Virus record (IMG/VR): IMGVR_UViG_3300050821_002957 | Coordinates: 1 to 64,000 of that record | Reading direction: 5' to 3' (one strand) | DNA length: 64,000 nt | Shown: in pieces, positions 1 to 64,000 of the stretch | How the letters are laid out: each line of letters begins with the position of its first letter | Numbering within the stretch: the stretch's first letter is position 1 | Notes under the pieces: model-generated | What the model saw: the letters and a program-made list of their open reading frames with translations, nothing else | What the model was told of the DNA's origin: nothing | Databases searched by the model: none | Translations under genes and position numbers: made by a program

Positions 1-140
1 GAAAGGCAGAGCGTGCAGCCGCCGAAAAGAAGAGACGTGAAGAGAAGGCCGCAATCGAAAAGAAAGAAGACAACGACCTGAAGACTTACGAGAGACTGAA
101 GAAAAAGTATGAACATAACGAATCACAATCTGACGTTTAA
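1..140 (+). CDS. Partial hypothetical protein (C-terminal charged helix)
   Basis: Open frame from nt 3 (KAERAAAEKKRREEK...) to TAA 138-140; 5' end outside window. Confidence 0.6.
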   Translation, partial: KAERAAAEKKRREEKAAIEKKEDNDLKTYERLKKKYEHNESQSDV

Positions 141-402
141 TCTCACGGTCAAAGAAGTCGGCGTCTGGATGGCTGCACTTCGCATGGCGGCGAAACACCA
201 CACCATGTGCATTCCGTGGGACTCCAATCCGTTTCTCGAACAACACAAAGAATTAGTGCGGCTGACCGGCTACGGCACTGGTGACCATGAAGATTTGTAC
301 AACGCTCTCGCAAAGAAAGCCAAAGAACAAGGGATCAGTTCGATGCAGGAGTTAAAAAATGCCGGAAAGAAACTTGAAGAGCTATATCCAGAACATGCTT
401 AA
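109..402 (+). CDS. Hypothetical protein
   Basis: 97 aa ORF overlapping neighbours in operon fashion. Confidence 0.65.
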   Translation: MNITNHNLTFNLTVKEVGVWMAALRMAAKHHTMCIPWDSNPFLEQHKELVRLTGYGTGDHEDLYNALAKKAKEQGISSMQELKNAGKKLEELYPEHA

Positions 403-688
403 TGAGGCCAAAGCAGCGTTTCTGATGGGCCACGGCTGGAAAGAAGTGGCAGCGGACGGCGGCGGAACCTGCTGGACCCCGGCCATCTACTTCCTTCAGA
501 CACCCCTTTATTTCGCATTAGACGACGCCTACGCCCTCGAAACGGTCGGGGAGGGTATCCACGCCTACGCCGGTCAAATCGCCCTGGAGGAAGCGCTACG
601 GGCCGAAGACCTGCGAAAAATGGACGAAGCTGAGGCCAAATATTTCGCCGAAACTGGCAAGCGCCACGGAATCTATCCAAACTGGTGA
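395..688 (+). CDS. Hypothetical protein
   Basis: ATG 395 overlaps upstream stop; preferred over track start 359. Confidence 0.6.
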   Translation: MLNEAKAAFLMGHGWKEVAADGGGTCWTPAIYFLQTPLYFALDDAYALETVGEGIHAYAGQIALEEALRAEDLRKMDEAEAKYFAETGKRHGIYPNW

Positions 689-724
689 AAACAAAGGTGA
701 TAAACTGTTAAGATAGATAGGTAC

Positions 725-952
725 ATGCCTATCATCAATGTACCCTCGCCATCGCCAATGTCCGACTACCAAAAGGTCCAATTTGCGACCGAAGTAGCCT
801 TCAATTCACTCCTGGACGAAGCCAAAAAGCTCGGCCTGCCTCTGGAGCCGGTCATGGGCCTGATGTACCTTCCTACTTCAAAGCTAACAAGTGACTTTCA
901 AACGGCTTGCAGAGCCATTTTGGATGCTCTAAAAACGCCTCAAGAAAATTAG
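725..952 (+). CDS. Hypothetical protein
   Basis: 75 aa ORF; TAG stop is the first triplet of the palindromic promoter element. Confidence 0.6.
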   Translation: MPIINVPSPSPMSDYQKVQFATEVAFNSLLDEAKKLGLPLEPVMGLMYLPTSKLTSDFQTACRAILDALKTPQEN

Positions 953-990
953 ATACATCTATTGACTTCCAATTTGGAATTTGATAGCAT
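950..990 (+). promoter_or_regulatory. Early promoter with palindrome (copy 1)
   Basis: TAGATACATCTA-TTGACT-17 nt-TAGCAT. Confidence 0.85.
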
Positions 991-996
991 GTATTC

Positions 997-1446
997 ATGA
1001 GCGAATACACTGAAGCGAAATTAGACGGATCGAAAGTCATCGCCCAATTTGTTCTTGGCGGCAACTCTACCTTCACTGTGGTCTCGAAGCGCACCGGCTC
1101 CAGGCTGACGTTCAAGGTTGGATTTTGGGAAGAACGTAACATGTACATCGTCAAAGTTCTGACCGGCCCGGACAATGAAAACGACTACAGAAAGCTCGGC
1201 AAGATCAAAAACGGCATCTTCTCTTTGACTGATGCGGCTCGGGAGAACGGCTTCACCGTCGAGACTCGTTCCTTCAGCGTATTCTCCTGGCTGCTCCGCA
1301 ATCTCCAGTCCGAAAAGATCGACGATCAAATTGAAATCTGGCACGCTGGTCGCTGTGGCCGTTGCGGACGTAAGCTGACGGTGCCTGAGAGCATCGAGAC
1401 TGGTCTAGGACCGGAATGCGCTGAGAAAGGTTTTGGTGGTTTCTAG
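997..1446 (+). CDS. DUF6011-like zinc-finger protein
   Basis: C-terminal CGRCGRKLTVPESIETGLGPEC motif. Confidence 0.75.
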   Translation: MSEYTEAKLDGSKVIAQFVLGGNSTFTVVSKRTGSRLTFKVGFWEERNMYIVKVLTGPDNENDYRKLGKIKNGIFSLTDAARENGFTVETRSFSVFSWLLRNLQSEKIDDQIEIWHAGRCGRCGRKLTVPESIETGLGPECAEKGFGGF

Positions 1447-1487
1447 TAGATACATCTATTGACATTGATCCCGAAACGAGGTACACT
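1447..1487 (+). promoter_or_regulatory. Early promoter with palindrome (copy 2)
   Basis: TAGATACATCTA-TTGACA-17 nt-TACACT. Confidence 0.85.
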
Positions 1488-1493
1488 TTAATC

Positions 1494-1661
1494 ATGACAA
1501 ACGAAATGATTTGGCAAAACATGACCGACGAACAAAGAAGGGCCGTCCTCGATCAATTCACTATGACTTCCGACATTCCTTCCGACATCAAGTGGGATCA
1601 TCTGGACCACGGAACACGGTCGGCGATCATCTTCACTGGAACGGTCGAGGGAATGAAATGA
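1494..1661 (+). CDS. Small hypothetical protein (55 aa, not in track)
   Basis: MTNEMIWQNMTDEQRRAVLDQF... starts 6 nt after the -10 box; more plausible than track ORF 1511..1747. Confidence 0.65.
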   Translation: MTNEMIWQNMTDEQRRAVLDQFTMTSDIPSDIKWDHLDHGTRSAIIFTGTVEGMK

Positions 1662-1739
1662 TCGTCCTCCTTGCCGTCCTCAAAATTCAGGCTATGTTTT
1701 ACGGTTTGCGTCTGTTATTCTATATCAAGGTGAACCCAA

Positions 1740-1979
1740 ATGACTAACCTTCTCATTTCGCTCGGGGCTGCTGTCATGTGGCTTCTTCGGGTCCAAGAGT
1801 TAAAGTCTGCATTGCCGGAAGAATGCACGATGCTTCCGTCTGAGGGCCGCAGCTTCATCAATCTCCAACATTATGACCCGGACACGATCACTCGAATGTC
1901 AAGTGAGAATTATGAAGCTACGCATACTGCGGCTACTCCTGAAGTGGTCGTACTATCTGAAAATCCAACGGCTGAGTAA
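1740..1979 (+). CDS. Hypothetical protein with N-terminal hydrophobic segment
   Basis: 79 aa ORF. Confidence 0.45.
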   Translation: MTNLLISLGAAVMWLLRVQELKSALPEECTMLPSEGRSFINLQHYDPDTITRMSSENYEATHTAATPEVVVLSENPTAE

Positions 1980-2077
1980 TTGGCTCTGGCATCGTAAGAT
2001 GGACGAGTTTTATCGGACGGTTCACCATCAGTCCGACTACGGCTGGTAATTCCAAAATCTCATGCTATGATATTGGC

Positions 2078-2560
2078 ATGAACATTCTAAGAAACGTATT
2101 GTTAGCGATGCTTCTTGTTGTAGGGATCGGATATTTGATTTCGCTGTTGCCTCCTCCACATCCTCGACACCACAAAGTCAAAATAGAAAAACTGAAGAAT
2201 GGCCAGTATGCCTACAAGGACAAGAAAGGCAACTGGTGGTTTTACGCCAAAAAAGTTGCAAAGGCTGGGAGTCAAACCGATTTTGATTTCGACTTTAATT
2301 TCACCGGAGCCGAGTTTGGTAAGTCAGCGAGTGGATCGGTGCGTATGCCTTCGGGCGGTTCATGGGTTCGTGCGTCAAATCCTCCCAAGCCGGAAGAAAT
2401 CGAAGAAGAGATTGAAGTGTCTGTCGAAGAGAGCGTCACAGGCGAACCGGAAGGGGACACTGACGACGGCGCAGATGCCGATTCAAGCGATTCTGGCGGC
2501 GATGGCGGCGACGGCGGGGGAGATGGCGGTGGGGATGGTGGAGGCGACGGCGGCGAGTAA
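2078..2560 (+). CDS. Membrane-anchored protein with acidic, Gly/Asp-repeat tail
   Basis: N-terminal TM helix; C-terminal GGDGG repeats. Confidence 0.7.
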   Translation: MNILRNVLLAMLLVVGIGYLISLLPPPHPRHHKVKIEKLKNGQYAYKDKKGNWWFYAKKVAKAGSQTDFDFDFNFTGAEFGKSASGSVRMPSGGSWVRASNPPKPEEIEEEIEVSVEESVTGEPEGDTDDGADADSSDSGGDGGDGGGDGGGDGGGDGGE

Positions 2561-2588
2561 TTGACGCTATCCATCCTTGTGGTAGGAT
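2561..2588 (+). promoter_or_regulatory. sigma70-like promoter for NADAR unit
   Basis: TTGACG-16 nt-TAGGAT preceded by TGTGG. Confidence 0.55.
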
Positions 2589-2593
2589 AGGTC

Positions 2594-3112
2594 ATGTCCC
2601 CAAAGACTGACATGTTCGGAACGCCGGTCATCGATTCATTTCGTGACGACTATCGTTTCCTCAGCAATTTTTATGTTGCACCTGTCTCTCTTTGGGGAAT
2701 TAACTTTCCTTCGTCCGAACATGCCTATCAATGGGCCAAGACAGATGACGAGCTTGAAAAGAAGTTCGTACTCTTCAAGCAGCTTCCGCATGTCCAGGGA
2801 TATCGTGTTATCTCGACTTCTCCCGGCCAAGCGAAGCGTGTAGGTAAGACAGTAACAAAACGTGAAGACTGGGATTTGATTCGTCCTGGCATCATGTTGG
2901 AAATTTTGAGAGCCAAGTTTAGTCAGAATCCCGATCTCAAAGAATTACTCCTGGCGACCGGCGATGCAATTCTCATTGAAGGCAACACATGGCACGACAA
3001 CGACTGGGGCCACTGTACGTGTGAGAACTGCATTACCAAGAAAAAATCCAATATGCTTGGTGCTCTGCTTATGCAGGTTCGAGAAGAATTACAAAATGAA
3101 AGACAAGACTAA
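2594..3112 (+). CDS. NADAR family (YbiA-like) N-glycosidase / ADP-ribosyl hydrolase
   Basis: FLSNFY, FPSSEHAYQWAK, KFSQNPDLKELLLATGDAILIEGN-W-D-WG, NMLGALLMQVR motifs. Confidence 0.9.
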   Translation: MSPKTDMFGTPVIDSFRDDYRFLSNFYVAPVSLWGINFPSSEHAYQWAKTDDELEKKFVLFKQLPHVQGYRVISTSPGQAKRVGKTVTKREDWDLIRPGIMLEILRAKFSQNPDLKELLLATGDAILIEGNTWHDNDWGHCTCENCITKKKSNMLGALLMQVREELQNERQD

Positions 3113-3398
3113 AAACGCAATCGAAAAAAAGCTAACCAAAGTAGAAGAGTTGGTTTCTGACATCAGAGTTTTGATGACAGAACAAGAAACCTTACCAATT
3201 TTGTTGACCGAATATGATACTTGGTTGGTTCCTCGGCGAGTCGAATTTTGTGAAAACTGCATGAACATCAAAGCACAAGTAGGATATGCCGAAGTTGACA
3301 TTGAGGACTACAAGAAGGATACAAACTGTATGCCGAATGTCACATGGTGTCGTACATGTGGAGAGACCGGCAGTATCGGTGTCCTTACTGAGTCCTAA
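3096..3398 (+). CDS. Hypothetical protein with two CxxC motifs
   Basis: ATG 3096 overlaps NADAR end; CENC and CRTC. Confidence 0.6.
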   Translation: MKDKTKNAIEKKLTKVEELVSDIRVLMTEQETLPILLTEYDTWLVPRRVEFCENCMNIKAQVGYAEVDIEDYKKDTNCMPNVTWCRTCGETGSIGVLTES

Positions 3399-3406
3399 AT
3401 AGCAAC

Positions 3407-3652
3407 ATGCTTCTCCAGCACCCTCGCATCTATCTGTTCAGTGCAGCGCTCACCGTGATCAATTTAATCACGTTCTGTATCTGTGTCTACAATGGAAACG
3501 CTACAGGGATTGCGTGGAACGGCGTCTTCCTCATTTTTAATCTCATCGCAACCATTGGCAACTTCCGTATTCGTCATCATCGTGCTATACTACGTGAAGA
3601 ACAGAAAATGGAACGGCGAAATCAACTCATACGTTTGACCATCGGCGAGTAG
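3407..3652 (+). CDS. Small two-TM membrane protein
   Basis: Two hydrophobic segments followed by a basic tail. Confidence 0.6.
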   Translation: MLLQHPRIYLFSAALTVINLITFCICVYNGNATGIAWNGVFLIFNLIATIGNFRIRHHRAILREEQKMERRNQLIRLTIGE

Positions 3653-3663
3653 TTTCTACTTGT

Positions 3664-3756
3664 GGTGGCGTGGTGTATGGTTGCACAGCCTGCCTTATAA
3701 GCAGGGTCGCACTAGATGAGTGCCCGGACTGAGTTCAATTCTCAGCGCCACTACCA
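3664..3756 (+). tRNA. tRNA with UAU (Ile) anticodon and long variable arm, 93 nt
   Basis: Acceptor GGTGGCG/CGCCACT-A-CCA; D stem GTGT/GCAC; CCTGC-CT TAT AA-GCAGG; V stem GCACT/AGTGC; T arm CTGAG-TTCAATT-CTCAG. Confidence 0.85.
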
Positions 3757-3763
3757 AAATTTT

Positions 3764-4327
3764 ATGACATCTCTTGAAAAAGCAGGACAAGCAAAGAACC
3801 TTCTCATTGGCATCGCAGAGAAACTGACGGTGCCTGCGCTGACAGATGCCTGCAAGGTCGTTCTGTACGATCCAACCTTCGTGACGCAATACGGCTCGTC
3901 TGGAAAGCACCACAGCTATCCTGGTGGCTTGGCGATGCATACTCTCGAAGTGACTCAGTTTGCCTTGAAGATGGCCGAGATGCTTCCGATGGCCGATACT
4001 GACGTGGTTGCGACGGCGGCAATTTTTCACGACTACACGAAGATCAAGGAATACGCACCAGCAGCACAATTTGGTGATGGTGGATCGGTACGCCATACCA
4101 ACTATCGAAAATTCATTCGTCACGTTGCCGGAAGTCACGCTGCATTCATGATCGCCATCGAAGGAAAACGAGTGCCGGAAGAAAAGGTGTTCCGCATCGA
4201 GCACGCAATCCTGGCACATCATGGTTCGATTGCAGCAGGAAGTCCGATAGATATGGCGCTCATTGAAGCCTACATCGTGCATTACGCAGATTCATTCAGT
4301 GCAAAATTTGGTCCATCGAAAGGATAA
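3764..4327 (+). CDS. HD-domain hydrolase, YhaM/CBF1-like (no OB fold)
   Basis: HHSYPGGLAMHTLEV, FHDYTK, HAILAHHG, IVHYADSFSA; start moved to 3764 because track ATG 3716 lies inside the tRNA. Confidence 0.85.
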   Translation: MTSLEKAGQAKNLLIGIAEKLTVPALTDACKVVLYDPTFVTQYGSSGKHHSYPGGLAMHTLEVTQFALKMAEMLPMADTDVVATAAIFHDYTKIKEYAPAAQFGDGGSVRHTNYRKFIRHVAGSHAAFMIAIEGKRVPEEKVFRIEHAILAHHGSIAAGSPIDMALIEAYIVHYADSFSAKFGPSKG

Positions 4328-4328
4328 A

Positions 4329-4808
4329 ATGTTACTCGACACAATCAACACTCACATTACCGAAGCAATGAAGGCAAAGGATGGTCCACGTCTGACGACA
4401 CTCCGTGCAATCAAGGTGAAGATTGACGCCTTCATGAAAGAACGCATCAATCGAGTCGAAGTGACCGAGGCTAACGAACAGAAGATCCTGGAGAACCTCG
4501 TCAAGCAGCGCCTTGACTCAATTGAACTGTTCGAGAAAGGCAAGCGTTTGGATTTGGTTGCAATTGAAAGAGCCGAACTTGCGCTCATCAAAAGCTACAT
4601 GCCAAAGGATGCGACCGGCGTAGAGATCGACGCTGCAATTGAACTAGCATTACCGGGACTGCTTTCGACGGGTCCCAAGGCAATTGGTATGGTCATGGCC
4701 GATGTCAAAAAGAGATTGGCTGGCAAACGAGTGGATGGAAAGATTCTCTCAGAAAAAATCAAGGCTCGTTTCGTTGTCGCTGAAGCGAACGGTGAGACAT
4801 TCCATTGA
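4329..4808 (+). CDS. yqeY: GatB/YqeY domain protein
   Basis: EAMKAKD..RLTTLRAIK, KQRLDSIELFEKGKRLDL...E.AELALIKSYMP, IGMVM..VK..LAGKRVDG. Confidence 0.88.
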   Translation: MLLDTINTHITEAMKAKDGPRLTTLRAIKVKIDAFMKERINRVEVTEANEQKILENLVKQRLDSIELFEKGKRLDLVAIERAELALIKSYMPKDATGVEIDAAIELALPGLLSTGPKAIGMVMADVKKRLAGKRVDGKILSEKIKARFVVAEANGETFH

Positions 4809-4996
4809 TCGACTGGAAAAGTCTTGGCCTGAAAAAACCTCAGAAAAGAGCCTCTAGCAATCGTGACTCTAATTCGAGACTTCAGGTCAAGTGCATCTGT
4901 GGTCACAAGCAGTTTGAACATGAGTGTCATCCAGACGAACATTGTTACAAATGTGAATGCCGACAATTCAAGAGGTCCCGTCGTCCAACTGGATAG
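4805..4996 (+). CDS. Small Cys/His-rich protein; 3' end overlaps tRNA-Arg(CCG)
   Basis: CICGH..EH.C...HC..CEC pattern; TTG start. Confidence 0.55.
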   Translation: MIDWKSLGLKKPQKRASSNRDSNSRLQVKCICGHKQFEHECHPDEHCYKCECRQFKRSRRPTG

Positions 4997-5049
4997 GACG
5001 CTACCCTCCGAAGGTTGAAATAGTGGTTCAAATCCACTCGGGACTACCA
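4974..5049 (+). tRNA. trnR: tRNA-Arg(CCG)
   Basis: GGTCCCG/CGGGACT-A-CCA; CTACC-CT CCG AA-GGTTG; AGTGG-TTCAAAT-CCACT. Confidence 0.93.
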
Positions 5050-5062
5050 TCTAGATATTGAC

Positions 5063-5251
5063 ATGAATCTGAATGACAAACCAATTAGCGTCACTGGCTC
5101 TGCCAATCCTGTAATCACTCGTGAAGAATATTATAAACGTCGTGAAAAATCTTCTAGCTACATGCCCGGATTAAAGAAAGGCGATCTCCCAAAGCGTATC
5201 AGGACAGCGGAAGATGATATTGCCGACATGCTTTTTGATCTAACAGAATGA
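5063..5251 (+). CDS. Hypothetical protein
   Basis: 62 aa; ATGA overlap with next ORF. Confidence 0.55.
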   Translation: MNLNDKPISVTGSANPVITREEYYKRREKSSSYMPGLKKGDLPKRIRTAEDDIADMLFDLTE

Positions 5252-5586
5252 CCCAAAAAGAACGACAAGCCATATTTGACGTAGTAGGTCAGGAAGCCGA
5301 TTTCCAAAAAATCTCAGGTTCCAATTTTGAAGTCGCTCTCAAGGAATGGTTTGATGATACTGAGAAACCATTCCCGCCCTATATTACAGACATTATCGTC
5401 CAGGTAATTGTTCAGTTAGCCAAGAAACCGCAATTTGAACACTATAAACTCGACGGAGATGTAGCTTTAAGAGCATTTGAACGGGCACTAAAACGAAGAC
5501 CATTTCGTATGATGGAAAATCCCTTTCCGGCTTTGACGAGAGTCGTCTTCGACAGTTTCATACGGCAGATACAACTAAAAAGATAG
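5248..5586 (+). CDS. Hypothetical protein
   Basis: 112 aa ORF. Confidence 0.65.
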   Translation: MTQKERQAIFDVVGQEADFQKISGSNFEVALKEWFDDTEKPFPPYITDIIVQVIVQLAKKPQFEHYKLDGDVALRAFERALKRRPFRMMENPFPALTRVVFDSFIRQIQLKR

Positions 5587-5636
5587 CTCTGCTATATACC
5601 TGTAGAAGTCGAATCTAATCTTCGACCTAGAGGAAT

Positions 5637-5999
5637 ATGAGCAAAGAAAAAGTACAAGACGACAAAATTTTGTTGCGTCTGCCGTCCACTCTGACATCGG
5701 CAGTTGATCAAGTTATTAGAGAGCAAATCCCAGAGTTAAACCGCTCGGAATTCATCCGCAGGGCAGTTCGTTTTACGCTGGATCATGTCGAAGAATTCAA
5801 GACCAGTGATGCGGCGACCGTTCACGAAAAAACAGAAGTCGAGAGTGTTGCAAAGATCAATGCTGTCCGTGACCTTCGTGACCAATTACTACAATACAAG
5901 GATCTGTTGCAGAAGGAACCACAGACTCCAAACACCATCAAACAACTTTCGTTTTTGATCTTTTTGATCGGCGAAATGATCTTTAAGATGAACGATTAA
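5637..5999 (+). CDS. Ribbon-helix-helix (CopG/Arc-like) DNA-binding protein
   Basis: ILLRLPSTLTSAVDQVI...LNRSEFIRRAVRF; AGAGGA SD. Confidence 0.75.
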   Translation: MSKEKVQDDKILLRLPSTLTSAVDQVIREQIPELNRSEFIRRAVRFTLDHVEEFKTSDAATVHEKTEVESVAKINAVRDLRDQLLQYKDLLQKEPQTPNTIKQLSFLIFLIGEMIFKMND

Positions 6000-6026
6000 T
6001 AAACCGACGCTTGTATACATATTTGC

Positions 6027-6662
6027 ATGGAACAAAAACCGTGCCAAGTGTATTACTGTTACAAAACAACCAACATCATAAATGGAAAGGTTTACATTGG
6101 GTTCGCCAGTGATCCCAAAACTCGCTGGCGAAATCATAGAAGAGACGCTGAAACAGGTCGAGGATTTGCCCTCGCCGCCGCAATCCGAAAGTATGGATGG
6201 GACGCATTTGAATTTGAAGTGCTCTGTTGTGGTAAAGACAAGCGTATGATGTTGGAACACGTCGAGCCTGCATTGATTGAACAATATCAAAGTCGCATTG
6301 AACAAAATGGCTACAATGTAACTCGGGGCGGCGAACACATCCCGGTAGGCAATCGAGGTGGCTCTAAAAAAGGTCGTATTGTTTCTGAAGAATCTCGATG
6401 TAAAATGAGTGCTGCTAAGAAAGGCAATGTTAATGGAGCAGGTAACAAAGGCCATAAACATTCCGATGAAACTAAACAAAAAATGGCAGCAGTCCATCTG
6501 GGTCATTTCGTTTCTGAAGAGACACGCAAGAAAATCGGTAATCGTTATCCTCGCACAGAAGAAGAAAAGCAACACCTAAGCAAAATAAATACGGGCCGAA
6601 AACATTCAGAAGAAACCAAACAGAAGATGGCAGCGACAAGACGAGCAATGAGGATTTTGTGA
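6027..6662 (+). CDS. GIY-YIG homing endonuclease with NUMOD3 repeats (Seg-like)
   Basis: YCYKTTNIINGKVYIG; repeated HS(D/E)ETKQKM. Confidence 0.9.
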   Translation: MEQKPCQVYYCYKTTNIINGKVYIGFASDPKTRWRNHRRDAETGRGFALAAAIRKYGWDAFEFEVLCCGKDKRMMLEHVEPALIEQYQSRIEQNGYNVTRGGEHIPVGNRGGSKKGRIVSEESRCKMSAAKKGNVNGAGNKGHKHSDETKQKMAAVHLGHFVSEETRKKIGNRYPRTEEEKQHLSKINTGRKHSEETKQKMAATRRAMRIL

Positions 6663-6663
6663 C

Positions 6664-6876
6664 GTGTGGAAGTACATCAAGGCACTCTTTACCCATCGGC
6701 CAAAATTCTATCGAGGCACCACAGATAAATTTTGCCACAGCCTTACCGCAAAGGGCAGGCGCATTCGTATTTTCGGATTCGCCTGGGGACCTTTTATGAT
6801 TGCATTCCATACACTCGACTTGACAAATAGCAGACCTTCTGTAAAATACAAAGGGTACTCCAATGAAGCTGACTGA
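6664..6876 (+). CDS. Hypothetical protein
   Basis: 70 aa, GTG start 1 nt after upstream stop. Confidence 0.5.
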   Translation: MWKYIKALFTHRPKFYRGTTDKFCHSLTAKGRRIRIFGFAWGPFMIAFHTLDLTNSRPSVKYKGYSNEAD

Positions 6877-7047
6877 AATGGAAAAGAAAATTTTGTTCGA
6901 TGCAATAACACTGTACAAAAACAGAGCAGAGACGATGTTGATACTACCATCTCGGCACTTCGTAGCAAATTGAAACGTGCTCTGGCTGAAGGAACCAACA
7001 GCACCGGCCCAAGATGATCTATTTGGTTGGAATGCGAAAATAATACC

Positions 7048-7075
7048 TTGACATCCTGATCCAATGTGGTATTCT
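7048..7075 (+). promoter_or_regulatory. sigma70-like promoter upstream of tRNA array
   Basis: TTGACA-16 nt-TATTCT preceded by TGTGG, same layout as 2561..2588. Confidence 0.6.
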
Positions 7076-7083
7076 TAGAACAT

Positions 7084-7156
7084 CAGAGGCGAAGTGCTCT
7101 GTTGAAGGGATCTTGGTTCATCCATGACCCTGCGTAGATAGAGCACTTCGCTGCTG
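7084..7156 (+). ncRNA. Candidate structured RNA / 5' leader hairpin
   Basis: Perfect 12 bp GCGAAGTGCTCT (7089-7100)/AGAGCACTTCGC (7140-7151) with inner AGGG/CCCT and TGG/CCA stems; no ORF. Confidence 0.45.
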
Positions 7157-7164
7157 TATAAATA
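7157..7164 (+). promoter_or_regulatory. T4-type late promoter
   Basis: Exact TATAAATA 17 nt before the leader ATG. Confidence 0.7.
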
Positions 7165-7181
7165 GAAACGAGAACACAGTC

Positions 7182-7229
7182 ATGAGACGAATTACCATTA
7201 CACGCCGAGAGGTTAAACGAAAGCGGTAG
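7182..7229 (+). CDS. Putative leader peptide MRRITITRREVKRKR (15 aa)
   Basis: ATG...TAG immediately downstream of late promoter; stop overlaps 5' arm of a hairpin. Confidence 0.5.
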   Translation: MRRITITRREVKRKR

Positions 7230-7273
7230 CGACAAGCTAACGCTCTAGTGCATTGGTGTTTCGTCGCTGCCGC
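7223..7273 (+). terminator. Hairpin (possible attenuator or processing stem) before first array tRNA
   Basis: GCGGTAGCGAC (7223-7233) pairs with GTCGCTGCCGC (7263-7273), followed by CTTT. Confidence 0.5.
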
Positions 7274-7291
7274 CTTTACAGTTTCCAACAT

Positions 7292-7368
7292 GGATCTGTA
7301 ACTCAAACGGACAGAGTAACCGTCTTTTAAACGGAAGGCTGTGGGATCGTACCCCACCAGATCCACCA
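7292..7368 (+). tRNA. trnK: tRNA-Lys(UUU)
   Basis: GGATCTG/CAGATCC-A-CCA; CT TTT AA loop; atypical T loop ATCGTAC. Confidence 0.92.
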
Positions 7369-7390
7369 AATTTTTCAGTTTTACCCATGT

Positions 7391-7467
7391 GGTCTCGTAG
7401 CTCAATGGATTAGAGTACTTCGCTACGAACGAAGGGGTTGCAGGTTCGAGTCCTGCCGAGACTACCA
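7391..7467 (+). tRNA. trnR: tRNA-Arg(ACG)
   Basis: GGTCTCG/CGAGACT-A-CCA; CTTCG-CT ACG AA-CGAAG. Confidence 0.95.
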
Positions 7468-7477
7468 CAATTTTTGC

Positions 7478-7551
7478 TGGCGATTAGTTCAAAGGTAGAA
7501 CCCCTGGCTGATTACCGGGAGACAAGAGTTCGATTCTCTTATCGCCTACCA
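7478..7551 (+). tRNA. Atypical tRNA with GAU (Ile) anticodon
   Basis: TGGCGAT/ATCGCCT-A-CCA (1:72 T:T); CCTGG-CT GAT TA-CCGGG (T37); AAGAG-TTCGATT-CTCTT. Confidence 0.8.
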
Positions 7552-7999
7552 TTTCGTCATGAATTTCACCATGACAGTTGGAACAGACAAGTATGCATTT
7601 GTTTAATTCGATTTTGATGTCTGACCATGATTTACCGCTGTTGTTTGAGATAGTGAAATCTTTTTGTGACGGATCTGTATGATGAAAATCCAGAGACCGA
7701 AGACATCGATTGTAACCACAGCGAGCACAGGAGCCGCCCAAATATTCTACGGCTTTTGCTTTGATATTTTGCCGACGTTTTTTGACTGATTGATAAGACG
7801 TTATAGTTCGAGGCCGACGAGGAACATGTTTAGCGCAATATGATCGTTTGCTACTGACCGGACTATTGCAAATTTGACATCGCCATTTTGTCCGATATTC
7901 TGTGAAACAATTTCGAGAACAGAATGGATTTGTTGGTTCGATAGATTTAGTTTTTTTGCGGTTGAAGTCTATACCGCAGTGCGTACACCTAAAGGTCAT
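7484..7999 (-). CDS. HNH endonuclease inserted antisense in tRNA array
   Basis: CARCGYNRC..SLDFHH.DP..K...CILVCSNCHGEIH; N-terminal Zn fingers; last codons antisense to tRNA 7478..7551. Confidence 0.88.
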   Translation of the reverse strand: MTFRCTHCGIDFNRKKTKSIEPTNPFCSRNCFTEYRTKWRCQICNSPVSSKRSYCAKHVPRRPRTITSYQSVKKRRQNIKAKAVEYLGGSCARCGYNRCLRSLDFHHTDPSQKDFTISNNSGKSWSDIKIELNKCILVCSNCHGEIHDEMVGDKRIELLSPGNQPGVLPLN

Positions 8000-8004
8000 A
8001 TGAC

Positions 8005-8011
8005 TATTTAG
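8005..8011 (-). promoter_or_regulatory. Late promoter CTAAATA
   Basis: 5 nt upstream of HNH ATG. Confidence 0.7.
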
Positions 8012-8036
8012 GATTAGCGCAATGTTAAGGGTTTGC

Positions 8037-8111
8037 GTCCCTGTAGCTCAACGGATAGAGCACTTGCCTTCTAAGCTCGGGATCTAGGTTCGATTCCTAG
8101 CAGGGATACCA
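8037..8111 (+). tRNA. trnR: tRNA-Arg(UCU)
   Basis: GTCCCTG/CAGGGAT-A-CCA; CTTGC-CT TCT AA-GCTCG (two stem mismatches). Confidence 0.9.
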
Positions 8112-8114
8112 TTT

Positions 8115-8188
8115 AGCCGCATAGCTCAACCCGGTAGAGCGTCTGCCTTACATGCAGAGGGTTCTCAGTTCAACTCTGAGTGTGGCTA
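8115..8188 (+). tRNA. trnV: tRNA-Val(UAC), CCA not encoded (TCA)
   Basis: AGCCGCA/TGTGGCT-A; TCTGC-CT TAC AT-GCAGA; CTCAG-TTCAACT-CTGAG. Confidence 0.9.
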
Positions 8189-8221
8189 TCAAATTTTAAG
8201 TAATAGGAAGAAGTAAAGAAA

Positions 8222-8404
8222 GTGATTTGTAGAGTATGTGGCGAAGAATTTTCGCCCGGAAGTAAACACCCAGGATACATTAATGTATGCCTGCAAGAAG
8301 AATGCAGAGAGACTGCTCGTGAACCTCTGGTGAGGCCGTTGGTATTGACAACTACGGTGAGCGTCCTGTATGATTCTGAAATAGAGACAAGTTTGGACTG
8401 GTAA
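8222..8404 (+). CDS. Small Zn-finger-like hypothetical protein
   Basis: CRVC...C..EEC; GTG start; ends inside tRNA-Lys(CUU). Confidence 0.45.
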   Translation: MICRVCGEEFSPGSKHPGYINVCLQEECRETAREPLVRPLVLTTTVSVLYDSEIETSLDW

Positions 8405-8469
8405 CTCAATGGTAGAGTAACTGGCTCTTAACCAGTAAGTTGTGGGTTCGAGTCCCACCCGGTCCACCA
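8395..8469 (+). tRNA. trnK: tRNA-Lys(CUU)
   Basis: GGACTGG/CCGGTCC-A-CCA; ACTGG-CT CTT AA-CCAGT. Confidence 0.95.
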
Positions 8470-8492
8470 AATTTTGTAGAGGACAAAAAGCA

Positions 8493-9156
8493 ATGCCCAT
8501 CGTAGAAATAAGAGCCGCCGAAGGTGGTCTCGACGCAAAGCTGTTAGTAGATGATCAATTCACGATCTATCTAAAGCTGGCAGAGCGGAGGGGTCTTTGA
8601 GGTTGAGATAACTGAAAAGACTGAAGGATTCGTCGCATTTGTTGTGAGTGGTGACAAAGCCGAAGCAACGTTTGCAAATGAAGCAGGCGGTCATCGCTGG
8701 CAAAGAGTCCCGCCAACCGAACGCAAAGGAAGAATTCAGACAAGCACAATCACGGTTGCTGTCTTGCCTGAACCCCAAGCCGAAGAATTCAAGATTGACG
8801 AAAAGGATCTTGAATGGAGCACAACCATCAGTCAAGGTAAAGGTGGACAGTCGGTCAACACAACTTACTCTTGTGTCATCCTAAAACACAAGCCATCTGG
8901 TGAAACCGTTCGTTGTCAAAATGAGCGATCACAGTTGCGAAACAAGCAGACCGCATTGCGAGTGCTGCGATCACGTCTTCTGGCGCAAAAAGAAAACGCA
9001 GAGCACGCCAGCGAGTCAAAACAACGCAAAGATCAAATTGGTTCGGGTCAGCGTGGAGACAAACGCCGCACGATTCGAGTGAAAGATGGTCAAGTCAATG
9101 ATCATGTGACTGGGCAAAAATGGTCCCTGAAGAAGTACTTGAATGGGGACTGGTAA
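8493..9156 (+). CDS. Class I peptide chain release factor homolog (RF1-type PxT, GGQ) expressed by +1 frameshift at CTT-TGA 8595-8600; about 220 aa
   Basis: Frame 0 MPIVEIRAAEGGLDAK...ERRGL-stop; +1 frame EVEITEK...HRWQRVPPTERKGRIQTS...GKGGQSVN...RTIRVKDGQVNDH. Confidence 0.88.
8587..8601 (+). other. prfB-type programmed +1 frameshift cassette
   Basis: GGAGG-GGT-CTT-TGA-G: internal SD 3 nt before CTT TGA. Confidence 0.88.
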
Positions 9157-9271
9157 AAGCATTTTGTCTAGTCCCGTCCTCTATTTCTTTATCGCACTTA
9201 AGACAGATCGGCACCCCATTTACGTACAGACATGTTTCAGATTTGTGGCAGCGAACACATTCAGTTTTCAT
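9095..9271 (-). CDS. Small CxxC/CxxC protein (58 aa, not in track), convergent with release factor
   Basis: MKTECVRCHKSETCLYVNGVPICLKCDKEIED...; about 40 nt downstream of a minus-strand promoter. Confidence 0.55.
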   Translation of the reverse strand: MKTECVRCHKSETCLYVNGVPICLKCDKEIEDGTRQNAFTSPHSSTSSGTIFAQSHDH

Positions 9272-9311
9272 AAAACACTTTTTGATAGTTTTGATTTAGC
9301 TTCTACACAAA

Positions 9312-9340
9312 ATCTTACAAAACTTCTAAAAAAGTGTCAA
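9312..9340 (-). promoter_or_regulatory. sigma70 promoter pointing toward release factor and tRNA array
   Basis: Minus strand TTGACA-17 nt-TAAGAT with A-rich upstream tract. Confidence 0.7.
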
Positions 9341-9376
9341 TACTCTTTTTGGCTAGGTATGTGATATACTACTTGT

Positions 9377-9452
9377 GGGTCCATCGTCTAACGGGATAGG
9401 GCACTTGTTTCCTAAACTTGAAGTCCAGGTTCGAGTCCTGGTGGGCCTACCA
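9377..9452 (+). tRNA. trnR: tRNA-Arg(CCU)
   Basis: GGGTCCA/TGGGCCT-A-CCA; CTTGT-TT CCT AA-ACTTG (two T:T mismatches). Confidence 0.9.
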
Positions 9453-9496
9453 ATCTCCGCAACTTCTGCGGCGAATAGCACTCTTAATCACCGCAT

Positions 9497-9525
9497 TTGA
9501 CCATCAGACTTCACTCTGCTAAACT
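9497..9525 (+). promoter_or_regulatory. sigma70-like promoter
   Basis: TTGACC-17 nt-TAAACT. Confidence 0.6.
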
Positions 9526-9531
9526 GTTTCC

Positions 9532-9987
9532 ATGAGTTGCTGGAACTACGACGAATTCAAAGCAGAGTTGAAAAGAATCGATCTCGATGTTCCGACTCCT
9601 GAGAAAAAAGCCAGTGGCTATAACAGAGTCGAGTACGGCGGATTGACGCTGATCAACAATAAGCCTGCGTTCGTCAATTCGTGGCACGTTGGTGGATCAT
9701 CAGGAGCCGGATATTGGGGCGATGAGGATCTTCACAGCTATGTTACCGGCGAGCCAGAACCAGAATGGGCCGACCTGACGAAAGTTTTGGAGCACTTCTG
9801 TCCAAGCATTACTTTTTTGAAATATAAGAAGCTGATGACCATCACCAAGTCAGATTCATGGAGCCGAAACGACTACTACGGTAATGAAACGAACTATTCA
9901 TATCGATACGTTTTTGTCGAAAACTTGTTTAGATTTTTGAACGACGACGGACTCATCGAACGAGAAATGGTGGATGACTCAGAATGA
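9532..9987 (+). CDS. Hypothetical protein
   Basis: 151 aa; ATGA overlap with next ORF. Confidence 0.7.
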   Translation: MSCWNYDEFKAELKRIDLDVPTPEKKASGYNRVEYGGLTLINNKPAFVNSWHVGGSSGAGYWGDEDLHSYVTGEPEPEWADLTKVLEHFCPSITFLKYKKLMTITKSDSWSRNDYYGNETNYSYRYVFVENLFRFLNDDGLIEREMVDDSE

Positions 9988-10478
9988 GCGAAGTAATCAT
10001 GATTGTAGGTCTGCCGGGTTCCGGGAAGACCACCTATGCTAGAAAGTTGATTCAAGAAATCAATTTCGCAAAAATTCTTTTCGATGATCCAGGTACTTGT
10101 CGCAAAGGACTTGACGCACTCGAAGAATGGATTGAAGACGGCGAGAATGCTGTAGTGACCGATGTCTACGGCATAACCACAGCAAAGCGCACCGAAATAC
10201 TTGACGCTCTCATTTCCTGGGGCGCAACCAAAATCACCTGGATCTTCTTTGAGAACAATCCAGAAGCGTGCATCCGAAATATCAAACGCCGTAACGAAAA
10301 AGACCCAAATTATCGGGTAGTTGCTGATGTCACAGTGCGGGAGCTTTCTCTTCTTTACCAGATCCCGGACGGTGCCACAGTCATTCCAGTCTATTCGCCA
10401 GTGGTCGATGTAAATATCAAAGGTGAATCTTTCACAGAACAGGATCTCATCGATGCAGGGCAGGATTGGGGCGAATGA
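9984..10478 (+). CDS. P-loop kinase (AAA_33 / polynucleotide-kinase-like)
   Basis: VIMIVGLPGSGKTT Walker A; ACIRNIKRR lid-like motif. Confidence 0.75.
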   Translation: MSEVIMIVGLPGSGKTTYARKLIQEINFAKILFDDPGTCRKGLDALEEWIEDGENAVVTDVYGITTAKRTEILDALISWGATKITWIFFENNPEACIRNIKRRNEKDPNYRVVADVTVRELSLLYQIPDGATVIPVYSPVVDVNIKGESFTEQDLIDAGQDWGE

Positions 10479-10666
10479 CACTTTCAATTTTAAAGGCCAG
10501 ACACAAAGCACAAGTTTCGGAATATCCTTTCGGAACGGTCGAGCAGCTACGAAAATTTGCTAGAGGACACGGCATTGAACACCAAGTCGGCGAAGATGCT
10601 CTTTACGTCATTCAAGACGCCGATTTTACCATCCTCGATCACGGAAAAATTCTGGATCTGAAATAG
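10475..10666 (+). CDS. Hypothetical protein
   Basis: ATGA overlap; TAG stop begins palindromic promoter copy 3. Confidence 0.6.
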   Translation: MTLSILKARHKAQVSEYPFGTVEQLRKFARGHGIEHQVGEDALYVIQDADFTILDHGKILDLK

Positions 10667-10704
10667 ACGTATCAATTGACATTCACTCTCGAATCTGCTA
10701 CAGT
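10664..10704 (+). promoter_or_regulatory. Early promoter with degenerate palindrome (copy 3)
   Basis: TAGACGTATCAA-TTGACA-17 nt-TACAGT. Confidence 0.75.
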
Positions 10705-10711
10705 GTGATTC

Positions 10712-11086
10712 ATGAGAACGGCTTTCGATTTCACAACACCTGGGCGCAACCAAACTACCGTCTCAAAAGATGAACTGTTCGTGGCCTTCCCTTTGTTGGT
10801 AATTCAAGCCGACGCATTTGAAATTGTCAACCTGAACGATGGCACATTCCTGATCGAATATCGTAGCCATAACGACAATGATTTCGTCCTACTCAAAGAA
10901 CACGAACTTTCCAAAAAGCCTACAAAAAAGAAACGCAAAATCAACATTGTGCCAAGTTCTGATCGCCCAACCTATTGCGAAGAATGCGGGGAAGAATTGC
11001 ATGAATTTTCGGGTGAGGAAGCTGGCAAAATAGTTTCCGGCATGTCGTGTGATTCCTGCGGCTGGACCTGGGATGATCCAAAATAA
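10712..11086 (+). CDS. Hypothetical protein with C-terminal Zn ribbon
   Basis: CEECG...CDSCGW. Confidence 0.65.
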   Translation: MRTAFDFTTPGRNQTTVSKDELFVAFPLLVIQADAFEIVNLNDGTFLIEYRSHNDNDFVLLKEHELSKKPTKKKRKINIVPSSDRPTYCEECGEELHEFSGEEAGKIVSGMSCDSCGWTWDDPK

Positions 11087-11087
11087 T

Positions 11088-11128
11088 TAGATGCATCTAT
11101 TGACTTCGAGCATCGGATCTGGTAATCT
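11088..11128 (+). promoter_or_regulatory. Early promoter with palindrome (copy 4)
   Basis: TAGATGCATCTA-TTGACT-17 nt-TAATCT. Confidence 0.85.
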
Positions 11129-11134
11129 TTAAGT

Positions 11135-11335
11135 ATGAATCGCTGGAGACTACAGAACGGCAGATACGTCGAAAACCTGGACCGACCGGAACTGATTGCT
11201 TGTCAGCCGCTCCAAGGTCCTGCCACTCGCATCATGTCTGCACTTCTGGAGCGAATGGCTGACGGTCCTTGTTTTCCTACGGCAACAGAACGTGCGGAAA
11301 TGGACCGTCTCGAAGCGATCAACTATGGATATTAA
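11135..11335 (+). CDS. Hypothetical protein
   Basis: 66 aa directly after promoter. Confidence 0.6.
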   Translation: MNRWRLQNGRYVENLDRPELIACQPLQGPATRIMSALLERMADGPCFPTATERAEMDRLEAINYGY

Positions 11336-11347
11336 AAAGGAACCCAA

Positions 11348-11719
11348 ATGATCACTCTCGCAGACGTTATTGCATTCATCAAGACCGCAGACGAAGTTGA
11401 CAAGGGCTGCATTCGAGGCGCTCTGAACATGTCCTACGTTCCGCCGACTAATGGTTACAATACAGATCACTTGAACCGTTACAATTTTAACAAGCAGGCC
11501 AGAGCCACTCAAGCTGCTCAGGTTCTCGGTAAACTCGGTGTCGGCGACATGGTGTCCTTTCCGTACAATGGTGTGAACTATAAGGGACAGGTCACAAAAA
11601 TCAACCGCACAAAGGCTAAGGTTCGCATCACGGAAATGGATGCGCCACCGACAAAAAAGGATGTCGTGGTCGGTGCGGTCGTTGGTGTGGATGCATCGAT
11701 CCTGGCACGAGGAAAATAA
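11348..11719 (+). CDS. Hypothetical protein with SH3/KOW-like C-terminus
   Basis: LGVGDMVSF...YKGQVTKINRTKAKVRI. Confidence 0.6.
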   Translation: MITLADVIAFIKTADEVDKGCIRGALNMSYVPPTNGYNTDHLNRYNFNKQARATQAAQVLGKLGVGDMVSFPYNGVNYKGQVTKINRTKAKVRITEMDAPPTKKDVVVGAVVGVDASILARGK

Positions 11720-11982
11720 TGAAAATCGAACAGCTATTTTCGGACGAAGAACTCGATTTTTTCGACGATATGGAAAAGCATGATCCGTTCATCGTTGAAT
11801 GTCATTTCTGCAAAGGCAAGCTGCACGTTGACAACAATGCAATGAGCCGGTGCATGAGTGGACTGGAAGTTGCACCACGAGGCTTTAGCTGGATCTCGGT
11901 GATTATCGAACCGTTCAACGAAGTGCCGTGCTGCGACATCTGTTTTGAAAAACCCAATCTCCCTGGAATGGTGATGTTTTAA
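11719..11982 (+). CDS. Hypothetical CxxC protein
   Basis: CHFC...CDIC; TAATG coupling. Confidence 0.6.
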   Translation: MKIEQLFSDEELDFFDDMEKHDPFIVECHFCKGKLHVDNNAMSRCMSGLEVAPRGFSWISVIIEPFNEVPCCDICFEKPNLPGMVMF

Positions 11983-12221
11983 TGGCAATGATTACGGCAC
12001 AACTTAATACCGGCGACGAAAAACTCTATCGTTTCAATGTCCACGGATACGCTGTGCCTCTTCAGGTTTGGGAGAATCCGTACTCCAGCCTGACCAGTGA
12101 CAATTGGTACTACCTCAACTCGAATGGGTACGCACAAAAGTTCAATCCTGATCGGCCTCCGTCAAAATGGCCTTCTCCTGAGCGCCTGATTCTGGTGCCC
12201 GACATCAACCAAAACATCTGA
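11982..12221 (+). CDS. Hypothetical protein
   Basis: 79 aa; TAATG coupling. Confidence 0.6.
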   Translation: MAMITAQLNTGDEKLYRFNVHGYAVPLQVWENPYSSLTSDNWYYLNSNGYAQKFNPDRPPSKWPSPERLILVPDINQNI

Positions 12222-12232
12222 AAGGAACTTTT

Positions 12233-12604
12233 ATGCCTACCGATCCCATGAATTTGAAAGACTACAGTAAGCAGTATGGTGATCTCGAAATGTTCAAAAA
12301 TTTCGAGCGACCGTACAAACGAATTGGCCTGCCGGTTGAGGCAGCACCAACAATGACCTTCAAATCAGCCTTGACTGCGTACTTGGTCAACAACTGCATG
12401 ATGCCCTCCGACGCCACACAAGTCATGGAAACCGTCATGGCCGACCCCAAAAACGATCATATGAAAGCGCATTGGGATCAACCTGTCACTGGATACCCAC
12501 CGGAACTGTTGACGGGACTTATGCTCACCATGAACGGACACGCCCTGACCTGGATCGACGCCAATTGCCCCGCCGTATTTTACCGGGCGATGTTCGTCAA
12601 TTAA
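12233..12604 (+). CDS. Hypothetical protein
   Basis: 123 aa; AAGGA SD. Confidence 0.65.
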   Translation: MPTDPMNLKDYSKQYGDLEMFKNFERPYKRIGLPVEAAPTMTFKSALTAYLVNNCMMPSDATQVMETVMADPKNDHMKAHWDQPVTGYPPELLTGLMLTMNGHALTWIDANCPAVFYRAMFVN

Positions 12605-12606
12605 TT

Positions 12607-12647
12607 TAGATACATCTATTGACATTCAGGTCGGCATCTGGTAGTAT
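12607..12647 (+). promoter_or_regulatory. Early promoter with palindrome (copy 5)
   Basis: TAGATACATCTA-TTGACA-17 nt-TAGTAT. Confidence 0.85.
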
Positions 12648-12653
12648 TGAGTT

Positions 12654-13238
12654 ATGGAAACGTACAACGTAGCTGACCTGATGGAACAGATGAAATCTGG
12701 CCGTTATCAATATGGCATGGGCAATTCGACTACGAGCATCATCCGTTCGATCACCGAAACGGACGGCAAGTACTTAGTCGTTGGTGACACGTTTGCCTGC
12801 TCTGGTGACGAGAATCTTCAACTTTCGGTCACGCCGATCCTGGTACAATTGAAGCCGATGGTCGAAGATTACTTTTCCGGGGAATGCGCCGCTTTCGAGA
12901 CCCTGGCTGAGGCTCTAAAACACGCCAGTGTCAAACGGATCACTGGACGCATCCTGACGGCCACCGACGAATTCAAATTGAAAGCTGGAGTGGTCGAGAA
13001 AAAGAAGTTCTCGAAGAAACGCCTGGAAGCAGTCCTGGAGCAGAACGGATTCGGAAAGAGCGTAAGCTACGAGGCGTATGGACGTGACGTGCGTGCTTTC
13101 ATCGGAACTGACAAACGGACGCAACTGGAAGCGTTTCTGCGCCTTCTGGGGCAGTCTGTAGACGAGTCCTACGCTCCTGGTCGCAACGTCGTCGAGTGCA
13201 AAGTGACTTTCTTCAAGGCATGGCACTGGGATGAGTAG
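12654..13238 (+). CDS. Hypothetical protein
   Basis: 194 aa directly after promoter. Confidence 0.7.
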   Translation: METYNVADLMEQMKSGRYQYGMGNSTTSIIRSITETDGKYLVVGDTFACSGDENLQLSVTPILVQLKPMVEDYFSGECAAFETLAEALKHASVKRITGRILTATDEFKLKAGVVEKKKFSKKRLEAVLEQNGFGKSVSYEAYGRDVRAFIGTDKRTQLEAFLRLLGQSVDESYAPGRNVVECKVTFFKAWHWDE

Positions 13239-13395
13239 ATCCGAACTGCGCCGGATGTCAATGGCGAAACTGATCGATCTCGCACAGGAAAATGAAATCT
13301 TCGTCTGGTTCGATGCCCACCGGGAAGGCATTTTGGAAGCGCTGGTGGACAAGCTGGTCGAAGAAAAAAGTGACGTTTGGTGTGCATATTTTTAG
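13231..13395 (+). CDS. Small protein, Rho N-terminal/HeH-like (54 aa, not in track)
   Basis: MSRSELRRMSMAKLIDLAQENEI...ILEALVDKL; fills the gap exactly. Confidence 0.55.
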   Translation: MSRSELRRMSMAKLIDLAQENEIFVWFDAHREGILEALVDKLVEEKSDVWCAYF

Positions 13396-13433
13396 ATGCA
13401 TCTATTGACTTTGGGGCCGATCTGCGGTAGACT
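13393..13433 (+). promoter_or_regulatory. Early promoter with palindrome (copy 6)
   Basis: TAGATGCATCTA-TTGACT-17 nt-TAGACT. Confidence 0.85.
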
Positions 13434-13439
13434 TTAAGT

Positions 13440-13700
13440 ATGAAAGCGATCAACACTTGGAAGATGGCAAACGGACAGACCGCAGAATTGCTTGGCGTTT
13501 GGGAAGAGAAACAATCATGGGGCGCTACTTGGAAGATGAACCTAGAGCGCTACAAGAGTACCAAAACCGAACGCACTTTACGGTACTTGATTTGCCACGA
13601 AGGTGGTCAATCGTATCTGGTGGGTGAATACAAATCTCTCAAAGCTGCATTGAAAGACATGGCTTCGTTTTCCAACTACACAAAGAAAGTGACGGCATAA
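13440..13700 (+). CDS. Hypothetical protein
   Basis: 86 aa directly after promoter. Confidence 0.65.
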   Translation: MKAINTWKMANGQTAELLGVWEEKQSWGATWKMNLERYKSTKTERTLRYLICHEGGQSYLVGEYKSLKAALKDMASFSNYTKKVTA

Positions 13701-13704
13701 TTCC

Positions 13705-14103
13705 ATGAGCAAAACATACCGCAACACTCTGTTAGATGCACCCAAGCCAGAAGCACTCACCGTCCAGGTTCTCTATACGACTTACGGTGGCGTCGTTTCT
13801 GACTGCACCAACGGTGGCGTGACGGCCAAGTCTGAACGGGTTATCCTGGTCCCCATCGGCGCAGATGTTCCGACCGATTCCAAGCTGCCGGTGCTCAAGG
13901 TGGTTTGTCGTTATTTTGGTGGTCTTTCATACCTGCACGCAGAGCCAGTGACACCCGTAGGCAAAAATCTGATCGGCTACATGGCTGGTGGCAATTTCGT
14001 CTACTCCTGTGACAGCCGTTTCCGTACCTGGGTTTCTCAGTATCCGATCAGCGTCCATGATCGTGTCGAGACGCAGGCACAGTACAATTCGCTTTCGGTC
14101 TAA
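13705..14103 (+). CDS. Hypothetical protein
   Basis: 132 aa ORF. Confidence 0.7.
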   Translation: MSKTYRNTLLDAPKPEALTVQVLYTTYGGVVSDCTNGGVTAKSERVILVPIGADVPTDSKLPVLKVVCRYFGGLSYLHAEPVTPVGKNLIGYMAGGNFVYSCDSRFRTWVSQYPISVHDRVETQAQYNSLSV

Positions 14104-14107
14104 CCAT

Positions 14108-14245
14108 ATGTCAAAACGTTGGCCCAAAACCACTCGAAAGACTTTGATTCCCGAACTTAAAGCACTCTGGCCCATGTTCACCATTGCTGCATTTGCAGTT
14201 GTTGCTATCTTCTTCACAGCTTGGTATACGTCGGTACAAAAATGA
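14108..14245 (+). CDS. Small single-TM protein (45 aa)
   Basis: MSKRWPK...FTIAAFAVVAIFFTAWY; ATGA overlap. Confidence 0.5.
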   Translation: MSKRWPKTTRKTLIPELKALWPMFTIAAFAVVAIFFTAWYTSVQK

Positions 14246-14835
14246 AAACTTTCACACCAGAAACCACCAAGATCCTTACCACCGAATTGAACGTGGCATT
14301 GGAATTCGTCAACGGAATTTTTCCCTTGATTCCTCTCGCCCGGATCGTCGAACTGATCAATGCGTACAATCTCGACGCAAGTCAGATTGTTCATCAACTC
14401 GGACCAGACAATGGGCGTATGGTCGTGCCGGTCGCCGCCGACATCTTCTTTGTCATGTCCTGGTATCGCTTTGAGACTGGTACATTTGAAATTGTCTGCT
14501 ACGCCACCAGCAACTTCGATGATTACGAGAAACCTTTCACCGCAGTCTACAAGGCACAAGAAAGAGCCGCTCGTCTGCGTCGTCTGAATTCTACGCTTCG
14601 TAATCTTCCTCCTTATTTCAACGGCAAGGGTCATGCTTTTGCTTGTGTCGAGAACCATATCATCAGCGCCGGGTTTGATCATCGAGAGTTTCAAGACGAT
14701 ACGACTAGCGGCAAATTTAGTTGTATGGGTGAGCAAGGCCGGATCATGTCGGACATCAGCAACAATGCTTTTATTGTCGTAACATGGTACAAGATGCCGT
14801 CAGGAAATTACGAGATCATTGCATATGCCAGCTAA
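14242..14835 (+). CDS. Hypothetical protein with duplicated domain
   Basis: FVMSWYRFETGTFEIVCYA and IVVTWYKMPSGNYEIIAYA. Confidence 0.7.
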   Translation: MKTFTPETTKILTTELNVALEFVNGIFPLIPLARIVELINAYNLDASQIVHQLGPDNGRMVVPVAADIFFVMSWYRFETGTFEIVCYATSNFDDYEKPFTAVYKAQERAARLRRLNSTLRNLPPYFNGKGHAFACVENHIISAGFDHREFQDDTTSGKFSCMGEQGRIMSDISNNAFIVVTWYKMPSGNYEIIAYAS

Positions 14836-15715
14836 AACAGCACACCAAATCAAATTGATCAAAAAGATCACTCACCTAAAGACTGCAATCGAAGCTGGTG
14901 ACACCACTTTGCAGCTAGAATTGAAGAAGCTAGAAAACGATCTGAAAAGTTCTCTTGGATCGGTCGGACAAAAAAAGAAACAACAAAAACCAAAGCCGGT
15001 CCAGGTCAATCACGCCTGCCGAGATGCAGTGACCGGAGAATGGAAGCTGTGTGAAGTCTGCCAAGGCCGAGTCCACAAACACGGCTGTAAGACAATCAAG
15101 AAAGAGTGGGATTGCTGCAAAAAGCGTCATACCAAGATGGGTCTGGAGTGGGTGGGAAAGTCAGACGCCGACTACTACGAACGCAAGACGAAAATCACTC
15201 TCGAAGAAGGATTCGATTTCATCAATTCCCTCGAAGCTACGGCAGAAATTGACGGCGTAGTATGTAGCATCAAATCTGGTGGTGTGCGCCTGCCGACGTT
15301 TGTCAAACATGGCACTACGTGTGTGACGTGCAAGCTCCCGGCGTCGTTCTTTGCGGTCGAGCGCCGGGGTGGACAGACTACTCGTTATCACCTGAACCTG
15401 TACGGCGTGAACGACAAAGGAATGGACGTGCTCTTTACGCATGACCATATCCTAGCTCGCTCTGCTGGTGGTCTGGACACACTGGAGAACACACAGACCA
15501 TGTGCAGTCCATGCAACTCACACAAGTCTACTTACGAGCCGAGAAACACAAAACGACAGGCGGCAAAAGAGATCGCCAAACTCACCCAGAAGTTGTACGA
15601 CGGAAATCATGCTGCTGCGATCACTGGAGAGATTTATCGTGAAATTCGTATCGGCGCATCCCACGAATCTTCCGAAGTTTTTGACTACTCCGTAAAGGAA
15701 CAACATGCCAGCTAA
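14825..15715 (+). CDS. HNH endonuclease domain protein
   Basis: CVTC...FTHDHILARSAGGLDTLENTQTMCSPCNSHK; flanked by 11 bp direct repeats. Confidence 0.8.
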   Translation: MPAKTAHQIKLIKKITHLKTAIEAGDTTLQLELKKLENDLKSSLGSVGQKKKQQKPKPVQVNHACRDAVTGEWKLCEVCQGRVHKHGCKTIKKEWDCCKKRHTKMGLEWVGKSDADYYERKTKITLEEGFDFINSLEATAEIDGVVCSIKSGGVRLPTFVKHGTTCVTCKLPASFFAVERRGGQTTRYHLNLYGVNDKGMDVLFTHDHILARSAGGLDTLENTQTMCSPCNSHKSTYEPRNTKRQAAKEIAKLTQKLYDGNHAAAITGEIYREIRIGASHESSEVFDYSVKEQHAS

Positions 15716-15941
15716 GAAACTTGTGTTGACCGAGAATCTGGCGTATCGAGACATCCAAAAGGTTCCGAAGCGCCTCACTAAAGAACAGCGAGGCATTGCT
15801 TTGATGCACATCAGTGCCAAGATCATGTTGAACATTTACGACATGCAAGATCAAGCCGGAATTACAGACCTCGAATTGCTTATGATCTTATCGGAAGAAG
15901 TCAGCCGAACCACTCGACGTTTAGTGAAAGGGAAGAAATGA
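15705..15941 (+). CDS. Hypothetical protein
   Basis: 78 aa; AAGGA SD. Confidence 0.6.
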   Translation: MPAKKLVLTENLAYRDIQKVPKRLTKEQRGIALMHISAKIMLNIYDMQDQAGITDLELLMILSEEVSRTTRRLVKGKK

Positions 15942-16174
15942 TTATCTCAGCGACCGTCGTCAACTCGAATACATTTGTCGGCAATGGACTACAACCGAAC
16001 GTACTCATCATTCAGCCGACATTCGAGGCGCAAACTGTCGGATATAACTACGAAAATCGAAATGCTCAGGAAGCCGCCGAAGTTTTCATGTGGTTACAAG
16101 CTGCATTCTGCAACAAAACACTGGCGGAACTTGCCGAACGTCTGAGCGTCTACAATCAAAAGGAACCAAAATGA
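15938..16174 (+). CDS. Hypothetical protein
   Basis: 78 aa; ATGA overlaps at both ends. Confidence 0.6.
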   Translation: MIISATVVNSNTFVGNGLQPNVLIIQPTFEAQTVGYNYENRNAQEAAEVFMWLQAAFCNKTLAELAERLSVYNQKEPK

Positions 16175-16680
16175 CCACAACTTTTCATGCCTATATTCCC
16201 GATTCCATGAGCGCACGCCCGGAATTTTACAGCGGACGTGGCGCAACGACTTCAGACTTGAATTCACAACATCTTGAAGACATTCACGCCAACATTCTGA
16301 AGCTGCACGGACCTAAAGCCGCTGCTCAATTCGTCAAAATGGTGGCCGATATTCCGGTACTTTCGGCGACCGATTTTCTGATAGCCCTTCAAAACCTGGA
16401 CCGGAGCGGATGGAAATGGACCAGTCGCAAGCGCCCGACCAATAAGGGCATTGAAGTGGTCAACAATGGCAATGCTGGAGACTACGTGTCGAATTTGGGC
16501 ACGATTGCAAGTGTCTTAGGTGGCATGGGACGACACTCCGACCAAACTGAATCGATCCGGTATCCTTTCATCCGACAACACTTTAATGAACTCCCAAAGG
16601 CAGTTCAAAAGAAGCTGAAGGAACCTCGTTGGGATCGAATGGATGTCTTCGGGTGCCGCTACTACCCTTCTCACTATTGA
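16171..16680 (+). CDS. Hypothetical protein
   Basis: ATG 16171 with AAGGA SD. Confidence 0.7.
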   Translation: MTTTFHAYIPDSMSARPEFYSGRGATTSDLNSQHLEDIHANILKLHGPKAAAQFVKMVADIPVLSATDFLIALQNLDRSGWKWTSRKRPTNKGIEVVNNGNAGDYVSNLGTIASVLGGMGRHSDQTESIRYPFIRQHFNELPKAVQKKLKEPRWDRMDVFGCRYYPSHY

Positions 16681-16705
16681 CAGTAGCCTTAGACCCCTGT
16701 AGACT
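16677..16705 (+). promoter_or_regulatory. sigma70-like promoter
   Basis: TTGACA-17 nt-TAGACT. Confidence 0.65.
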
Positions 16706-16714
16706 GGTCATGAA

Positions 16715-17017
16715 ATGAAATACAGAGAGATAGGACCAAAACACGCTTTCAGTGGCGACATTGATGAACCGATTCCTTCCGACATCAAGCATGAGCGCAT
16801 GTTTCATCCAGCAAATAACGAGTGGCCGTTGTACAGTATCGCTATCTGGACACCAACACCTAAAGCCAGCCGTCCTGCCGGGTTCTTTGTTTCTTTGAAC
16901 GTCAAGACAAGCATCAAATCTGACTGGGTGGCTTGTGGTTTGATGACCGCACAATCCATTCCGTTCGAGCTTCTCCCTGAAGTCATAAAATTACTTGAAG
17001 AGGCCGCATCAGCATGA
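16715..17017 (+). CDS. Hypothetical protein
   Basis: 100 aa after promoter. Confidence 0.6.
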   Translation: MKYREIGPKHAFSGDIDEPIPSDIKHERMFHPANNEWPLYSIAIWTPTPKASRPAGFFVSLNVKTSIKSDWVACGLMTAQSIPFELLPEVIKLLEEAASA

Positions 17018-17559
17018 AATTCAATCTCAAAAATCTCGACAACATTCTAGGAAATTTGATTTTTTCTTCTCGATGGATTTTGTATCCGATGAATGTTGGT
17101 CTGGCCGTCGCCGGGATTTTGTATGGAACCAAGTTCATGATGGACCTGTGGACGCTCCTTCATCATGGTCTGGGGATGGAGACGGAGGGCGTGATGTTGG
17201 GTGTACTGGGCCTTGTCGATATGCTTATGGTGGCGAATCTGGTGGACATGATTTACATGGGTTCGCACCAAATTTTCATTCAACGCTTTGTCATCACCGA
17301 CACCACAGCCCGTCCTCAGTGGCTTGATCACGTCGATTCGGGAATTTTGAAAGTGAAGATGGCATCGTCTGTCGGAGGCATCATGATCATTCGGATACTC
17401 AAAGATTTTGTGAACGTCGAACATACCGACTGGATTTTTATTCAACGTCGGTGCTATATTCTAGGAGTTGCCCTTGGTACGGTATTAATCATGGCTGTCA
17501 TTTGGCGACTGACTCATTCTCCAATCGAAGCACCACAGCACAAAGAGGAACAACACTAA
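17014..17559 (+). CDS. UPF0114/YqhA-family membrane protein
   Basis: SRWILYP..VGL, LGLVDM..VANL..MI..G, WLDHVDSGILKVKMA.S; several TM segments. Confidence 0.8.
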   Translation: MKFNLKNLDNILGNLIFSSRWILYPMNVGLAVAGILYGTKFMMDLWTLLHHGLGMETEGVMLGVLGLVDMLMVANLVDMIYMGSHQIFIQRFVITDTTARPQWLDHVDSGILKVKMASSVGGIMIIRILKDFVNVEHTDWIFIQRRCYILGVALGTVLIMAVIWRLTHSPIEAPQHKEEQH

Positions 17560-17789
17560 TGTCTTTTCAACTAACCTGCTTGCTCTGCGAAGGCACCAAG
17601 CCACATACCAGTAAGTACCTCGTGCCCATGCAGGAACACGTCATGACCACGCATGGATACACTCAAACCGATCTCCAGAAGCAGACCAAACGTGAGACCG
17701 ATGCTGGGTACATCTATACCATGCCTGACGGTAAGGATTGGCTGGACGCTGCACGAGGCGGCAACTACATAGGCGGCGGCAATGTCTAG
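17559..17789 (+). CDS. Hypothetical protein (CxxC...HxxxH Zn finger)
   Basis: CLLC...MQEHVMTTH; TAATG coupling. Confidence 0.6.
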   Translation: MSFQLTCLLCEGTKPHTSKYLVPMQEHVMTTHGYTQTDLQKQTKRETDAGYIYTMPDGKDWLDAARGGNYIGGGNV

Positions 17790-18150
17790 AAATCCACACT
17801 ATCTGTCCAAGGTGTTGAATGGTGTTTCTGTTGCCAAAGAAGAATTAGAAGAAGCCGAACGGAAGCGAGACCAGTTTTTAGAGCCTATCCTTACGATTCT
17901 AGGAGCAACCGGAGGCGGCATTGATTCTGTTTACCAGCACGATGAAATTCTCTTTGTAAACAGAACAGGAAGTTGTCGAGGATGTCGTTGGGACGATGAC
18001 TACGAGTTTCCGATGTCCATCTTCACTGCTGATGATCCAATTGCGGCTGCACACAAATACGTCATTGAGAAAAAAGCAGCCGAAGCTGAAGCGGAGAAAC
18101 AACGAAAACTAGCGGAAATTCAACGCTTACAAAAAGAACTAGGTGTCTGA
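17782..18150 (+). CDS. Hypothetical protein
   Basis: 122 aa with charged C-terminal helix. Confidence 0.7.
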   Translation: MSRNPHYLSKVLNGVSVAKEELEEAERKRDQFLEPILTILGATGGGIDSVYQHDEILFVNRTGSCRGCRWDDDYEFPMSIFTADDPIAAAHKYVIEKKAAEAEAEKQRKLAEIQRLQKELGV

Positions 18151-18311
18151 TGAAAAAGCTGTGTCCGAAATGTGAGGGGTTTGGTTTCACGTTTCCTAAT
18201 CCTGCGTGTTGGGCCTTACGTGATGATTACTGGAACAGTCCTCATAGGATTCCTTGTGAATTTTGTAAGAGAACCGGAGAGATAGATGAAAGACCCCAAA
18301 CCAAAGCCTGA
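18150..18311 (+). CDS. Small DnaJ-type Zn-finger protein (53 aa, not in track)
   Basis: CPKCEGFG...CEFCKRTG; TGATG coupling. Confidence 0.6.
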   Translation: MKKLCPKCEGFGFTFPNPACWALRDDYWNSPHRIPCEFCKRTGEIDERPQTKA

Positions 18312-18420
18312 GCCTTGCTATCACAAATTGAAACGAATTTCGGAGCCACCCTATCGTTACATCTGTGAAATCTGCGGAAAGAAATTGAAAATTGCAAGCG
18401 GATGGGTAGGGCCAAAATGA
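18286..18420 (+). CDS. Small Cys/His protein (44 aa, not in track)
   Basis: CYH....YICEICG; ATGA overlap with next ORF. Confidence 0.5.
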   Translation: MKDPKPKPEPCYHKLKRISEPPYRYICEICGKKLKIASGWVGPK

Positions 18421-18638
18421 AAGAATTTGATGCTTATGCTGTTGGCTTGATCTCTGCGAGTGTCTGTACCTCGATGTCGATTGAAGAAGCAACTCGCCAA
18501 CTTAACATCGAACATCCGACCGGCATTAACAGCAAGTGGGTGTTCAGTGACGATCCGACCTTCGCAACAGGTGAGACCAATCCGTGTCCGTGCGATCACA
18601 GCCCAACGACACACCAGCACATGCTTTTCAACTGTTAG
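18417..18638 (+). CDS. Hypothetical protein
   Basis: MKEFDAYAVGLISASVC...; conserved-looking PCPC..H.LFNC end. Confidence 0.6.
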   Translation: MKEFDAYAVGLISASVCTSMSIEEATRQLNIEHPTGINSKWVFSDDPTFATGETNPCPCDHSPTTHQHMLFNC

Positions 18639-18650
18639 GAAGGGATTGAA

Positions 18651-18863
18651 ATGATAGACCCCATAGCATTTACCGGACTGAAGATCGAAGACGACAAGCT
18701 CATCGGCATCATGGCCTCTCAAATATTTGCGATGAATCCGAACATGCAAATATCAAGCGCCGTCCGATACTCATTGGCGATTTTAGAGGAGATCAAACTT
18801 CAAAAGGACGAGATCGAACGTCAGAATAAAATTCGAGAAAAGAACAAACGTAAGAACAAATGA
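18651..18863 (+). CDS. Hypothetical protein
   Basis: 70 aa; last gene of + block. Confidence 0.6.
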   Translation: MIDPIAFTGLKIEDDKLIGIMASQIFAMNPNMQISSAVRYSLAILEEIKLQKDEIERQNKIREKNKRKNK

Positions 18864-18905
18864 AAACGGAGGCCACACACGGCAGATCATTTGTGTGCAG
18901 CCTCC
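18864..18905 (-). terminator. Hairpin terminator between convergent blocks
   Basis: GGAGGC/GCCTCC plus CACAC/TGTGTG; TTTT follows on minus strand. Confidence 0.55.
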
Positions 18906-18933
18906 AAGTGACCAGGGCTACCGAAAACTTCTT

Positions 18934-19227
18934 CTATGAACCTGTGTGCGACGACGTGTGGGTGCCTGGGGTGGATTGAATCGCCGCTTCGACCAACGGC
19001 TGATTGGCTTCACACCACTCGACGTACTGACTCAGATCGTGAATGAACTGCGAAAGATTGAACGTGCTGTTGTGATGCAGCTTCTCCTTCACAGTCTCGA
19101 TCTTGATGTTAGTACTGGACTGCTGTTTTGGATTCGCCTCCAGAGATGTCTCAAGCGTGGTTGCGACGGCTTGAATCCTTCGGGCATCCTTAGAGTACTC
19201 GGCAGGTGACTGCTGTTCTTGTTTCAT
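18934..19227 (-). CDS. Hypothetical protein
   Basis: 97 aa; preferred over antisense ORF 18946..19209. Confidence 0.5.
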   Translation of the reverse strand: MKQEQQSPAEYSKDARRIQAVATTLETSLEANPKQQSSTNIKIETVKEKLHHNSTFNLSQFIHDLSQYVEWCEANQPLVEAAIQSTPGTHTSSHTGS

Positions 19228-19293
19228 GACTCAAGTTCTAACATACTCGATTAAGGCTGTCAAGGCCATAGAACGAAGAATCGCTGAAATGTT

Positions 19294-20364
19294 TTATACC
19301 CAACGCTCGATATAAATTGCATTTCGGCGTAATTCGGCTATTTGATCCGGTTTCAAAATGTAAGTTGAGCCACTGGTTTCATCTTTTTTCATTTTGTATC
19401 CACGACTGAACAGCGTCGAAGTGCTCAAGAAAATTTCAATATTACGGACTCCCGGCTCATAATAAGGTCTCCATTTATCTCTGAGCTTCACCATCTTGGT
19501 CATATCTCTGGCGATGGTAGGCACCAGAAACACGGCATAGATTGTATTGCGCTGAAGATTCGTCTGAAGTACGACAAGAGCCTGCTTGGTCGGGAGCTTA
19601 TTCATAGCTTCTTCGTCAGAGACACTATTTGGTAGGATCTTTCTAATAACTTGTCCCCGGCGCATGATGTCTTCTTCTTCTGATGGTGACAGGGGATGCC
19701 AAGTAACCTGTCGAACTGTTTTTGATAGACCGTATTTGATCGCTAGGTTGGTTTCAATTTTGATTACTAGCATTTCTTGACCGGGCTTTAGACGATCTTC
19801 AGAACCCCAAAATGCTACTAGTTCGTCCATCTTTTTGGGTGTGTCGAATGCGGTTCCCGAGTAATAGTTCGCATACCATCCATCTCGACCAGTGAAGCCA
19901 GATTGACCTTTGTGATTGTACATGACGACAGTGGTCATCTTCTTTTCATCGTTAGTCAATTCGAGATCGTTAATGGTGTCACCAAGTGGAATTTGGAATC
20001 CGACAATACTCGAACAACGATGCGCCTGAGACTGAAATCTCCAACCATGTCTTCCATCTCCGTCGCCAGTGGTCACAGCAAGAAATGCATGAACCAATTC
20101 GTGGATGACAAGTGCGTCTAGTCCTTGTTCAGTACGTTTAAACTTGGTATTCATTACGATTCGCAAAGAGCCAGGAAGTATTGTTCGACCATTTGTGCTA
20201 TAATATGTCGTTCCGCCAGCAGATTTTAGTTCGCCCCAGGTAATTGGACATCTTGGGATGCGACCATCGAACAACAGACGATTGTACGTGTCGAATTTGT
20301 GCTCTAGGCTATAGTCACCTTCGATCACAGGAGATTCAGCCAGCCATTGTTGGAATTTTAGCAT
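19294..20364 (-). CDS. SprT-like zinc metalloprotease domain protein
   Basis: FDTYNRLLFDG, AGG, LVIHELVHAFL, HGWRFQSQA; N-terminus MLKFQQWLAE. Confidence 0.85.
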   Translation of the reverse strand: MLKFQQWLAESPVIEGDYSLEHKFDTYNRLLFDGRIPRCPITWGELKSAGGTTYYSTNGRTILPGSLRIVMNTKFKRTEQGLDALVIHELVHAFLAVTTGDGDGRHGWRFQSQAHRCSSIVGFQIPLGDTINDLELTNDEKKMTTVVMYNHKGQSGFTGRDGWYANYYSGTAFDTPKKMDELVAFWGSEDRLKPGQEMLVIKIETNLAIKYGLSKTVRQVTWHPLSPSEEEDIMRRGQVIRKILPNSVSDEEAMNKLPTKQALVVLQTNLQRNTIYAVFLVPTIARDMTKMVKLRDKWRPYYEPGVRNIEIFLSTSTLFSRGYKMKKDETSGSTYILKPDQIAELRRNAIYIERWV

Positions 20365-20831
20365 TATAAAACTCGAATTTGTTCAATAAAACTTTGAATT
20401 TGCTCTTTGCTCGACTCAGTATTTCTAAGCAAATCTAGCAAATATTTTATCTGTGCTTTACCTTCACTGATGTCGATGATGATCCCGTACATGATGTGGG
20501 TTCCAGGATACACTCGACCAGTCGCCCGGACCCACATCACCTTGTCTGAACCAATCGGTGTGACTCGATATTCGGCGACATACTCGGTGACTTCTCCGGT
20601 TAAAATTTTGTCGATACGCTTGCGAATAATTACTACATCACCTGAGTCAACTTGATCAAGATAACGATCCAATGTGATTTCTTCTACGTCGTTGTAGCCC
20701 ATTAAATGCCGTAAGACACTGTTCCAACGAGTTTCATTCTTGTCGATATCAAATGCGAACGTACCAATTTTTGAACTCTCACATGCCATCAACAATTGGT
20801 CAGCGGTCATTTGTTCGATAAGTTTAGGCAT
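20364..20831 (-). CDS. Stand-alone PAS (PAS_3/PAC) domain protein
   Basis: IGTFAFDI....RWN..LRHLMGY...YVAEYRV.....MWVRATGRV....MYGIIIDIS; start after late promoter. Confidence 0.8.
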   Translation of the reverse strand: MPKLIEQMTADQLLMACESSKIGTFAFDIDKNETRWNSVLRHLMGYNDVEEITLDRYLDQVDSGDVVIIRKRIDKILTGEVTEYVAEYRVTPIGSDKVMWVRATGRVYPGTHIMYGIIIDISEGKAQIKYLLDLLRNTESSKEQIQSFIEQIRVL

Positions 20832-20836
20832 AGAGG

Positions 20837-20843
20837 TATTTAG
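20837..20843 (-). promoter_or_regulatory. Late promoter CTAAATA
   Basis: 5 nt before PAS ATG, just after g23 terminator. Confidence 0.75.
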
Positions 20844-20858
20844 AGTTAGCACCAAATG

Positions 20859-20890
20859 AAAAAGCCCACCAAGATTTCTCTCAGTGGGCC
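20859..20890 (-). terminator. Rho-independent terminator after major capsid gene
   Basis: GGCCCACTGAGA-GAAA-TCTTGGTGGGCT-TTTT on minus strand. Confidence 0.8.
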
Positions 20891-20920
20891 TTAATGCTGA
20901 TCTCGAAAAGCAATTCCAGG

Positions 20921-22234
20921 TTACTGGAGGTTTGCAATCTTGACGAGGCGGTAGTACGGGTTGCTGGTTGCGGTGATTGCACCAGTGCTGTTTGTGTAGT
21001 AAGGATTTGCTACCAAGCCATAACGGGTTTTGAAACCAATCTTCGGCTGGAACGAATTCTCACCAACTGCACGGACCATCTGCAACGGAATGTATGGGCA
21101 GTAGAAGAAACCTGCGTCATACGGCGAGCTACCCTTGTAACCGACCATCATAAGTTCGGTATTCAAGTCGCCAGTGTTGTTGAAGTACGGATCGATGAAG
21201 ACCTTTGTGTTGTTCTTGAGAACGCCAGCGAAAGTGTTTCCTGTGTCATCGACATTGAGGTTCGTTGCGAGAGCAGGTGCATAGCTCAAAATACCTGTCA
21301 TTGCGAGTGCCGAAGCTACGTCGCTGGAGCAGATAATGAAGTTACCCTTGCCTCTACGAGTCTCACGAGCGATCTGGTTAGCATCACGCTCGACTTGGAA
21401 CAACATACCCTTGAACTTTTCTTCCAACCAACGGCCATTGGAATCTGTGTCAAGATCAAACGTGCCAGGGGTCGTTACCGACTTCTGAGCACCCGGCTTT
21501 GCGATGTAATACAGAGTACGGATGATCTCACGATTGATTTCTGCAAGGATTTCAGTCGAGAGGATGTTTGCCAACTCTGTTTCAGCATCCAAGCCATGAA
21601 TTGCCTTCAAGTCTTGTGCCAATTCCATCGTGTATTCTGCTTTCAATGCACGGCTGTTGGCAGTGACCGTAACTTTGTCAATGCTCAATGCCATTTCATT
21701 GAATGCGAAACCGACGCCATCACCCAAGGCTTCTGCCTGACCTGTGGTCATTGCAATACCTGTGGTGTATGGAGACAAGAACGGATCGCTGCCCTGCGCC
21801 TGAACGTATCCAGACATACCGGACTGACGACCTGCAAAGTCTGTGTCAGCTTCGTTGAAGAATGCTTCGTTGTTTGCTACGCCGTTTGTGATCGAAGAAG
21901 AACTCATCGTGCTGTACTTCGAGCGCATTGCGAAGATCAATCCCGTAGGACCAGTCATCGGCTGTACGCCACAAACGTCATATGCAATCAAGTTAGGCAT
22001 TGCACGACGAACGAGACTGATCAAAATCGGGTCCCATGCGCCAACGTTGCCAGAACTGATGTTGTTGGTCGGTGCCGCTTCCATCAATTGCTGCTTTTCT
22101 TCTTTGATTGCTCTCTGCTGGTTCTCAAGAATCTGGATAGTCACATCACGACGGTGACTGTCAGCAATCTTGGGAAGAGCTTCATGGTCGATAACTACTG
22201 ACCATTTCTGTCTTAGGTTTTCGGAAATATTCAT
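20921..22234 (-). CDS. g23: Major capsid protein (T4 gp23 family)
   Basis: DPILISLVRRAMPNLIAYDVCGVQPMTGPTGLIFAMR, RALKAEYTMELAQDLKAIHGLDAE, FQPKIGFKTRYG; start at MNISEN with GGAG SD. Confidence 0.98.
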   Translation of the reverse strand: MNISENLRQKWSVVIDHEALPKIADSHRRDVTIQILENQQRAIKEEKQQLMEAAPTNNISSGNVGAWDPILISLVRRAMPNLIAYDVCGVQPMTGPTGLIFAMRSKYSTMSSSSITNGVANNEAFFNEADTDFAGRQSGMSGYVQAQGSDPFLSPYTTGIAMTTGQAEALGDGVGFAFNEMALSIDKVTVTANSRALKAEYTMELAQDLKAIHGLDAETELANILSTEILAEINREIIRTLYYIAKPGAQKSVTTPGTFDLDTDSNGRWLEEKFKGMLFQVERDANQIARETRRGKGNFIICSSDVASALAMTGILSYAPALATNLNVDDTGNTFAGVLKNNTKVFIDPYFNNTGDLNTELMMVGYKGSSPYDAGFFYCPYIPLQMVRAVGENSFQPKIGFKTRYGLVANPYYTNSTGAITATSNPYYRLVKIANLQ

Positions 22235-22275
22235 ATACCGTCTCTCTCCAGTTTCTCTTTGAAACTTGCTGTATC

Positions 22276-22282
22276 TATTTAG
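22276..22282 (-). promoter_or_regulatory. Late promoter CTAAATA
   Basis: Upstream of g23. Confidence 0.75.
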
Positions 22283-22283
22283 A

Positions 22284-22309
22284 AGCCGCCGTATTTTCAC
22301 ACGGCGGCT
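22284..22309. other. 9 bp hairpin between g22 and g23
   Basis: AGCCGCCGT/ACGGCGGCT. Confidence 0.55.
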
Positions 22310-22321
22310 ATCTTGTACTTG

Positions 22322-23836
22322 TTAGTCCTTCTTACCCATTTTTGAGATGGTCTTTGTATACACATCCATCTCACCGGATACTGGTGCATTGGTCTTTGCT
22401 GATTCCATCAAAGGTTGCTCTTCTTCTTTCTTAGGAGCGCCCTTCTTTGGGAAATAGCTTTCTTTGAGAGTGTTGAGCTTCTCGGCAAATTCCTTGCGAG
22501 TGGTGTACTCGACGCCTTCTGCCAACTTCTTCAACTTCTCACGCTGCGTATCTGCCAAGCCGCTGGATACTGCACGGACAACTTCTTCCTTGCGGTATGC
22601 ATTCAAACTTGCACGCATCTTTACGTTCGATTCGACCGACTCATTGAGCTTTGCTTCAAGAGTGCTGACCTTCTTTCCGAGGGTTGCAAGAACATCAACT
22701 TTGGACTCAGGAACTTCGATGTAGTGTTCGACAAAGAGGTTCTTCAAGCCCTTGATAAAGTCTTCTGCAAGTTCGGCACGAATGCCACGCTCGACAGCCA
22801 AACGATTTTCCTTCATCCAGTTCTCGACGACGTAATTGAGGTAGTTGTCAACCTGTCCAGTCAACTTCTGCTCTGTGATTGCCAGCTTCTTTTCAGAACG
22901 TGCCTTCAATACAGCAAATGCTTCCTTCAACTTCTTCGTTGCGACCTTCTGGACACGCTGCTTCTCTTCGTTCACACGGCGAGTTACAGCAGCCTTGTAG
23001 ATCGTGGTTGCCTTGGTCTTTGCAGCTTCGGACAACTTGGTGCCTGCGAAAATTGCGTTAATGTCTTCGGCGACCGATTTCTTGTCGTCGTTCTGATCAG
23101 CAGTACCAACCGAAGAGTCAGCCGAAAATTTCTGGTTCGGTGTCTTTGCGCCAACTGCTGGTCGGGTCAACTTGTCAGGGGTGTCAAGCATCGAGTCAAC
23201 ATCAGGAAGAGTCTCATCCGGCGTACCGAAATCATCGTCCGAATCCTTCAAGCTGGTCTCGCCTTCTTCTTCCTCAGCGACCTTAATTCCAGGTGCCTTG
23301 CTGACGAGCTTGTCCGGGGACTCCAACTTTGAATCGACATCAGGAAGAGTTTCATCGGGAGTACCGAAGTCATCATCCTTGTCCTTCAAACTTGTTTCGC
23401 CTTCTTCCTCTTCACCAAGACCGTCTTTGTGAGAATCAGGACCGTTGTCGCCTTCCTCTTCCCCGGCTGCGTCTTCGTCTTCACCTTCAGCTAACTTTGC
23501 AAGAAGAGATGCAAAGGTTTCGTCAAGGTCATCCTTCTCGTCCTTGTCGTCTTCCTTGTCCTTGCCATCGCCGTCTTCTTCGTCTTCGCTCATGCCATCA
23601 AGACCGAAACCCTTGGTGATCGGCTCATCTTTTGCTGCATCATCGACACCGATTTCGCCGACGCCTGGAACCGGCCATGCCTGCGGTACGTGTGCTTTCT
23701 GTACATTCTTTGCGTAGTCCAGAGGGCCTTTCAGCGTAGCGCTGGGTGAAGGACCGCCCACGATTTCATAGGCCACTTCCTCATTCAAGTCAGACTTGTT
23801 GAGGATGTCCAAAATTTTGTCTTCAATTCTTCCCAT
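22322..23836 (-). CDS. g22: Prohead core scaffold protein (T4 gp22 family) with long acidic N-terminal extension
   Basis: LSEAAKTKATTIYKAAV, VDNYLNYVVENWMKENRLAVERGIRAELAEDFIKGLKNLFVEHYIEVPE; position between g21 and g23. Confidence 0.93.
   Translation of the reverse strand: MGRIEDKILDILNKSDLNEEVAYEIVGGPSPSATLKGPLDYAKNVQKAHVPQAWPVPGVGEIGVDDAAKDEPITKGFGLDGMSEDEEDGDGKDKEDDKDEKDDLDETFASLLAKLAEGEDEDAAGEEEGDNGPDSHKDGLGEEEEGETSLKDKDDDFGTPDETLPDVDSKLESPDKLVSKAPGIKVAEEEEGETSLKDSDDDFGTPDETLPDVDSMLDTPDKLTRPAVGAKTPNQKFSADSSVGTADQNDDKKSVAEDINAIFAGTKLSEAAKTKATTIYKAAVTRRVNEEKQRVQKVATKKLKEAFAVLKARSEKKLAITEQKLTGQVDNYLNYVVENWMKENRLAVERGIRAELAEDFIKGLKNLFVEHYIEVPESKVDVLATLGKKVSTLEAKLNESVESNVKMRASLNAYRKEEVVRAVSSGLADTQREKLKKLAEGVEYTTRKEFAEKLNTLKESYFPKKGAPKKEEEQPLMESAKTNAPVSGEMDVYTKTISKMGKKD
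23168..23413 (-). repeat. 46 aa tandem duplication within gp22
   Basis: EEEEGETSLKDxDDDFGTPDETLPDVDSxLxxPDKL twice. Confidence 0.85.
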
Positions 23837-23874
23837 TTTTGTGTGTCTCCTGGTAAACCAGATATTTCTAGAGG

Positions 23875-23881
23875 TATTTAG
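23875..23881 (-). promoter_or_regulatory. Late promoter CTAAATA
   Basis: Upstream of g22. Confidence 0.7.
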
Positions 23882-23942
23882 AAGCAAATTGATTTTGGTG
23901 GTGTAGATCGAAGTGATGGATATCGTCTATATAGTGGTACGA

Positions 23943-24509
23943 ATGATGACACTCGAAACACTTGAATCGGAATGGCATGAAGGAAACGAAAAAGCATTCT
24001 CTGCCTATGGAAGAACCAGTCACATCAAAGCTCTATGGCGCTGCTCTAAATGCGGTCATGAGTGGCAAGCTACAAAAAGTAATCGAGTAAGCAAGGGTAG
24101 TGGATGTCCTAAGTGTAGAAAACAAAATTTCAAAGGTTCCAGCAATCCAAAATGGACAGGTTACGGTGAAATCAGTGGAAAGCAATGGTCAGGAATTCGA
24201 CGTAATTCTATTCAACCATTTGAAATTACTATCGAATATGCCTGGGAACTGTTTCTCATACAAAACAGAAAATGTGTTTTCACTGGTAGGGAATTAACAG
24301 TAAGCACAGCATCACTAGACTGCATAGACCTATCTAAAGGCTATGTCGAAGGTAATGTCCGATGGATCGATAAAAGATTGAATAACATCCTACCAGACGA
24401 AACCTTTATTGCGTTATGTCAAGAAGTAGCTGCCTACCAGACCAAGAAAGAGTTGGAAGAGCGAGGCATTCCTTCGTTTACAGAATGGAAATCGAAAGGT
24501 TCTTCATGA
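23943..24509 (+). CDS. Zn-ribbon (DUF4379-like) plus HNH-like endonuclease, antisense between g21 and g22
   Basis: WRCSKCGHEWQA..SNR...GSGCPKC; SLDCIDLSKGYVEGNVRWI. Confidence 0.75.
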   Translation: MMTLETLESEWHEGNEKAFSAYGRTSHIKALWRCSKCGHEWQATKSNRVSKGSGCPKCRKQNFKGSSNPKWTGYGEISGKQWSGIRRNSIQPFEITIEYAWELFLIQNRKCVFTGRELTVSTASLDCIDLSKGYVEGNVRWIDKRLNNILPDETFIALCQEVAAYQTKKELEERGIPSFTEWKSKGSS

Positions 24510-25170
24510 AAGCATCAAACGACTCCATCATCTCTCTTTCGGATGGAGCTTTCTTTTTGAACTGCTTCTGAATGGTTGCAACCTGAGCTTCGACTTTGGT
24601 GTTCTTCTGGATCTTTGCTTCGGTCAAAATGCCGCCGCTCCAGACCCACTCTTTGCCTTCCATGATTCCTTGGACAAATGCTGAGGGCGCACTAGGATCA
24701 GCTACAATGTCAGCAGCGGTCGCAAGATAGAAATCGTCCTGGACTTCTTGGATGCCAGAATCGTTTTGTTTCAGGCTCCCCATGCCACGGCTAGAGACAC
24801 CTAATTTGACGCCAGCATCCATTAAGTTCTGGACGATTTTGCCATTTGGTGTATTGAGAATTTTTGCCTTGCCGATGAAGTTGTTGCCGTCACGATAAAG
24901 TTCGGTAATCAAGTGGCTGACCTTATCGAGATTTAAAGTCGGCCCGTCAGGATGTCCCAATTCTCCGAGAGCACGATTCTGAGATACGTAGGCTTGATGA
25001 TAACGGGAAACTTCACGCTCTAAAATATCGATTGGATAAACACGACCATTACGATTTTGAAGATTGGCTTGAAGGAAGACACCTTGGATGTGATATGACT
25101 TATTAGGTCCGTTGCCTTCGGTGACTGCTTCGACAATGATGTTTTCGTTCTGCTCACAAATTAGCTTCAT
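24478..25170 (-). CDS. g21: Prohead core protease (T4 gp21 family)
   Basis: IQGVFLQAN..NRNGRVYP, RALGELGHP, GVKLGVSSRGMGSL, ADIVADPSAP.AFV.GIME. Confidence 0.97.
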   Translation of the reverse strand: MKLICEQNENIIVEAVTEGNGPNKSYHIQGVFLQANLQNRNGRVYPIDILEREVSRYHQAYVSQNRALGELGHPDGPTLNLDKVSHLITELYRDGNNFIGKAKILNTPNGKIVQNLMDAGVKLGVSSRGMGSLKQNDSGIQEVQDDFYLATAADIVADPSAPSAFVQGIMEGKEWVWSGGILTEAKIQKNTKVEAQVATIQKQFKKKAPSEREMMESFDAFMKNLSISIL

Positions 25171-25171
25171 A

Positions 25172-25834
25172 TTATCCTCTCTTCTTAGCTGCTGGTGGGT
25201 GTCCAATGAAATTATCTACGACATGCTTTGCGATCATGTGCATGAATGGATTCTTTCCTGCAAACTTCTTAATCGACGTATGGATTGCTTTGTACCGTGC
25301 TCTCTGCTTCTTGTCGATCTTTTTCTTGGCGGTATTTTCTGCGCCACGTTTCGATTTCAATACTGCGGTGCCTGCGGCCAATTCGTTTGAGATGGCTTTC
25401 AACTCAGGCGTCTTTTTGTCGCTTGCTGCTTTGCTCCACCGTTCCCGAGTGCTCTTCAGCATGGTTTCGATGTGAGATGCAGCCATTCCGTCAAAGTATT
25501 GTTGGAACTGTGCTCTGGAAGGAACTACAGGTTTACCATTGATGTCTTTTTCGACTCTTGGCTTGGGATCGGACTCAGCCAAAATTTGAAGGTCTCCCCA
25601 AAAATTTGCTGATTCTTGTAGACGAATGGATTCGATCATGTCGGCTGCTTTGGCATAGAGCACAGCCTCCAATCCTTCATCTACACGATTTGCTGCACCA
25701 TTGGCCTGTCTAATTGCAGAGGCATCGTCGCCGGTTTTAGACAGCACACTATTAGCTACCGCCACCCATACTTTCTTTTGGTGGTCTGATAGTCCTTTGT
25801 GGTGTTTATCTACATCGGCAACGGTCCAAGGCAT
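25172..25834 (-). CDS. Prohead core-region protein with ChaB-like N-terminal domain
   Basis: MPWTVADV...LSDHQKKVWVAVANSVL..GDDASAIRQANGA. Confidence 0.65.
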   Translation of the reverse strand: MPWTVADVDKHHKGLSDHQKKVWVAVANSVLSKTGDDASAIRQANGAANRVDEGLEAVLYAKAADMIESIRLQESANFWGDLQILAESDPKPRVEKDINGKPVVPSRAQFQQYFDGMAASHIETMLKSTRERWSKAASDKKTPELKAISNELAAGTAVLKSKRGAENTAKKKIDKKQRARYKAIHTSIKKFAGKNPFMHMIAKHVVDNFIGHPPAAKKRG

Positions 25835-25836
25835 TG

Positions 25837-26100
25837 TTAGTTCATCTGTCCCAATTCAGCTTTCATCAAGGTTAACTTGTCTTTCATGACCGCTAGTGAT
25901 TTGGTCATTTCAGGTGACTTATTGCCCTTTGACTGTGCTGCTTGAATTTTCTGTTGCATGACCGAAATTTGTTTGGATTTGCTCTGCTTTGCCATGCCGG
26001 GAGTGCTGGCCTCGACGATTAGTTCTGCCGCAATTCGACGCTTCTCTTCGGCGAGCTTCTCTTTCAATTTTGTACGAATCAATTCTTCGACTGATGACAT
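25837..26100 (-). CDS. Small prohead core-region protein
   Basis: 87 aa, charged helical, located between g20 and g21. Confidence 0.65.
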   Translation of the reverse strand: MSSVEELIRTKLKEKLAEEKRRIAAELIVEASTPGMAKQSKSKQISVMQQKIQAAQSKGNKSPEMTKSLAVMKDKLTLMKAELGQMN

Positions 26101-26101
26101 G

Positions 26102-26599
26102 TTATTTGCCCTTCTTTTTTACTACTTTTTTCTTTGCAGCAAGTGCCTCTCTTTTGTTGTGTGCCAGTTGAGCATCGTGATACTTTTTGATAGCTTCTGG
26201 TGAGGATTTTCCACACTGCCAGCAATTTTCATGTTGTCCAAAATGGGATTCTGCTTCATCCATTTCGCCATGAGATGCAGCAGCACGAGCGGCATTGCCC
26301 ATTCTCGATGAAGATTCACCATTACCATGCTTCACATAATCTTTCGGCCACGGCATACGAACGTCGTTTTCCCAGTCCTTACGCTTCTGGCTCTTTGCCT
26401 TTGCAGATACCGGAGCTTTGTCACCTGCCCTGCGATGTTCCTGGTGTGGTGCTTCTGTAAGATCACCGAAAATTTCAACGGCGACTTGTTTGCGTGCTTC
26501 GTTAATCGCAGCCACAGTTTTCTGTCTCAATGCCTTTGTAAGAGCATTGGTTGCGCTCGTAGCATTCTTGTTTTGAATGTCTTCCAATAATGTCTTCAT
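26102..26599 (-). CDS. Basic prohead core-region protein
   Basis: 165 aa; LRQKTVAAINEARKQVAVEIFG resembles core-protein helices. Confidence 0.65.
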   Translation of the reverse strand: MKTLLEDIQNKNATSATNALTKALRQKTVAAINEARKQVAVEIFGDLTEAPHQEHRRAGDKAPVSAKAKSQKRKDWENDVRMPWPKDYVKHGNGESSSRMGNAARAAASHGEMDEAESHFGQHENCWQCGKSSPEAIKKYHDAQLAHNKREALAAKKKVVKKKGK

Positions 26600-26608
26600 A
26601 TGATCCTC

Positions 26609-28408
26609 TTAGAATTGTTCCTTATGCTTTTTGTGACTGTGACCACCAACTTTTCCGGTGTAGGCAGCTTTGGTTCTTCTCGCCATCTTAATGTGGTGCT
26701 TCATATCTGCCTTTGCGGTAGCAGAAATATGTTGCTTGGTTGCCATCTTCTGTTCAGGCGAAAGAGACGGATCTTTGTTGATCATTGCAGCCTGTTTCTT
26801 GAAAGCTGAAAGGTTACGACGGCCATGAACTTTGAATTGACCGAGATGTTGTTTTGCCATCTGGTACTTCTTATTTTTTACAGGATCGGTCTTCGCTGTT
26901 TGCTTAATCAATGGGTTTAATACTTCGGTAATGAACTTTTGGTTGGCTTCTACTTCAGCTTTGAAACCAAAATCTTCATTACGGACGAACGATTTCTTTT
27001 TAGCCGGTGGAGGAACAACTACTTCTTCGTCACCATCATCGTCTTCGTCGTCGTAAGGATCGTCATCATCATCCGAATCATCATCGACTACTTCTTCGTC
27101 GTCATCACCATCGTCATCACCATCTTCGTCATCAGAGTCATCGTCATCAGAGTCATCGTCATCAGAGTCATCGTCATCAGAGTCATCATCTGTTGAGAAA
27201 TCTCCGTCAGAATCCTCGTCGTCATCGTCCTGGTCGTCATCATCATCATCATCATCTTCATCGTCGGAATCGTTATCTGAATTGAAGTCGTCTGGTGATA
27301 CACTGTACGGATCGCTTAACGGATCGTCGTCATCTTCATCGTCTTCGTCGTCGCCATCTTGGTCTTCGTCTTCATCGCCGTCTTCAGAATCATCATCGTC
27401 GCCAATGCCTTGTGGATCGCCCTGGTCATCATTGCCGTCTTCAAGATCGTCTCCGGTGTCTACGGTCTGTTCACCATCAGGAACATCACCATCGCCGCCG
27501 AAATCGCCTTGATCACCATTCTCGTCGCCAGCAATGCCAGTTTCGTCGCCATTGTCTGCGTCACCGAATCCACTGTTTTGTTCGTCATCTGGATTCTGGC
27601 CGAAATCACCGTTGTCATCGACTTGATCGGTATCTCCAATTTCGAGATCAGGATCAGAATTGTCATCGCCCATGTCTGCACCCGGCTGGACTTGCTGACC
27701 AGGAGCAGGCTGACCTGGGAGACCGCCTTGATTGCCTGCGAGAACAGTCTGGCCGCACGCCTGACAAGTCTTTGGCTCTGGCATTGCTTGACCGCATGAC
27801 TGACAAGTGCCACCGCCCATTTGCTGAGACTGGCCCATTGCATTAAGGGTCGGATCGCTACCTTGAGGACTGGTAACTGCTGCGTCAGGACCACCCGATG
27901 CAGACATGTCGCCAAGAGAAGGCTGACCACCGCCACCAGTTTGCATCGGTGAGGTAGTGTCAGAACCCGGCTGCATTGGCATCTGAGGCGCTTGGTTGAA
28001 CGTGGCAGTCGGCGGTAATTGTGTGCCGGTGCCCTGGTCCATTGTTGCGCCAGGAGTTGCCTGAGACGCCATTCCTTGAACAGAGTCTTGTGCCTTCCAG
28101 TTATTGTCTACGTATTGAAAAAATTGCTTTTTGGTTGCTTCGTCTCTGAAATCTTCAGGACCATTGACACCAAACTTTTTTAGAGCATTTGCGAAGAATA
28201 CCGCATATGTGTTATCGCTAGGATTCACGAACTCGGGCTGCTCATCGGCACCAAAACTTTCCTGGACGGTGCCGTAAGTCTTCCGTGCAACCGATGTTGC
28301 TTGTTCGGAGATCGCCTTTAGGAGCTTTCTTCCAAGCGTTTTCTCTACTACTGAGACAGCTTTAGCAGATTGTTCGCTCGTGATTAGCTCGATGATAGAT
28401 TTGTTCAT
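26609..28408 (-). CDS. 599 aa low-complexity protein with poly-Asp tract
   Basis: G/Q/P/M-rich block, two CxxC motifs, Asp-dominated block, basic C-terminus; AGGGGAG SD. Confidence 0.85.
   Translation of the reverse strand: MNKSIIELITSEQSAKAVSVVEKTLGRKLLKAISEQATSVARKTYGTVQESFGADEQPEFVNPSDNTYAVFFANALKKFGVNGPEDFRDEATKKQFFQYVDNNWKAQDSVQGMASQATPGATMDQGTGTQLPPTATFNQAPQMPMQPGSDTTSPMQTGGGGQPSLGDMSASGGPDAAVTSPQGSDPTLNAMGQSQQMGGGTCQSCGQAMPEPKTCQACGQTVLAGNQGGLPGQPAPGQQVQPGADMGDDNSDPDLEIGDTDQVDDNGDFGQNPDDEQNSGFGDADNGDETGIAGDENGDQGDFGGDGDVPDGEQTVDTGDDLEDGNDDQGDPQGIGDDDDSEDGDEDEDQDGDDEDDEDDDDPLSDPYSVSPDDFNSDNDSDDEDDDDDDDDQDDDDEDSDGDFSTDDDSDDDDSDDDDSDDDDSDDEDGDDDGDDDEEVVDDDSDDDDDPYDDEDDDGDEEVVVPPPAKKKSFVRNEDFGFKAEVEANQKFITEVLNPLIKQTAKTDPVKNKKYQMAKQHLGQFKVHGRRNLSAFKKQAAMINKDPSLSPEQKMATKQHISATAKADMKHHIKMARRTKAAYTGKVGGHSHKKHKEQF
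27126..27185. repeat. 4 x 15 bp perfect tandem repeat (encodes DDSDD units)
   Basis: TCGTCATCAGAGTCA four times. Confidence 0.9.
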
Positions 28409-28432
28409 GAATATAGCTCCCCTAAAGATAGA

Positions 28433-28439
28433 TATTTAT
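28433..28439 (-). promoter_or_regulatory. Late promoter ATAAATA
   Basis: Upstream of 26609..28408. Confidence 0.6.
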
Positions 28440-28444
28440 GACAA

Positions 28445-28912
28445 TCAATGAGTTGCGGTGTTCGTGCTGACATATGCCACCAAACATCTGGCAAATTCAA
28501 GTACATCGGAATCAGCGTACTTATTTTTGCAAGTATTGTAGATCCAAACTACCAATTGACAATTATCCGGGGTATAGCCTTTGGTTCTGTCAATTCGATC
28601 AATACTAGGGGCACATTTCGATTCCGTGGTCTCTCGATCAAACAGCATTCCGGTTCTTTCACAATGACCTTTTTCTAATCTGTCAATACACCACTGACGG
28701 TCGATAGTGACCTCCAACCCACTTCCTTTGGCTCGAAATTTAGCACCACTGATTAGTTTACTGGCTTGTCCCTTAACAGTTTTTCTGTATTTTTGTAGGG
28801 ATTTTTTGTGGCTCTCTTTATAACGCTTATTAGTACGTTGATATTCCTTCATGTACTCTTTCATACGAGCGTTGACTTTGGCCTTTTTTGCTTCGGGACT
28901 CTTTTTCATCAT
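28445..28912 (-). CDS. HNH-like homing endonuclease
   Basis: GAKFRAK, GHCERTG..F, APSIDRID..KGYT.DNCQLVVWIYN..K; paralog of 34806..35318. Confidence 0.8.
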   Translation of the reverse strand: MMKKSPEAKKAKVNARMKEYMKEYQRTNKRYKESHKKSLQKYRKTVKGQASKLISGAKFRAKGSGLEVTIDRQWCIDRLEKGHCERTGMLFDRETTESKCAPSIDRIDRTKGYTPDNCQLVVWIYNTCKNKYADSDVLEFARCLVAYVSTNTATH

Positions 28913-28919
28913 CGCAAGA

Positions 28920-28926
28920 TATTTAG
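28920..28926 (-). promoter_or_regulatory. Late promoter CTAAATA
   Basis: 7 nt before endonuclease ATG. Confidence 0.7.
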
Positions 28927-28942
28927 CGATGTATTGAAAGAC

Positions 28943-29278
28943 CTATTCTGATGTTTCTTCAGAGGTTGACTGTTGATCGCCTTGAAACTCAGAACTTGCT
29001 TTTTTCTTATTCTGTTTTGCCTTCCAAGCACCTTCAACTTTTGGCTGTTCAATGATGACTTCTTCTTGCTGTTGAACCTTTGGTTGATCGATGTCAAACA
29101 CAGGTTCCGGCATTACAATTTTTGGTTCTTCAATGACTTGGACCGGCTTTTTCTTTTCGATATACGGACAACCAACATTTGCGCCGTATCGTTTGGAGAC
29201 AGGTTTATCTGTAGTGGCCTTTGGAGCAGGCTTTACTTTTGGTTTGTGTAGTGGTGTTCCAATCTTTGCTTTGTACAT
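28943..29278 (-). CDS. Hypothetical K/P/E-rich protein
   Basis: 111 aa, starts 1 nt after portal stop. Confidence 0.55.
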   Translation of the reverse strand: MYKAKIGTPLHKPKVKPAPKATTDKPVSKRYGANVGCPYIEKKKPVQVIEEPKIVMPEPVFDIDQPKVQQQEEVIIEQPKVEGAWKAKQNKKKASSEFQGDQQSTSEETSE

Positions 29279-29279
29279 A

Positions 29280-31130
29280 TTATCTTCTCCAGAGTGCTTC
29301 TACGTTACGTGTTGCACGCTCTGTCGGTAGATCATCAACGTCTACGTGAGCGTCTTCATCTTCGTCTTCATCATCAGACACGCCTGCGGCTCCCGGCTGG
29401 GGCTGTAGACCGGCTGGCTGTGGTGGGCCTTGTTGCTGTTCGTCATCGTCCTCTTCTCCACCGCCTTCCTCTTCATCATCTGATTGCTGTTGTCCCGGAG
29501 GCATTCCACCACCTGGACCACCCATTCCTCCACCAGGACCGCCCATCATGGCATTAGGATCATTTGGATCGCCACCGCCCATTGCGTTTGGATCTTGTCC
29601 CATCGAAGGGTCCATTCCACCCGGCATACCCATCATTCCACCGCTTGTCATTGCTTCAAGCGCCTGATAGCGAGGATCACTCTTTTCACGAAGCATCCGA
29701 GCATCTTCTGCTTTCATCTCTTGGTCGGTCTGCATTAGAACGCCACGACGAATCGATTCCCAAGAGAACAACTTGCCAGCATATTGAACCATGTGATCTA
29801 CGACAGCAAGACGATTCTGGATGATTTCGAGATTTTTCTGTTCCGAATAATATGTATCTTTTAGGAAGCTGTAGTAAATCTTCTGTCTGATCGTCGTCCA
29901 ATCTTCCTTGGTGATAATGCCTTTGAGCATCAATTGAGTCGATAGTAAATCATCGAACAATTGGGTGAAACGATTGCGAATACGATGGATGAACTTTCCA
30001 AATTTCACTTCTTCACGAGTGATTGAAGCTCCATCTCCAAAGCTCATGGTCGATTCTGATTTAAGACGACTGACCGGCACATTCAATGCCTGATAGAGTT
30101 TCTCTTTGAAGTATTCTACGTCGGCCATTTCGCCAAGATTTTCACCGCCCGGAAGCGTAGTGATTTCTGTACCTCGACCACCTTCACGACGAGGGAGCCA
30201 GTAGTCTTCCATGAACGAAAGAAACTTTTTGTCTTCACGAATTTCGCCGGTCGATGCATCATAGACCATCTTGTTCCGATACTTGGACATGATGTCTTTC
30301 AAATACTGTTCTGCTTTCTGCTTCGGCAGGTTTCCTACGTCAATGTAAAACACACGACGCTCAGGCGCACGAGAAAGACGATAGATGACTGTTGCGTCCT
30401 CGACCATCGACAACATGTTAGAAGCCTTAAGTGCCTTGTGTAGGTAACCCAGGATCATCGTATTGTTGGTCTCACGAATGCCAGAGTGAACATAACAAAT
30501 TGAATCCCAAGCGATCTTTACCCCTGTCGTAGTCGTCGTCGCATCCGATCCAAATTGGTTATAGACGTAGTAGCGCTGCTTTTCAATTTGCATCGGCACG
30601 CCTTCTTGCGAAACATAAGATTCAGTTTCGATGACCGGCTTGATGCGGCGTGGATCGATAGGACGAAGCTCTTGAATACCATCACGAGGATTCTGCGTGT
30701 CAATGATAATGTGATAGTAAAGACGGCCATCGACATACCATTGACGATAGATGTCTTGACCTTCATTGTTAAAATCGAGAAGGTTCAATATGTTGTCGAA
30801 CTCTTCTTGAATTTTTTGAATGATGTCGTCGGAGTAACTTAGTTTATCGGTTACAAGGGCGATTGGTGGTTTCTGTTCTTCGGTGACAATTGATTCATTG
30901 ATAATCTCACTAACAGCACCTTCGACTTCAGGTCTGGTAGCCATTTCACGATACTTGGTGATAAGCTCGATTTCGTTTTTGACGATTCCATCGAGGTCTA
31001 CAACAGTTGTAAATGCGCCGCCTTGTTCGACAACCACTGCTCCGTCATCATTCTGTGGCGGGGCAAAAGATAGTGGATCTTTATCTTGTTTCTTGTCTTT
31101 GAACAGGAAACCAAAGAGATTATAGGCCAT
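29280..31130 (-). CDS. g20: Portal vertex protein (T4 gp20 family) with extended G/M/P/acidic tail
   Basis: RQWYVDGRLYYH, EDATVIYRLSRAPERRVFYIDVGNLPK.KAEQYL, EDYWLPRREGGRGTEITTLPGG. Confidence 0.97.
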   Translation of the reverse strand: MAYNLFGFLFKDKKQDKDPLSFAPPQNDDGAVVVEQGGAFTTVVDLDGIVKNEIELITKYREMATRPEVEGAVSEIINESIVTEEQKPPIALVTDKLSYSDDIIQKIQEEFDNILNLLDFNNEGQDIYRQWYVDGRLYYHIIIDTQNPRDGIQELRPIDPRRIKPVIETESYVSQEGVPMQIEKQRYYVYNQFGSDATTTTTGVKIAWDSICYVHSGIRETNNTMILGYLHKALKASNMLSMVEDATVIYRLSRAPERRVFYIDVGNLPKQKAEQYLKDIMSKYRNKMVYDASTGEIREDKKFLSFMEDYWLPRREGGRGTEITTLPGGENLGEMADVEYFKEKLYQALNVPVSRLKSESTMSFGDGASITREEVKFGKFIHRIRNRFTQLFDDLLSTQLMLKGIITKEDWTTIRQKIYYSFLKDTYYSEQKNLEIIQNRLAVVDHMVQYAGKLFSWESIRRGVLMQTDQEMKAEDARMLREKSDPRYQALEAMTSGGMMGMPGGMDPSMGQDPNAMGGGDPNDPNAMMGGPGGGMGGPGGGMPPGQQQSDDEEEGGGEEDDDEQQQGPPQPAGLQPQPGAAGVSDDEDEDEDAHVDVDDLPTERATRNVEALWRR

Positions 31131-31139
31131 AATTACTTG

Positions 31140-31146
31140 TATTTAG
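31140..31146 (-). promoter_or_regulatory. Late promoter CTAAATA
   Basis: 9 nt before g20 ATG. Confidence 0.7.
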
Positions 31147-31174
31147 CAAAGTAGATATGCAGGAAGAATCCAGC

Positions 31175-31771
31175 CTACTTCTTTGCAGCTTTGGCTTCTT
31201 GACTTTTTATGTATTCGGGAGTTTGCTGGTACTCAATAATGGTAGAAGCGATCTTTCTCCAGCGAATTTCATGGACATTTCTTGGTGCAGGTAGGATGGA
31301 TCTTAGCTCGCCCATTTTCACAGTTCCGTCACCAATTGCTTTCAGACGTTCTTGTGTTCTAACTTCAATTGCGCCTTCTAGATCGGTGTTGGTGACGTGT
31401 TTTCTGCCCTGAACTTTTGAAATCAAAAATGCAAGATGGTAGACCGGACCAAGTTCAGCGACAGTTATTTCCTGATCGACGACAGCTTTGACCATTGTGC
31501 GAATCATGGTAGGATCGACAAAGAAATCAGGACGGAAGAGTGATGCTGCTTTTTCGTCGCTAACCGGCCCTTCAATAGGCCGTATACGTGGAACAAACCC
31601 ATTACGCTTTTTCTTGGCGAATGGGTTTGTTGTAGTTGACTGATCTCCGTTTGCTGTGGTGATCGTCACTGGACCTGTTGGCTTAGAAGGTGTCTTCTGT
31701 CTAATAGCTACAGATGCTTTTGTAGACCGTAACGGAGTAATGGTCTTCGGACGATGAAAACTATGTCTCAT
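31175..31771 (-). CDS. Hypothetical basic protein
   Basis: 198 aa; TAATG coupling to g19. Confidence 0.6.
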   Translation of the reverse strand: MRHSFHRPKTITPLRSTKASVAIRQKTPSKPTGPVTITTANGDQSTTTNPFAKKKRNGFVPRIRPIEGPVSDEKAASLFRPDFFVDPTMIRTMVKAVVDQEITVAELGPVYHLAFLISKVQGRKHVTNTDLEGAIEVRTQERLKAIGDGTVKMGELRSILPAPRNVHEIRWRKIASTIIEYQQTPEYIKSQEAKAAKK

Positions 31772-32319
31772 TAAAGAGTGTTGGCGTTAGTCCAGTAGTC
31801 GTACTGCATTGTGACCTGGAATTCTTCGATCTGATCGTTTGCGTCCCATGCGAGATCCTGAGGAGAAACAGCAGACGGCCAAGAATTTTTCAAAACGTAA
31901 GTTGCGATTTGTGACGCACCCGTTTTGCTCCACTGAATGACAGTTGCATCGGCTGCATAACCTACGCTGGTTACAGAGTTGATTGCACGAATGTTTTGCA
32001 AGTGAGCGTTGATGCCATTCGACCATGCCTCGAAAGCGCCACGGACATCGAATGTTTCATCGTTGATAACCGTGATGCTCCACTCTGGGAATGTGCGATT
32101 TCCAGGAACTTTGATTTGACGACCAAAGTAAGGAACAGGAACAACACCGACTTCTTCCGGTGGCAACGAAGCCGCCTTACAGAAAAAGGTAAGATTCTGC
32201 TGGGCTGTACCTGCTGCACCAGCCGCCGCTGCCGGGAATACCAAGTCAACTTCAAAAAGATTTTGACGTGCGCCATCGCCAACTAGAGCGGAGCGGAATG
32301 TTGAGATATTAAATGCCAT
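31771..32319 (-). CDS. g19: Tail tube protein (T4 gp19 family)
   Basis: GARQNLFEV, FFCKAASLP, YFGRQIKVPGNRTF.EW.ITVINDE.F.VR.AFE.W, IEEFQVT..YDYW. Confidence 0.96.
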   Translation of the reverse strand: MAFNISTFRSALVGDGARQNLFEVDLVFPAAAAGAAGTAQQNLTFFCKAASLPPEEVGVVPVPYFGRQIKVPGNRTFPEWSITVINDETFDVRGAFEAWSNGINAHLQNIRAINSVTSVGYAADATVIQWSKTGASQIATYVLKNSWPSAVSPQDLAWDANDQIEEFQVTMQYDYWTNANTL

Positions 32320-32341
32320 GTTGTTGTTTTCCTCTTGTACT

Positions 32342-32348
32342 TATTTAG
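32342..32348 (-). promoter_or_regulatory. Late promoter CTAAATA
   Basis: Upstream of g19. Confidence 0.7.
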
Positions 32349-32368
32349 AAGGGAGTTGGAACCCCTTA

Positions 32369-34753
32369 TTAATCGAATGTTCCAACTACCTCTGAGAAGT
32401 CAACTCCCGTTCTGACAGCTACGAAATTAAGCTGAATGAAGTTGATCGAACGAGCAGGCTTGATATAGATGTCACCAACGAATTGGTTTGCATCAATAAC
32501 TGTCGGCGTGTTGTTTGTAGAGTCACAGACCACACGGAAGTCGTAGATACCACGCTGGCCTTCAACCTGACGAAGGTACGGCTCGACCATGCTGACGAAT
32601 GATGCCTGAGTAAACTGATCGTTGAACTCAAACAACGTGAATTTCGCAGCAGTTGCAATTGCCTTTTCTAGCGTAATGAACAAGCGACGAACGTTGATAC
32701 GGTCGAATGCGCTTGGTTTCGCCAAGAATGTTTTGTCGCCGAAAAGAACAGTGCCAAGACCTGGGCTAGTGATAACCGGGTTGACCGACGACTGATACAA
32801 CAAGTCACGGTAGGCTTGACGAGGATTCCAAGCAAGGCGAACAACGTTCTGAATATTTCCACGGTTATAGCCAGCCGGGGACCACCAAGGAGCATTCGTC
32901 TTGTCTGTACGAGCACAAAGACCAGCGATGTCACCATTGAGCGGAACCCAACGGTAAATGTCATTGTACTGATCGTACTGATACTTCCAACCGCTGTCCA
33001 TGAATGCGTACGACGAATCAGGAAGCGTATTGGCGTAAGCAATAATGTCAGTTGCTTCGTTGCCAGCATTGTTCAAAACAGTCTCAAGCGGCGGCGACAT
33101 GAAAGTCACACAGTCGAGACGGGATTCAGCAATGTCATTGATCAAGAATGTCGTGACCGTTGAATCATTGTCTGCGGCAAGAAGAAGCGTAATGTCGATG
33201 TCTTCTGCGGACTGGAAGTAGGTGTAACCGTTAATGATGTCGCCATCAAGAATTGCTGCGTTACCATCTACACCACCAGAGAGCGGGATAGTCAGAGCGC
33301 CACCTGCCACAACACTGACAGTACCAGCAGCACTTGAAGATACGCCGGTTACAGAGTCAGTTGCTACGAAAGATCCAGAGACCGGAGCAATTTCCAATTC
33401 AGGAGAAGCCCAAGAGATGACCTTACCAGAGATTGTCGAATAACCTGTACCAGCGGCAACGATAGTGTAAGAGACAACCTCAGTTGCCGTTCCACCAGTT
33501 CCAAGAACTGCTGTGATTGTTGCGCCAGAACCCGGTCCAGTGACATGAACAACAGGTGCAGCCGTGTATCCTGTACCAGCAGCCGTAGGTGTGACTGCGA
33601 TAACTGCTCCACTGCCATTTACTGTGATCGATGCTGTTGCACCAGTGCCAGGAGATGTAATTGTGATTGTCGGTGCGGTTACAGTGTATGCGCCGGTGAC
33701 CGTTACGTTGATGGCTGTTACTCCACCACCAGAAACAGTTGCGACTGCGCTCGAATAAGTTCCGTTTCCACCTACAACGGTGACGGTTGGAGCAGCAAGA
33801 TAACCAGTACCAGGAGCAGTGACGGTTAAGGAAATAACTCCCGTTCCGCCGCCGACCAAAGCTGTACCAGTTGCGGTTGCGCCAGTGCCAGAAGGTGTGA
33901 CGGTAACTGCTGCGGCGTCACGAACTGTTTCGCCAACTGTGAATGTTCCTGTGATGCCGGTCAAGGTCAACTTGGTGGACATCGTGTCATAATCTACGGT
34001 TGCATCGCCGCCCCAATTTACTGCGGTCGAGATTCCCAAATCATCTTCAGACGGGAAATCCATCCACCAGATGTAATTGGATTGACGATTCAAAACTTCA
34101 GCATAGTAAATCGTGCTGCCATCTTCATATGTTGCAACTGCCGATTTTGACAAGAATGGAAAGCGCTCAAGAACCTGACCAGGAGTGCCGGTCCAATATC
34201 CGAGGCTGTCTACCGTTACGACGTGAATTTCGTCGTTCGATCCGCCGCCATTTGCAATGACTGTCGAAGTGTTTGGTGGTCCATCGAAGGACGTTGCATA
34301 TTGCCAATTTGCAAAGCTGTTAACGTCGGCCATCGAAACGGTGACGCTGTTTCCAGGTGTACCGGCGTACTTTGCTGCGAACTGTCCTACGTCACCTTGA
34401 CCCATGCTATAGGTTGCAAGATAAGTGTCTTCGTTGTCGATCAGCAAACCAGTGCCATCGGCGGTCGCATTTTTATGTGCGCCCTCACCTGTTGCACGAA
34501 TTACACGAACCGTTTGGAGTGCATTTGCATAAGCCAAGAAGTTGTAACAAGTGAACCAAGTGTTTGCCGTCTCATTGTCTGGATTACCGAATTCGGAAAT
34601 GAGCGTAATTGCGCTATCGATTAACTGAGGCTTGTTAGCGGGTCCCCATTGAAATTTTCCAGCGATTGCACCGATTGTCGTCGCAACAGCGGGTACAATA
34701 GTGGTCAGGTCGATTTCGGTTACGCTTACGCCTGGACTGAGTTGAAATCCCAT
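32369..34753 (-). CDS. g18: Tail sheath protein (T4 gp18 family) with G/T/A/V-rich insertion
   Basis: SPGVSVTEIDLT, WVPLNGDIAGLCARTD...WWSPAG.NRG.I, FDRINVRRLF, YIKPARSINFIQLNFVA.RTGV.F. Confidence 0.97.
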   Translation of the reverse strand: MGFQLSPGVSVTEIDLTTIVPAVATTIGAIAGKFQWGPANKPQLIDSAITLISEFGNPDNETANTWFTCYNFLAYANALQTVRVIRATGEGAHKNATADGTGLLIDNEDTYLATYSMGQGDVGQFAAKYAGTPGNSVTVSMADVNSFANWQYATSFDGPPNTSTVIANGGGSNDEIHVVTVDSLGYWTGTPGQVLERFPFLSKSAVATYEDGSTIYYAEVLNRQSNYIWWMDFPSEDDLGISTAVNWGGDATVDYDTMSTKLTLTGITGTFTVGETVRDAAAVTVTPSGTGATATGTALVGGGTGVISLTVTAPGTGYLAAPTVTVVGGNGTYSSAVATVSGGGVTAINVTVTGAYTVTAPTITITSPGTGATASITVNGSGAVIAVTPTAAGTGYTAAPVVHVTGPGSGATITAVLGTGGTATEVVSYTIVAAGTGYSTISGKVISWASPELEIAPVSGSFVATDSVTGVSSSAAGTVSVVAGGALTIPLSGGVDGNAAILDGDIINGYTYFQSAEDIDITLLLAADNDSTVTTFLINDIAESRLDCVTFMSPPLETVLNNAGNEATDIIAYANTLPDSSYAFMDSGWKYQYDQYNDIYRWVPLNGDIAGLCARTDKTNAPWWSPAGYNRGNIQNVVRLAWNPRQAYRDLLYQSSVNPVITSPGLGTVLFGDKTFLAKPSAFDRINVRRLFITLEKAIATAAKFTLFEFNDQFTQASFVSMVEPYLRQVEGQRGIYDFRVVCDSTNNTPTVIDANQFVGDIYIKPARSINFIQLNFVAVRTGVDFSEVVGTFD

Positions 34754-34802
34754 GTAATTTGTTCTCCTTCGATTGGTTCTTTATCCAAAAGGCTTCTCAA
34801 CC

Positions 34803-34809
34803 TATTTAG
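34803..34809 (-). promoter_or_regulatory. Late promoter CTAAATA
   Basis: Upstream of g18; contains TAA stop of the endonuclease. Confidence 0.7.
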
Positions 34810-35318
34810 AGGTTTGAAGCATTTGCGGTGACAGCTATATTGGTGGAAACCAAAATTTGAGCGAACTCCAACAATTCGTTGTGAGTGTTCTCTCCTTTTG
34901 CTGAGTTATAAATCCAAACCACAAGTCTGACGTTTGTTTTTGTATATCCTTTTGCCGGATCTTCACGATCAAGCGATGGAGCATATTTATTCTTTGCTGT
35001 CGCCGCTGACTCAAAATCAAAAGCTATGCCAGTCACGTCACACTTACCAGCTTGAAGTTTGGGTAGAAGCCACTCGAATGTAAGATCAAATGGAACTCCA
35101 ATTTTCTTAGCTCGACTTTCTGCGTTATACAATAATCGTTTTGCCCTTCGGTCCAAAGATGTCAAATTTACTCTTTTCAATTTTTTATATGAAGGTTGAC
35201 TTCTTTTTGACAAACGGAAGGCTTCCATTTCAACTTCTGTCACTGGTAAACCCTTCCGCAGCTTTACTCCGGTAGAATATTCAGATTTTCCTTTATAGGG
35301 TTTACATTTGCGTATCAT
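34806..35318 (-). CDS. HNH-like homing endonuclease
   Basis: NAESRAKK, GKCDVTG..F, APSLDRED..KGYT..NVRLVVWIYN.AK. Confidence 0.8.
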   Translation of the reverse strand: MIRKCKPYKGKSEYSTGVKLRKGLPVTEVEMEAFRLSKRSQPSYKKLKRVNLTSLDRRAKRLLYNAESRAKKIGVPFDLTFEWLLPKLQAGKCDVTGIAFDFESAATAKNKYAPSLDREDPAKGYTKTNVRLVVWIYNSAKGENTHNELLEFAQILVSTNIAVTANASNL

Positions 35319-36994
35319 AACCTTGGACCCCAGTTAGTATCTGGCTCGTCAAATGCCGAAGAGATGAAGCCAAAAGGAACAATGTCTTCTTCGAGTGCAG
35401 CATTATAATCACGTTTTAATTGGCTATACACATCGGTATCAGTCAACTCTTTAAAGTACTTCTGATTGACCAACCATCCAAAATTCACTAGACACATTGC
35501 CAAGTCATCATGCTTACCTTCTTCAGCAGCGTATGAATTCCGCACCGAAATAAACGATGTCAACTCTTGAATGATCTGGTAATCATAAACGAGCAGCTTG
35601 TCCGCTTCGATCAACGTCTTCAAGTTGCCGCAGCCAATTCGTTTGGTTCCCTTGTTCGAGCGAAGACCAAACTCTACATTCTTAGTGAAGCCGCCGCCGA
35701 CCTGAGTACCTTTTCCCTTCGTCGTCGTCGTAATAATATTCTCGTACTCCTGTTCCATCTGGAGTGACTTCGCAACGTCATTGTCGTTTGTCTCAACCAT
35801 CACGTATGCGCTATTGTATTTAGTCGCTGCCTGAGCTATTACATCCGGGAACAACATGGGGGTAATCTTGTCGGACTGATACTTCGCCACAACCTGATAA
35901 GGCATAGTTGTGATGTCAAAAATGATGAAAGCCGAAGCGTCCAATTCCTTTCCGCCTGCCACGTCCGCTGTCAGAACGTACTGATGTCCATTGGCTGGTG
36001 GAGTGTGAACATCCAGCTTTGCTTCTGAACCATCTATAAACTGCGAATAACGAAGTTGAATGGTGCCTAATGGTGACTTCCATGTCTTCATCATCAATTC
36101 CAATTTGTTATGATCGATGAGAGTGTTGCTTGAACCAATAAATTCGCATTCAAACTCTTGGCGGAATTGAGAATCGCTGGTCAAAGAAATTGTTTTCTGT
36201 TTCCATTTTTGGTCACGCAGTCCAGTGCCGTCAGGTTTGGGAACCATACTCCAATGAATGGCGAACGGTTCATAACCATTCCATTTGATTTGTGGATCGG
36301 GTGAGTTTCGAGGATTATTTGCCTGCGTCCACATGGCGTGAAACATGTTCATACCATTTGGTGTCGAGACGATGATGACCTTTGTGGTTTCACCAGACGA
36401 AATTGTCGGATAGACCGATTTGAAGAAGTCATCGGCAATGTGCGCCGGAACGAATGCGAACTCATCAAGGAAGATCAGGTTGAAAGCGTTACCACGTATT
36501 GCATCGGATGCTGTGGACGATGCCATGATCTTGCATCCGTTCTCAAGTTCGATGTTTCCTTTGTTCCATTCAATGACGCCCTGCTGCATCCACTTCGGAA
36601 TTCCCATGTACGATTTCTTGAGATCGCTGAGGAGCTTCTGGGCTGTCTTGTATTTGTTTGCCAGGATTGCTATGTTCTGCTGCTCTTTGAATAAGATGGT
36701 CCAGAGTAAGAACGCACAAGTAGTAATTGACTTTCCTACCTGACGAGGACACTTGACGATGTTGAATCGGTTATGGACAAACTTAAGAACCATCTTCTCT
36801 TGAAAGTCGTACAACTCGAAAGGAATCTCGCCTCGATCTACGTTCACGATCTTGACGTAATGTTTGATGAAGTAAATTGGATCTTCCGAACACTTCTGAT
36901 ATTCTGTTAGCTGCTGTAATGTAAACTGCTGACTGACGCCTTCTGCCTTGAGCTTCGGATTTCCAAGGTAAGACGTTGAGGTACTTCTAGGCAT
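35315..36994 (-). CDS. g17: Terminase large subunit (T4 gp17 family)
   Basis: CPRQVGKS Walker A, IFLDEFAFV, IIVSTPNG, FRQEFECEF.GS, DVAGG, HDDLAM. Confidence 0.97.
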   Translation of the reverse strand: MPRSTSTSYLGNPKLKAEGVSQQFTLQQLTEYQKCSEDPIYFIKHYVKIVNVDRGEIPFELYDFQEKMVLKFVHNRFNIVKCPRQVGKSITTCAFLLWTILFKEQQNIAILANKYKTAQKLLSDLKKSYMGIPKWMQQGVIEWNKGNIELENGCKIMASSTASDAIRGNAFNLIFLDEFAFVPAHIADDFFKSVYPTISSGETTKVIIVSTPNGMNMFHAMWTQANNPRNSPDPQIKWNGYEPFAIHWSMVPKPDGTGLRDQKWKQKTISLTSDSQFRQEFECEFIGSSNTLIDHNKLELMMKTWKSPLGTIQLRYSQFIDGSEAKLDVHTPPANGHQYVLTADVAGGKELDASAFIIFDITTMPYQVVAKYQSDKITPMLFPDVIAQAATKYNSAYVMVETNDNDVAKSLQMEQEYENIITTTTKGKGTQVGGGFTKNVEFGLRSNKGTKRIGCGNLKTLIEADKLLVYDYQIIQELTSFISVRNSYAAEEGKHDDLAMCLVNFGWLVNQKYFKELTDTDVYSQLKRDYNAALEEDIVPFGFISSAFDEPDTNWGPRL

Positions 36995-36997
36995 GTT

Positions 36998-37039
36998 TTC
37001 TCCACTTCGTAAACTGTTGATTATTTAGGAAGTGGAGAA
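36998..37039 (-). promoter_or_regulatory. 11 bp hairpin occluding g17 SD, with late promoter CTAAATA (37022-37028) in its loop
   Basis: Minus strand TTCTCCACTTC-CTAAATA...-GAAGTGGAGAA-AAC-ATG. Confidence 0.75.
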
Positions 37040-37078
37040 TTTTGCCGTCTATATTTTGACCGTTTTGATATGCGGGAA

Positions 37079-37699
37079 CTACGGTTTTACAAGTTCGATG
37101 AGAGCGATCTGAACTTTAAAAGATGAGGTCGCCGCCGTTGTGAGTGCCGTCAACTCAACAAGATTACTTACAGTCGAATTGAACGCACTCGTGTTACATC
37201 TGTTGTTAAACACAAAATCACTACTGCAAAATCCTGTGGAAACCGGGCCGGATGACAAAGTTTGGAAACTTCCAATGCCATTAGCTGAACTGCCAATCGA
37301 TGTTACTGTGACTACAGATTCAATTTTGAACGGCGCTCCCCCAGTAAAACTATTCAACGGCAAAATTCCTGAGTCAACAATCACAGATCCGGTCAGCGTG
37401 GTAGGTCCGATTCTAAGTTTGAATTGAAAGCTATCAGTGTTGACGATGGTAATAGCTTCACCATGTGCTGTGATGCGATAGGTTGTGCCTACTTGAAACG
37501 TATTGGCCGGAACTGTTGTTGAGAGAACTGAAATCTCCGAATTGGTAACAGTTACAGGCGTCGTGAGTGTGGCTTGACCGGGAAATGATGAAGCTGGTGT
37601 CCATTGTGAAGTGGTAGAATTCCATACCAAAGACTGTTTATTGACCGGAGCAGTTGGTGCTACTGCATTTCCTTGAAGACCAGTAATTGTAATATCCAT
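37079..37699 (-). CDS. Putative virion/fibre protein
   Basis: T/S/G-rich beta-structure composition; AGGAGG SD. Confidence 0.65.
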   Translation of the reverse strand: MDITITGLQGNAVAPTAPVNKQSLVWNSTTSQWTPASSFPGQATLTTPVTVTNSEISVLSTTVPANTFQVGTTYRITAHGEAITIVNTDSFQFKLRIGPTTLTGSVIVDSGILPLNSFTGGAPFKIESVVTVTSIGSSANGIGSFQTLSSGPVSTGFCSSDFVFNNRCNTSAFNSTVSNLVELTALTTAATSSFKVQIALIELVKP

Positions 37700-37721
37700 G
37701 TTTCCTCCTAAATTGCCTTAA

Positions 37722-37728
37722 TATTTAG
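37722..37728 (-). promoter_or_regulatory. Late promoter CTAAATA
   Basis: Contains TAA stop of 37725..39053. Confidence 0.65.
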
Positions 37729-39053
37729 ATGTCAGTCTGAATTTGCGTGAGGCGATAAAGGTTCGTGCCGTCACAATAAAAGGCTTGAATATTATGTTTT
37801 GATGCAGCCACGCCGACGTTCGTTCCGCCGCCGAAAACATTTCCCGGCCACGTCAGTGCATAGTTGGTTGTCGTGCCATCATGGATGAAATCGAACACGA
37901 CCATTTGTCCTGTACCGAGACCCGATAATGCAATAGTCGTTGCCGATGTAATGGTCATCTGCTGAATCGATCCGAGAGTCAAATTGAAAGTTGGCGTAGC
38001 GCTCGAAGAAACTACGTTGATGTTATGGAATACTGCGCCGATTCCTGCGTTGCCTGCGCCATCACGAAGAACAATTTCTGATGCAACTGCTGAGGGAGTT
38101 GCATTATTTGCAAGTGTGACACCATCAGCAACAACGGAGGCTCCAAGGCCACCCACTGAAACAATTATAGGATTAGGATAATTAGAACCTAAATCGCCAC
38201 CTGCTCCACCGCTAGGAGAAACACCAGAAATTGCGACTGCCGATGCTGCTGTAATTCGACCCTTTGCATCTACTGTAATATGAGCTACATGAGTGGCGTC
38301 ACCGTAAGTATTTGCGGTCACACCTGATGCTGAAAGAGTAGTGACCATACCAGACGAAGTGACATCACCAGTCAAATTTCCAGTGATGGTTGCTGCTGAT
38401 CCATTGCAATTTCCAGTTACGTTTCCGATGAACGATGCTGTAATGACGTTCGCCGAGAAGTTACCCGAAGAATCACGTTTGACAATGGTGCTGGCGGTTG
38501 CTGAGTTTGTCGCATTGTTTGTCAACGAAGTCGCATTGGCAATGTTCGATGCCGTCTGTCCACCTACTGTGACAACTGACGGACTAGGATAGTTTGATCC
38601 AAGATCGCCTGATGCTGCACCAGCCGGAACAACACCAGCAATAGTAACCGGCGAAATCGAAGTGATCAATCCTTGAGCATTGACAGCAATTACAGCGGAT
38701 TGAGTTGCTGAACCTACTGTGCCTGCGCCCGAGGTATTGTTATTTGCCAATGAGACCGTAGTTCTGTTGTTCGGTGTGTCGTTGGATGCCGTAAATAAAT
38801 TTGAAAGGTTAAGGATTGGCTGGACGGTTTGCAGTGTACCAGCGATTTCTAAACTCTGATACCCAAGACCAGAGACATCGGTTTCTACGTGAGTATGACC
38901 AACTTTGGAAAGATAATGACCACCATTTGTAGAACCATCTTGGACAGAAATCGTATACTGCGTCGTATCAATTAATAATTCGCCGTTTTGTCCTGCGTAT
39001 GTAGAAAGTTGGGTGGTTGTTCCACGCCGAAATTGGAGTACTGTTGATGACAT
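37725..39053 (-). CDS. Tail fibre-like protein with Mtd_N/hyaluronidase-type N-terminal domain and internal duplication
   Basis: LQFRRGTT...GELLIDT...VQDGSTNGG; GDLGSNYP repeat twice. Confidence 0.75.
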   Translation of the reverse strand: MSSTVLQFRRGTTTQLSTYAGQNGELLIDTTQYTISVQDGSTNGGHYLSKVGHTHVETDVSGLGYQSLEIAGTLQTVQPILNLSNLFTASNDTPNNRTTVSLANNNTSGAGTVGSATQSAVIAVNAQGLITSISPVTIAGVVPAGAASGDLGSNYPSPSVVTVGGQTASNIANATSLTNNATNSATASTIVKRDSSGNFSANVITASFIGNVTGNCNGSAATITGNLTGDVTSSGMVTTLSASGVTANTYGDATHVAHITVDAKGRITAASAVAISGVSPSGGAGGDLGSNYPNPIIVSVGGLGASVVADGVTLANNATPSAVASEIVLRDGAGNAGIGAVFHNINVVSSSATPTFNLTLGSIQQMTITSATTIALSGLGTGQMVVFDFIHDGTTTNYALTWPGNVFGGGTNVGVAASKHNIQAFYCDGTNLYRLTQIQTDI

Positions 39054-39087
39054 TGTTCCTCTTCGTCAAATATATAGGCCATTCGTT

Positions 39088-40749
39088 TTAAGGAACAGTG
39101 CCCAAATCCGTGACGAATGCAAGAGTGACGTTATTCCCTGCGCCGCCATCTGTCAACGTAAGTCCAGACCCAACTGCAAGAACACGTTCGCCGGTCAAAG
39201 AACCATTCGTTGCCAAAGTCACATACTGTGCTGTTGTAGGTGCGCCACCGCCTCCACCAGATGCCGACAGAGTGATGTCTACTCGATTTGCTCCAGAATT
39301 ATCAGTGATAGTTTGTGTGATTCCGCTTCCAGCGATGAAATTCAAATATGAGCGAGTGCCGACTGCCGAGCCAGCGTTCAAAATGTTTACTTGTTCATAG
39401 GTCGAATCTGGCGTCATTCCAATGGTAACGTTTCCTGCAACACCATCTCCGTTTGTGATTGAGATGCCTGTGCCGGGATTGAGAACTCTGGAAATGTACG
39501 ATCCTGATCCGGTACGAACTGCAAAGCCATTTGTCACGATAGACGCAATGGACGACAAATTAGGATTTGAAACTTGGTAGACCGTATTTGTAGTGGCCGT
39601 AATGCGTCCATAAGCGTCCACAGTGAAGTTTCCATACGTTCCTGGGGTCAAACCACCGATGGTCGCTAAATCAACGCCACTGCTGCCTACAGCGATGCGG
39701 CTAGAACTTACCGTCTGGACGCTTACTGTGCTGCCAGAGACAGTAATACCATTTCCAGCGGTAACCGATCCGCCGCCACTAGAAAATGCGACGAAGCTCA
39801 AATTCGTTGTTCCGAGAGTGATTGTTCCTGTTGTTGCCAAGACAAAACCGACATCCGCATTAACTGTACCTGAAGTAACTAGGACAAATAATCCTGGCGA
39901 AACTTCAGCGGAACTGTTTGCATCCAACGAACGAGTCATTGGGGTGGACGCTCCGTTGAAAATGTAAATTCCGTTCGTTGTCTGATCTGTCTGATTTTTG
40001 ACAAGTACTCGGTCGCCATTGTTTAGACTGACCGAATCGATTGTCGTACCAGGAGCCGTCAAATTAACATTGGCTGTCGTTGCTACTCGACAAGCATCTT
40101 TAAACGTCAAGCCGGTTGCTGTAGCATCGACATACTCTTTTGTTGCTGCATCTGTTGCTGAAACTGGATCAGCCAAATTAATGATTTTGTGCCCATTCAA
40201 ACTTACGTCTGCACTTGGTGCTGTAAGTTGATCCAATCGAGTTGACTGAACCGCAGCAGCAAATCCTGTTACCTGGGATGTTGTGATGTTTGGAATATCG
40301 CCAGCACTCAACAAAGTTGCCGATGTGACACGCCCGACCGAATTTACTGTAAGTTTGGTGTACGTGCCGCCTGTTACACCAGAAGGAGACAAGTCAATAG
40401 AAGTTCTGTTTCCTGCACCATCATCAGTGACAGAGAAATTTGCTGAGACGTTCAAAATTCCACGTTGAGTCTGTGGGGTGCCGTTAGCCTGAACCGTTTG
40501 ATACTCTACCGTTCCACCAGTGATTCCGTCCAATTTTGTCTTATCTGCTGCCGACAAAAAACCTGCGGTACTGTCAGTTGCATTTGGGTGAGTATGATCA
40601 AAACGAGACATTGCCCAACCACCGGCAGTCGTTCCGTCATGGACCCGAACTACTTGGGCTGTCGTATCAACTGTGACTTCACCGACTTTTCCTGTGAAGG
40701 ATGTGTGTTGAGAAGTAGTTCCTCTACGAAATTGTATTCCGATTCCCAT
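39088..40749 (-). CDS. Tail fibre-like protein with Mtd_N-type N-terminal domain
   Basis: IQFRRGTT...GEVTVDT...VHDGTTAGG; NLADPVSATDAATKEYVD; RVLVKNQTD.TTNGIY. Confidence 0.75.
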   Translation of the reverse strand: MGIGIQFRRGTTSQHTSFTGKVGEVTVDTTAQVVRVHDGTTAGGWAMSRFDHTHPNATDSTAGFLSAADKTKLDGITGGTVEYQTVQANGTPQTQRGILNVSANFSVTDDGAGNRTSIDLSPSGVTGGTYTKLTVNSVGRVTSATLLSAGDIPNITTSQVTGFAAAVQSTRLDQLTAPSADVSLNGHKIINLADPVSATDAATKEYVDATATGLTFKDACRVATTANVNLTAPGTTIDSVSLNNGDRVLVKNQTDQTTNGIYIFNGASTPMTRSLDANSSAEVSPGLFVLVTSGTVNADVGFVLATTGTITLGTTNLSFVAFSSGGGSVTAGNGITVSGSTVSVQTVSSSRIAVGSSGVDLATIGGLTPGTYGNFTVDAYGRITATTNTVYQVSNPNLSSIASIVTNGFAVRTGSGSYISRVLNPGTGISITNGDGVAGNVTIGMTPDSTYEQVNILNAGSAVGTRSYLNFIAGSGITQTITDNSGANRVDITLSASGGGGGAPTTAQYVTLATNGSLTGERVLAVGSGLTLTDGGAGNNVTLAFVTDLGTVP

Positions 40750-41726
40750 TAGCTTAAATCTCCATAATCAAGGATCAAATCAGCGCTTCCTGTAAAGCTG
40801 AATGATGTTCCATTTGTCACGAGGTAAGACAAGAAACCATCAAAACCGCCCGAGCGAACCGATGCCCCACTGATATAGTTGTAATTGGTTGCTGTTCCGA
40901 GGTACGTATTGCTGCCATTTATGGTCGCCAAGGCAATATCAAAATTTTTGTCCGTCGCAGAAGTACACGCTGTAGTTACCAAAAGACGATACCAACCGCC
41001 ACTCACCGGAACGATAGAAGCATTTGCCAAAGCACCTATTGTGCCAAGCAAACCATTTTCAATATCAAACCACGCCCAACGATGTTCTGAACCTGCAAGA
41101 TTCTGCCCGATCAACATATATTGGACAGAATTGTACTTGGCATAGACTGAGAACGTATAGGTGTTGCCGATGACCAAATTATCAGGTGTAGCAGAAACCA
41201 TGTTGATTCCGCTCGAAGTTCCTTCAAGCATCTTTGTTCCTGGAGACCCATTCGGAAGAGAACCAGAAGTAGTCGGTACAGTAACACCGCTTGCCTTACT
41301 CCAATAGCTTTGAGTGAAATCCTCGCTCCATTCCAACAAATTTTCATTCGTCGCAAATCCAGTGAAATTCGCCTGTGTCAAAAATGAGCCGACACTTTCA
41401 ATTTCCGCCGATACTTGGTTGTGTTGATATGAAAGAATATAGCCGAAGACATTGGTTGCGCTAGTATGAGACGCTGCGGTCGATCCAGCGAATCCACGGA
41501 CACAACTAGTGAAGTTATTGCTGGACGTGCTTTGTGCCAGAATGATTTCACTGTCGATCACAATAAGACAAGGTGTGTTGAAACTAGCCACCGATGTTAC
41601 ACCAATGGTCGTGTCACCTGTTCCGATATTTGCAGTAAGCGTTGTTTCGGCATTGTCGCTGGCAACGCTCAGAATGGTGTCATTCGGGACCACGTAAGGG
41701 AATGCAGGAGTATTTGGATTAGACAT
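40749..41726 (-). CDS. Virion protein with carbohydrate-binding-like C-terminal domain
   Basis: IDSEII..VRG..H N-terminal domain; NLLEWSEDF, YTFSVYAK, GWYRL. Confidence 0.65.
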   Translation of the reverse strand: MSNPNTPAFPYVVPNDTILSVASDNAETTLTANIGTGDTTIGVTSVASFNTPCLIVIDSEIILAQSTSSNNFTSCVRGFAGSTAASHTSATNVFGYILSYQHNQVSAEIESVGSFLTQANFTGFATNENLLEWSEDFTQSYWSKASGVTVPTTSGSLPNGSPGTKMLEGTSSGINMVSATPDNLVIGNTYTFSVYAKYNSVQYMLIGQNLAGSEHRWAWFDIENGLLGTIGALANASIVPVSGGWYRLLVTTACTSATDKNFDIALATINGSNTYLGTATNYNYISGASVRSGGFDGFLSYLVTNGTSFSFTGSADLILDYGDLS

Positions 41727-41735
41727 ATGCGTTTG

Positions 41736-41742
41736 TATTTAG
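41736..41742 (-). promoter_or_regulatory. Late promoter CTAAATA
   Basis: 9 nt before ATG 41726. Confidence 0.65.
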
Positions 41743-41748
41743 TACACT

Positions 41749-44553
41749 CTACAGGAAGTAATGCGGGTTGTTAATCATGCTTCCAACTGTTCCGTCAAAT
41801 CCAGGTTTCACTAGCATTTCTATCGCAATTTGGTTGACACCAGCCGGGGTGATAGCGGCATTATTCAGTGTCGCAAGAGCAACTTCTTGAATTGCAGCGT
41901 CAGAATTACCATTTCCTAGACCTTCAATGGCGACTGATTCTAATCTTGAGTTTCCGCCGTTCGTGTACAATTCTTCGATTGCTACCTGGGCAACCACTGC
42001 GTTCGGATGTCCAGAACAAACTGAAGCGATAGCAACTTGTTGAATATATGCAGAAGAAAATTCGACTAATTGGTTCAGAGTCAAAACTTCCATTGTGATT
42101 TGGGTTGTCAGACCACTCGGATCGCCTGGACCTTGTAACATTTCCAAGGTTGCCTGAGTCATTAAGACGAACGCTTTGATCGAATAAATTGCTTCAATAG
42201 CAACTTGATCAAGCAAAGCCTCTCCTCCATCGCCACCACCTAGACCTTCGATTGCGGCCTGTTGAATTGCAGCCAGATTTGCCAGATATAATACTTCTTC
42301 TACAACTTGAGTGTTTCGACAGTGTGAAGTGGGAATCCACAACATTTCATAGTTGATTGCCGTAACTCTGACATTTGGATTTCCGGTCGCCAACACTTCC
42401 ATCACTTCTTGTGTCAACAAAGCGTGTGTAAGGATCGAGAAAGTGACATAATCGTTGATCTCTTCTCCGAGAACACCATCTCCACCGATAGCCGCAATTC
42501 CACTGTTAGTAAACCCAACACTATTGCTGATCTGAGTGTTGTTAAGCGCTTCTCCAACGAACAATGGTAGCAAATCCCATTCTGCTCTTGTATTGTCTTC
42601 GAGTGGTTGGTTGAGAGCCGTTTCCATACTTCGATTAAATCCGAAGACATATTCGACATCGATACAACCAAGATAATTTGGACCACCTGCACTGCTAGAT
42701 GTTGTACCAGACATTGTAAAACTGCCACTGAAGATCGAAGCAAAATCAGGAGATCCAAAGAGTGTCTGATTAGCAATGATACCGAACAAATAATCTGGAC
42801 CGAGCAAGAAATTTGTGTTGGCAAGAGATACGTCAGATGCAGCCGGGAAAGTAACGCCATCTGCAAAGATAAACGAGCCAACACAATTTAATTCCGAATC
42901 TGGTAAGAAAATTACAGTTCCAAATTGATCTGTCGAGGTCGAAATAAAGACGGACGTGTTGCCATTGCAAGTAAACGTAGCATTGACTTGTCGAAACGGC
43001 GTGATAGCAACTGTGGTTTCTCCATTGCAAGTGATGAATCCACTTTGATTGAGATTCACTTTGCCTGTAAGAGTGCTGACGCCGATCAAATTTGCTGTAA
43101 CGAAGTGAACACCTGTAATGCTTGACTGACCATTGATCGATTGGGTCGTCGAATTTTGAATGACACCAATTCCCAAGATGGTTTGGATAGTAAGCAGTCC
43201 AACACTTGTCTGACCGGAAATGGTTTGTATGGTAGAATTTTGAATATCACCAGCACCAGTGATCGTCTTAGTCGTATCATTTTGAAGATCAGATTGGCCG
43301 GTGATCGTCTGGACTGTAAGTGTACCGATGTCAGATTGACCAGTGATCGTCTTGGTCGTATTATTTTCAAGATCAGCCGCACCAGGAATGGTCTGTATCG
43401 TATTTTTTGCAACACACGACTCACCATTGATCGTTTGTGTGGTGAGATTACCTACGTTTGCCTGACCAGTGATCGTATGTGTCGTTGTGGTTATGATGTC
43501 GCCAGCACCCAGAATAGTCTGTAGAGTATTGGCTTTGATATCCGATGTACCTTGAATGGTCGATACAAAGATGCCACCGATGTCCGAATAACCTTGAATG
43601 GTTTGCGTGGTCGTCTTTTGAATATCCGACTGACCAGTAAGCGTCTTAGTCGTCGTTACGGCAATGACGCTCTGACCAGTAAGTGTCTTGGTTGTGAGAC
43701 TTCCAATGCTTGTTTGACCAGTGAGCGTCTTAGTCGTCGTGATCTGAATGCTACCCTGACCAGTGATAGTCTGGGTGCGAGTGGACTGAATGTCACCTTG
43801 TCCAGTAATTGTCTTGGTTGTGAGGCTTCCGATGCTTGATTGACCAAGAATGGTTTTGGTTGTCGAAAGTTGAATGTCCGACTGACCAGTAATAGTCTGA
43901 GTTGTGGTTATACCGCCCGTCGAAGGCTGATAAAAGAATAATGTTTTCTTAAGAACCAGACCATCACTGGCGTTGCCGATGATGGTATGACGAAAAAGAT
44001 CAGCAAAGTGACCATACCCTCCTCTTGAAGTTGCCGAGGAAATGGTAAAAACAACTGATGCATCAACGGGGGTCCAGGTATCAGTTAGAACTGGACTATT
44101 CGGAGTCGGAGTTTGTCCGCTATATTGAGTCTCACTTGCTATCGTTACTTTACTGTACGTGTCGGTATTGAGATTAACGACTTCTTTGCGAGGAAGAGGA
44201 GCAGTTTCGGTTACGTCATATTGAATCGGATGACGAAAAAGATCAGCAAAGTGACCATATCCTCCTCTCGATTCTGCTGAAGAAATGGTAAAGATGACAG
44301 ATGAACTGACAGGAGGCCAAGTGTCATCTAAAAAAGTTGGATTGAGAGTTCCGTGAAGGATTGAACCAGCACCAGAAAGTGTCTGGACAGTATTTGCAGC
44401 GATATCGGACTGACCCGTAATCGTCGATGTAAATGTGCCAAGAAGATACGACTGGCCATTGATGCTCTTAGAAGTGAGTGTGCTTCCGCCGCTCGTACTT
44501 CCTAGTTGAGCACCACCTAACTGTAAATTTCCTAATTGCGATTGTTGGGGCAT
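41749..44553 (-). CDS. 934 aa repeat-rich virion protein
   Basis: 14 aa T-I-x-G-Q-S-D-I repeats, duplicated SRGGYGHFADLFRH block, QVAIE repeats. Confidence 0.8.
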   Translation of the reverse strand: MPQQSQLGNLQLGGAQLGSTSGGSTLTSKSINGQSYLLGTFTSTITGQSDIAANTVQTLSGAGSILHGTLNPTFLDDTWPPVSSSVIFTISSAESRGGYGHFADLFRHPIQYDVTETAPLPRKEVVNLNTDTYSKVTIASETQYSGQTPTPNSPVLTDTWTPVDASVVFTISSATSRGGYGHFADLFRHTIIGNASDGLVLKKTLFFYQPSTGGITTTQTITGQSDIQLSTTKTILGQSSIGSLTTKTITGQGDIQSTRTQTITGQGSIQITTTKTLTGQTSIGSLTTKTLTGQSVIAVTTTKTLTGQSDIQKTTTQTIQGYSDIGGIFVSTIQGTSDIKANTLQTILGAGDIITTTTHTITGQANVGNLTTQTINGESCVAKNTIQTIPGAADLENNTTKTITGQSDIGTLTVQTITGQSDLQNDTTKTITGAGDIQNSTIQTISGQTSVGLLTIQTILGIGVIQNSTTQSINGQSSITGVHFVTANLIGVSTLTGKVNLNQSGFITCNGETTVAITPFRQVNATFTCNGNTSVFISTSTDQFGTVIFLPDSELNCVGSFIFADGVTFPAASDVSLANTNFLLGPDYLFGIIANQTLFGSPDFASIFSGSFTMSGTTSSSAGGPNYLGCIDVEYVFGFNRSMETALNQPLEDNTRAEWDLLPLFVGEALNNTQISNSVGFTNSGIAAIGGDGVLGEEINDYVTFSILTHALLTQEVMEVLATGNPNVRVTAINYEMLWIPTSHCRNTQVVEEVLYLANLAAIQQAAIEGLGGGDGGEALLDQVAIEAIYSIKAFVLMTQATLEMLQGPGDPSGLTTQITMEVLTLNQLVEFSSAYIQQVAIASVCSGHPNAVVAQVAIEELYTNGGNSRLESVAIEGLGNGNSDAAIQEVALATLNNAAITPAGVNQIAIEMLVKPGFDGTVGSMINNPHYFL
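43100..43896 (-). repeat. About 19 tandem 14 aa (42 nt) Thr-rich repeats
   Basis: TITGQSDIQLSTTK, TILGQSSIGSLTTK, TITGQGDIQSTRTQ etc. Confidence 0.85.
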
Positions 44554-44608
44554 ATTTTTAGCCCCGTTACATCAAAGACCGAATTGAGGCAATGTAGGAC
44601 ACGTTGAA

Positions 44609-44615
44609 TATTTAT
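44609..44615 (-). promoter_or_regulatory. Possible late promoter ATAAATA
   Basis: In 98 nt intergenic gap upstream of 41749..44553. Confidence 0.5.
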
Positions 44616-44651
44616 CCTGCACTGGGTTACCTGCAAACTTTCTCAAAACGG

Positions 44652-45914
44652 TTAGGTGATAGTGACAAAAAGCGTTCCTCTAGCTCCTAAACTGTTATTG
44701 CCGCCAGCACCAAAATTGTTGTGTGTGATTGCAACCCAGTTGTGACTGTCCAAAGAATTGATCGTTGTTTCACAAGGGTATCCGTCATTGGAGACAAAGG
44801 CATTCCACAACTGTCCACGGAAATAACTTGTATCACCTACCCCAGTGAGTCCCCAGCCAATTAATGGATCACTCATAACAGCACTCATGTCATGCCATAG
44901 AGAACTACCGGGACTTTCTGCTGCCATCATATATGTTGCAGTCTGAGTTGATGCTAGAGATTGATAGCCTGGGCCGTCGCTATTATCACTTGTTTGGTCT
45001 ACTAAGTTTCCATTACAAAGATGTTGAAAACTTGGACTTGGTTCTGTTCCATTCCAAATCGAACAAGCTAATCGTGTCCGAAATGAAATCCTAGGCTGCG
45101 ATGGAACGTCTGAATCTGAAGCAGCATTTCCTTGCAGCCACATGGCTTCCCAAATTGCACCTTGAAGTGAAGTTGGAATAAATGGCACACCAAAGGCAGC
45201 ATAATCCCGAGACTGAACAGATCCAGGAACAACAATAAATGCTTGGTATTTGTTGCCATACATTTTGAAACCTTTTCCTGCGGCAGGGAGAAGCATTGTT
45301 CCGTTGCTATTTCCATTGGCTCCCACCTTTGAACCTGAAACATTTTGAAGGCTGATGCCAACTGTATTTGAGTTTGTTGTGGTGATTGTCACCTGCATCC
45401 GTAAATTTTGTGAAGCTGGTGAGCATGAAGACATACAGACAATCGAACTTGAATGATGGCCCGATACTGTAATCCACCCAGAAGCAACTAAATTATCCTC
45501 AATACCGGATGCCAAATCCTGTTTTGTATCGCCGATGAAAGAATTGGCTACAACCGAACCACCTGTATAGGTTTGATAAGAATTTCCACCCGAAACGAAC
45601 CCCAAAATTGTATTGGAATTGTTAGATGGAGAATTGAACAAAATGGTTGAAGACAGTCCGAGAGACGATCCATCACGAATGCGAACGTAGTTGATTCCGT
45701 TGATCGTACAAACTGATGCTGTGGCTCCAGCCAAACCAGAAAGATCAGTAACGATTTGTGCGGCAGTTCGAGCAGAACCGTTCGTAAGCGTAAAGACTTG
45801 AGCCGATCCACCATCAATACTTACGGAGAATTGATTGTTAGACGAAGTTATGTTGTAAGGCTCTGGGAGCGTATTTACAGCATCAGCGACAGAATCAGCA
45901 AATTGAATAGACAT
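44652..45914 (-). CDS. Virion protein, paralog family C
   Basis: KYQAFIVVPGS, GNAASDSD, SFRT.L shared with 45923..47131 and 50392..51297. Confidence 0.75.
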   Translation of the reverse strand: MSIQFADSVADAVNTLPEPYNITSSNNQFSVSIDGGSAQVFTLTNGSARTAAQIVTDLSGLAGATASVCTINGINYVRIRDGSSLGLSSTILFNSPSNNSNTILGFVSGGNSYQTYTGGSVVANSFIGDTKQDLASGIEDNLVASGWITVSGHHSSSIVCMSSCSPASQNLRMQVTITTTNSNTVGISLQNVSGSKVGANGNSNGTMLLPAAGKGFKMYGNKYQAFIVVPGSVQSRDYAAFGVPFIPTSLQGAIWEAMWLQGNAASDSDVPSQPRISFRTRLACSIWNGTEPSPSFQHLCNGNLVDQTSDNSDGPGYQSLASTQTATYMMAAESPGSSLWHDMSAVMSDPLIGWGLTGVGDTSYFRGQLWNAFVSNDGYPCETTINSLDSHNWVAITHNNFGAGGNNSLGARGTLFVTIT

Positions 45915-45919
45915 AATTT

Positions 45920-45926
45920 TATTTAG
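45920..45926 (-). promoter_or_regulatory. Late promoter CTAAATA
   Basis: Contains upstream TAA stop; 5 nt before ATG 45914. Confidence 0.65.
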
Positions 45927-47131
45927 GTGACAACGAAGAAAGATCCCCGACCTGTAGTTGATGTGCCAGTATTACTAGATGTGAGATTTTGCCAATTGGC
46001 TCCATCAATCGAAGTCAAAGTAGAATCGATAGTATATGATTCATTTGAGACGAAAGCATCCCAAAGCTGTCCACGACCCATTGCTTCGTCGGTAGCGGCT
46101 GTCAAACCGTACATAATGATGGGGTCTCCTAACATTGCACTTGCATCGTGCCATCTGTACCAACTAGCTGTTGTGCCGGGAAAAATATTTCCAAACTGGT
46201 TCAACAGACACATCATACCTGCGCCGCCGCCTGTAGGATTATTTGCAATTTCCCAAAGATTGTTATTCGTGATGAAGGTACAATTTCCAATTCCCGGACT
46301 ACCGCCCCAACCTAAAGCAGTCCTAAATGAACCTCGTACCGATGTATCTGAATCTGATGCCGCATTCCCATTAAGCCAGATTGCTTCGTAAATGACCGTT
46401 TGCAAAAATGAAGGAAGACAAGGTACACCGAAACCAACATAACCTCGTGCCGTACTAGAACCAGGAACAAAAGCAAACGCCTGATACTTGTCAGCGATTA
46501 CCTGATATGAACCATTTGATGGCAGCAAAAATCCACCATTGCTTGTGCCCTGTGTGCCTGCTTTTGTTCCCGTCACATTGGAGATTGTCACACCAAGACA
46601 ATTCGTACTTGCGTATAAGCTGACCCTCATTCTCAAATTTGAAGGATAGGGCGTCATGGACGATTGCAGAACGGTAGGTATCGAATGATGTCCCGAAATT
46701 GTAATCCATCCGGCACTGTTAAGAGCATCCTCAATACCAGAGGCTACAGTCTGCTTGGTCGAAGTCGAAAATGTAGAACTGACATTCGCACCACCAGTAT
46801 ATGTGGTCGCCACGAATCCTAAAGTTGAATTAGCATTGCTAGATGGAGCATTTATCAAAATTGTCGAACTTGATCCAAGTGCCGAAGTATCACGAATACG
46901 GACGTAATTTGCACCGTTGACTGTTGCTACTGATGCTGTTGCTCCAGTCAAAGCGGAAAGGTTTGACACAACCGTAGCAGCAGAAACCGTAGAACCATGT
47001 GTAAGAGTAAAGACCTGGGCTGAACCACCATCAATGGTCACCGACAATTGATCATTTGACGACGAGATATTATATGTGTCGTTCACCGTGCCTACTGCAT
47101 CGGCATTGAGGTCCATAAATTGAATTGACAT
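45923..47131 (-). CDS. Virion protein, paralog family C
   Basis: Colinear with 44652..45914 throughout. Confidence 0.75.
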   Translation of the reverse strand: MSIQFMDLNADAVGTVNDTYNISSSNDQLSVTIDGGSAQVFTLTHGSTVSAATVVSNLSALTGATASVATVNGANYVRIRDTSALGSSSTILINAPSSNANSTLGFVATTYTGGANVSSTFSTSTKQTVASGIEDALNSAGWITISGHHSIPTVLQSSMTPYPSNLRMRVSLYASTNCLGVTISNVTGTKAGTQGTSNGGFLLPSNGSYQVIADKYQAFAFVPGSSTARGYVGFGVPCLPSFLQTVIYEAIWLNGNAASDSDTSVRGSFRTALGWGGSPGIGNCTFITNNNLWEIANNPTGGGAGMMCLLNQFGNIFPGTTASWYRWHDASAMLGDPIIMYGLTAATDEAMGRGQLWDAFVSNESYTIDSTLTSIDGANWQNLTSSNTGTSTTGRGSFFVVT

Positions 47132-47526
47132 TAACTCACCATTGCGACATGCTGAAATTCCTTATCATCAATGATCGCTTTCCATCCAGCAATAAATCCA
47201 GAGCATTGTGGAACTGTACTTTGATTACTCATCGACATCATACGCCAATAGACGATTTCTTTTTTGGTATCTGGTGGAACGATTTGATTGATCGGTTGAA
47301 GTACGCCATCTACGACAATATCTCCGGTCTTCAAATTTACAATAACCTTGTTTGCTTCGGTTGGTGAAGCCAAAACAAAGGTCTCCAGATCAGAACGATT
47401 CAAGACATCATAGAATGCACTTGGACCATTGCCTTGTTCATCAGGAGGAATCAATGTTGACGTGTCTTCATGTGTCTGTGCAACCACATGACCATCTGAA
47501 AAAGTGGCTGTAAAAAGGTACTTCAT
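47131..47526 (-). CDS. Hypothetical protein
   Basis: 131 aa; TAATG coupling. Confidence 0.65.
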   Translation of the reverse strand: MKYLFTATFSDGHVVAQTHEDTSTLIPPDEQGNGPSAFYDVLNRSDLETFVLASPTEANKVIVNLKTGDIVVDGVLQPINQIVPPDTKKEIVYWRMMSMSNQSTVPQCSGFIAGWKAIIDDKEFQHVAMVS

Positions 47527-47527
47527 T

Positions 47528-48058
47528 TTAATTCTCCAAGTATTGAAGGCTCATCGTCGCTGTTGCCGTCAAGCCTGCGGCCACGCTACCTGTCGTCTGA
47601 AGCTGGGACGCCAAATATTGAGTATATGCTGGATTTGCCGTTGTCGATGAAGAAGGACTTGCACCTTGTGGACCCACTGAACTAAACAATACCGTCTGAC
47701 CTGAACCAATTGAAATCGTCGAAGTCATGTTCACTGTGAGACTGGCATTTGTTGTGGTTGAAGGAGTCGCATACGTGCTCGTTACAACACCATCCAAAGT
47801 GATGCCTGTTCCAAATGTTCCTGAAGTATGTGCCCATAGTCCATTTTGGATTTGAGTGTAGGTGCCCGAGAACTTACCGAACATGTAGATCGTGTAACTG
47901 TTGTTTCCAGCCGAAATTGGTGCAGCGGTATTAGCTGTCGTTGCGTCGTCGGCGTTCTTCCAATTTGTTTCAGTGCGGCCTGTGGCTCTTGTGGTTCCTT
48001 GTGCAGGCGATCCGGTCGCTACGCCGTGGTCGGATTCCCAATCAAATGTTGCTGGCAT
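47528..48058 (-). CDS. Putative virion protein
   Basis: 176 aa, T/S/G/A-rich; AGGAG SD. Confidence 0.65.
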   Translation of the reverse strand: MPATFDWESDHGVATGSPAQGTTRATGRTETNWKNADDATTANTAAPISAGNNSYTIYMFGKFSGTYTQIQNGLWAHTSGTFGTGITLDGVVTSTYATPSTTTNASLTVNMTSTISIGSGQTVLFSSVGPQGASPSSSTTANPAYTQYLASQLQTTGSVAAGLTATATMSLQYLEN

Positions 48059-48097
48059 GTTTTTGTAAACTCCTATGTAAAATACACTCTCTGCGGC

Positions 48098-48104
48098 TAT
48101 TTAG
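48098..48104 (-). promoter_or_regulatory. Late promoter CTAAATA
   Basis: Contains TAA stop of 48101..49162. Confidence 0.65.
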
Positions 48105-49162
48105 GAAAACGGTTCCCAATAGTTGGTCGGTGTGGTTCCGGTTTCGACTTCAAGCGAAAGAAGTTCGGCGAACATCGTTAAGCTGCTCCATTCACCCAAA
48201 TAGACTCCCATGTGAGTAGGGCGATTCGGGAGAAAGTCCGTCTGTGAGTAAGCGTTATCGGCTGGCCACATGGAACCATCGCCTGAGATTGCAAGGTAAA
48301 TGTCGCTATTGTGATACCCAAGCGCAAGATAATGAGGTACGCCGTTGTTGAACCCTTGGATACTAGCACCTCGACCCGTCGAATACTTCGTAGTGCTGAG
48401 ATTTTGTGTGGTGATATCGTTCCAGTAGTAGTAATTCACGGTGCCGTTTGTGTCGGTGTTCCAGCAGACCGCCTTGCCCGATGCGGCGTCATAGAGGTAG
48501 ATACCAAATCTAGAGGTGCCCGCCGCTGAGTGAGACGACCGACGAAGGTACAATCTTGCTCTGAAGTCGCCGCTGCCTGGAAGATTGCTTGATGGCGGGT
48601 GGAAGAAGGCATCGCCGTTATTAGTTCCGCCGTTGCCAAGACGGGTCACACCGCCTAGACTTGTGTACACATGGAAGTCACTACCGCTTGTCTTGTACAG
48701 CGTGTAAGTCGAACCATTAACAGGCGTACACAGGTGACCGAATGCGTAAGCGTCCCAAGACGTACCGTTGAAATAGTACTCGTAGGGGCTGGCATCGGTC
48801 GCTTTGTAGCGGTCACCTGTGTACGCAACCGTCGTAGAAGGCAGGTTGGCGTAGGTGCCTGTCTGGTTCTGATTCGCACGAATTGTTGTAATGGCACCAG
48901 CCGTCAAAACAGCACCTACGGCTGTACCACTAGTATGAGTTGCTGCGGTGGTAGATTCGTAACCACGAGTGACCGTCCAAGTTGTTCCTGAAACTGCCGT
49001 TACTAACATGATCTCGTTATCGATTTTGATTCGGAAATTTCCTGTTGTAGGATAGCCAGTCGATGTGTTTACACTGATACTCGTGGACGATGTTGAGGTA
49101 ATCGCCGAGGCAAGGTAATTACTGATATTGAAATCGTTGCAATATTGTTCTGAAAGTGCCAT
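48101..49162 (-). CDS. Virion protein, paralog family F, with lectin-like C-terminus
   Basis: IDNEIM..VTRG.E.T.A.TH N-terminal domain. Confidence 0.7.
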   Translation of the reverse strand: MALSEQYCNDFNISNYLASAITSTSSTSISVNTSTGYPTTGNFRIKIDNEIMLVTAVSGTTWTVTRGYESTTAATHTSGTAVGAVLTAGAITTIRANQNQTGTYANLPSTTVAYTGDRYKATDASPYEYYFNGTSWDAYAFGHLCTPVNGSTYTLYKTSGSDFHVYTSLGGVTRLGNGGTNNGDAFFHPPSSNLPGSGDFRARLYLRRSSHSAAGTSRFGIYLYDAASGKAVCWNTDTNGTVNYYYWNDITTQNLSTTKYSTGRGASIQGFNNGVPHYLALGYHNSDIYLAISGDGSMWPADNAYSQTDFLPNRPTHMGVYLGEWSSLTMFAELLSLEVETGTTPTNYWEPFS

Positions 49163-49166
49163 TTGC

Positions 49167-49565
49167 TTATGTCAATTGAACTGTGAGATTACCAGACAAA
49201 ATTTTAACTTCTTCTGTAGCGTTAACTGTGATGCTTGAATTCAGCGCTCCATAATACAGAAGATTGCCAGTGGTCAAAGCATCCCATATGCTTATATAGG
49301 CAACAGTTCCCCAACCTGCTGGTGTTGCTCCACCCCAAACAATTAAAGCATTTGTGCTGATCGAACCACCAGAGACAGAAGCCCATGAGATGGCTTGCCG
49401 AGCGTATGCGTTACCACTGATCTCGTTTGCAAGAGCCGTAGACGTAGACGCAGTTGGATTCGTCGCATGAAGTCCAGCGTAGACTGTTGTCGGTGGAGTG
49501 TACGCTGAATTGTTGAGCGTCCCATTCAACAGGGCGTTCTGTAAGTAAGTGCTGAATGCTCCCAT
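49167..49565 (-). CDS. Phage tail/fibre-associated protein, paralog family A
   Basis: YLQNALL, TTVYAGLHA.NPT, EISGNAYARQAI. Confidence 0.75.
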   Translation of the reverse strand: MGAFSTYLQNALLNGTLNNSAYTPPTTVYAGLHATNPTASTSTALANEISGNAYARQAISWASVSGGSISTNALIVWGGATPAGWGTVAYISIWDALTTGNLLYYGALNSSITVNATEEVKILSGNLTVQLT

Positions 49566-49991
49566 TTAACTCTCTGTCAGCACTAAACCAGCATTTGGGA
49601 TTCGGAATCCATCACCTGTATTAATAGTCTTTGCTACCGTAAGTGTGCCGAAATACAAAATGTATCCTCCGGTCGAAGCTGACATGATGGCTCCTGCTAC
49701 TACCGTTCCCCAATTTCCCGTTGCCGTTCCAAAATCAATGAGATTCTGATTTGATTTGACCCCGGCTGTTGTGACAGTCCAATTTTGTGTATAAGGTGTT
49801 CCCAAGTCGTTGGAAATTGCTTGACGAGTATACCCGGTTCCTGACGTGCTTACCTCTGTTCCACCGCCTGTCCAAGTTGGTGCTGCGGTGTACAGTGCCA
49901 CGTAGACGGTTGTGAGCCGAGTATAACTTGGACCACCGAGTACATGATCCAAAATGTCGTCTGCGAGTGTCTGTCCTTTACCTGATGCCAT
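49566..49991 (-). CDS. Phage tail/fibre-associated protein, paralog family A
   Basis: TTVYVALYTAAPT, EVS..GTGYTRQAI. Confidence 0.75.
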   Translation of the reverse strand: MASGKGQTLADDILDHVLGGPSYTRLTTVYVALYTAAPTWTGGGTEVSTSGTGYTRQAISNDLGTPYTQNWTVTTAGVKSNQNLIDFGTATGNWGTVVAGAIMSASTGGYILYFGTLTVAKTINTGDGFRIPNAGLVLTES

Positions 49992-50005
49992 CTTATGGTA
50001 TATAG

Positions 50006-50392
50006 CTACGAAACTGTAGCCGTGACGTTTCCGGTCAAAAATTTCAATACGTCACCAGCACCCACGTATTGAGGCGAAACCAAAGGTCCAAAGAACAACA
50101 AATTACCGCCTGTCGATGCATCTAGAATTGCTGCATAAACCACGTTGCCCCAGACACTCCCAGCGTAAGGGAAGGCAATATCCGTAGTGTTTGAGACGCT
50201 GCCGCCTGAGGGCGTACCAAATATGATTGGCTGGCGTACATAACTGACACCACTGATTTCTGTTCCGGTATCTGAAGCCGTAGGATTGGTCAAATAAAGA
50301 GCGAGAAACCAACTTGTAGGTAATGTAAACGAAGCATCGGTCAACAATGCGCCAATGACCTTGTTCGCTGTGGTCGTTCCAAGTGCTGCCAT
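50006..50392 (-). CDS. Phage tail/fibre-associated protein, paralog family A
   Basis: FLALYLTNPT, EISGVSYVRQPI. Confidence 0.75.
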   Translation of the reverse strand: MAALGTTTANKVIGALLTDASFTLPTSWFLALYLTNPTASDTGTEISGVSYVRQPIIFGTPSGGSVSNTTDIAFPYAGSVWGNVVYAAILDASTGGNLLFFGPLVSPQYVGAGDVLKFLTGNVTATVS

Positions 50393-51297
50393 TATGCGCT
50401 CACATGGAAAAGCGTTCCTCTCATTGATGCTGGGAGAGTAACGTTTCCGTTATTGTTATTTGTTAAACTATAGTAAGTATGCGAATCGACCAAAGAAGTT
50501 GTGTCTGCTGGATACGATTCAGTTGCAATGAACGAATCCCAAAGTTGTCCAGTGAGTTTTCCTTCATTATCGATAGTCGGAGCACCCCATGCAATTAGCG
50601 GTTCGACTATCAACGCTGAATCGTCAACCCAACGGTATCCTGTAATCACATGAGTAGCCGTCGATTGAAAACAAACCAATGATGGAAGACCGGGGTGAGT
50701 TGAACTGTCTGCTGCGATTGCATTATACTCTACCGCTGTGCTATTGATGATCGACCATCCTTGTGAAGGTGCATACCCAACCAAACCTCGTGCATTTAAT
50801 GATGTTCTAAAACTTCCTACCGTGTTACTTGTATCCGTATCAGACTGACCATCGCCCATAATGAATGCAGCGGTTGTCACTCCAAAGGTCACCAAGTTTG
50901 GCGGAAGATAGACGGCGCTCGCCATACAAAAATTTCGACTTGAAACCGATCCCGGAACAAAAATCACAAATTGATACTTGTCTGCGATGATACGATAATT
51001 CGCACTCGATGATGGATACAAAAAACAACCAACCGATTGGCTGAGTGTTTGTGTTGTATTCATCATACGAAGGCAAATACTCTGTGTACTGCCACCTGGA
51101 TCAAAAACTCGTACCTTGATCTGATTGCTCTGAGGCGTAAGAGCACTTTGATAGATTTTGTCTACGGAACTGTTGGTCGTCGTGATGCTCCAACCGGCTC
51201 CTGTAATTGCCGAATCAATCGCTGCGAATAATGATGCCTTATCCACAACGGTAGTAAGTGTGTTGACGAGTGTGCCGCCTGCGTATTGAATTGCCAT
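50392..51297 (-). CDS. Virion protein, paralog family C
   Basis: ADKYQFVIFVPGS, GQLWDSFIATESY. Confidence 0.7.
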   Translation of the reverse strand: MAIQYAGGTLVNTLTTVVDKASLFAAIDSAITGAGWSITTTNSSVDKIYQSALTPQSNQIKVRVFDPGGSTQSICLRMMNTTQTLSQSVGCFLYPSSSANYRIIADKYQFVIFVPGSVSSRNFCMASAVYLPPNLVTFGVTTAAFIMGDGQSDTDTSNTVGSFRTSLNARGLVGYAPSQGWSIINSTAVEYNAIAADSSTHPGLPSLVCFQSTATHVITGYRWVDDSALIVEPLIAWGAPTIDNEGKLTGQLWDSFIATESYPADTTSLVDSHTYYSLTNNNNGNVTLPASMRGTLFHVSA

Positions 51298-51298
51298 G

Positions 51299-52378
51299 TT
51301 AGCTTGTAATCTCTATTCCAAATTCTGCGTCGTTCAAATCCACCAATGCCCACGGAGCCGATGTCGCAGGATTGTACTCCCAGATGTCTCCCATGTACGT
51401 GTATGAAGAGTAACAAACAAAATCTGGACCTTGATAATTGGTAGATCCTAATCTTAGCAAGGGACAGACGCTTCGGCTTCCCGTATTGTCCCGTCTCACT
51501 GACATGTGTTCTTGAACTGCAAAAATATTGCCAGTGATAGCAAAAGGAGTGATCGAATAAAGATCGATTGCACCCACGTTTCCATTGTAATTATATAGTC
51601 CAGTCTCTACGTAGTTCGTCACACCATCGACGTTCAAAGCATTGACAGAGCCAGTAGAACGTAAGAAATCATTTTCGTATCCATCTGCATCAGGATAGTT
51701 CGTCTGGACTCTGACCTCTCCTAAGAAAGTCGTGTGTCTTAGACCATCGTTAGGGTCGATCATGTAAAAATCATCGACAATCACGGATGGTCCAAGTCCA
51801 CCCATTTGAGACAAGTGAAAAATATTCCAAGTTGGATTGCTACTCTGTTGTGTTGTGATGCCGCCGACATTGCATAAAGTTGCTCCATCGACACGAATTT
51901 CTACGCTGCCAGGACTACCGACTGTAATTGCAATTTCGATATAAAACCACAATGTCAAAGGAGGGACAAATGTGGTTGTTGCTAGAATCGTATCTGTAAT
52001 TTGATCGCCATAGCCGGTCCTAACTTCGATCACATAAGTTGTAGGGTTAACCCACACCGAACACTGAATTGTTTCTACTGATGACTGAAAGTCACCCAAA
52101 AACATAAATGGCTCAGTGATGCCGCTATTGAAACCCTGAAAAGAATTAATCAAAACCGCAAATCCTACGATCACACCGGCACGGCTTGACGTAAATTGTT
52201 TATGAAGTCCATTCTGGATACCTTCGGTCGTACCAGTGCTTGAACCAAGAGACACACAACCACCGCCCCATCTTCCCACACCACCGTTTATGGCATTCGT
52301 CGCTTGATCCCATAGACGACCACCAGGACCATAGACGTTTTGTGTGAAATCGAACCCATCAAAGAAAATTATGCTCAT
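51299..52378 (-). CDS. Virion protein, paralog family B (LamG/ConA-like)
   Basis: MSIIFFDGFD, WFYIEI, DDFY...LGEVRVQT.YP. Confidence 0.75.
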   Translation of the reverse strand: MSIIFFDGFDFTQNVYGPGGRLWDQATNAINGGVGRWGGGCVSLGSSTGTTEGIQNGLHKQFTSSRAGVIVGFAVLINSFQGFNSGITEPFMFLGDFQSSVETIQCSVWVNPTTYVIEVRTGYGDQITDTILATTTFVPPLTLWFYIEIAITVGSPGSVEIRVDGATLCNVGGITTQQSSNPTWNIFHLSQMGGLGPSVIVDDFYMIDPNDGLRHTTFLGEVRVQTNYPDADGYENDFLRSTGSVNALNVDGVTNYVETGLYNYNGNVGAIDLYSITPFAITGNIFAVQEHMSVRRDNTGSRSVCPLLRLGSTNYQGPDFVCYSSYTYMGDIWEYNPATSAPWALVDLNDAEFGIEITS

Positions 52379-52380
52379 AC

Positions 52381-53427
52381 TTAACTGGTGATATCAATTC
52401 CAAATTGTGCTATGTTCAAATCCACCAAGTCCCACGGTACGTTGCCATTTGGATTGTTCTCCCAAATTTTTCCCGCCCAAGTATAAGTCGAATAACATGG
52501 CACCGATGTACCTTGGTAGTTGGTCGAGGCAGTTCTGAGCAACGGAGCAATTTGTCGATTACCTACGTCGTCTTTTCGGAATGACAAATTCTCTTGAACC
52601 GCAAAAATGGTTCCTGAAATCGTAAAATTTCCAATTGAATAGAGATCAACTGCGCCAACCGTGCCGCTATAGTTGTAGACACCGTGCTCTGCATAATCAG
52701 TCGGAGTTGTGTTGACATTGGCCGAATTGTTAGTGCCAACCGAAGGAAAGAAATCATTTTCAAAACCATCGGCATCTGGGTATTGCGTCTGTACTCTGAC
52801 TTCTCCCAAAAAATCTACATTATTCGTTGCGTCTGTTGTATCGATGATGTAAAGATCGTCAATCGAAATATTAGTGCTAAAGGATTGAAGCGAACTGAGG
52901 GCAATCTTGTTTGTAGAGGCATTGGTGCTTTTTTGGGTTTGTACGCCGGTCACCGTAATCTGTGGCGTTCCAGCTACGTTAATTTGAAAGCTGCCGGGAT
53001 TTCCAATTTGCATCTTTACTTCGATATAAAACCATAGAGTAAGAGGCGGAACGAAACCTGAATCACCAAGTGTCGAATCACCGAGATTTTGTCCTAACTC
53101 CTGACGTACTGTGATTGTGTTCGTTGTGGGATCAACCCAAAGCGAACACTGTGGAGTTGTACCATCAAAGAAAGCAAGAAATGGCTTGTTAATTCCACTG
53201 AAATTTGCTACATTCATTGCGAAACCAACAATCACTTCACTTGAGCTAGTAAAAGTTTTGGTTGTCGGAGAATAACCGCCAGTTACACCACCACTAGGCA
53301 ACAAGCCTTGACCTCCAAAACGCCCACCTGTGACAAGACCGCCCGAACCTTGATCCCACTTGCGGCCACCAGGACCAAAACCAGCACTATTGTAAAAATC
53401 GAAACCATCAAAAAAGATAATTGACAT
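52381..53427 (-). CDS. Virion protein, paralog family B
   Basis: MSIIFFDGFD, WFYIEV, DDLY...LGEVRVQTQYP. Confidence 0.75.
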   Translation of the reverse strand: MSIIFFDGFDFYNSAGFGPGGRKWDQGSGGLVTGGRFGGQGLLPSGGVTGGYSPTTKTFTSSSEVIVGFAMNVANFSGINKPFLAFFDGTTPQCSLWVDPTTNTITVRQELGQNLGDSTLGDSGFVPPLTLWFYIEVKMQIGNPGSFQINVAGTPQITVTGVQTQKSTNASTNKIALSSLQSFSTNISIDDLYIIDTTDATNNVDFLGEVRVQTQYPDADGFENDFFPSVGTNNSANVNTTPTDYAEHGVYNYSGTVGAVDLYSIGNFTISGTIFAVQENLSFRKDDVGNRQIAPLLRTASTNYQGTSVPCYSTYTWAGKIWENNPNGNVPWDLVDLNIAQFGIDITS

Positions 53428-53430
53428 TGA

Positions 53431-54456
53431 TCACCCCACGATCTTAATTCCGGCGAAGCTGGCGTTCAACTCAGTGTTGGTCCATGTTCCCGCTGTGTTG
53501 GGATTTTGCTGCCATAATGTTTGTGCAACGCTATATTGACTTAAACAGGTCACTGAGCTACCCAAATATGTCGTGCTACCTGTATTAATAAGCGGAGCGA
53601 TGACACGAGAACCTACGTCATCCTTTCTTTGTGTACAGTTTACCTGGACACCATAAATTGTTCCTGTTAGTGCCAGGGTTCCCATCGTATAGTTGTCGAT
53701 GTTACCAACTACTGCCGAACGGATATAAGTTGCATCGTCATCGGCTACTGGACTATCATCGACAGCTTGATAGTTGCTCCCTGCTCCAAAGGCAGTAAAA
53801 TCATTCTCATTACCGTTTGCTGTAGGATACTGCGTCTGGATTCGACATTCACCCAAGAAATCTGTATTGAACGATCCTGTGTCATTTAGAACGTACAGAT
53901 CATCGATCATGAATTCAAAAGCGCCACTACTACCGAACGGTTGAAGGCGAATCGAATTGACATAATTGTTGCCAGTGTATTTTGTGTTGAGACCTGTGGC
54001 GTTTAAATAAGTTGAACCATTGAGGCGAATCTGAACGTAGCCACTGGAATTATTAATGAACACTTTGATTTCCATATAGTTCCAGAAACCAAACGTAAAT
54101 AGACCAGGAAGGCTCGTCGCAATGGTTGTACCGTTTCTTGTGACCTGAAAACCGGCATCACTAGTCACTCGAACATCTACTTGCGTAATCGGACTACTTG
54201 GACTGCCTGTTCCATCACCAAAAACGATAATAGGATTCGTCGGATCACCATATGCCAACGAAAAAGCTACACCCAAAACCACAGTCGATGAATTAGCGAT
54301 TGGTGTGGCAAGATACCCAGGTTGATTGTTCCAACCATATCCCATTCCACCAAAACGTCCAGGCACAATGCTAAGACCATTTTGGTAATAAGGCCAGACA
54401 CGCTGGACTTGTGATTGATTATAGTAATCGAATCCTGTCATGAATAGAAGAGACAT
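53431..54456 (-). CDS. Virion protein, paralog family B
   Basis: MSLLFMTGFD, WNYMEI, DDLY...LGECRIQTQYP. Confidence 0.75.
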   Translation of the reverse strand: MSLLFMTGFDYYNQSQVQRVWPYYQNGLSIVPGRFGGMGYGWNNQPGYLATPIANSSTVVLGVAFSLAYGDPTNPIIVFGDGTGSPSSPITQVDVRVTSDAGFQVTRNGTTIATSLPGLFTFGFWNYMEIKVFINNSSGYVQIRLNGSTYLNATGLNTKYTGNNYVNSIRLQPFGSSGAFEFMIDDLYVLNDTGSFNTDFLGECRIQTQYPTANGNENDFTAFGAGSNYQAVDDSPVADDDATYIRSAVVGNIDNYTMGTLALTGTIYGVQVNCTQRKDDVGSRVIAPLINTGSTTYLGSSVTCLSQYSVAQTLWQQNPNTAGTWTNTELNASFAGIKIVG

Positions 54457-54457
54457 G

Positions 54458-55519
54458 TTAGCTCCCTAATGCAAAGTCACGATGAATGTTAAATTTGATC
54501 GAAATCATCTCTGCATCGGCGGCAGCAGTATCGCCTGCACTTCTTGCAAATTTGAAGAAAAATTCATCACCCGGCTGCAAACTACCCAAGAACAACGGAG
54601 TGATACGACTCTTTACAATTGTGTCTGCTACACCAGGGACCGTAGTCGTAATTGAGGCGATGCTACCAAATGTAAAATCGTCAGTGCTTCCCGGCGAAAT
54701 ATATCCAGTCTGGCATTGCCATGTGACTGTTCCTGTCGTTGCTGCTGTGCGCCAATAAATGTCGAGTGATACTGTATCTCCTACCCAGTCATCCGGCCAA
54801 TAAAAGTGATCTTGAACCCAATAGTTGTTTCCAGCCGTGAAAGCAGCGACCGCATAAATTTCACCGTTCGTGCCTGTATAAGGAACAGCGTTCGGGGCAT
54901 TTGTCAGACCAAAAGAGAAACCTAGAACTGCATTGGACCCCTGAAAGATTGCACCCTTGTAAAAGACCGGATAGTTAATGTTGCCAGTCGCAGGCTCAAT
55001 GCTAGTGATTCGACCAGTGGCATCTACGGTGATTGTATCGAATCGATTGAATCCACCATAGGTTCCGGCTGTGACTCCGTTCGGCTTCAGATACAAATTG
55101 GAAAACAATCCGCCGATGGTCGATCCACCTGCCTGATCGTTCTGCATGACAACGTTTCCAAAGTTCGCACCAAGACCAGCTTCAATCGCTTTGATTTCTG
55201 CGGCGATTTGATTGTGATGATAGGCCAACACGTAGCCCTTTACCGGAGCGTTTTGACCGTGGCTTGTGGGAGAAGTAAGATTATAACCACGAGTGCAACT
55301 CATCATGACGTTGCCAGAAATAGATCCTACAAGAATAATTTCGGTGTCAATCTGGACAAGACATGGAGCATTGTACTTCGTGCCATCGACAACAGTAAAC
55401 TGTGTCTGGGAGCCATCAATCGAGAACGTCAGATAACTAAGCGCACGATTAGCTGCGACAGTCAAGTTAATATCAGCGGCAACACCAGCAGGGAAAATTG
55501 GATTTTGTGGATTTGGCAT
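54458..55519 (-). CDS. Virion protein, paralog family F
   Basis: PCLVQIDTEII..CTRG..H..YHHNQ shared with 40749..41726. Confidence 0.7.
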   Translation of the reverse strand: MPNPQNPIFPAGVAADINLTVAANRALSYLTFSIDGSQTQFTVVDGTKYNAPCLVQIDTEIILVGSISGNVMMSCTRGYNLTSPTSHGQNAPVKGYVLAYHHNQIAAEIKAIEAGLGANFGNVVMQNDQAGGSTIGGLFSNLYLKPNGVTAGTYGGFNRFDTITVDATGRITSIEPATGNINYPVFYKGAIFQGSNAVLGFSFGLTNAPNAVPYTGTNGEIYAVAAFTAGNNYWVQDHFYWPDDWVGDTVSLDIYWRTAATTGTVTWQCQTGYISPGSTDDFTFGSIASITTTVPGVADTIVKSRITPLFLGSLQPGDEFFFKFARSAGDTAAADAEMISIKFNIHRDFALGS

Positions 55520-55521
55520 TT

Positions 55522-56019
55522 TTATTCTTCATCCGTATTTAGGGTCTCTGAAGTAACGTCAATGACCCGAAGAGCATCTTTCAAAGCTCCGTTAGCATTC
55601 AGTTCTTTCATCTGCTTCAATAATTCTCCGGTCGAACCGATAAATACAGCATTATTCTGCGTAATAGTATCTCCACCCGACTTCCCAGATTCACGTTCAA
55701 TCTCTTTCTTGGTTTTCCGTAGACCAATCAGAGCCAAAGCAGTATCTCGGGCTTCTTTTTGTGCCATTGCTGCTGCTTCGACAGACCTAGAGTCCTGTTT
55801 TTCTTTGGCAAAAAAATTGGCATTATCTACCAATTCATTTCCCTTTTCTACTAGATTGTGAAGTGTGCGACGAGCGACATCAAAATCGTATTCCATGTCC
55901 TTGTCGTCATTGCCGGTAGAGACAACTTCAGCAGGTTGGACGGTTACAATCTCTTGTGAGGCTGGCGAAGGTTCCAAATTAAAAGTGGCATCAAGTTTTT
56001 CATTCACTGTTGGTTTCAT
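55522..56019 (-). CDS. g16: Terminase small subunit (T4 gp16 family)
   Basis: DFDVARRTLHNLVEKG, NNAVFIGSTGELLKQM. Confidence 0.85.
   Translation of the reverse strand: MKPTVNEKLDATFNLEPSPASQEIVTVQPAEVVSTGNDDKDMEYDFDVARRTLHNLVEKGNELVDNANFFAKEKQDSRSVEAAAMAQKEARDTALALIGLRKTKKEIERESGKSGGDTITQNNAVFIGSTGELLKQMKELNANGALKDALRVIDVTSETLNTDEE
55536..55542 (-). promoter_or_regulatory. Late promoter CTAAATA
   Basis: Within g16 3' end, upstream of 54458..55519. Confidence 0.6.
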
Positions 56020-56021
56020 AA

Positions 56022-56495
56022 TTACATTGGTCTGATCTGGACCGTAACTTCTAAAACTCCTGCTGAGAGCGTGCTTAACAAAGCTCCTGTGCTCGTGAAG
56101 TATGCAGCCAAATCATGTGCTCCGTTAAAATATAATCCTGTCACCGGGGCGAATGATTCACTTTCTCCCAGACTCAAATTATTTGCGGGAGGGCCGGATT
56201 GTGAAAATGCTGTCGGTGTGACAAACTGAGTTAGTTCCATCGACAAGCCATAATAATTCAAATTTGAAAGAATCGTGTTAGGAACGAATGCTGCCAAAGT
56301 GACCGTTAGACTAGAAAGTCCAGCGGCAGCGAACGAGGTAAGCAGGCGCATATTTGTTCCACAGACCACGTAGTTAATGGGTAGACCAACGATCAGAAAT
56401 GAAAAAGTATTTTGAGGCGTCGAAAGGGCTGTGTACGGAATATTCGTCTTGTATTCGATGATCTCGTTAGGAGGTACTGTAGGAAGAGTTATCAT
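56022..56495 (-). CDS. Virion protein, paralog family D
   Basis: GLPINYVVCG...AHDL; start at ATGA overlap 56495. Confidence 0.7.
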   Translation of the reverse strand: MITLPTVPPNEIIEYKTNIPYTALSTPQNTFSFLIVGLPINYVVCGTNMRLLTSFAAAGLSSLTVTLAAFVPNTILSNLNYYGLSMELTQFVTPTAFSQSGPPANNLSLGESESFAPVTGLYFNGAHDLAAYFTSTGALLSTLSAGVLEVTVQIRPM

Positions 56496-56992
56496 AATGC
56501 TGTATATTGAGTCGTAATCTCGACCACCCCACCAGAGACTTGAGAAATATTTGGGCCACCTGCTACCATGACTCTTGCAATTACGTCGTGTGCATCCAAT
56601 CTTTGTGGAAGGCACAATGCACTATTGATGGTAGTATTCGATCCCGGAGTAGCGAGACTAAACCAACGAAAAGACCCATATTCATAGCTATCGCCTGAAC
56701 CACTAGGAACCGTAAGCAGACCGCTGCCATACAAATTATTGACATTGGTTACATAAGGTGATCCTGAAAGCGGAAGGTTATTCGACTCTCCCACATAAAT
56801 CGTCACATTATTGGTTGTGCCTGCATCGAAATTTTCCAAAGTTACAATTTTTACGCCTAAGACAATATGATTTGCTGGGATACCAAACAACAAAAAATCC
56901 TGAAACAAATTTGTCGATGTAAAGTTTGTTCCCTGTGAAAGAACAACTTTGTGCGTATAGACTGTCGAGTGACCTAGTACAGGTAAGTTCAT
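56492..56992 (-). CDS. Virion protein, paralog family D
   Basis: GIPANHIVLG...AHDV; ATGA overlap. Confidence 0.7.
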   Translation of the reverse strand: MNLPVLGHSTVYTHKVVLSQGTNFTSTNLFQDFLLFGIPANHIVLGVKIVTLENFDAGTTNNVTIYVGESNNLPLSGSPYVTNVNNLYGSGLLTVPSGSGDSYEYGSFRWFSLATPGSNTTINSALCLPQRLDAHDVIARVMVAGGPNISQVSGGVVEITTQYTAL

Positions 56993-57438
56993 ACTGATCT
57001 CCATAGAACGGTGATCAATATCTCACCGGCTGTCAATGACGCTAACTGAGCACCAAAGGTATTTACGGTCGCTGTGACATCATGTGGATTTTCTGTATAA
57101 GAAGAAAATGGCGTCCAATACATGAAAGTTTTAGGACTCACCGTCTGAACGAGACCAAAAGCTGGTGCATAATAGTTTGCAACTGACGTAGAAGCGATAT
57201 TGTCGGTCGCTCCGATAGTCACGTTAGCAGAACTTAGACCGGACCCTGCAAATTCAGTGACAAGTTTAACCATCACACCGACGACAACAGATTGAGCAGG
57301 AAGTCCAAAAATCGTATACGACTGTGTAGTGGCTGTGGCCGTGAAACTTACAGGCGCAGGCGGATTTTGGCGCAGAACATAATCAAACCTCTGCGTATTG
57401 CCCGGAATTCTCGAAATAGTTTGTGTTGTCGTAGGCAT
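56989..57438 (-). CDS. Virion protein, paralog family D
   Basis: GLPAQSVVVG...PHDV. Confidence 0.7.
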   Translation of the reverse strand: MPTTTQTISRIPGNTQRFDYVLRQNPPAPVSFTATATTQSYTIFGLPAQSVVVGVMVKLVTEFAGSGLSSANVTIGATDNIASTSVANYYAPAFGLVQTVSPKTFMYWTPFSSYTENPHDVTATVNTFGAQLASLTAGEILITVLWRSV

Positions 57439-57444
57439 GAAATC

Positions 57445-57789
57445 TTAGCTTGTCTCCAGAGTTGCCAGAACGAGTTCAAGAGCTTGATACGTTCCGCACT
57501 GTGCTCTGATTTTGTCACCTGGAGAAAGAACAATTTTTCCAGTTAAGACGCCGATGGAACTTTGCGCCGGGACAGGAACTTGATAGGCAAGCCTCGTCAC
57601 TGCGTTTCCATTACTAGAATCTGTCCATAAAACTGTGATTACGTCTGCACGGCTGGTTACGTTTGCGACTTGAATCGTCATGACAACCGAAGCTGTTACG
57701 TTACCGGCTGTGTTTGTAGACGGGCATGTATAGACATCGGTAAGTGAAACATTGCAGATTTGGCCTGCATTTACAAAGGTATTTGGCAT
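57445..57789 (-). CDS. Putative virion protein
   Basis: 114 aa; VYTCP...IQVANVT...KIVLSPGDKIRA. Confidence 0.65.
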   Translation of the reverse strand: MPNTFVNAGQICNVSLTDVYTCPSTNTAGNVTASVVMTIQVANVTSRADVITVLWTDSSNGNAVTRLAYQVPVPAQSSIGVLTGKIVLSPGDKIRAQCGTYQALELVLATLETS

Positions 57790-57811
57790 GTGTTTTGAGT
57801 CCTCTTTCTTT

Positions 57812-58234
57812 TTACGATAGTGCCGTGATTAAAGCGACAGTATCACTTAGCATCTCATTGATGAATGTCGATGAGATCGCAAATTCTGTTCTTGATGCTC
57901 CTGGGTTGTCAGTCAAAGTAAAATCTGTGCTGAAGTTAATAGTGTTTTCAGCCGGAAGGGGAACAGTATTTGATTCAATCGTCTGAATTCCACCAGACTC
58001 AGACAAAGCATTAAGTTTAGTTTTGTCGCTAGTAGACATGAATCCCGGAGTCATCGTGGTTGCATTGGGGTGCGTATGAACTTTTAGAGCCAACGGTACG
58101 CCACCAGCCGTTACGCCATCACCAATTACCGCTGTGGTTGCTACAGTGTCAACAACAAGTTCTCCTAGTTCGAGTACGAGCGTTGAGAGTTGGGTTGTCG
58201 TGAACCTTCTTTTTCTTACAACTTGATTGGACAT
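57812..58234 (-). CDS. Mtd_N-type domain protein (third family E paralog)
   Basis: RRFTT..GELVVDT..IGDGVTAGG; HTHPNAT..GF.S..DKTKL shared with 39088..40749. Confidence 0.7.
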   Translation of the reverse strand: MSNQVVRKRRFTTTQLSTLVLELGELVVDTVATTAVIGDGVTAGGVPLALKVHTHPNATTMTPGFMSTSDKTKLNALSESGGIQTIESNTVPLPAENTINFSTDFTLTDNPGASRTEFAISSTFINEMLSDTVALITALS

Positions 58235-58247
58235 ATTTTTCCTTTCC

Positions 58248-58254
58248 TATTTAG
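58248..58254 (-). promoter_or_regulatory. Late promoter CTAAATA
   Basis: Contains TAA stop of g15. Confidence 0.65.
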
Positions 58255-59303
58255 GGATTGAGCACGAGAGTAACTGAATTATTTTGTCGTGGATCTTGAA
58301 CCGAAACAAACGTGATCGTAATAGTCTCCTGGGTGGCTCTAATACCCGTTCCAGCGGTGTACCTGAACGTGTTATGAACCGAATCTATGGAGTATGTATC
58401 GTTGCCAGATTGGGTCGTTGTTGGAACATCTGCCGTAAAAGCGATATTCGTTGCATTGACGATAGTGATCTGAAAAACCTGCGACTGACCGCCCGACAAA
58501 GTAACTGTCGAAGGTGTGACCAAAACAAGAACAGTAGTTTCTGTGATCGATGTCGTTCCATCTATAACAGCTATTGCATCTGAATTTGGTGGGTAAGCGA
58601 TAATTGTCTGTGAAGGAAGCGATGCACCTTGAGTTGCTGTACCACCATCCACATTGAAACGAATCTGAGTCTCAAGGTTTACCATTGTCATCTTGACTGG
58701 AGGGTAGAGATACGCCTTCGCCGTAAAATTTAGAGTCCATGTAATCATTCGACGATCAAACTGCCCTTCATAGTTGTCTTCCTGAACAATGTTGCCGCCA
58801 AAAAGAAGAACGATGTCTTTTTCTAGATTTAACGCTGGCATATCGTTCACATGGATCGTATAGTCTGGTGTGAAAAATGGAACGATCTGCTCGACAATCT
58901 GAAGACCATCTTCAAACGTCTTTGTCATGATATGGAGATCAATTCCGATGTTGTACGGAACTGGGTTGTACTGAGCGTTCAAGACACCACGATTCCCCAT
59001 GATGGCCTGAACGGTTCGACCAGTACTCGTGATTTTGCGGGAGGGATCGTACTGATAGCTTGTGATTTCATAACTCATGCGTGGCAAAATCATTTCAGGC
59101 TGGTCATTTACTCCAGGCATTGGGTTCTGCGTATTACGAATGAACCATTTTTCCTTCGGCCCGTATTCACACGGAACCTCAATAGTCTGGTAGACCGTTC
59201 CATCAGCATTCATTCTGGCAATATGAAGATCAGAAAAGACCACACCGAAAGACTCGACAATCTTTCGGATACTTCCCCAATAAAATGGTGCATTCTGTAG
59301 CAT
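58251..59303 (-). CDS. g15: Tail sheath stabilizer/terminator (T4 gp15 family) with C-terminal Ig-like extension
   Basis: FY..SIRK.V..FG..F, VP..YGPKEK, LPRMSYEI, PVPYNI, QIVEQI.PFFTP. Confidence 0.93.
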   Translation of the reverse strand: MLQNAPFYWGSIRKIVESFGVVFSDLHIARMNADGTVYQTIEVPCEYGPKEKWFIRNTQNPMPGVNDQPEMILPRMSYEITSYQYDPSRKITSTGRTVQAIMGNRGVLNAQYNPVPYNIGIDLHIMTKTFEDGLQIVEQIVPFFTPDYTIHVNDMPALNLEKDIVLLFGGNIVQEDNYEGQFDRRMITWTLNFTAKAYLYPPVKMTMVNLETQIRFNVDGGTATQGASLPSQTIIAYPPNSDAIAVIDGTTSITETTVLVLVTPSTVTLSGGQSQVFQITIVNATNIAFTADVPTTTQSGNDTYSIDSVHNTFRYTAGTGIRATQETITITFVSVQDPRQNNSVTLVLNP

Positions 59304-60037
59304 TAGATCGGGTCTCCAAAAATATTCTTCTCAGTCGTACTGGTCTGCGGTGTGGAACCTGACGGAGGATTAAGATTTACCGTCGATTTGTCAGTAAGGT
59401 TTGTCGTCGCTCTAGTCTTGAGTGTGTTATTGTCGGCCAGCGGATCGTTCGCCACACTATCAATATTTTCAAAGACTGACTGGACGGCATCGATTGCAGG
59501 CACGCCCGTCGAAAACTTTTCGCTAGAGTAGTCAAACTTCTGGACATCGACACGCCAAATGTAACGATAGCCAACCTGATAGAACACGCTTTCATGTTCC
59601 GTAAAATTGATTTGGAAGAGATCGTTAGTCAGTGGCAAATAAATCAAGCTGCCTTCCATCGGTCTCTGTTCTGGTAAAGTGTAATTCGTGATCGGGACGT
59701 TGTTGAAGCCGTCTGATTTCGTCGCTTGATTAAATCTACGTCTCGACACGATGAAATTTGCTGTCTCACGCATTTCAAGACCAAACTTACTGATCATGTA
59801 ACGGTCGCCGCCAAAACCTTCAGACGGATTGTCAAAGTACATCTCGATTGGGAAAGAAGTTTTGAACGTGACGAGAGGATCTTCACCGAACACTGGATCA
59901 AGTTTCCCTGGAGTGCGAGGAATGTAATAGACCTTCATTCCGTTGATTCGGATCGCTTCGACAATCAAATCTTCGACTAGACGTTGTTCGCCCTTGCCGC
60001 CGAGCGTATTGAAGTAGTGGTTGACATTTCTCGCCAT
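59303..60037 (-). CDS. g14: Neck protein (T4 gp14 family)
   Basis: EQRLVEDLIVEAIRING..VYYIPR, DP.FGED, SKFGLE.R, RPMEG.LIY.P. Confidence 0.93.
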   Translation of the reverse strand: MARNVNHYFNTLGGKGEQRLVEDLIVEAIRINGMKVYYIPRTPGKLDPVFGEDPLVTFKTSFPIEMYFDNPSEGFGGDRYMISKFGLEMRETANFIVSRRRFNQATKSDGFNNVPITNYTLPEQRPMEGSLIYLPLTNDLFQINFTEHESVFYQVGYRYIWRVDVQKFDYSSEKFSTGVPAIDAVQSVFENIDSVANDPLADNNTLKTRATTNLTDKSTVNLNPPSGSTPQTSTTEKNIFGDPI

Positions 60038-60043
60038 ATCTGC

Positions 60044-60050
60044 TATTTAG
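60044..60050 (-). promoter_or_regulatory. Late promoter CTAAATA
   Basis: 6 nt before g14 ATG. Confidence 0.7.
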
Positions 60051-60054
60051 AGAT

Positions 60055-60597
60055 ATGAACAAAATTCAAATGAGCAAATTTTTGTCGTATGTGTTACGGC
60101 ATAAACCAGATTCCATCGGCATCGTCCTGGACAAAGCCGGATGGATCGATATTGATGAATTGATTGAAAAAAGTATTGCAGATGGCAAAGCCTTGGACCG
60201 CCTGTTACTTTACGATATCGTGGCTGAAGACAACAAACAGCGCTACGCCATCAGCGAGGACGGAAAACGGATTCGAGCAAACCAGGGGCACTCTGTAGAA
60301 GTCGATCTGGAATTAAAAGCTGCGATTCCTCCTGTCAAATTGTTCCACGGCACCTATGTGGAAGCGGTCGATACGATCCTAAAACAGGGATTGAAAAAAA
60401 TGAAGCGCCACCACGTTCATTTGTCTGCCGATCCTGAAACAGCGGGAAAAGTGGGAAGTCGGCGAGGAAAAGCCGTTGTACTTGAAATCAACACCAAAGA
60501 TATGGTGAAACGAGGCATCAAGTTCTTCATTACGGCAAACGGGGTATGGCTCACAGATTTTGTCGATCCTGAATTCATTTCAGTTCCAACAACTTAG
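60055..60597 (+). CDS. kptA: RNA 2'-phosphotransferase (KptA/Tpt1)
   Basis: SKFLSYVLRH.P, KQRY, IRANQGHS, FHGT, RHHVHLS. Confidence 0.95.
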   Translation: MNKIQMSKFLSYVLRHKPDSIGIVLDKAGWIDIDELIEKSIADGKALDRLLLYDIVAEDNKQRYAISEDGKRIRANQGHSVEVDLELKAAIPPVKLFHGTYVEAVDTILKQGLKKMKRHHVHLSADPETAGKVGSRRGKAVVLEINTKDMVKRGIKFFITANGVWLTDFVDPEFISVPTT

Positions 60598-60629
60598 AGC
60601 CTTCCCCGAAAAAATTTTTACAAAAAGTG

Positions 60630-60658
60630 TTGACTTGATACATCAATCTTGCTAGGAT
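60630..60658 (+). promoter_or_regulatory. Ku promoter with palindrome variant in the spacer
   Basis: TTGACT-17 nt-TAGGAT; TTGATACATCAA at 60635-60646. Confidence 0.75.
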
Positions 60659-60664
60659 GGGTTC

Positions 60665-61585
60665 ATGGCAACGCATACTAAACCATCCACTCCCGATACG
60701 AACGCTGCTTCTTACCGAGCGTTCAAAACTGTAACCCTTAGCCTGAACGGTATCACCACTTTCCCGGCCAAACTGATTTCTGCGACGAGCGAAGAAAAGT
60801 CTCCCTTCCGACTCTGCGTAGTAAAGGACGGCAAGGCGCTTCCGGTCAGCCAGTTTTACACCGCAGACAACAAGGAATATTTTCCCATCGGCCAACTTGG
60901 TCGTGCAATTGAAATGGGGGAATCTCTAATTCCTCTGACTGCTGAGGAAATCTCCAGCACGAAAAAAATCGACGAAGAAGATGTGGATCACGCCAAGAAA
61001 TCTTTGATCGAACTGACGAGCTTCGTACCGTTGGCGCAGGTTGATCCGGTGTTTTTCCTCAATGGTTACGTAATTCTGCCGAATTTGGACACAAAGGGCA
61101 AAGGCAATCCTCAGGCGGCGAATCTGTATCACATTCTGCTGCGTGCCCTGCTCAAGTCTGGGCGTGTCGGTGTCGCCAAGATGTACGACCGTGATCGTGA
61201 GTACAACATCATCGTTCGTCCAAGCACCGATGGCAAACGGTTGATGCTCCATACGATCTACACCAGCAATGAAGTGCGTGTGATTGATGTTCCTTCTCCC
61301 ACCGTCATTGTGGATGAAATGCTAGTTGACCAGGGTGTCGAACTAATTTCCCTGAATTTTTCCAACTTCGATGCCACGTCGGTGTTTTCTCAGACGGACA
61401 ACGCTGTTGCTTCTCTCGTCGCTCGCAAGAAAGCCGAAGCGAATGGCGAGACGGTTCCCGATACCCCTCACAAGACTTCGACTACCAACGTCGGCAGTTC
61501 TTTGCTGGATTCGTTGACGGCTTCCGTGAACATGGCGAAGGCGAAGAAAGCCACGCCTGCCACCACCACTACAGCGTCGGCGTAG
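60665..61585 (+). CDS. ku: Ku (NHEJ DNA end-binding) homolog
   Basis: LSLNGI..FPAKL.SAT, IEL.SFVP...VDP.FF...Y...P, Y..L..AL..SGRVG.AK...R.REY...VRP, LMLHTIY..NEVR. Confidence 0.88.
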   Translation: MATHTKPSTPDTNAASYRAFKTVTLSLNGITTFPAKLISATSEEKSPFRLCVVKDGKALPVSQFYTADNKEYFPIGQLGRAIEMGESLIPLTAEEISSTKKIDEEDVDHAKKSLIELTSFVPLAQVDPVFFLNGYVILPNLDTKGKGNPQAANLYHILLRALLKSGRVGVAKMYDRDREYNIIVRPSTDGKRLMLHTIYTSNEVRVIDVPSPTVIVDEMLVDQGVELISLNFSNFDATSVFSQTDNAVASLVARKKAEANGETVPDTPHKTSTTNVGSSLLDSLTASVNMAKAKKATPATTTTASA

Positions 61586-61611
61586 TTTTTTCTCTCTCCT
61601 GTTTTGAAAAG

Positions 61612-61640
61612 AAGCGGCCCCTAAAAAAGGCCGCTTTTTT
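61612..61640 (+). terminator. Rho-independent terminator after ku
   Basis: AAGCGGCC/GGCCGCTT followed by TTTT. Confidence 0.85.

Positions 61641-64000: not shown

What the first reader, a model, noticed from the sequence alone, without database searches (positions are those of the whole stretch)
8493..9156. Phage RF1-type release factor gated by a prfB-style +1 frameshift at a UGA codon
Seen: a 35-codon ORF with the RF motif EIRAAEGG ends in GGAGG-GGT-CTT-TGA, and the +1 frame continues directly into the rest of a class I RF (QRVPPT...GGQ). The ORF track shows only the second half. Known: E. coli prfB uses an internal SD 3 nt before CUU-UGA so RF2 autoregulates, and PxT marks RF1 (UAA/UAG) specificity whereas RF2 has SPF. 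Inference: a PxT factor should not read its own UGA, so this would be cross-sensing rather than autoregulation. The phage would make a shortened RF (no domain 1) when host RF2 is scarce or inhibited, either as a spare terminator or as a rescue factor.
Basis: partly seen in the sequence, partly recalled or inferred. Interest (0 to 1): 0.92.

Follow-up and report, generated by a model that had tools for sequence, protein, structure and literature searches.

The report
Frameshift-gated short release factor in phage
A huge phage encodes a shortened RF1-type translation-termination factor that can only be made if the ribosome slips +1 at an internal CUU-UGA, the trick so far known only from the bacterial RF2 gene. 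The same stop-codon gate is conserved in about a hundred related genes of phages and bacteria.

Summary
Window 8493-8600 is a 35-codon ORF (start of the RF decoding domain) ending GGAGG-GGT-CTT-TGA. The +1 frame (8599-9156, 185 codons) carries the rest of a class I release factor: QRVPPTE and GGQ, best match RF1, no domain 1.

It is not an assembly error. Two independent assemblies keep the 19-nt cassette exactly. Of 140 related loci (75 viral, 65 bacterial), 98 need the same +1 shift. CTT-T is invariant in all 97 cleanly parsed sites. An SD-like core ends exactly 3 nt before CTT in 57 of 90 distinct contexts.

- The family is not phage-specific; many Myxococcota chromosomes and bacterial tRNA arrays carry it.
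- The gate stop is TGA in 68 loci, TAG in 29 and TAA in 1. It switches at least 19 times on the tree with no matching change in the PPT motif.
- The gate sits at three or more different places in the gene. In 34 loci it is replaced by in-frame TGA(s).

A stop-codon gate is therefore the conserved feature. It most likely couples synthesis of a spare, RF3-independent terminator to poor termination. Whether this is RF2 cross-sensing or autoregulation is unresolved. I found no description of this in the literature.

The parts
8345..8374 (+). Promoter-like site (TTGACA-18-TATGAT, 11 of 12) upstream of tRNA-Lys and the RF gene. It may drive a tRNA-RF co-transcript.
   Evidence: This is a consensus match only; 6 sites found against 4.2 expected in the region.
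8395..8469 (+). tRNA-Lys(CTT), immediately upstream. The RF gene lies inside a tRNA array of 9 tRNAs between 3664 and 9452.
8478..8483 (+). Ribosome-binding site AGAGGA, 9 nt before the ATG.
   Evidence: Read from the sequence; inference.
8493..8600 (+). ORF0: 35 sense codons plus TGA. It encodes strand beta1 and helix alpha5 of the RF decoding domain (EIRAAEGG.DA, the element that reads U1 of a stop codon in RF1).
   Evidence: The alignment to E. coli RF1 residues 113 onward is. The model of continuous homologue P0058 has E2-9 and H12-31.
8587..8591 (+). Internal Shine-Dalgarno-like GGAGG, 3 nt upstream of CTT, the same spacing as in prfB.
   Evidence: The family logo shows a core ending 3 nt before CTT in 57 of 90 contexts. 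The rare codons CGG-AGG are used.
8595..8601 (+). Shift site CTT-TGA-G. P-site tRNA-Leu slips from CUU to UUU, and decoding resumes at GAG 8599-8601.
   Evidence: CTT-T is invariant in 97 parsed sites. The predicted junction ...RRGL|E... matches continuous homologues (ARRGLSFEI in P0058, RKGLELEL in L101).
8604..8624 (+). Three further 0-frame TGA codons (8604, 8613, 8622) that end any 0-frame readthrough.
   Evidence: Read from the sequence.
8599..9156 (+). +1 ORF, 185 codons plus TAA. It holds the rest of the decoding domain (HRWQRVPPTE..GRIQTS), the GGQ domain and the C-terminal part. The predicted full product is 220 aa.
8710..8718 (+). PPT tripeptide, at the PxT position of RF1.
   Evidence: It is the same in all 66 viral loci where the motif parsed.
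8842..8850 (+). GGQ peptidyl-tRNA hydrolysis motif.

Best explanation
Window 8493-9156 is one gene of a huge tailed phage. It encodes a 220-aa class I release factor of RF1 type that lacks the N-terminal domain 1.

The full protein is made only when a ribosome, with tRNA-Leu on CUU (8595-8597) in the P site and UGA (8598-8600) in the A site, slips +1. An internal SD (GGAGG, 3 nt upstream) pairing with 16S rRNA helps the slip, exactly as in prfB.

Slipping competes with termination at that UGA. Output should therefore rise when UGA termination is slow, that is when host RF2 is scarce, busy or inhibited, and fall when it is efficient.

The product keeps the RF1 decoding residues and GGQ, so it most likely releases peptides at UAA and UAG, without the RF3/L11-contacting domain. 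UAA and UAG end 59 of 72 ORFs in this window.

In short, it is a termination-stress-gated spare terminator carried in the phage's tRNA/translation module.

Shown: the anatomy, the conservation of the gate, and the family and fold assignment. Inferred: frameshifting itself, its dependence on RF2, and the factor's activity and codon specificity.
For: Anatomy and register of the two pieces:
- Both pieces align in register to RF1.
- The gene sits in a myophage with sheath, portal and TerL, which uses the standard code.

Conservation of the gate:
- 98 of 140 related loci, at 40-60% aa identity, need the same +1 shift.
- CTT-T is invariant in all 97 parsed sites.
- The base after the stop is C in 77% of distinct contexts.
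- An SD core lies at spacing 3 in 57 of 90 contexts.
- Independent assemblies keep the cassette exactly.
- The chance expectation of the pattern in the window is 0.04.
- The rare codons CGG-AGG build the SD.
- Continuous relatives lack the RR(G/S) codons at this place.
- Only 6 of the 120 best database homologues are continuous ORFs.
- The gate recurs at three or more different positions, or as in-frame TGA, so the gate itself is under selection.
- TAA, the stop read by both RFs, is used once in 98.

Family and fold:
- The ranking is RF1 > RF2 > PrfH by NCBIfam (194, 125 and 70 bits) and by PDB sequence search (1e-42, 1e-25 and 1e-11).
- A model of continuous member P0058 (pLDDT 84) matches ribosome-bound RF1 best (TM 0.69, E 1e-20).
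- Domain-1-less RF1 is reported active in vitro and functional in vivo (Mora et al., as cited in PMC1586002).

Context:
- The window's stops are TAA 45, TAG 14 and TGA 13.
- The gene sits in tRNA arrays, often next to tmRNA, in phage relatives.
Against: - No experiment shows frameshifting here or its response to RF2.
- The window's stop context is UGA-G, not the UGA-C of prfB and of most relatives.
- A third of relatives use UAG at the gate, and stop identity flips often without any covarying residue. RF2 sensing is therefore not the conserved logic.
- In GC-rich Myxococcota, where UAA is probably rare (general knowledge, not measured here), an RF1-type spare gated by UGA would relieve RF2 little.
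- The family also occurs in TAG-suppressing phages, where UAG-reading activity would seem counterproductive.
- The window protein has Gln in place of the RF1 His193 equivalent (GRIQTS) and Asp for Glu119, so its specificity may differ from RF1.
Confidence: 0.55

Rival explanations
1. True autoregulation. The PPT factor itself acts on ribosomes paused at the gate, whatever the stop (UGA, UAG). It would do so either because its specificity is broadened or because it releases any slowly terminating complex. Its own abundance would then shut the gate, as RF2 does in prfB.
For: - The gate stop varies (TGA 68, TAG 29) and switches at least 19 times with no change in the decoding motif. A single feedback logic covering both stops is the more economical reading.
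- In-frame UGA versions occur in standard-code bacteria (Cupriavidus plasmid, Variovorax).
- The family is present in TAG-suppressing phages with UGA gates.
- The family departs from RF1 at His193 (Gln in about a third) and Glu119 (Asp).
Against: - Every residue known to set RF1 specificity (Gln181, Pro184, Thr186 and Thr194 equivalents) is retained.
- By the tripeptide rule, a PxT factor does not read UGA.
- The family scores much higher against RF1 than against RF2.
Confidence: 0.2
2. Constitutive attenuator. The site simply sets a low, fixed yield of an RF that is harmful in excess, or a fixed ratio of the 35-aa peptide to full-length protein. It has no sensing role.
For: - RF overproduction is toxic, and the prfB frameshift limits that toxicity (PMC12421855).
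- 14 of 90 contexts have no SD-like stimulator, which suggests that low efficiency is tolerated.
Against: - Weak promoters or RBSs would do the same job.
- A stop-dependent gate re-evolved at three or more positions and by two mechanisms.
- UAA is avoided (1 of 98).
- These points suggest a device meant to respond to termination rate.
- The ORF0 peptide is an integral strand and helix of the decoding domain, not a separate product.
Confidence: 0.15
3. Modulator of decoding rather than a terminator. The domain-1-less factor occupies A sites at stop codons to compete with host RFs or suppressor tRNAs, for example as part of a phage code-switch module.
For: - Relatives lie beside suppressor tRNA(CTA) and tmRNA in TAG-recoded huge phages.
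- Phage RFs have been proposed as code-change machinery (bioRxiv 10.1101/2021.08.26.457843).
Against: - GGQ and its surroundings are conserved, which argues for catalysis.
- The window phage uses the standard code and shows no suppressor tRNA in 64 kb.
- Chromosomal copies in Myxococcota have no such context.
Confidence: 0.07
4. Artefact or pseudogene: a 1-nt indel in a T-run from sequencing or assembly, or a decaying gene.
For: - The site contains a TTT run.
- One bacterial locus (L128, Nannocystis pusilla) has a different frame pattern that could be homopolymer error.
Against: - The identical cassette is found in independent assemblies.
- 98 loci share the +1 requirement with invariant CTT-T and an upstream SD.
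- Both halves are under protein-level conservation.
Confidence: 0.02

Closest known systems
prfB (RF2) programmed +1 frameshift
   Same: SD-like element 3 nt upstream, a CUU slippery codon, an in-frame UGA, a +1 shift, and location early in a release-factor gene. The competition between termination and slippage gives a built-in sensor of termination rate.
   Different: - The gene is RF1-type (PPT, not SPF) and lacks domain 1.
- The site lies in the decoding domain (codon 36, equivalent to about residue 144 of E. coli RF1), not at codon 26 in domain 1. It therefore looks like an independent origin; the codon-26 position is general knowledge.
- The stop is UAG in about 30% of relatives, which a survey of over 12,000 prfB genes did not find (PMC12421855).
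- The window has G, not C, after the stop.
- By the tripeptide rule the product should not read its own UGA.
RF1 (prfA)
   Same: Best sequence and fold match over domains 2-4. The Gln181, PxT and Thr194 equivalents and GGQ are kept.
   Different: - Domain 1 and the last ~35-40 residues of RF1 are absent.
- The score is far below the equivalog cut-offs (189-194 against 400-423 bits).
- PPT is fixed; Asp replaces Glu119; Gln replaces His193 in the window protein.
- prfA genes are reported to have no programmed frameshift (PMC12421855).
PrfH / RFH
   Same: A class I RF paralogue without domain 1, of accessory and sporadic distribution.
   Different: - The similarity is much weaker (70 bits against a cut-off of 167; PDB E 1e-11).
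- There is no RtcB partner gene in the window or in 65 bacterial loci.
- The decoding loop is RF1-like, not PrfH-like.
Phage-encoded RF1/RF2 and RF-1 genes in tRNA arrays
   Same: Release factors have been listed in huge phages (PMC7162821), in recoded phages as code-change genes, and in Mycobacterium tRNA arrays beside Pth and tmRNA (PMC5966550). The window's gene is also in a tRNA array.
   Different: None of these reports mentions a frameshift or an in-frame stop gate. Published huge-phage genomes do carry it unannotated: LR745208 has the +1 site, and LR745206, LR756501 and LR756504 have in-frame TGA.
ArfA back-up logic (analogy only, from general knowledge)
   Same: A rescue factor made only when the primary system (tmRNA) fails. 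The gate here would make a spare RF only when termination fails.
   Different: A different protein and a different mechanism (non-stop mRNA truncation versus a stop-codon frameshift).

Membership tests
Class I bacterial release factor superfamily | RF-1 domain (PF00472) with the GGQ motif | tested here: met
   PF00472 scores 104.7 bits against a cut-off of 35. GGQ lies at 8842-8850.
Class I bacterial release factor superfamily | PCRF decoding domain (PF03462) | tested here: met
   The domain is split over the two frames. ORF0 matches profile 103-134 (22 bits, just under the cut-off of 24). The +1 piece matches 153-194 (43 bits).
RF1 (prfA equivalog) | NCBIfam equivalog score at or above the cut-off | tested here: not met
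   NF001859 scores 194.5 against 400 and TIGR00019 scores 189.4 against 423. The pieces were searched apart and the protein is truncated relative to RF1.
RF1 (prfA equivalog) | PxT tripeptide with flanking Gln and Thr decoding residues | tested here: met
   The sequence is HRWQRVPPTE..GRIQTS. It aligns to RF1 HRVQRVPATE..GRIHTS. The His193 equivalent is Gln in the window.
RF1 (prfA equivalog) | N-terminal domain 1 (RF3/L11 contact) | tested here: not met
   The match starts at RF1 residue ~113. tRNA-Lys lies 24 nt upstream of the ATG, leaving no room for domain 1. The model has no such domain.
RF1 (prfA equivalog) | Peptide release at UAA and UAG only | not testable with these tools
   Needs in vitro release assays.
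RF2 (prfB) | SPF tripeptide and TIGR00020 score at or above the cut-off | tested here: not met
   The tripeptide is PPT, not SPF. The score is 124.7 against 370.
prfB-type programmed +1 frameshift site | CUU followed by an in-frame UGA, with the +1 frame open and homologous downstream | tested here: met
prfB-type programmed +1 frameshift site | SD-like sequence 3 nt upstream of CUU | tested here: met
   GGAGG lies at 8587-8591. The same spacing is found in 57 of 90 family contexts.
prfB-type programmed +1 frameshift site | Weak stop context (C after UGA) | tested here: not met
   The window has UGA-G. C follows the stop in 77% of family contexts.
prfB-type programmed +1 frameshift site | Conservation of the cassette among diverged homologues | tested here: met
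   98 of 140 loci carry it, and CTT-T is invariant.
prfB-type programmed +1 frameshift site | Autoregulation: the product reads the gate's stop codon | tested here: inconclusive
   The PxT-type motif predicts no UGA reading. However, the gate stop varies between TGA and TAG without motif covariation. This needs biochemistry.
PrfH / RFH | TIGR03072 score at or above the cut-off | tested here: not met
   70.5 against 166.65.
PrfH / RFH | Operon with RtcB upstream | tested here: not met
   No RtcB lies near the gene in the window. No gene neighbour is conserved across 65 bacterial loci.
ArfB | GGQ domain plus a C-terminal tail, with no decoding domain | tested here: not met
   32.6 bits against a cut-off of 100, over the GGQ region only. 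A decoding domain is present.

The most novel reading that the evidence does not exclude
The PPT family would be a previously unrecognised back-up termination system shared by huge phages, tRNA-array mobile elements and Myxococcota. It would be a domain-1-less, RF3-independent release factor whose synthesis is switched on by failure of termination itself.

The switch would be a stop-codon gate that has evolved repeatedly. It appears as +1 frameshifting at CUU-UGA or CUU-UAG at three or more sites, or as in-frame UGA readthrough.

Such a factor would let the carrier survive depletion or trapping of the host RFs, for example by RF-trapping peptides, toxins or phage-host conflict. It would also be the first RF1-type gene with programmed recoding.
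Probability: 0.3. Interest if true: 0.9.

Novelty: new variant of a known kind. Interest (0 to 1): 0.8.

Why it matters
prfB has stood for decades as the single release-factor gene with programmed frameshifting. A 2025 survey of more than 12,000 genomes states that RF1 genes show none and that UAG is never the gate codon.

Here an RF1-type paralogue carries the same cassette. It arose at a different place in the protein and is conserved in about a hundred phage and bacterial loci. It has UAG versions, alternative positions and readthrough versions.

This matters in three ways:
- It gives a natural comparative series for what makes CUU-stop sites shift.
- It makes a specific idea testable: cells and phages sense termination capacity and respond with a spare, RF3-independent factor.
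- It shows that gene callers systematically truncate this family. 114 of the 120 best database homologues are partial ORFs, and the copies in published huge-phage genomes are unannotated.

Tried and rejected
- **Code 4 (TGA = Trp) as the explanation for relatives with in-frame TGA.** Rejected. Flanking genes of those low-GC loci use TGG and have almost no in-frame TGA, but do have in-frame TAG and a tRNA(CTA). Some carriers are standard-code bacteria.
- **Covariation of the tripeptide, or of any column, with the gate's stop codon.** None was found. PPT is fixed in the viral loci. The raw associations lie in the C-terminal part, and nothing reaches significance in phylogenetically independent pairs, although only 5 well-supported pairs were available.
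- **A conserved partner gene, as RtcB is for PrfH.** None was found across 65 bacterial loci. Neighbours in Nannocystis are uninformative, apart from ClpS downstream.
- **A known RNA element or a stimulatory downstream structure.** Rfam finds only tRNAs, and the fold z-score is -1.8.
- **Gate stop versus GC content.** No clear link (p = 0.05; medians 0.50-0.53 viral and 0.68-0.70 bacterial).
- **Names or annotation for the family.** Cluster look-up gave only 'peptide chain release factor 1' from JGI. The plasmid search returned mostly canonical prfA. GenBank phage hits are unannotated metagenomic genomes.
- **A link between the low-GC clade and Lak phages.** Not supported.
- **Literature searches for a frameshifted RF1-like or phage RF.** Nothing was found. 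One search failed on syntax.

Full report
**Observation**

- ATG 8493 follows an AGAGGA ribosome-binding site and lies 24 nt after tRNA-Lys(CTT).
- It opens a 35-codon ORF, MPIVEIRAAEGG...AERRGL, that ends at TGA 8598-8600.
- The last bases are GGAGG (8587-8591), GGT, CTT (8595-8597) and TGA.
- The +1 frame from GAG 8599 stays open for 185 codons to TAA 9154-9156. It contains HRWQRVPPTE (PPT at 8710-8718) and GGQ (8842-8850).

Searched apart, both pieces hit release-factor families in register.
- ORF0 matches RF1 profile positions 107-138 and the +1 piece matches 157-330.
- The ranking is RF1 (194 bits) > RF2 (125) > PrfH (70).
- Nothing upstream can encode domain 1, because a tRNA gene sits there.

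Further checks on the cassette:
- Frame 0 beyond the TGA meets three more TGAs within 27 nt, so only the +1 path is productive.
- The pattern GGAGGNNNCTTTRA occurs once in 64 kb against 0.04 expected.
- Its Arg-Arg is written with the window's two rarest Arg codons, CGG (10%) and AGG (4%).

**Not an error**

The window is the first 64 kb of a 405,631-bp IMG/VR contig. It is a myophage with tail sheath, portal and large terminase, and it uses the standard code.

An independent assembly (SRR7093796) is identical through the region. A diverged relative (SRR29270584, 83% aa identity) differs at many flanking synonymous positions yet keeps the 19-nt GAGCGGAGGGGTCTTTGAG exactly.

**Conservation of the gate**

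A scan of viral contigs gave 75 related loci, and a scan of one genome per species gave 65.
- 98 of the 140 loci have the N-terminal EIRAAEGG segment in the frame that requires a +1 shift.
- In the 97 sites that parsed cleanly, the last 0-frame codon is CTT and the next base is T, without exception. L077 was misparsed and is also ...GL*.
- The stop is TGA in 68 loci, TAG in 29 and TAA in 1.
- The following base is C in 77% of 90 distinct contexts.
- An SD-like core (GGAGG, GGAG, GGGGG or AGGAG) ends exactly 3 nt before CTT in 57 of 90 contexts. 14 contexts have none.
- Continuous relatives lack the RR(G/S) codons at that place (for example NLMNF, KRNKL, KRKGL). The GGAGG is therefore selected as RNA, not as protein.
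- The predicted junction (...RRGL|E/D/S...) equals the sequence of natural unshifted members (P0058 ARRGLSFEI; L101 RKGLELEL, sister to the shifted L102).
- Of the 120 best database homologues only 6 are continuous. The rest are truncated or +1-frame gene calls that read the cassette as ..SGGVF...

(i) The family is not phage-specific.
- It is chromosomal in many Myxococcota: Minicystis rosea, Nannocystis species, Kofleriaceae, Haliangiales, Polyangiaceae and Pyxidicoccus.
- It also sits in large tRNA arrays of Thiobacillus denitrificans and of Chloroflexota and Acidobacteriota MAGs.
- Viral and bacterial copies interleave on the tree (21 changes).

(ii) The gate's stop codon is labile.
- There are at least 19 TGA/TAG switches.
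- The window (TGA) groups with L002 and L009 (TAG) and with L003, L004 and L007 (TGA).
- The decoding motif is PPT in every viral locus where it parsed, whatever the stop.
- No protein column covaries with the stop after phylogenetic control.

(iii) The gate moves.
- CTT-stop lies 31 codons after the EIRAAEGG motif in 84 loci, including the window.
- It lies at 41 codons in 6 loci, at 46-47 codons in 6 loci, and at 26 codons in one.

(iv) In 34 loci the frameshift is replaced by one or two in-frame TGA codons.
- This is not code 4. Carriers include a Cupriavidus plasmid and Variovorax.
- In the low-GC huge phages that have two TGAs, neighbouring genes use TGG and lack in-frame TGA. They do contain in-frame TAG and lie next to a tRNA(CTA) and often a tmRNA.
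- Published huge-phage genomes carry these forms unannotated. LR745208 has the +1 site. LR745206, LR756501 (735 kb) and LR756504 have in-frame TGA.

The conserved feature is therefore an early stop-codon gate, reached by frameshifting or by readthrough. It almost always uses a stop read by only one host RF.

**The protein**

A natural continuous member (P0058) aligns to E. coli RF1 residues 113-321.
- The E-values are 1e-42 for RF1, 1e-25 for RF2 and 1e-11 for PrfH.
- The shift-site Leu falls on the Trp of RF1 ARRW|RVEI.
- Its AlphaFold model (pLDDT 84) matches ribosome-bound RF1 best (TM 0.69, E 1e-20).
- ORF0 encodes strand beta1 and helix alpha5. The N-terminus of that helix reads U1 of the stop codon in RF1, so the downstream ORF alone would lack part of the decoding site.

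The residues that set RF1 specificity are kept (the Gln181, Pro184, Thr186 and Thr194 equivalents). Glu119 is Asp in the family, and His193 is Gln in the window protein and in about a third of relatives.

Domain 1 is reported to be dispensable for codon-specific release in vitro and needed for RF3 coupling (PMC1586002, citing Mora et al.).

No partner gene is conserved, and there is no RtcB, so this is not PrfH.

In the window the gene lies in a tRNA array with homing endonucleases and YqeY, HD, NADAR and P-loop kinase genes.

**Mechanism**

Shown: the anatomy, its conservation, and the family and fold assignment.

Inferred from the well-studied prfB case (summarised in PMC12421855): with CUU in the P site and a slowly read stop in the A site, SD:anti-SD pairing 3 nt upstream promotes the slip of tRNA-Leu to UUU. 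The yield of full-length protein then falls as termination at the gate rises.

In the window the gate is UGA, so host RF2 should set the yield. The product, if RF1-like, would serve UAA and UAG, which end 59 of 72 ORFs here.

It cannot be the family's general logic, for three reasons.
- UAG gates are common.
- UGA-gated copies sit in Myxococcota, where UAA is probably rare.
- UGA-gated copies sit in TAG-suppressing phages.

The main rival is real autoregulation by a factor that acts on any slowly terminating ribosome. A fixed attenuator and a decoding modulator are lesser rivals. Only biochemistry can decide between them.

**Novelty**

Release factors have been listed in huge phages, in recoded phages and in tRNA arrays. 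None of those reports mentions a frameshift.

The 2025 prfB survey states that programmed frameshifting is shown for prfB but not prfA, and that TAG is not found as the gate codon. The 2013 GeneTack survey lists only prfB among RF genes. Reviews of RF evolution and of PrfH do not describe this.

Within the searchable literature this is therefore an undescribed variant of a known recoding device, in a new gene family. Absence from the library searched is not proof of absence elsewhere.

Noticed in passing
window 3664-9452: The window holds an array of 9 tRNA genes. They include four Arg isoacceptors (CCG, ACG, TCT, CCT) plus Lys(TTT, CTT), Ile(TAT, GAT) and Val(TAC). tRNA-Arg(CCG) at 4974-5049 and tRNA-Arg(CCT) at 9377-9452 read the rare CGG and AGG codons that form the gate's internal SD.
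   Followed up: partly
window 3664-3756: tRNA-Ile(TAT) is called at 93 nt, unusually long. It overlaps the start of the HD-domain ORF at 3716-4327. It could contain an insert, or it could be a miscall.
   Followed up: no
window 6027-6662 (+) and 7484-7999 (-): A GIY-YIG/NUMOD3 homing endonuclease and a Cys-rich ORF with no Pfam hit (an HNH-like CxxC...H pattern) are interspersed among the tRNA genes.
   Followed up: partly
window 2594-3112, 3716-4327, 4263-4808, 9984-10478: NADAR, HD-domain, YqeY-like and AAA_33 P-loop kinase genes flank the RF gene. Together they may form a translation/RNA-handling module.
   Followed up: partly
L036, L040, L041, L043, L045, L047, L049, L057, L064, L107 (about 1.5-3.5 kb downstream of the RF gene): Low-GC huge-phage relatives carry a suppressor tRNA with anticodon CTA. 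Several also carry a tmRNA gene upstream. Their neighbouring genes contain in-frame TAG. Their RF gene instead carries two in-frame TGAs, or a CTT-TAG frameshift site.
   Followed up: partly
L146 (LR756501.1, 735 kb) and L147 (LR756504.1): In these published TAG-recoding huge phages the RF1 Gln181 equivalent is Ile (HCFIRVPPTE) or Asn (HCWNRVPPTE). Gln181 reads the third stop-codon base in RF1. These factors might therefore no longer read UAG and might be UAA-only.
   Followed up: no
L144 (LR745208.1, 485 kb): This frameshift-gated homologue has a shortened decoding loop (HRVQRTSNGRIHSS) with no PxT tripeptide.
   Followed up: no
L115, L122, L126, L135; also L027, L042, L051, L060, L068, L074: GC-rich members, from standard-code bacteria (Cupriavidus plasmid pTMH.W2_2, Variovorax sp. 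WDL1), from GC-rich bacterial MAGs and from viral contigs, have a single in-frame TGA at the gate position with no frame change. Expression would need UGA readthrough.
   Followed up: partly
L118 (Thiobacillus denitrificans DSM 12475), L123, L114: Here the RF gene sits inside arrays of 25-29 tRNA genes within 8.5 kb of a bacterial contig. These may be mobile tRNA-array units.
   Followed up: no
L128 (Nannocystis pusilla Na p29): The copy reads CTTGAC (no stop) at the gate and has a second frame change about 8 codons upstream. This could be homopolymer errors of a long-read assembly or a decaying copy. Five sister Nannocystis species keep CTT-TGA.
   Followed up: no
top 120 database homologues: In the wider family the tripeptide is not always PPT. 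The counts are PPN in 14, PVT in 4 and PAT in 2, plus single PET, PIT, PPP, PHN, PPS and PST.
   Followed up: no

Follow-up and report, generated by a model that had tools for sequence, protein, structure and literature searches.

In a T4-like jumbo phage from soil, with a genome of 405 kb, the major capsid gene is followed by a SprT-like zinc metalloprotease gene whose first ten codons resemble the capsid targeting sequence (CTS) of the T4 internal proteins. We consider it reasonably probable that this locus is a fast-evolving cassette of head-packaged, injected enzymes, with the SprT-like protein as its constant, capsid-targeted member and the adjoining stand-alone PAS protein as an optional one. 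The leader was missed in the preliminary description of the region, which had read the two genes as a sensor-effector pair or the PAS protein as a decoy acting on host two-component signalling; it suggests a better-supported role for the protease. All coordinates refer to the window, the stretch of 64,000 nt of record IMGVR_UViG_3300050821_002957 that was analysed.

The end of the head-gene block

The PAS and SprT-like genes close a late head-gene block composed of the gp21 protease, gp22 scaffold and gp23 capsid genes (Table 1). Since the gp21-type and gp22-type genes are found immediately upstream of gp23 and the cassette, T4-type head machinery is encoded here, and cutting after L/I-x-E is the expected activity of the gp21-type protease. 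The best cultured relatives of gp23 are T4-like phages of Pelagibacter, Methylophilales and Synechococcus, and its predicted propeptide ends L-M-E↓A.

We observed 19 copies of CTAAATA in the window against 4.4 expected, a number reached by 0 of 100 shuffles. Seventeen of the 19 are on the minus strand, each 5-49 nt ahead of an ATG opening an ORF of at least 140 aa; for many of these late-promoter motifs in the window the spacing to the ATG is only 5-9 nt. One copy (23881-23875) precedes the gp22-type gene by 38 nt. As previously described, the gp23 terminator is followed by such a motif ahead of the PAS gene, and the whole unit is on the minus strand. The SprT-like gene carries no promoter motif of its own and its expression relies on read-through from the PAS gene. 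Contigs of two soil metatranscriptomes, identical to the window, were found on the gp23, PAS and SprT-like genes. The contigs, which over gp23 cover 20901-22252 and 20924-22366, break at the gap between terminator and promoter, it being understood that RNA-library contigs show no starts, ends, strand or timing and that DNA could be included.

Table 1. Features of the head-gene block and of the cassette behind gp23 (window coordinates).
Feature	Position	Strand	Evidence or remark
gp21-type prohead core serine protease	24481..25206	(-)	Pfam Peptidase_S77, 130 bits, E 1e-37
gp22-type scaffolding core protein	22325..23836	(-)	Pfam T4_CASP, 225.8 bits
gp23 major capsid protein	20921..22234	(-)	tblastn, 61-63% identity to T4-like major capsid proteins
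Intrinsic-terminator-like hairpin after gp23	20861..20892	(-)	14-bp stem with 6 GC pairs, then T-run
CTAAATA late-promoter-like motif	20837..20843	(-)	5 nt before PAS ATG at 20831
Stand-alone PAS protein, 155 aa	20364..20831	(-)	TIGR00229 26.6 bits, AlphaFold2, Foldseek, HMMER
TAATG stop/start overlap, PAS to SprT-like	20362..20366	(-)	read from sequence
SprT-like zinc metalloprotease gene, 356 aa, pI 9.15	19294..20364	(-)	Pfam SprT-like 43.3 bits
Predicted capsid targeting sequence MLKFQQWLAE, codons 1-10	20335..20364	(-)	predicted gp21 cleavage after E10 (MLKFQQWLAE↓S)
Zincin (SprT/Spartan-type) protease domain, residues 21-130	19975..20304	(-)	profile and fold matches
HELVH active-site motif, H88-H92	20089..20103	(-)	invariant in five homologues
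Third zinc ligand, H106	20047-20049	(-)	invariant in five homologues; Spartan alignment HEMIH...GHG
Basic C-terminal alpha/beta region, residues 140-356, pI 9.56	19297..19947	(-)	model, pLDDT mostly 73-93

The PAS and SprT-like proteins

In the case of the 155-aa protein, the PAS assignment of the preliminary description was borne out. The TIGR00229 (sensory_box) score exceeds the cut-off of 22.9, and Pfam PAS_3 reached 19 bits, under its cut-off of 25.6. The AlphaFold2 model (pLDDT 94.8, pTM 0.80) consists of an N-cap helix, a five-strand core (residues 22-28, 33-36, 83-90, 99-107 and 113-120) and a C-terminal helix. Foldseek matched it to PAS-B of the Brucella LOV-HK (6ph4_B, TM 0.79, E 1e-8) among 113 PDB matches at E<=0.001, short-LOV entries appearing at E about 1e-5. 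An exhaustive HMMER (phmmer) search gave 2155 matches at E<=0.001, 117 of them at E<=1e-10, nearly all being PAS repeats of long bacterial sensor proteins. On the strength of the model and of these 2155 matches the predicted PAS fold is firm. Neither profiles nor model revealed a kinase or other output domain (HisKA/HATPase, GGDEF, EAL, HTH), again as described; where profiles of FixL, diguanylate cyclase and MASE3 kinase matched, only their PAS segments were covered. The second ATG, at 20810, is an alternative start giving 148 aa, and the homologues P0010 and P0011 begin at the position of Met8.

These two are the only close homologues known. The closer one, P0010 (49% identity), has an unrelated context and no adjoining SprT-like gene. 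A word search returned the query itself only, IMG/VR scans with the single PAS protein or with a three-sequence PAS profile gave no match, and cultured phages yielded no relative of the protein by tblastn nor of the region by megablast. In contig L006 the PAS homologue adjoins a gene of 688 aa for which the 405-kb genome contains no relative, and the literature search linking PAS domains to phages returned nothing specific. The N-cap, the five-strand core and the long C-terminal helix are shared with short stand-alone PAS/LOV proteins such as PpSB1-LOV and with PAS repeats of sensor kinases (Brucella LOV-HK PAS-B, FixL). The present protein differs from both in being phage-encoded, putatively late-expressed and represented by two known close homologues only; nor was a signature of flavin, heme or any other cofactor noted in it. 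It is an acidic, stand-alone, probably dimeric module, putatively expressed late, with a J-alpha-like C-terminal helix.

The second gene had been described as encoding a HExxH SprT-family protein with a long uncharacterised C-terminal half, and this is what we found. Residues 21-120 match Pfam SprT-like (PF10263) well above the cut-off of 25.6 bits (46.2 bits in the genome search). The HExxH...HG residues are aligned when profiles are compared with human Spartan (6mdw, E 3.3e-8), and VIA-align of the model gave 6mdx_A (Z 12.4, rmsd 2.5, 98 residues, 26% identity), then minigluzincins and Wss1 at Z 7-9, with ArdC as a weak fold match (Z 5.6). H88, E89, H92, H106 and a nearby GDGDG are unchanged across five homologues. 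The fold of the protease subdomain, HExxH and the downstream HG zinc ligand are thus common to Spartan (SPRTN) and the phage protein. However, the zinc- and ssDNA-binding subdomain of Spartan is missing: alignments to 6mdw and 6mdx stop at residue 124-130 or so and only 2 Cys are present. Instead, the phage protein has an unrelated basic alpha/beta region of 220 residues, and its setting, a putatively late phage gene beside the capsid gene, is also different.

For residues 140-356 approximately, no Pfam family was matched and whole-model fold searches gave no solved structure. In PDB and BFVD, everything that the whole model brought up was either matched through the protease domain or was a further SprT-like protein of viruses, and we claim no new fold for the C-terminal region. 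Against the Atlas, residues 256-356 showed likeness to 106-aa proteins of viruses and to a SprT-like cluster of viral origin; a language-model-feature search with the C-terminal half produced no usable match. Residues 1-18 were modelled with pLDDT below 50. A word search with the SprT-like protein detected four full-length relatives; contig L007 carries a partial one (42% over 249 aa) and L015 one as a C-terminal module (40%). Cultured phages gave only distant homologues, those of Tenacibaculum phage, located among replication genes. No match came from the IMG/VR single-protein scan, none of use from PHROGs, and the metagenome scan with the SprT-like profile returned one contig only, 100% identical and hence not independent.

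A predicted capsid-targeting leader in a variable cassette

T4 IPII and IPIII begin with MKTYQEFIAE, followed by A, and IPI begins with MKTFKEF. F4, W7, L8 and E10 of the SprT-like leader fit the T4 pattern (aromatic residues at 4 and 7, I/L at 8, E at 10), while positions 2, 5, 6 and 9 differ. Ten N-terminal residues are enough to have a protein packaged in T4; positions 4 and 7 serve targeting and positions 8 and 10 processing, and gp21 cleaves after L/I-x-E (PMC9026906). The T-even internal proteins are diverse anti-defence proteins with only the CTS in common (PMC3012670). In the related contigs, leaders of the form MLSFxQ[FWY][LI]xE were found on all SprT-like orthologues, on ART-PolyVal and GNAT of L002 and on two GNATs of L007, and were absent from the PAS proteins, the homing endonucleases and P0008. 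A literature search for the CTS in cyanophages or in T4-like phages from metagenomes returned nothing specific; to our knowledge, CTS function has been demonstrated in T-even phages only.

A relaxed leader pattern proved selective: among the 3444 candidate starts of the 405-kb genome it matched only 3, those of the SprT-like gene, of a 192-aa methyltransferase-like gene and of a 303-aa Acb1 gene (anti-CBASS, 78.6 bits; MKTFAQFMTE), the latter two placed directly behind CTAAATA. A neighbouring gene of 155 aa, distinct from the PAS gene, starts with MLLTFIQFINE. When IMG/VR was scanned for TAAATA with the leader behind it, at least 120 loci were obtained. The 80 fetched loci comprise 56 distinct leaders, and 57 of 65 complete ORFs have at least 100 aa; the full TATAAATA occurs in 40 of the 80, though not demanded by the pattern. 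Synonymous variation in the leader codons is free. A control with reversed codon order gave 31 matches, 6 distinct sequences and no ORF of at least 60 aa. Because the scan loci keep the residues while the codons vary, and because the reversed-order control gives no such ORFs, the leader is, as judged from sequences, a real protein signal. Cargo families behind the IMG/VR leaders include S-AdoMet lyase, C39-like peptidase, Zeta toxin and nucleotidyltransferase.

With T4 IPI, IPII and IPIII (and Alt) the SprT-like leader thus shares the ten-residue pattern and the small residue that follows it. The T4 internal proteins and the putative cargo here also have in common late expression (putative here), encoded gp21 (S77) and gp22, and unrelated cargo varying between related phages. 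In contrast, the T4 proteins are small, non-enzymatic or inhibitors, and scattered in the genome, whereas here a 40-kDa zinc protease is found in a cassette behind gp23. The consensus differs as well, MLSFxQ(F/W/Y)(L/I)xE against MKT(Y/F)xEF in T4.

The SprT-like gene is located downstream of gp23 in 6 of 6 related contigs, separated from it by nothing, by PAS, GNATs, ART-PolyVal, a homing endonuclease or a 357-aa protein. SprT-like identity among relatives is 42-64%, against 87-98% for gp23: the cargo evolves fast. The slot between gp23 and the SprT-like gene is a hypervariable cargo cassette, occupied in relatives by other CTS-tagged enzymes (ART-PolyVal, GNATs). The PAS gene is present in only two of the six independent SprT-like contexts, the window and L007, and is a rare, optional accessory of the cassette. 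Between these two, identity is 45% for PAS and 42% for SprT-like, which fits co-inheritance and leaves some probability to a functional link. A 159-aa gene in the same slot of L002 was considered as a PAS homologue and rejected (weak BLASTP match, E 0.002, 20% gaps; the protein is GNAT-like). The TAATG overlap previously reported between PAS and SprT-like is present, but the same overlap joins ART to GNAT and GNAT to SprT in L002; a TAATG or near-abutting junction is therefore generic in the cassette and no mark of a special pair.

In L015 a single 650-aa fusion consists of a leader with a module lacking assignment, a homologue of a 155-aa protein (E 1e-27) and the SprT-like module (E 1e-97). 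The 155-aa protein concerned is the MLLTFIQFINE-starting one of the 405-kb genome. Relics of L/I-x-E are found at the fusion junctions (HLIE↓S, YLDE↓G). Zincin peptidases, ARTs and GNATs are typical domains of injected polyvalent proteins (PMC5512222), a paper in which the term SprT has 0 occurrences. The repertoire of those proteins (Iyer et al. 2017; ArdC and P1 DdrB zincin modules) resembles the zincin, ART-PolyVal, GNAT, methyltransferase and phosphodiesterase found here, and the two groups share a virion-gene neighbourhood and predicted delivery with DNA, L015 also fusing modules. Unlike polyvalent proteins, the domains of the window are separate genes with their own CTS, and the protease scores as PF10263. 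With one catalytic domain and one further region, the SprT-like protein of the window has no polyvalent architecture; a three-module fusion is seen only in L015.

Proposed role of the cassette and alternatives

We infer packaging, cleavage and ejection of the SprT-like protein from ten residues and their context. According to the explanation that we favour, the gene would be transcribed late and, while the prohead is being assembled, the leader would attach the protein to the gp22 scaffolding core. The gp21-type protease would then remove the leader after L8-A-E10, and the mature basic protein of 39.6 kDa would be kept in the head with the DNA and ejected with the genome into the next host. 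There the Spartan-like HExxH...H zinc protease domain would cleave a host protein, to which it would be guided by the 220-residue C-terminal region; the target would most plausibly be a defence or DNA-bound protein. For SprT-like peptidases of jumbo phages, a role in cutting host proteins has been predicted (PMC7824862). The PAS protein most likely stays in the producing cell, because it carries no CTS, and could possibly modulate the adjoining protease or some late-infection process. A bolder form of this explanation, to which we give a small chance, would make PAS a cytoplasmic small-molecule or redox sensor that gates the activity or head-loading of the injected protease, so that the phage would adjust how much active protease goes into its progeny to the condition of the cell producing them. 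In a wider sense, MLSFxQ(F/Y)(L/I)xE would be a sequence-readable code for an injected anti-defence arsenal of T4-like phages (SprT-like, Acb1, ART, GNAT, SAM lyase).

The role proposed in the preliminary description, in which PAS senses a ligand or redox state and controls the SprT-like protein as a dedicated pair, or acts as a decoy disturbing host two-component signalling, now appears improbable. The two genes do adjoin and are translationally coupled in the window, and their adjacency recurs in L007, so that linkage in relatives, the absence of which the preliminary description had named as refuting, is partial; but the PAS gene is lacking in the other four contexts and the best PAS homologue is away from any SprT-like gene. 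The build of the protein (N-cap, core, J-alpha-like helix), like that of signalling-competent short PAS/LOV proteins, and its nearest relatives, PAS repeats of bacterial sensors, agree with sensing, whereas no cofactor motif was noted. The generic TAATG junction speaks against a dedicated pair, and since PAS is without the leader of the protease, the two would part at assembly. A co-fold of both proteins scored 0.00 without controls and counts neither for nor against binding. The remark that PAS sensors are foreign to the canonical T4 head module is upheld. We also regard as unlikely that the SprT-like protein would be an unpackaged Spartan-like protease acting on phage DNA in the infected cell, in DNA-protein-crosslink repair or replication. 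Human Spartan is indeed its closest solved structure, the protein is basic, in particular in its C-terminal half, and the SprT homologues of Tenacibaculum phage PTm1 are among replication and repair genes. Against this, in every relative the gene stands last in the head operon, under apparent late-promoter control, and the CTS-like leader is present; the Cys-rich zinc-binding subdomain of Spartan is absent (2 Cys, alignments ending around residue 130), and divergence far faster than that of gp23 would be unusual for a housekeeping repair enzyme.

Two further possibilities bear on the target of the protease and on the leader itself. The zincin could process co-packaged cargo, polyvalent precursors or neighbouring effectors, in the head or just after ejection, rather than host proteins. 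Such a role was proposed for the zincins of polyvalent proteins by Iyer et al. (PMC5512222), and SprT-like is the C-terminal module of the three-module fusion in L015. We regard it as unlikely, as in the window, L003 and L005 the protease stands by itself and lacks any fused or CTS-tagged neighbour on which it could act, and the L/I-x-E motifs at the L015 junctions could be cut by the gp21-type protease alone. It is very improbable, moreover, that the shared decapeptide is no targeting signal but a side effect, either of conservation in the translation-initiation region of leaderless late mRNAs or of recombination of the cassette at the starts of its genes. With promoter motifs often placed 5-9 nt ahead of the ATG, a constraint on the first codons at the RNA level is conceivable, and the varying content of the cassette shows that it is clearly recombinogenic. 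Yet the residues are kept while synonymous codons vary freely, and the leader is carried too by genes remote from the promoter, namely SprT-like in the window and both GNAT and SprT-like in L002. A leader relic is also found inside a fusion, and other late genes of equal promoter spacing, PAS for example, are without leader. Finally, the conserved positions are those mapped experimentally in T4 (PMC9026906).

With an injected SprT-like protease as the preferred reading, the PAS gene travels with the cassette rarely and optionally and is at most a putative sensor for the protease. Should the leader function as it does in T4, the phage would pre-load its capsid with a Spartan-like protease and fire it into the next host with its DNA. 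If true, the Acb1 anti-CBASS protein with the same leader would be delivered likewise, and counter-defence would start before phage gene expression. The presence of a T4-type late promoter and leader ahead of diverse cargo at the IMG/VR loci suggests that the T4 CTS is conserved far beyond T-even phages. The injected proteome of uncultured T4-like phages could thus be readable from sequence, candidate anti-defence enzymes could be selected by their leader, and the tag may be usable to load foreign proteins into other phages.

Layout and putative late promoters behind gp23

The window covers the opening 64 kb of a 405,631 bp IMG/VR record, and the public runs containing it, from five studies, are all soil metagenomes or soil metatranscriptomes. 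The PAS and SprT-like genes are the last of a minus-strand T4-type head module and, since genes past 19294 run on the opposite strand, they close the late block. The promoter motif after the gp23 terminator and the TAATG overlap, both reported in the preliminary description, are present on this strand.

Features of the head region and of loci considered with it (window coordinates unless a contig is named; G000:C1, the 405-kb genome, with its stretches L010, L012 and L013; L014, a stretch of T4; L002, L004, L005 and L015, related contigs)
Feature	Coordinates	Strand	Remarks
gp21-type prohead protease	24481-25206	-	Peptidase_S77, 130 bits
DUF4379 zinc-finger gene	23913-24509	+	
gp22-type scaffold	22325-23836	-	T4_CASP, 226 bits
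gp23	20921-22234	-	61-63% identity to capsid proteins of Pelagibacter, Methylophilales and Synechococcus T4-like phages
Hairpin, 14 bp, with T-run	20892-20861	-	3' of gp23
CTAAATA motif	20843-20837	-	ATG of 155-aa ORF five bases further on
PAS ORF, 155 aa	ends 20364	-	opens behind CTAAATA
TAATG overlap	PAS/SprT-like junction	-	read from sequence
SprT-like ORF, 356 aa	ends 19294	-	entered through TAATG overlap; genome leader match 1
ORF, 97 aa	18934-19227	-	
ORF, 87 aa	18946-19209	+	
Second SprT-like match	G000:C1:211025-211117 (L010)	+	19.2 bits, under cut-off
192-aa methyltransferase-like gene (genome leader match 2, MMKSFTNWLLE) and 155-aa leader gene	G000:C1:244266-245311 = L012:767-1812	-	192-aa: weak Methyltransf_23 match; directly behind CTAAATA
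Acb1-domain protein, 303 aa (genome leader match 3, MKTFAQFMTE)	G000:C1:369676-370587 = L013:1177-2088	+	PF23474, 78.6 bits
T4 ipI	L014:1592-1879		
T4 gene 57B/Acb1	L014:1953-2411		adjoins ipI
GIY-YIG/NUMOD3 homing endonucleases	L002:4257-4940; L015:5222-6088		directly behind gp23
357-aa protein P0008	L005:2560-3633; L004:819-1892		precedes SprT-like

CTAAATA occurs 19 times in the window against 4.4 expected, a count that none of the shuffles reached. The motif is a genuine signal: on the minus strand it has seventeen copies, each 5-49 nt ahead of an ATG opening an ORF of at least 140 aa, gp22 and gp23 included. At eight of the 19 sites (3395, 8011, 20843, 28926, 31146, 41742, 45926 and 60050) the ATG lies only 5-9 nt past the motif, and an exact 5-nt spacing recurs in many of the IMG/VR leader loci described below. 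Transcription from T4 late promoters starts about 6 nt past the motif; with such a start, these closely spaced genes would give leaderless or nearly leaderless late mRNAs.

Contigs identical to the window were found in two soil metatranscriptomes on gp23 (20901-22252 and 20924-22366), the PAS gene (20455-20781 and 20613-20787) and the SprT-like gene (three pieces of 151 nt), interrupted at the gap holding terminator and promoter; they indicate presence in RNA libraries only, are blind to starts, ends and strand, and may include DNA carry-over. Another RNA-library contig (18912-19210) lies on the two overlapping candidate ORFs downstream of the SprT-like gene, neither of which matched a family in the family search. 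Within the head module, a DUF4379 treble-clef zinc-finger gene sits between the gp21-type and gp22-type genes on the strand opposite to these neighbours, a place kept in L002.

The PAS and SprT-like proteins and their variable neighbourhood

The description of a stand-alone PAS domain held: TIGR00229 matched at 26.6 bits, over its cut-off (Pfam PAS_3 remained under its own), and neither profile searches nor the model revealed an output domain in the 155 aa. An exhaustive HMMER search gave 2155 matches at E<=0.001, nearly all PAS repeats within sensor proteins whose lengths run from several hundred residues to beyond 2000. The AlphaFold2 model, from an alignment of 49 of these, has a pLDDT of 94.8 and predicts a five-strand PAS core between an N-cap helix (2-19) and a long helix at the C-terminus (122-154). 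Its best Foldseek match was the PAS-B and linker helix of Brucella LOV-HK (TM 0.79), with FixL PAS domains and short LOV proteins ranking next. With a pI of 5.1 the protein is acidic, and only two close homologues were found among 1.8 billion representative proteins: one at 45% identity on L007, a related contig, the other at 49% on an unrelated AT-rich contig with no adjoining SprT-like gene.

Assignment of the second protein to the HExxH SprT family was likewise confirmed. Its zincin domain covers residues 21-130 (Pfam, 43.3 bits), H88-E-L-V-H92 and H106 are invariant among homologues, the family profile picks up human Spartan (E 3.3e-8) with zinc ligands in register, and the predicted fold resembles 6mdx (Z 12.4). 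The C-terminal half is indeed uncharacterised: residues 140-356, predicted to be folded, alpha/beta and basic (pI 9.56), matched no Pfam family and, in whole-model searches, no solved structure. Elsewhere in the genome, a second, weak SprT-like match lies within a 238-aa open frame.

Six contigs besides the window carry SprT-like orthologues; one of the six, P0005 (1.4 kb), yielded no context. On these contigs gp23 is 87-98% identical to the window copy, the SprT-like protein only 42-64%. The SprT-like gene is behind gp23 in every context, with varying genes between: PAS in the window, none in L003, two GNATs and PAS in L007, a GIY-YIG endonuclease, ART-PolyVal and GNAT in L002, the 357-aa protein in L004/L005, and an endonuclease in L015, where SprT-like is the final module of a 650-aa fusion. 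The endonuclease insertions, missing from the window, fit a recombination-prone slot. P0008 has no Pfam match and an N-terminus (MNRRTLLGAAGLFIPAVASA) that looks like a twin-arginine signal or a signal peptide; it is an odd gene for a phage head operon.

The two genes had been read as a sensor-effector pair. Their linkage is kept in L007 and missing from four of the six contexts (PAS accompanies SprT-like in two, the window counted, a small sample), and a TAATG junction does not set the pair apart, since one also joins ART to GNAT and GNAT to SprT in L002. The sensor-effector reading is therefore not supported, the 49% PAS homologue also standing apart from any SprT-like gene; a looser functional link is possible. 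For the PAS protein we prefer an independent late accessory gene, possibly in this recombinogenic slot by chance, then a protein that may modulate or chaperone the adjoining protease, and lastly possible interference with host PAS signalling.

A shared leader resembling the T4 capsid targeting sequence

All SprT-like orthologues start alike (MLKFQQWLAE in the window, MLSFQQFIVE, MLSFLQFLTE, MLSFVAWLTE, MLTFDQWLTE), as do ART-PolyVal (MITFLNYITE) and three GNATs (MLSFIQYITE, MLSFVQFVTE, MLTFYQYLSE) of the slot. Comparison of starts found no such leader on PAS proteins, homing endonucleases or the 357-aa protein; lacking it, the PAS protein should stay in the producing cell. T4 IPII and IPIII start MKTYQEFIAE, and IPI MKTFKEF; this T4 leader is known as the capsid targeting sequence (CTS). 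Residues 1-10 of IPIII are enough for loading into the prohead core, with residues 4 and 7 for targeting and 8 and 10 for processing, and gp21 cleaves after L/I-x-E (PMC9026906); T-even internal proteins are varied anti-defence proteins with the leader alone in common (PMC3012670). The window protein has F4, W7, L8 and E10, then Ser, at these positions, residues 1-18 are the lowest-confidence part of its model, and gp23 carries L-M-E|A at the expected end of its propeptide.

Across the 405-kb genome, with its 3444 candidate starts, a relaxed leader pattern matched three. The Acb1-domain gene starts 16 nt behind CTAAATA, and its leader is a near-copy of that of T4 IPI/IPIII, which suggests an anti-CBASS phosphodiesterase pre-packaged and injected; the last 150 residues of this protein lack a family assignment. 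The T4 Acb1 start (MMEFKDFSTG) also resembles the IPI leader (MKTFKEFTST). Overlapping the methyltransferase-like gene is that of a 155-aa protein (MLLTFIQFINE) with no assigned family. In the L015 fusion, a leader-bearing unknown module is followed by a homologue of this protein (E 1e-27) and then by SprT-like (E 1e-97). Leader relics, HLIE|S and YLDE|G, persist where the modules meet, and the fusion is a putative polyvalent-protein-like precursor with built-in L/I-x-E sites.

Scanning IMG/VR for TAAATA, 3-30 nt and the back-translated leader gave at least 120 loci. In the 80 used for statistics, there were 56 distinct leaders, 57 of the 65 complete ORFs reached at least 100 aa, and 40 loci carried the full T4 late promoter TATAAATA, beyond the demand of the pattern. 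Of 64 distinct sequences, 30 had Lys at position 5 and 37 had Ala, Ser or Gly at position 11. A reversed-codon-order control gave 31 matches that reduce to six distinct sequences and come mostly from one sample, none with an ORF of at least 60 aa. Among 50 distinct ORFs, most matching no family, were S-AdoMet lyase (2), C39-like peptidase, Zeta toxin, nucleotidyltransferase and methyltransferase. DUF6267 (about 377 aa) was the commonest cargo listed behind promoter and leader (7 of 50, best E 1e-111; loci including L017, L028, L043, L053 and L061), a candidate widespread internal head protein.

Packaging model and alternatives

We propose that CTAAATA would drive late transcription, the leader would dock the SprT-like protein on the scaffolding core, and the S77 protease would remove it after E10. 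The mature basic protein would be retained with DNA inside the head and ejected into the next cell, where the zinc protease domain may cut a host protein, perhaps guided by the C-terminal region, a defence or DNA-bound protein being the most plausible target. Injected polyvalent proteins are known to contain zincin, ART and GNAT modules (PMC5512222), and jumbo-phage SprT-like peptidases are predicted to cut host proteins (PMC7824862).

An unpackaged, Spartan-like repair protease is argued against by the late gene position, the leader, the fast divergence and the missing cysteine-rich DNA-binding subdomain of Spartan. Processing of co-packaged cargo would suit the L015 fusion, but SprT-like stands alone in L003 and L005, and the fusion joints already hold gp21-type sites. 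Nor does the leader look like an RNA-level or recombination artefact: its synonymous codons vary freely across the 80 loci, and it is found on promoter-distal genes too and kept as an internal relic.

An arms-race function for the protease fits its divergence faster than gp23, the ART/GNAT cargo swaps and the leader on the Acb1 homologue. Loading of proteins into the head by way of the CTS is textbook knowledge for T4, and T-even relatives are known to carry CTS-like leaders. A literature search for CTS in non-enterobacterial T4-like phages found nothing, which is weak evidence of absence. Apparently new are the use of a putative CTS by an SprT/Spartan-type protease, the fixed place behind gp23 of a cargo cassette in soil jumbo T4-like phages, the rare stand-alone PAS gene within that cassette, a probable CTS on an Acb1 homologue, and the wide spread of the leader among metagenomic phages.

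What the first reader, a model, noticed from the sequence alone, without database searches (positions are those of the whole stretch)
36995..37039. Terminase RBS locked in an 11 bp hairpin with the late promoter in its loop
Seen: on the minus strand TTCTCCACTTC pairs perfectly with GAAGTGGAGAA, which contains the g17 SD, and the 20 nt loop holds CTAAATA. Read-through mRNA would hide the SD, whereas mRNA starting in the loop lacks the 5' arm. Known: T4 uses this logic for e, soc and I-TevI. Inference: here it uncouples terminase dosage from the upstream structural island.
Basis: partly seen in the sequence, partly recalled or inferred. Interest (0 to 1): 0.6.

Follow-up and report, generated by a model that had tools for sequence, protein, structure and literature searches.

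The report
Promoter-gated hairpin hiding terminase start

Summary
On the minus strand, 37039..37029 pairs perfectly (11 bp) with 36998..37008, which holds the GGAG 5 nt before the TerL ATG (36994). The 20-nt loop starts with CTAAATA. The fold is far from chance (z -8).

CTAAATA is the commonest 7-mer upstream of genes in this genome. The phage encodes gp55, gp33 and gp45 homologues, so a T4-type late promoter in the loop is credible.

- **Predicted effect:** RNA started about 6 nt after the motif lacks the 5' arm. Opening the start region costs about 23 kcal/mol in long RNA and 4 in short RNA.
- **Relatives:** Six of eleven distinct TerL relatives (61-92% identity) have the same layout with different arm sequences. 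Two bury the SD and four bury the AUG plus codons 2-5, with the 5' arm tracking synonymous codons.
- **This genome:** Only one other of 72 late-promoter genes has such a stem.

I read it as a T4 e/soc/I-TevI-type gate applied to terminase: a new member of a known kind. No start site is mapped. One soil RNA-library contig shows only that a longer form exists. Upstream transcription looks late rather than early, which favours dosage uncoupling over timing, but this is untested.

The parts
37029..37039 (-). 5' arm of the hairpin (11 nt), ending at the base just before the late-promoter motif. It is present only in RNA that starts upstream of the g17 promoter.
   Evidence: Sequence; fold; inverted repeat.
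37022..37028 (-). CTAAATA, a gp55-type late-promoter box (positions -12 to -6). It forms the first 7 nt of the loop.
   Evidence: Enrichment and placement upstream of late genes; gp55, gp45 and gp33 homologues; box geometry and the Aeh1 variant from PMC2988020.
37009..37028 (-). 20-nt loop, with a weak inner 5-bp helix (UAAAU/GUUUA). The part after the box (ATCAACA..TTA) is conserved in several relatives.
37014..37018 (-). Predicted late transcription start, 6 nt after the box (about 37016). This is inferred and not mapped.
   Evidence: T4 late-promoter geometry, TATA box at -13..-6 (PMC2988020). RNA from 37016 is unstructured.
36998..37008 (-). 3' arm of the hairpin. It contains the Shine-Dalgarno GGAG (37003..37000), 5 nt before the ATG.
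   Evidence: Sequence. GGAG-type SDs occur at other genes of the block. Opening cost is 22.7 kcal/mol in long RNA against 4.0 in short RNA.
35315..36994 (-). g17, large terminase subunit (559 aa), start ATG at 36994..36992.
   Evidence: Pfam Terminase_6N/6C; 50% identity to cyanomyovirus gp17; conserved MPRS N-terminus.
37039..37053 (-). Conserved 15-nt element TATAGACGGCAAAAT abutting the 5' arm, with a degenerate palindrome upstream of it. Function unknown.
   Evidence: Alignment of ten leaders. The composite pattern occurs once in the genome. The RNA-library contig ends at 37038.
37079..37699 (-). Upstream 206-aa ORF with no family match. It has its own CTAAATA (37728..37722) and an AGGAGG SD, and is a source of read-through RNA. 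It is absent at this place in the nearest relatives.
   Evidence: No terminator-like site lies between it and g17.

Best explanation
This is a cis-acting translational gate of the kind T4 uses for genes e, soc, 49 and I-TevI, here placed on the large terminase gene. RNA polymerase carrying the phage's gp55-like factor starts at the CTAAATA box inside the loop, at about 37016. That mRNA lacks the 5' arm, its SD and AUG are free, and TerL is made. Any RNA that enters from upstream carries both arms: read-through from the 206-aa ORF, or from the fibre-like and baseplate genes beyond it. Such RNA folds into the 11-bp helix and hides the SD, so ribosomes cannot start on g17. TerL output is therefore set by g17's own promoter alone and not by the flow of transcription from the structural genes upstream. 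Shown: the helix, its stability, the promoter-like motif and its genome-wide behaviour, the late-transcription genes, and conservation of the pairing with compensatory changes in relatives. Inferred: the start site, the silence of the long form, and the purpose (limiting a nuclease/ATPase needed in small amounts).
For: The helix is real and non-random. The late-promoter box is strongly enriched and sits directly before late genes. gp55 (E 4e-19), gp45 and gp33 (PF16805) homologues are present. Predicted short RNA is open, MFE -1.3 kcal/mol; long RNA forms a -19.4 kcal/mol hairpin. The cost to free positions -13..+6 is 22.7 against 4.0 kcal/mol. Relatives: six of eleven distinct TerL relatives show the same topology, with the 5' arm just before the box, the box in the loop and the 3' arm on the start region, but with other arm sequences. 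L130/131 and L003 bury the SD; L132-L135 bury the AUG and codons 2-5. Their fold z-scores are -3.7 to -7.6. The cognate arm/start-region duplex is the best in 7 of 7 rows and columns, and only 1 of 5040 permutations is as good. In the four coding-type leaders, 4 of 14 pairs carry compensatory changes that follow synonymous Pro and Arg codons; covariation is 0.274 against 0.106 in shuffles (2/500) and at most 0.06 when slid. G-U pairs occur on the sense strand (L130, L134), which points to RNA and not DNA. All five members of the window's TerL clade have the hairpin. Within this genome only g17 and one JAB-domain gene stand out among 72 late-promoter genes. No terminator or sigma-70-like promoter lies between the upstream genes and g17. 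A soil RNA-library contig spans 36810..37038, so a form containing the loop and 10 of 11 nt of the 5' arm exists. T4 precedents are in PMC3014915 and PMC2988022.
Against: No 5' end is mapped. The only RNA-library evidence is one 229-nt, low-depth contig that could be DNA carry-over. It shows the long form only and nothing about a loop-initiated form. Five relatives lack a strong stem (L001, L002, L136, L138; L137 has only 6 bp), so the device is dispensable. The T4 cases block early or middle read-through. Here upstream transcription appears to be late, so the biological reason differs and is unproven. The host is unknown, so SD use and helix-opening capacity are assumed. Much of this genome seems to use leaderless mRNAs.
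Confidence: 0.7

Rival explanations
1. The helix marks the 5' end of a separate transcript or a processing product. Under this reading the conserved element TATAGACGGCAAAAT just upstream acts as a dedicated promoter, an RNase site or a protein site, so that RNA begins at about 37040. The hairpin would then be a 5'-terminal stabiliser or a riboregulator that something must open.
For: The element is conserved next to the variable 5' arm in most relatives and is unique in the genome. The RNA-library contig ends at 37038, 1 nt inside the arm and 3 nt from where a -10-like TATAGA would place a start.
Against: The end of one low-depth contig is not a mapped 5' end. No -35 element is present, and the promoter scan finds nothing there. 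The element is missing in L132 and L134, which still have strong hairpins. This reading does not explain why the box sits in the loop in every case.
Confidence: 0.1
2. The hairpin acts on the upstream RNA. It would be a U-tract-less terminator or pause site, or a 3'-end stabiliser for the structural-gene transcripts, and the overlap with the g17 SD would be incidental.
For: The stem lies at the end of an upstream transcription unit. In L130 and L003 it is flanked by A and U runs like a bidirectional terminator.
Against: In the window the stem is followed by AAAACAUG, with no U run, and the loop is 20 nt. The terminator scan is negative. In four relatives the 3' arm is the coding sequence itself and the 5' arm tracks its synonymous codons. 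That pattern implies selection on covering the start site, not on ending a transcript.
Confidence: 0.07
3. It is a DNA palindrome bound by a dimeric protein that represses the late promoter, as I-TevI does at its own late promoter.
For: The arms flank the promoter box symmetrically. There is a T4 precedent for an operator over a late promoter (PMC2988022).
Against: Arm sequences differ completely between close relatives while complementarity is kept. G-U pairs are acceptable only in sense-strand RNA. Arm position moves between the SD and the coding region.
Confidence: 0.05
4. It is a chance inverted repeat without function.
For: None beyond the fact that some relatives lack it.
Against: z -8, rarity in random genomes, and conservation with covariation.
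Confidence: 0.01

Closest known systems
T4 gene e (lysozyme) leader hairpin with late promoters inside or next to its 5' strand
   Same: A stable helix sequesters the SD/AUG on long transcripts. Transcripts from the proximal TATAAATA-type promoter lack the 5' strand and are translated. Related phages keep the layout (PMC3014915).
   Different: The T4 long transcripts are early, so that gate is temporal and prevents premature lysis. Here upstream transcription looks late. The gene is terminase, the box is CTAAATA, and nothing is mapped experimentally.
T4 I-TevI, I-TevII, I-TevIII, segB and Aeh1 mobE hairpins (homing endonuclease genes), and T4 soc and 49
   Same: The SD is sequestered and a late promoter is placed so that late RNA cannot form the structure (PMC2988022, PMC3014915). 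As with the endonucleases, the product here is a DNA-cutting enzyme.
   Different: Those genes are mobile or accessory and lie inside early or middle units. Here the gene is an essential core gene inside the late structural block. Relatives use a variant that buries the AUG of a near-leaderless mRNA.
T4 and cyanomyovirus g17 expression
   Same: The protein is homologous (34-50% identity), the gene is late, and tail sheath and tube genes lie downstream.
   Different: T4 g17 starts inside g16, with a 17-nt overlap. S-SSM7 g17 abuts an upstream ORF after g16. Neither has a free leader, a promoter-in-loop or a hairpin. In this phage the TerS homologue lies 18.5 kb away.
Aeromonas phage Aeh1 late-promoter consensus
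   Same: (a/g)C at -13/-12 in place of TA, which gives a CTAAATA-type box (PMC2988020).
   Different: This is a resemblance of the motif only, taken from the review. It was not tested on Aeh1 sequence here.

Membership tests
T4-type late-promoter-gated start-site hairpin (e / soc / 49 / I-TevI class) | [quoted passage not shown] | tested here: met
   11-bp perfect stem over GGAG; -27.5 kcal/mol, z -8.0; opening cost 22.7 kcal/mol.
T4-type late-promoter-gated start-site hairpin (e / soc / 49 / I-TevI class) | A gp55-type late-promoter box lies within or next to the 5' strand, so the late RNA lacks that strand. | tested here: met
   CTAAATA occupies the first 7 nt of the loop. The motif is validated by enrichment and position. 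RNA from the predicted start is unstructured.
T4-type late-promoter-gated start-site hairpin (e / soc / 49 / I-TevI class) | The transcription start is mapped inside the structure. | not testable with these tools
   Only assembled contigs of two soil RNA libraries were available. They cannot show starts.
T4-type late-promoter-gated start-site hairpin (e / soc / 49 / I-TevI class) | Longer transcripts from upstream promoters run through the structure. | tested here: inconclusive
   No terminator lies upstream. An RNA-library contig reaches 37038, 22 nt upstream of the predicted late start, but DNA carry-over is not excluded.
T4-type late-promoter-gated start-site hairpin (e / soc / 49 / I-TevI class) | The long transcripts are early or middle, so the gate delays translation to late times. 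| tested here: not met
   Sigma-70-like sites in the 20 kb upstream are at or below chance (29 against 33 +/- 6). None of the phage's regular early promoters lies on that strand there. Upstream promoters are CTAAATA boxes. This feature concerns purpose rather than mechanism.
T4-type late-promoter-gated start-site hairpin (e / soc / 49 / I-TevI class) | The phage has the gp55/gp33/gp45 late-transcription apparatus. | tested here: met
   gp55 homologue E 4e-19; clamp E 1.4e-5; PF16805 coactivator E 6e-9.
T4-type late-promoter-gated start-site hairpin (e / soc / 49 / I-TevI class) | The structure is kept in related phages. | tested here: met
   Six of eleven distinct relatives have it; compensatory changes and a permutation test support it.
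T4-type late-promoter-gated start-site hairpin (e / soc / 49 / I-TevI class) | Translation of the long form is reduced relative to the short form. | not testable with these tools
   Only computed opening energies are available.
Intrinsic (rho-independent) terminator | A G+C-rich stem, a short loop, and a U run directly after the stem on the transcribed strand. | tested here: not met
   The loop is 20 nt and the stem is followed by AAAACAUG. The scan is negative.
Curated RNA families (Rfam 15) | A match to a covariance model at or near its gathering score. | tested here: not met
   The only hit is a 14.6-bit chance match elsewhere, at 37313..37368.
Dispersed promoter/stem-loop cassette or other repeat | The same arms recur at several loci. 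| tested here: not met
   The arm occurs only as the two halves of this hairpin. One 1-mismatch hit at 18088 is within chance.

The most novel reading that the evidence does not exclude
The hairpin may be one form of a clade-wide, evolutionarily mobile device that makes TerL translatable only from its own promoter. In most relatives it buries the AUG of a near-leaderless mRNA, with the 5' arm tracking synonymous codons. The conserved 15-nt element abutting the arm (37039..37053) would then be a dedicated start, processing or protein site that produces the closed form on purpose. The result would be a stored, silent terminase mRNA that is opened or replaced when packaging begins.
Probability: 0.12. 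Interest if true: 0.65.

Novelty: new member of a known kind. Interest (0 to 1): 0.4.

Why it matters
The mechanism is textbook T4, so the finding does not change how this kind of control is understood. It adds three things.

- **An essential core gene under the gate.** The large terminase is a nuclease/ATPase needed in small amounts. Here it is controlled this way in a clade where g16 and g17 are no longer adjacent.
- **A natural series of variants.** The same logic is met by different sequences, covering the SD in some relatives and the AUG plus first codons in others. This gives unusually clean compensatory evidence and ready-made variants for reporter tests.
- **A late-on-late setting.** The gate would separate expression levels within one temporal class instead of separating early from late.

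It also flags an uncultured 405-kb soil T4-like phage whose early and late genes look largely leaderless.

Tried and rejected
**Searches that gave nothing**
- Near-identity DNA search of the phage collection: no match. The phage is known only from metagenomes. L066 is the same phage on a 321-kb JGI contig with an identical leader, so it is not independent.
- Rfam: nothing relevant.
- Sigma-70 and terminator scans of the leader and of the 20 kb upstream: at or below chance.
- Arm as a dispersed repeat: rejected.
- TATA[GT]AC as a genome-wide promoter class: rejected. About 31 scattered hits are mostly inside genes, and the composite element is unique.

**Census results**
- Early promoters with the same arm/start-site complementarity: no class-wide excess (Mann-Whitney p 0.16; 6 of 73 below the null 5% point). 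Only isolated cases stood out.

**Data that could not be obtained**
- L067 (80% TerL) has an intein, and its N-terminus lies outside the locus. The record is not held, so its leader could not be read.
- Four of twelve contig look-ups returned no DNA (P0003, P0004, P0013, P0020).
- RNA evidence is only two short assembled contigs from soil metatranscriptomes. They cannot give starts, strand or level.

- L135 was folded at the wrong coordinates and redone.
- The L134 start codon was set 6 nt off and corrected.
- Two paper searches failed on term format.

Full report
**What is there.** On the minus strand the leader of the 559-aa ORF 35315..36994 reads as follows: a 5' arm at 37039..37029, a 20-nt loop at 37028..37009 that begins with CTAAATA, and a 3' arm at 37008..36998. 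Three nt later comes the ATG at 36994. The arms are perfectly complementary over 11 bp. The 3' arm contains GGAG at 37003..37000, 5 nt before the ATG. Other genes of the block carry GGAG-type sites at similar distances. The repeat finder reports the same repeat.

The RNA fold is -27.5 kcal/mol against -8.4 +/- 2.4 for shuffles, z -8.0. Perfect inverted repeats of this size number 19 in the whole genome, against 1-6 in random genomes. The arm is not repeated elsewhere.

**Context.** The window is the first 64 kb of a single 405,631-bp virus record rated complete. The ORF is a T4-type large terminase (Pfam Terminase_6N/6C). Its best named relatives are cyanomyovirus gp17 at 50% identity, and no named phage is closer.

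- Downstream lie an EndoVII/HNH-like ORF that overlaps the TerL stop, then tail sheath, tail tube and portal.
- Upstream lie a 206-aa ORF with no family match and two Mtd_N-domain fibre-like proteins.
- The TerS homologue is 18.5 kb away, at 55597..55917.
- T4 g17 overlaps g16, and S-SSM7 g17 abuts an ORF that follows g16. Here g17 stands alone behind an 84-nt leader.

**Is CTAAATA a late promoter here?**
- It occurs 19 times in the window against 4.4 expected. Seventeen lie on the strand of the structural genes, and most of those directly precede ORF starts.
- Genome-wide it is the commonest 7-mer in the 60 nt before genes: 43 genes against 3.1 expected.
- The canonical TATAAATA is not enriched.
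- The genome encodes a gp55 homologue (E 4e-19), a sliding clamp and a gp33-type coactivator.
- The review of T4 late transcription places the 8-bp box at -13..-6 and records an (a/g)C variant at -13/-12 in phage Aeh1 (PMC2988020).

With that geometry the g17 start falls at about 37016, inside the loop. This start is predicted, not mapped.

**Consequence for the RNA.** RNA from 37016 is essentially unstructured: MFE -1.3 kcal/mol, open centroid, z +1.1. RNA from 37040 forms the -19.4 kcal/mol hairpin. Freeing positions -13..+6 around the AUG costs 22.7 kcal/mol in a long transcript and 4.0 in the short one. The stop codon of the upstream ORF (37079) is 40 nt from the 5' arm, so terminating ribosomes should not melt the stem (inference).

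**Relatives.** TerL searches gave eleven distinct relatives at 61-92% identity with readable leaders.

| Leader type | Loci | Stem |
|---|---|---|
| Covers the SD and spacer | L130/L131 | 14 bp, one G-U |
| Covers the SD and spacer | L003 | 12 bp |
| Covers the AUG and codons 2-5 | L132, L133, L134, L135 | 9-13 bp |
| Weak stem | L137 | 6 bp |
| No stem | L001, L002, L136, L138 | none |

- In the six with strong stems the 5' arm ends at the box, an NTAAATA box lies in or at the edge of the loop, and the 3' arm covers the start region. The arm sequences differ from the window's.
- In L132-L135 the AUG follows the box by only 9-16 nt and there is no SD.
- Their 76-nt leaders fold with z -3.7 to -7.6. 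The five without a strong stem do not stand out: z -0.5 to -1.4 for four, and L001's -2.7 comes from a separate hairpin upstream of the promoter.
- The long/short opening contrast is 13.7-17.3 against 1.3-5.6 kcal/mol.
- The cognate 5'-arm/start-region duplex is the most stable in all 7 rows and all 7 columns of the cross matrix. Only the identity permutation, 1 of 5040, reaches the cognate total.
- On an alignment of the four coding-type leaders, 4 of 14 pairs carry changes on both sides. These follow the third base of the Pro codon and the first base of the Arg codon. Covariation is 0.274 against 0.106 in shuffles (2/500) and at most 0.06 when the partner is slid.
- The G-U pairs are compatible only with sense-strand RNA.
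- On a TerL tree, all five members of the window's clade have the hairpin, with the SD type nested among the coding types. L135 in the sister clade and L003 also have it.

The device is therefore maintained by selection on pairing. It can shift its target from AUG to SD, and it can be lost.

**How special is it in this genome?** Among 72 CTAAATA/ATAAATA boxes followed by an ORF, only two pair the stretch before the box with the start region far beyond a permuted null. These are g17 (-23.9 kcal/mol) and a 156-aa JAB/MPN-domain gene at 396129 (-23.5). The rest match the null. It is a gene-specific control and not a by-product of promoter composition.

**RNA evidence.** Two soil metatranscriptome runs hold small parts of the stretch. 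One 229-nt contig with no mismatch lies on 36810..37038. Its upstream end is 22 nt beyond the predicted late start and 1 nt inside the 5' arm. Another contig lies on 37502..37704, inside the 206-aa ORF and 12 nt short of that gene's predicted late start. Contigs cannot give starts or strand, and DNA carry-over is possible. The result shows at most that a form containing the loop and nearly the whole 5' arm exists. It neither supports nor refutes a loop-initiated RNA.

**Timing or dosage?** In T4 the silent long forms are early or middle transcripts (PMC3014915, PMC2988022). Here the phage's very regular early promoter does not occur on the minus strand upstream of g17. Sigma-70-like and terminator-like sites in the 20 kb upstream are at or below chance. 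The upstream promoters are CTAAATA boxes. So read-through into g17 would be late RNA from structural genes. It remains inference.

**Rivals.**
- A terminator or 3'-end stabiliser for upstream RNA fails on the missing U run and the long loop. It also fails because in four relatives the 3' arm is coding sequence tracked by the 5' arm.
- A DNA operator fails on the complete turnover of arm sequence with kept complementarity, and on the G-U pairs.
- A third reading cannot be excluded. A conserved 15-nt element, unique in the genome, abuts the 5' arm, and the contig end at 37038 lies next to it. It could mark a start, a cleavage site or a protein site that yields the closed form. I give this about 0.1.

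**Comparison with the known.** It works like the T4 e/soc/49/I-TevI hairpins. On membership, the structural features are met. Start mapping and the translation difference could not be tested. The early-versus-late feature is not met. T4 and cyanophage g17 have no equivalent leader. I did not find terminase among the genes listed for this mechanism in the two reviews read. I therefore file it as a new member of a known kind, of moderate interest.

Noticed in passing
window minus strand 60050, 45926, 41742, 31146, 28926, 20843, 8011 (first base of each CTAAATA box): Many late genes have their ATG only 5-9 nt after the CTAAATA box, where the transcript should start, and have no SD. Late mRNAs of this T4-like phage are probably often leaderless. 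In relatives g17 itself is of this kind (L001: box, 6 nt, ATG).
   Followed up: partly
window plus strand 955, 1452, 12612; genome 66605, 103215, 103723, 150854, 151957, 189800, 405069: A very regular early-type promoter: GATACATCTA abutting TTGAC(A/T), 17 nt, TAnnnT, then ATG after 6-7 nt. This again implies leaderless mRNAs. The GATACATCTA box touching the -35 could be an UP-like or activator site.
   Followed up: partly
window 37039..37053 (minus) and the degenerate palindrome up to about 37075: A conserved element TATA(G/T)AC(C/G)(G/A)CAAAAT sits directly before the variable 5' arm in most relatives. In L001 and L137 it is the right half of an 8-9-bp palindrome GGTATATA..TATATACC. It is unique in the genome and its function is unknown. 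A terminase-related DNA site or a start or processing site are guesses.
   Followed up: partly
window 35816..35823 (minus), inside g17: An internal ACTAAATA box, formed by the codons for T-K-Y of the motif ATKYN, is kept at nucleotide level in 9 of the 11 distinct relatives. An in-frame ATG follows 16 nt later (Met399), or 4 nt later in other relatives. This recalls the internal transcription and in-frame products annotated for T4 gene 17.
   Followed up: partly
genome 396096..396131 (L142:4097-4132), plus strand: This is the second clear case of the same architecture. A 9-10-bp stem with G-U pairs has CTAAATA in the loop and GGAGGGG plus the base before the ATG in the 3' arm. It precedes a 156-aa JAB/MPN-domain protein.
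   Followed up: partly
genome 159744..159784 and 160005..160044, plus strand: Two 12-13-bp perfect palindromes at early-type promoters have the -10 hexamer in the loop and the ATG with the first codons in the 3' arm. This may be the same gating logic at early promoters, or DNA operators. There is no class-wide excess.
   Followed up: partly
window 55522..56019 (minus): The small terminase (gp16) homologue (E 6e-18 to S-SSM7 gp16) lies 18.5 kb upstream of g17. In T4 and cyanophages the two genes are adjacent or overlap.
   Followed up: yes
window 37079..37699 and 34806..35318 (minus): The 206-aa ORF before g17 and the 170-aa EndoVII/HNH-like ORF overlapping the g17 stop are both absent at these places in the nearest relative, L130 (92% TerL). 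There the Mtd_N gene directly precedes g17 and the sheath gene directly follows it. S-SSM7 has a small 'endonuclease VII' gene at the same place after g17.
   Followed up: partly
L067:1100-1800; proteins P0003, P0007: Some relatives carry a LAGLIDADG-type intein in the TerL ATPase domain, giving proteins of 876 and 880 aa with PF14528.
   Followed up: no
genome 191676..191997 (L143), plus strand: The gp33-type late coactivator gene (97 aa, PF16805) has its own CTAAATA box. A possible pairing exists between the pre-box stretch and its start codon (duplex -19 kcal/mol), which hints at late autoregulated expression.
   Followed up: no
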